From contig CAJINV010000006.1 of the NCBI GenBank assembly GCA_905178155.1, positions 2,449,956 through 2,456,299 of the forward strand: DNA of 6,344 nucleotides, written 5' to 3'. This document shows positions 1 to 6,344 of the stretch, piece after piece. This stretch comes from Amoebophrya sp. A120. Lineage: Eukaryota; Protista; Dinoflagellata. Under the pieces are notes generated by a model. It ran no database searches. It was not told where the DNA came from and saw only the letters and a list, made by a program, of their open reading frames with translations. The position numbers and the translations under genes are program-made. Position 1 is the stretch's first letter, and each line of letters starts with the position of its first letter.

Positions 1-440
1 CGCCATCCTGGTTTGCACGACGCGCGCCATCTCAAAGTCAACCGAAGAGGCAGCTCCCTCCTGCGCCGCTTCTCGGGCGATTCGGTAGGAGAAGCCCTGG
101 CCTGTCGCGGCGATCATCAGAGAAACGACGTATCAAATGCAAAAATGTCTGGGTCTGGAAGAATGCAACTTGTGATGCTATTTTTGGAATCCAAAAAAAT
201 CTGTATTGCATGAGCAACAAGAGGCGTCCAGCTTTTGCTCCGAGGAGAGGGGATTTCTCATGCGGGATAGGCATCAAGATGCCCGCAAAAAATTTGTGAT
301 GCTGGTGCATACATCACAGACATCACGTTCACGGGTCATGCAAAATGTGCATGACAAACCTTGCAATCTTCCAGACCCAGACATTTTTATATTTGATACG
401 ACGACGTGGGAGACAACATCATCCAGCACCGTGTTGAACG
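1..440 (-). CDS. Partial gene of unknown function interrupted by E1 (exon pieces about 440-404 and 130-1, continuing beyond the window)
   Basis: Removing E1 plus one CGACG gives the open minus-strand frame FNTVLDDVVSHVVVSLMIAATGQGFSYRIAREAAQEGAASSVDFEMARVVQTRMA with protein-like composition. Upstream exon structure unresolved (GTGAGT donor at 776-771). Confidence 0.62.
131..398. mobile_element. MITE / introner-like element E1, family A (268 bp)
   Basis: Left end TATCAAATGCAAAAATGTCTGGGTCTGGAAGAATGCAA (131-168) matches the reverse complement of 361-398 at 35/38. Perfect 5-bp flanking direct repeat CGACG (126-130, 399-403). Colinear with E2 and E3 over its full length; no transposase-like ORF. 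Confidence 0.93.
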
Positions 441-481
441 TATCAAGTGCAAATATCCCTGGACGTCTGGAAAGTTGTGAC
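441..481 (+). repeat. Degenerate family A terminal repeat
   Basis: TATCAAGTGCAAATATCCCTGGACGTCTGGAAAGTTGTGAC aligns to the E3 left end at 34/39 with a 2-nt insertion. No clear partner TIR or exact direct repeat found. Confidence 0.7.
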
Positions 482-938
482 GCATGATGTTGTCCTCAGC
501 GAATTATACTAAAGCGCACTGTGATGCAGATGCACCGCCAAGCAAGACACTTCTGCCGCGCTGTTGACTCTGTGTTGCGAATTCCGCGCTCGCATTTTTG
601 ATGTGTGCAACGCGTTATTAAACGTGATCACTTGGAGGCACAACGCGCATCCATTCTGCGCCCGTACTGCCTAAAAACTGAGAAGCTACTGGCTATATCA
701 AGACATCAAAACGGTGGCAAGAAACGACTTCTATACATGTTCCTTCGAGGGTATTTTATGTCGCTGACTCACTCACCAGCGAAGTGGGTGCCTTTGCCTG
801 AGCCGGTGAACAAGAGATCATTGAAGTCCGAACTTTTCCTTTTTCCACAGTCACATTTTTCTTTCGCGATTTTTCTTGTTTTTTGTTTTTGTTCTTTCTA
901 AAATTCGCACTCGTCTTGCGTTTTCCCTTGTTTTCTTC

Positions 939-1448
939 AAATTTGTAATGCGTATTTTGTAGTTAGACTTTCGAGAGCTGTTAGCTGACGGGTCGAAAAA
1001 TATATAACAATATTCTTGCCTACCGTGATGTCTTTAAGCGCAAGGTCTAACTACTATCCTGTTCTTATGGGTCCTGCGTTACAAATCAAATCTGTCATGC
1101 TAAATTGCCGCTCTGCACAGGATTACCATCCTCGCATTACAAATCCACCTTTTAGTTCTAGTTGTAAATCTGTCATGCTGTTTGCGATTTTTTCGTTCAA
1201 AATAAAGTTGTAGTGATGTGACAGATTTCATGAGCAAAACATTTGAAAACGATCAAAACTATCCGTATACGACATATGGCAGAGCTAAACAACAATTTTC
1301 GTGCACGATCGATTTCGTACGAAAGACCGACTTTTTTTCTTTTTTCTCCGAGCCGAATAGGTCAGTTTTCATTTTCATCTACGATTTGCGAAAAGATTAC
1401 ATTTCCGATTTCTTAGCTGCCGGTCTCTGAGATTTGCATTACAGATTT
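939..1448. repeat. Cluster of AAATYTGTVATGC motifs in both orientations
   Basis: Copies at 939-951 (+), about 1076-1086 (-), 1088-1101 (+), 1134-1144 (-), 1166-1179 (+), about 1217-1228 (-) and 1436-1448 (-). The 1088 and 1166 copies are an exact 14-bp repeat. Confidence 0.75.
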
Positions 1449-2405
1449 TGTGTTTTGCTTGTTTAAAATTTCCAAGCGAGTCCACCGATCAACCGAGATT
1501 TACATTTCCTGAAACACAGTCGCCCTGGATACGACGTGATCCAAAAAATCCCTCGGTGTTATGCTTTTGCTTTTGCTATCGCAAAATAGTAACGAACTTC
1601 TTGTCACGTGTTTAATGCCTCCTAGTAGTAATCTGCATTGCATTATCGATATTTAGTACTTAAAATAGAGCCTGTTTCGTCCGAGTGTAGCGATTTGCAG
1701 TAGATTTGTTTTCTTATACTGAAGCACCTTCTTCGGAGAAACGCAGGCGCCTTAGCTCCCATGTCACCCTACTCCAGTGCTATCGAGTATAAACAAGCAT
1801 CTAGCAAGTAATAGTATAAATGCAAAGCGTCTTCTAGTTTTCCCTCTATCTTTTTTCCCCCTCGGTTCGAATTAAATCATACACGGCGTTCTGGTGTTCA
1901 AAGACTATACAGAACATCAAGTCATCAAAAAAGCGGGCCCTCATCTAAAAATCTTTATCTATATCATCAAATTCAAAACGAAAGACTACAACAAATGACG
2001 GAGCAGAAATTAGCAGAGAGAATTATATCGATCGCTCGAAGAGAGCTAGATCTCCTCTCCCTGGATTCCTCCTACCACAATAAATTATACTTACTTAGCC
2101 TAACTAAGTATAAGTAGGACTTCATCTGGCTCTAAAAGGGAGTTAGACGATATATATAGACTTGATACGGAAAGACGGCCTTGCTTGACCGCGCAAACCG
2201 ATCACAAAGAGAGCGGCCTCCTTGTAGCTGCCCGCGCGGTGGATAGGGATAGCCAGTAAAAACAAGCAAGATAGCAGCTGGCACATTCACATGATTAATA
2301 AATATGGAATACAAAGCATCGGCGCCAGACGCAGAAGCTACTACATTCGCTGGCCCTGCCTGTTTCAGCACGCGATGGCCCAACTATTTGAGGAATAGGA
2401 CATGA

Positions 2406-3576
2406 TTACTGAAGTCGGCGCATCTCGTCTGGCACTTCCATGACGACCCCGTCAGCGAGTGCAACACTGTGGAAAGAAAACGAAACCACTTCCAGGCCGT
2501 CTTCTAGCGCCGTCGCACGGTACCGGATATCAAATGTAAAAATGTCTGGGTCTGGAAGAATGCAACTTGTCATGCTGATTTTGGATTCTAAAAAAATCTG
2601 TATTGCATGAGCAGCGAAGAGAGTCCAAGTTTTGCTACACGGAAAAAGCATTTGTCATGCGGTATAGGCATCAGGAAGCCCCCCTCACGAAATCTGTGAT
2701 GCTAGGGCATGCATCACAGACATCATGAGTCATGCAAAATGTGCATGACAAACCTGGCAATCTTCCAGACCCAGACATTTTTACATTTGATACCGGAAGA
2801 CGCAAGTCAACTTGAGCGGTTCGCGAAAGTAAACCCCCAGCTCCACGGATACTATCAACTGCAAAAATGTCTGGGTCTGGAAAGTTGGGACTTGTGATGC
2901 TAACTTTGGACTCTAAAAAAATCTGTATTGCATGACCAGCAAGAGGAGCCACATTAGTGCTGCGCGAGGAGGGCATTTGTCATGCGGAACTGGCATCAGG
3001 AAGCTTTCCANAAAAAAATCTGTATTGCATGACCAGCAAGAGGAGCCACATTAGTGCTGCGCGAGGAGGGCATTTGTCATGCGGAACTGGCATCAGGAAG
3101 CTTTCCAAAAATCTGTGATGCTGGGTCATGCATTACAAGCATCACGGGTCATGCCAGACAAGCATGACAAGCCTTCCATTCTTCCAGACCCAGACATTTT
3201 TGCATTTGATAGATACTTCCCGGACGTCATTTTCGTGGCCCTCCTCTATGGCAGTGCCAGGTTCGAAATCGACAAATTTGAAAATAAGTATCTGTCACCA
3301 GCTGATGAAACAGCTGCAGCAGAGTTTCTAATAAATCAAAATCAACACTGCATGATGATAAATTTTTCCGGCGCCAGAAGCAAATTTGTCATGCTGTTTA
3401 GTGCAAATGGGCTCCCTGCTGCAATTCTAATTCTCGTCAGCAGCCCAGATGTTGCTTGGCGCCTGCTGACATGGCTACTCTGCAAGAACAGGGTCACTCT
3501 TTAAGAACTCGCATTTCATGCGTCACGACAAATTTTTATAGACCTTTGTCAATTTCGGTGCTGGCGCTTTCATATC
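2406..3576 (-). CDS. Reconstructed 3' exons of the RING gene: 3576-3544, 3291-3212, 2847-2793, 2522-2406
   Basis: Removing E4, E3 and E2 (each with one direct-repeat copy) and a GT-AG intron at 3543-3292 gives the uninterrupted frame ...RTRAAE-DMKAPAPKLTK-ILIFKFVDFEPGTAIEEGHENDVREVS-VELGVYFREPLKLTCVFR-YRATALEDGLEVVSFSFHSVALADGVVMEVPDEMRRLQ*. Domain not recognised. Confidence 0.75.
2528..2792. mobile_element. MITE / introner-like element E2, family A (265 bp)
   Basis: Perfect 32-bp TIR TATCAAATGTAAAAATGTCTGGGTCTGGAAGA (2528-2559 / 2761-2792). Direct repeat CCGGA at 2523-2527 and 2793-2797. Confidence 0.95.
2853..3211. mobile_element. MITE / introner-like element E3, family A (359 bp as assembled, 262 bp after collapsing the gap duplication)
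   Basis: TIR 29/30 identical (2853-2882 / 3182-3211). Direct repeat GATAC at 2848-2852 and 3212-3216. Interior colinear with E1 and E2. Confidence 0.93.
2915..3107. other. 96-bp exact duplication on either side of an N (assembly overlap artefact)
   Basis: 2915-3010 is identical to 3012-3107, separated by the single N at 3011. The duplication is absent from E1 and E2. Confidence 0.88.
3292..3543 (-). other. Putative GT-AG intron (252 bp), possibly a decayed element
   Basis: AAG|GTCTAT donor and GACAG|ATA acceptor join exons in frame. Contains in-frame stops and the shared motif (3382-3395, about 3520-3534). Confidence 0.6.
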
Positions 3577-3581
3577 CTCCG

Positions 3582-3906
3582 TATCGTAAGCAAAAATCCC
3601 CCCTCCCCATATCGAAAAGGCACGTCTCAGGAAATTTGTAATGCTCATTTGCGACCTCAAATCATCTCTGTCTTGCAGGACCGAAACTACACAGGCTCCG
3701 CCGCATTCTGCAGGCGGTTTGTGATGCTGTTGGCCCTACAGACTAGGCGTTTGCCATGCTTACCGCCTAGCAGAAAACCTCTCTTTCTACTCAGGCTTAG
3801 TATAGGCCTGCAGTCCTCTCCAGCAAGACAAATCTGATTTCTGTACGCAAATCCAGCATCAGAAACTTCGTTTTGATATGGGGAGGGGGAATTTTTCCTT
3901 TTGATA
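3582..3906. mobile_element. MITE / introner-like element E4, family B (325 bp)
   Basis: TIR 31/36 identical (TATCGTAAGCAAAAATCCCCCCTCCCCATATCGAAA vs reverse complement of 3871-3906). Direct repeat CTCCG at 3577-3581 and 3907-3911. Same TATC...GATA termini as family A but a different inner TIR and interior. Confidence 0.9.
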
Positions 3907-5081
3907 CTCCGCGGCCCTAGTTCTTCTAGGGCGAGAAAACGTGACATCGATCCATCTTACATTCTCGCCTTCACCGCAGACTGGGGGGAGCTTCGTCACG
4001 AAGATTTCGTTTATAGCTTCCTCCTGTCGCATAACGTCCATGTTCCCGATGCTGAAAGACCCCGCAGCCATTGCCCGCTGCCGCTGCAGCGCTGCGTAGT
4101 GCGGGCCCAGCCCCGCACGGGACAGCCGCTGCGCTTTTTCATATTGGCTCACGGCGTTCCAGTTCCTGTCAAAGTCCCTGCCCCGTGGCATCCTCCCAAG
4201 GAAGTTCCATCGGAGGTCCTCGAGCTCTTCACGGAGGCGCGGGGAAATTCCGTTGCCAAGGAGGTCATCTTCCCGCCTGTTGACAAAAAGATCGCGCACA
4301 AACGTAAGAAGAGGGGAGCCTAGGGAGTCTATTCCCCCTGCGGCTTGGGTTGTTCCAGCAGGCTGCATACTGCTGGATGCAATCGCCCCACGAAGGCCGG
4401 CTCGGTGCTGGAATAATTCGAAAGCATCGGCGTCAGAATGGTAGGCCTGCCTGGAGTGCCCCCCGGAATTCGAGTAGACGTTGATAGAAGTAGGCCCAAC
4501 AGCGCTGGCGCCTTCCCAATTTCGGCGCCTTCGCTCCAGCTGCAAACCCAGAAGATCGTCGACGGAGCTGCCGGCGGAGGCGTCGTCGTTTCTGCCGGGA
4601 GTAAAAAAGGCATTCCAAAGGTCCCTCTGGTAGGTCCGCTGCGGTGCTCTTGCCCGCGCGGCCCGAAAGTCGGCTTCGCTCCTGCGACTAACATCGCGCG
4701 CAGTCGCAGCAGCTCTGGAGGAGTTCAGTACAGGTCGTGGGGCCGTGGAAAGAATCGGCATCGGCTTTCCGCGGATCCCGCGCGAGTCGCGGCAAATGGG
4801 GCAACTTCTCTGTGTAGCCAACCACCTGCTGACGCAGTCCCGGTGAAAGATATGCTCTTGCGTGGCCGTCGCGTCCACCTCGTTTTGGTTCTGCGGGTCA
4901 ACGTGCGTGATAAAGACGCTATCCTCCTCCTTCATCGGCTGAAGACAAATCGCGCACGGCTTCTCGCGGTCAAAGTGGTCCTCGTCTCGGGGAAGGTGCT
5001 CCTTGGGCTTGGCGCTGGCACTGCGCCCGCGCCTAGTACGACCTCCACGAGATTCGTGCGACGTTGTACTAGACGCCACGA
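3907..5081 (-). CDS. Main exon of a RING-H2-like zinc finger protein (putative E3 ubiquitin ligase)
   Basis: Long GC-rich open frame containing CAIC...HIFHRDC...WL...CPICR (4956-4792). The ORF-track start at 5079 is GTG and lies just after a TTTTTTCCCGCCCAG splice-acceptor-like site (AG at 5083-5082). The last 15 aa of the track ORF come from element E4. Confidence 0.88.
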
Positions 5082-5477
5082 CTGGGCGGGAAAAAATACT
5101 GGAGCGACTTCAATATCCTCAGCAAAGCCGTCCCCTCCTCATAGTTTTAAGATGGGAAATGTGCGTAGACAAATCTACCAGCTTTGTTTGCTCCGCATGA
5201 CAAGTTTATTGGCCTCGTAGTACAATCCTCGATTTCGCTAGTTCAACAGCATGACAGATCTAGTCTATTATCCTGATCGGAGCTGCGTCACTAATTCCGA
5301 AACACGACTAGAAAACGCTTCTCATGGGGCTCCGTATGAGAAACGCAAACATTTTCATTTATAGATTTAAGCATGCAGATTTGCATGACAACCATGGGGC
5401 GTTTATGTACAACTGGAAGAGACCAAAATAAAGCACATGGCAATTATGGGGTGGGGACGTTTTCACATAGGATAGAC
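5082..5477 (-). other. Putative GT-AG intron (396 bp) between the signal-peptide exon and the RING exon
   Basis: Polypyrimidine-CAG acceptor, lower GC than the exon, motif copies at 5195-5207, 5248-5259 and 5383-5391. Donor tentative. Confidence 0.5.
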
Positions 5478-5568
5478 TTGAGGACGAAGAAGGCGCTGTA
5501 AAGGCACCACGACAAGCGGTCGATCCTACAAGGAGCAAAGAGGCAATCACGCGCCGCGACGCCAACAT
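5478..5568 (-). CDS. Probable first exon of the RING gene, encoding a signal-peptide-like N-terminus
   Basis: ATG at 5568 after an A-rich leader; MLASRRVIASLLLVGSTACRGAFTAPSSSS has basic-hydrophobic-small-residue layout. A phase-1 donor A|GTCTAT at 5477 is compatible with the phase-1 acceptor at 5082. The exact donor is uncertain. Confidence 0.5.
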
Positions 5569-5820
5569 TTTTTTTGTTAATTTTTTTCTTCGCAACAAAA
5601 ACAAATAGAAAGTGCGACGTCGCAGTGCCTTCCTGTTCCTGACAAAAAATAAACTTGAAAAAATATTAAAACGCAGCTAGAAACTGGAGCAAAACAATAC
5701 AGAGCCACGTCTTACGGCTATTAGTATTTGGTGGACGTCGTCGGAGGGCAACGTAGAAGCGCGAGCACTAAGCTATGCCTGTGCAGTTACTTACGTGAAT
5801 TTGAAGATGTAGCCTTCGGC

Positions 5821-5962
5821 TGTAGAAGTTGTCGTGGTTCGCAAATATGAATCAAAGTCGTTTCTACCGTGTAGTTCTTGAGTGCTGCAGTGTAGAAGTT
5901 GTCGTGGTTCGCAAATATGAATCAAAGTCGTTTCTACCGTGTGGTTCTTGAGTGCTGCAGTG
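5821..5962. repeat. 70-bp tandem duplication (2 copies)
   Basis: 5821-5890 and 5891-5960 differ at one base (5873 A, 5943 G); the match continues for 2 more bases. Confidence 0.95.
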
Positions 5963-6344
5963 CACAAGTCAAAACTTAGCGGGGGACTCTTGAGAGACAA
6001 AACAAAAGCTCAGGCTCTTTGAGAAGCGATGAATACAAGCTAAAAAAGCGACGCACTCGATTGGGGGAAAGATATTACGCTCTAGTCTTGTTGGTGTTCT
6101 TGCTTTAGCTTTACTTCTTCGCGGTGCAAAGTAGCTGGAGTGTGATGTTGTTTATTATATATTATTTTCATGCGCAGGTCGGTTTTTTTCTATTTGATTT
6201 TGACTGCGACGCGCTACAGCAAAAATTAAAATCGTGGTCAATGTCGTGCAATTATAGGCTTGATTCTGACATTGTTGCCACCTTGTAGCTTCATGCATAG
6301 TCTACAACATTCACGGAAAGTTTTTTTGCGCTTTGTGTTTATTC

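Follow-up and report, generated by a model that had tools for sequence, protein, structure and literature searches.

Introner elements interrupting a RING-H2 gene of Amoebophrya sp. A120 and a likely fixed offset for their removal from RNA

The window analysed here is a 6,344-nucleotide stretch of the genome of Amoebophrya sp. A120, and it holds a minus-strand gene and several inverted-repeat elements, the coordinates of which are collected in Table 1. In a database protein search with 7,997 scored candidates, the minus-strand open reading frame at 3913-5109 was found to be 100% identical to P0001, a protein of 499 aa that its sources assign to Amoebophrya sp. A120, and the sole other match among these candidates was a paralogue, P0002, which also belongs to Amoebophrya sp. 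A120. P0001 contains a RING-H2 domain, for which the Pfam models PF13639 and PF12678 exceed the cut-off. The gene has five of the elements and zero canonical introns, and it is real, expressed and alive, as the initial annotation had proposed: 371 to 468 reads support each joint at which elements are precisely removed without GT-AG ends. That annotation had also named the introner elements of Amoebophrya as a known analogue; the source organism is Amoebophrya sp. A120 itself, and the elements belong to this published class, not to a new system.

Table 1. Elements, exons and insertion site in the window
Feature	Position	Strand	Remarks
E1	131-398		E2/E3 family; lies outside the coding region
Last coding exon and stop codon	2406-2523	-	Equals the end of P0001
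E2	Element 2528-2792; intron 2524-2793 (270 nt)	-	Repeat TCCGG
Coding exon, 55 nt	2794-2848	-	Bounded by RNA joints
E3	Element 2853-3211; intron 2849-3212 (364 nt as assembled)	-	Repeat GTATC
Coding exon, 30 nt	3213-3242	-	Bounded by RNA joints; true exon after E5
E5	Element 3247-3574; intron 3243-3575 (333 nt)	-	Diverged, TATG...CATA; repeat GAGGA
Putative exonic piece of 2 nt separating E4 from E5	3576-3577	-	Required by the -1/+4 rule
E4	Element 3582-3906; intron 3578-3907 (330 nt)	-	Repeat CGGAG; intron ends set by the proposed -1/+4 rule
Coding exon 2	3908-5109	-	Open reading frame; RING-H2 at about 4789-4959
E6	Element 5114-5474; intron 5110-5475 (366 nt)	-	TATC...GATA; 1 nt + element + 4 nt
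Coding exon 1	5476-5568	-	ATG at 5568; 31 codons, P0001 residues 1-31; RNA joint 5109>5476
Empty target site	5529-5533		Filled in sister-strain locus L086; 296/300 nt identical on one side, 51/51 on the other

Elements were detected by TAT...ATA ends combined with at least 20 complementary letters out of 30, which returned six elements in the window (in order, E1, E2, E3, E5, E4 and E6) and 0 elements in 69,659 bases of shuffled sequence (40 of 136 loci shuffled). E2, E3 and E4 start with TATC and end with GATA, and when their first 30 nt are compared with the reverse complement of the last 30, 30, 29 and 26 letters match, respectively, which, together with perfect repeats, bears out their first description as TIR elements with 5-nt direct repeats. 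The corresponding matches of the diverged elements are 23/30 for E5 and 22/30 for E6. Unbroken terminal pairing extends over 32 pairs in E2, 8 in E1, 6 in E3 and E6 and 4 in E4 and E5, and given how few such pairs are left in E3 to E6, older copies would fail a strict filter for perfect 8-nt ends. The direct repeats are perfect over 5 nt at E1 to E5 and displaced by 3 nt at E6, the fold of which is weak (z -2.1), and the motif formed by TAT, 7 nt and AAA is found on two arms in E1 to E4, on one in E6 and on zero in E5. Any element, if retained, introduces 4 to 6 in-frame stops, and GT-AG, GC-AG and AT-AC pairs are absent from all registers of the 7 joints examined; the initial annotation had noted the stops for E2 and E4 and the lack of such pairs, and the latter led us to reject U2 or U12 spliceosomal intron ends. 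The elements are also repeated in the genome: 10,953 contigs of run X1 matched the window, mostly at the elements, and relatives of E2, E4 and E6 are present in sister-strain loci, where E5 is found as an orthologue and as short end matches only.

These elements are removed exactly from the transcript. Among the 14,360 raw reads of run X11 placed on the window, joint 2520>2791 (E2) appears in 429 with a skip of 270, and joint 2847>3212 (E3) in 468 with a skip of 364, so that both junctions were as predicted from the sequence. Joint 3243>3907, which takes out E4 and E5 in a skip of 663, is present in 430 reads and joint 5109>5476 (E6) in 371, and X11 depth is 0 across 3393-3816. Contigs of runs X3 and X6 carry all four joints, and a contig from an estuary metatranscriptome (X8) carries the first three (E2, E3 and E4 + E5), the studies with these joints being three in all. 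E1 is likewise skipped in X3 and X8 contigs (joint 124>398, 273 nt), in a region where X11 has no depth. Intron-bearing pieces make up about 1-2% in RNA-type runs; run X12 contributed 4 reads and run X5 zero informative joints.

The reads also corrected the gene model. Where the initial annotation had placed a 33-nt exon, a GT-AG intron and an 80-nt exon, the RNA joins 3243 directly to 3907, and the junction it had predicted for E4 is a minor form at most (about 1%). The supposed 33-nt exon and GT-AG intron are in fact E5, an element that had been overlooked, as had E6; three different GT-AG pairs inside E5 yield an open frame by chance. Furthermore, the earlier model adds 27 residues that are not in P0001 and for which the paralogue P0002 has no room. 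The joined frame agrees with P0002, and the read-supported protein aligns with it across the E4/E5 point with a 2-residue gap.

E4 and E5 lie only 7 nt apart, with overlapping direct repeats, and in the fold, which 0 of 20 shuffles equal in stability (z -8.9), each forms a hairpin of its own, the skip of 663 being equal to 330 for E4 plus 333 for E5. A contig of run X4 (record 15) bears on the order of events. It is 388 nt long, has a depth of 6.4 against 490 for the fully spliced form, and its letters 29-388 fall on 3576-3217. With 31-letter words, the length assumed here, an arm produced by removing E4 and keeping E5 would be 388 nt long, with 28 letters of exon at its start and 3217 as its last position, and all three numbers agree; the exon letters are matched by number only, and the contig has fewer than 31 letters on that side. 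No reads with E4 out and E5 in were found in run X11. This one low-depth contig gives strong circumstantial support to the removal of E4 separately from E5, and it may represent a stable E5-retaining RNA rather than an intermediate. The 7-nt spacing is rare, as the shortest gap among 69 neighbour pairs is 29 nt, and we therefore rejected the idea that tandem spacing is a common layout.

The position of the cuts is best seen at E6, where the joint has 0 letters of ambiguity and a single register (CT..GA). There, the cut falls 1 nt before TATC and 4 nt after GATA, removing 366 nt, while the shifted 5-nt repeat available at this site would guide a removal of 369 nt. At the three other joints (E2, E3 and E4 + E5), the break can be placed at several positions over 3-7 nt of repeat, which allows -1/+4 without fixing it. 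When -1/+4 is applied to the five elements, P0001 is obtained letter for letter (499 aa). Taking E4 + E5 as a single intron under the same rule gives 665 nt and a product of 436 aa, and the rule thus requires two separate cuts around 3576-3577. Accordingly, with one unambiguous junction at hand, a fixed -1/+4 register measured from the base of the hairpin is likely. Against it, splice sites are described as varying in position with respect to the hairpin in the legend of Fig. 3 of PMC7789003. A frame test of the rule, run on 9 copies whose repeats are odd after 6 false stems had been discarded by eye, was too noisy to confirm it, its control picking the right frame in 56 of 101 decided cases with 66 undecided.

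We consider it probable that introner elements are removed hairpin by hairpin, with cuts at constant distances of 1 nt ahead of each hairpin and 4 nt beyond it, and one element at a time. In such a model, an element would land and double its 5-nt target, a doubling that is observed, and the machinery would recognise each terminal hairpin and measure the cut from its base. Given that 1 + 4 equals the 5-nt duplication, an insertion at any target would be healed without a scar, which could let the family spread through coding sequence, and the direct repeat would be a by-product of insertion rather than a guide for the cut. In the tandem pair, E4 would leave first and E5 second, and the 2-nt piece would never need to be recognised as an exon. 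Elements in either orientation would be spliceable, given that the two arms would carry the same signal. A single -1/+4 rule would also explain why these genes have been colonised by 5-bp-duplicating elements only, and it would mend gene models in which two elements are taken for one intron or a single element for a GT-AG intron. To the most general form of the idea, a sequence-blind ruler by which any TAT...ATA hairpin is cut at -1/+4, in either orientation and singly, making 5-bp-duplicating transposons instantly scarless introns, we would give an even chance; if it is true, the variety that splice sites seem to show in A120 would be one rule blurred by alignment within repeats.

As for the catalyst, we lean slightly towards a putative modified spliceosome, given that a cut at -1 puts the invariant T of TAT at intron position +2, where GT, GC and AT donors also have T. 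The 3' arm often supplies a T-run, which we counted in the same direction, although this argument is weakened by the removal of E5, which lacks TAT-N7-AAA on both arms. A further reason is that A120 keeps most of the spliceosome, but without a detected U1: according to the text of PMC7789003, 83 of the 89 spliceosomal proteins are present, together with U2, U4, U5 and U6, and U1 snRNA is undetected. The main rival, which is possible if rather doubtful, is that the same hairpin ruler is applied to the RNA not by a spliceosome but by a protein endonuclease together with an RNA ligase, in the manner of tRNA splicing or with a domesticated transposon protein. This would suit cuts without fixed letters or G bias, the apparent tolerance of both orientations and the undetected U1, but it fits poorly with the retained spliceosomal components and with the invariant T at +2 given the -1 cut. 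A bulge-helix-bulge version was rejected, since the central helix cannot form from direct repeats and this geometry would cut at -1/+6, not at -1/+4. Euglenid stem-bounded introns, which exit as non-lariat circles according to the text of PMC11282704, lend the endonuclease and ligase some plausibility.

The preferred fixed register has to be weighed, too, against cuts that float within the direct repeats or are guided by them, with E4 + E5 forming a single 663-nt intron and E6 as a local exception. At most joints the exact break is uncertain by 3-7 nt, variable positions are reported in the text of PMC7789003, and it is possible to write the 663-nt skip as a single GT-starting intron. We nevertheless find this reading unlikely, as the repeat available at E6 is ignored, E4 and E5 form a hairpin each, and the X4 contig matches the size expected with E4 out and E5 in exactly. 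E6 is the element that tells measurement from the stem apart from guidance by the repeat, and in the E4/E5 pair there would be an ordered intermediate that can be tested by PCR.

The initial annotation had allowed for either RNA splicing or DNA excision, of which the former is supported and the latter is not, in view of the RNA joints and of run X1, which keeps the elements. This run is DNA-like, with a flat depth of 43-50 on unique sequence, and consists of contigs from one sample, in which rare variants are lost. Its unbroken contigs at 2300-2549, 3187-3609 and 3879-5322 have a depth of 43-46, X1 contigs continue from the exons into E2, E3, E5, E4 and E6, and, among the joints listed, the joined form has depth 0 at those of 270, 364 and 663. 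Since the DNA keeps the elements and the joined form is at zero at three joints, removal at the RNA level is supported in this one DNA-like sample of contigs and the RNA runs. Ciliate internal eliminated sequences are transposon-derived inserts in coding sequence that are removed from DNA together with one repeat copy, and, unlike them, the Amoebophrya elements are retained in the DNA. Excision of this type in an expressing life stage is very improbable: the transposon anatomy and the precise loss leaving one repeat would be in keeping with it, and the DNA-like run may stem from a life stage other than that of the RNA, but X1 lacks the joined form (which is why ciliate-type elimination was rejected, on contigs of one DNA-like run), the E6 cut amounts to a 3-nt gain and not to an empty site, and intron-bearing pieces persist in RNA-type runs at the level given above. 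Least credible of all is that reverse transcriptase produced the joints by jumping across hairpins where short repeats occur, in a dead or truncated gene, for although the hairpins are strong and three joints have repeats of 3-7 nt, such a jump is excluded at E6, where the joint has no repeat and does not slide, X11 depth is near zero inside the elements, the joints are identical across 3 studies, and the joined frame agrees with the paralogue.

Copies from a sister strain give a view of how these elements insert. The scan of metagenome contigs covered 136 of about 340 stretches of a single assembly, 80 of them with full flanks, and the 5-nt repeat is perfect in 108 of 125 complete E2-family copies and has one mismatch in 12, while repeat lengths of 3, 4 and 6-9 nt are represented by 0 or 1 copy each. 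Target choice is free, the 151 repeats including 120 different ones, and the idea that a G is selected ahead of the element, where it would create a GT donor, was rejected (78/151 against 75 expected). Neighbouring copies share their orientation in 10 cases and oppose each other in 9; these calls were made from sequence, not RNA, and interior alignments were weak in 3 of the 5 pairs checked. For instance, in loci L061 and L063, opposed copies lie in one frame, and their removal would, on paper, leave it open over 210 and 343 codons. A codon model for the strand called 31 of 70 scored cases sense, a signal that both orientations occur and nothing more. Loci L085 and L086 correspond to the gene of the window, with E5 identical at 265 of 265 positions, and the sister strain has an extra 262-nt copy of the E2 family at window positions 5529-5533, with those 5 nt doubled. 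The simpler reading of this filled and empty allele would be a gain in the sister strain, and a precise loss from the strain of the window is possible. With TIRs, a target duplication of fixed length and both filled and empty alleles, as in MITEs, the elements are likely non-autonomous DNA transposons, that is, non-coding inverted-repeat inserts.

The non-canonical introns of A120, including introner elements, were described by Farhat et al. (2021; PMC7789003), and, going by the text of that article, the likeness is close: the same organism, RNA-supported introns without GT-AG, inverted repeats starting with TAT, direct repeats of 3-5 nt at the boundaries, a length of about 240 nt, a genome-wide distribution and no transposase inside, with no cognate transposase found in A120. 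The present elements lie in the same genome, have at least 3 RNA reads (for E4 and E5 jointly, through their common 663-nt skip) and show non-GT-AG ends, inverted repeats, a direct repeat, the family motif TAT-N7-AAA (E5 apart) and repetition. Their end repeats span about 30 nt with mismatches, whereas those of PMC7789003 are given as perfect over 8-20 nt. The text of PMC7789003 treats the cut position as variable or unknown and contains no fixed offset, although its Figs. 3 and S19-S23 may show one; paired elements flanking a piece of 2 nt, their removal in steps, use in either orientation and filled or empty alleles are absent from that text, where the words "excision" and "nested" have 0 occurrences. 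The fixed offset, unless the figures hold it, the stepwise tandem pair, the freedom of orientation and the filled and empty allele would thus go beyond it. Our literature search, at the level of titles and abstract starts, found no Amoebophrya paper dealing with micro-exons, lariats or the register of the cuts. The same text leaves the removal of tens of thousands of such introns as an open question; the class is known, and the locus, with its gene model corrected, is useful for this splicing question.

Other systems share some of these properties. Going by the text of PMC11282704, euglenid nonconventional introns also have a stem that joins their ends, non-canonical junctions, repeats resembling target duplications and a MITE-like origin, but their stem pairs +4..+6 with -8..-6 at a pyrimidine|purine junction, while in Amoebophrya it runs from +2 to -5 and the letters at the cuts are free. 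TIR DNA-transposon introners of other eukaryotes, which likewise create introns on insertion, were described by Gozashti et al. (2025; PMC12130899), whose text also lists TIR introners of diverse kinds for A120, where a single gene can hold tens of introns; introners of other eukaryotes generally bring along or co-opt splice sites that can be recognised, whereas the Amoebophrya elements need none at the cut. The TA..TA termini recall IS3EU/GingerRoot and the duplication recalls the 4-5 bp of Ginger2, as the text of PMC10045372 gives them. The duplication in IS3EU/GingerRoot is usually 6 bp there and 5 here, and membership of that group was rejected, as its termini fit but a 6-nt repeat occurs in 0 of the 125 copies.

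One detail of the assembly concerns E3, which contains an exact tandem duplicate of 97 nt at 2915-3108, with the only N of the window at its seam; no DNA contig of run X1 was found to span it. Minus one copy, E3 measures 262 nt and is colinear with E1 and E2, and as this is the commonest length in the E2 family (28 of 125 sister-strain copies), the duplicate is probably an assembly artefact. With E3 counted in this way, all six introns of the window have lengths that are multiples of three, but a general preference was rejected, as the 125 sister-strain copies split 51/31/43 and all 182 elements 71/45/66; the commonest length just happens to be a multiple of three.

E2 to E6 form the five introns of the gene. 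At least one E2-family copy elsewhere is retained in a transcript, since about 115 raw reads of the RNA run X11 that align to window 2526-2576 derive from a different copy of this family, with three differences. A solitary degenerate copy of an element end lies at window 441-489; no partner end was found for it, and the copy is left unspliced, with RNA contigs continuing across it. Given RNA, three elements with odd repeats at sister-strain loci would offer a natural test of the cut rule, in which the inferred cuts fall 1 nt before and 4 nt after the hairpin stem.

Odd-repeat elements on metagenome contigs of one sister-strain assembly
Feature	Location	Source
Element, 5-nt repeat shifted by 3	L012:234-543	Sister strain
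Element, 8-nt repeat	L039:1229-1508	Sister strain
Element, 7-nt repeat	L092:76-330	Sister strain

Four of the five introns fall in an unnamed C-terminal domain that P0001, the database protein of the gene, has in common with its A120 paralogue P0002, as it does a hydrophobic N-terminal stretch, while the RING-H2 domain (window 4789-4959) is present in P0001 and absent from P0002. One letter at window 2477 is missing from 527 of the 598 X11 raw reads, and this deletion would alter the last 24 residues and give a product of 506 aa. Because the window letter agrees with the DNA-like run X1, the RNA contig runs X3 and X6, and the estuary metatranscriptome X8, the X11 difference seems to be a variant of the strain or of the culture, which somewhat lessens the argument for strict C-terminal constraint. 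X11 also carries an additional T at window 1339 (408 of 445 reads). In exon 2, an X8 contig at window 4557-4924 is a wild allele with its frame intact, showing seven letter differences together with 3-nt and 6-nt indels that both keep the reading frame.

X3 and the RNA contig run X4 each contain a contig of 2,601 nt (window 2-2520). The X3 contig reaches from sequence upstream of the window, across the spliced E1, to the last exons of the gene, whereas X11 depth is almost nil below window 849; the 3′ region may be long, transcription may read through, or transcripts may overlap. At window 5796, 122 X11 reads stop, running into foreign letters that we take to resemble library adaptor, with no spliced leader evident at these read ends, and this position is likely a minus-strand transcript start. 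Upstream of the gene, window 5821-5960 holds a tandem duplicate of 70 nt whose copies are 99% alike.
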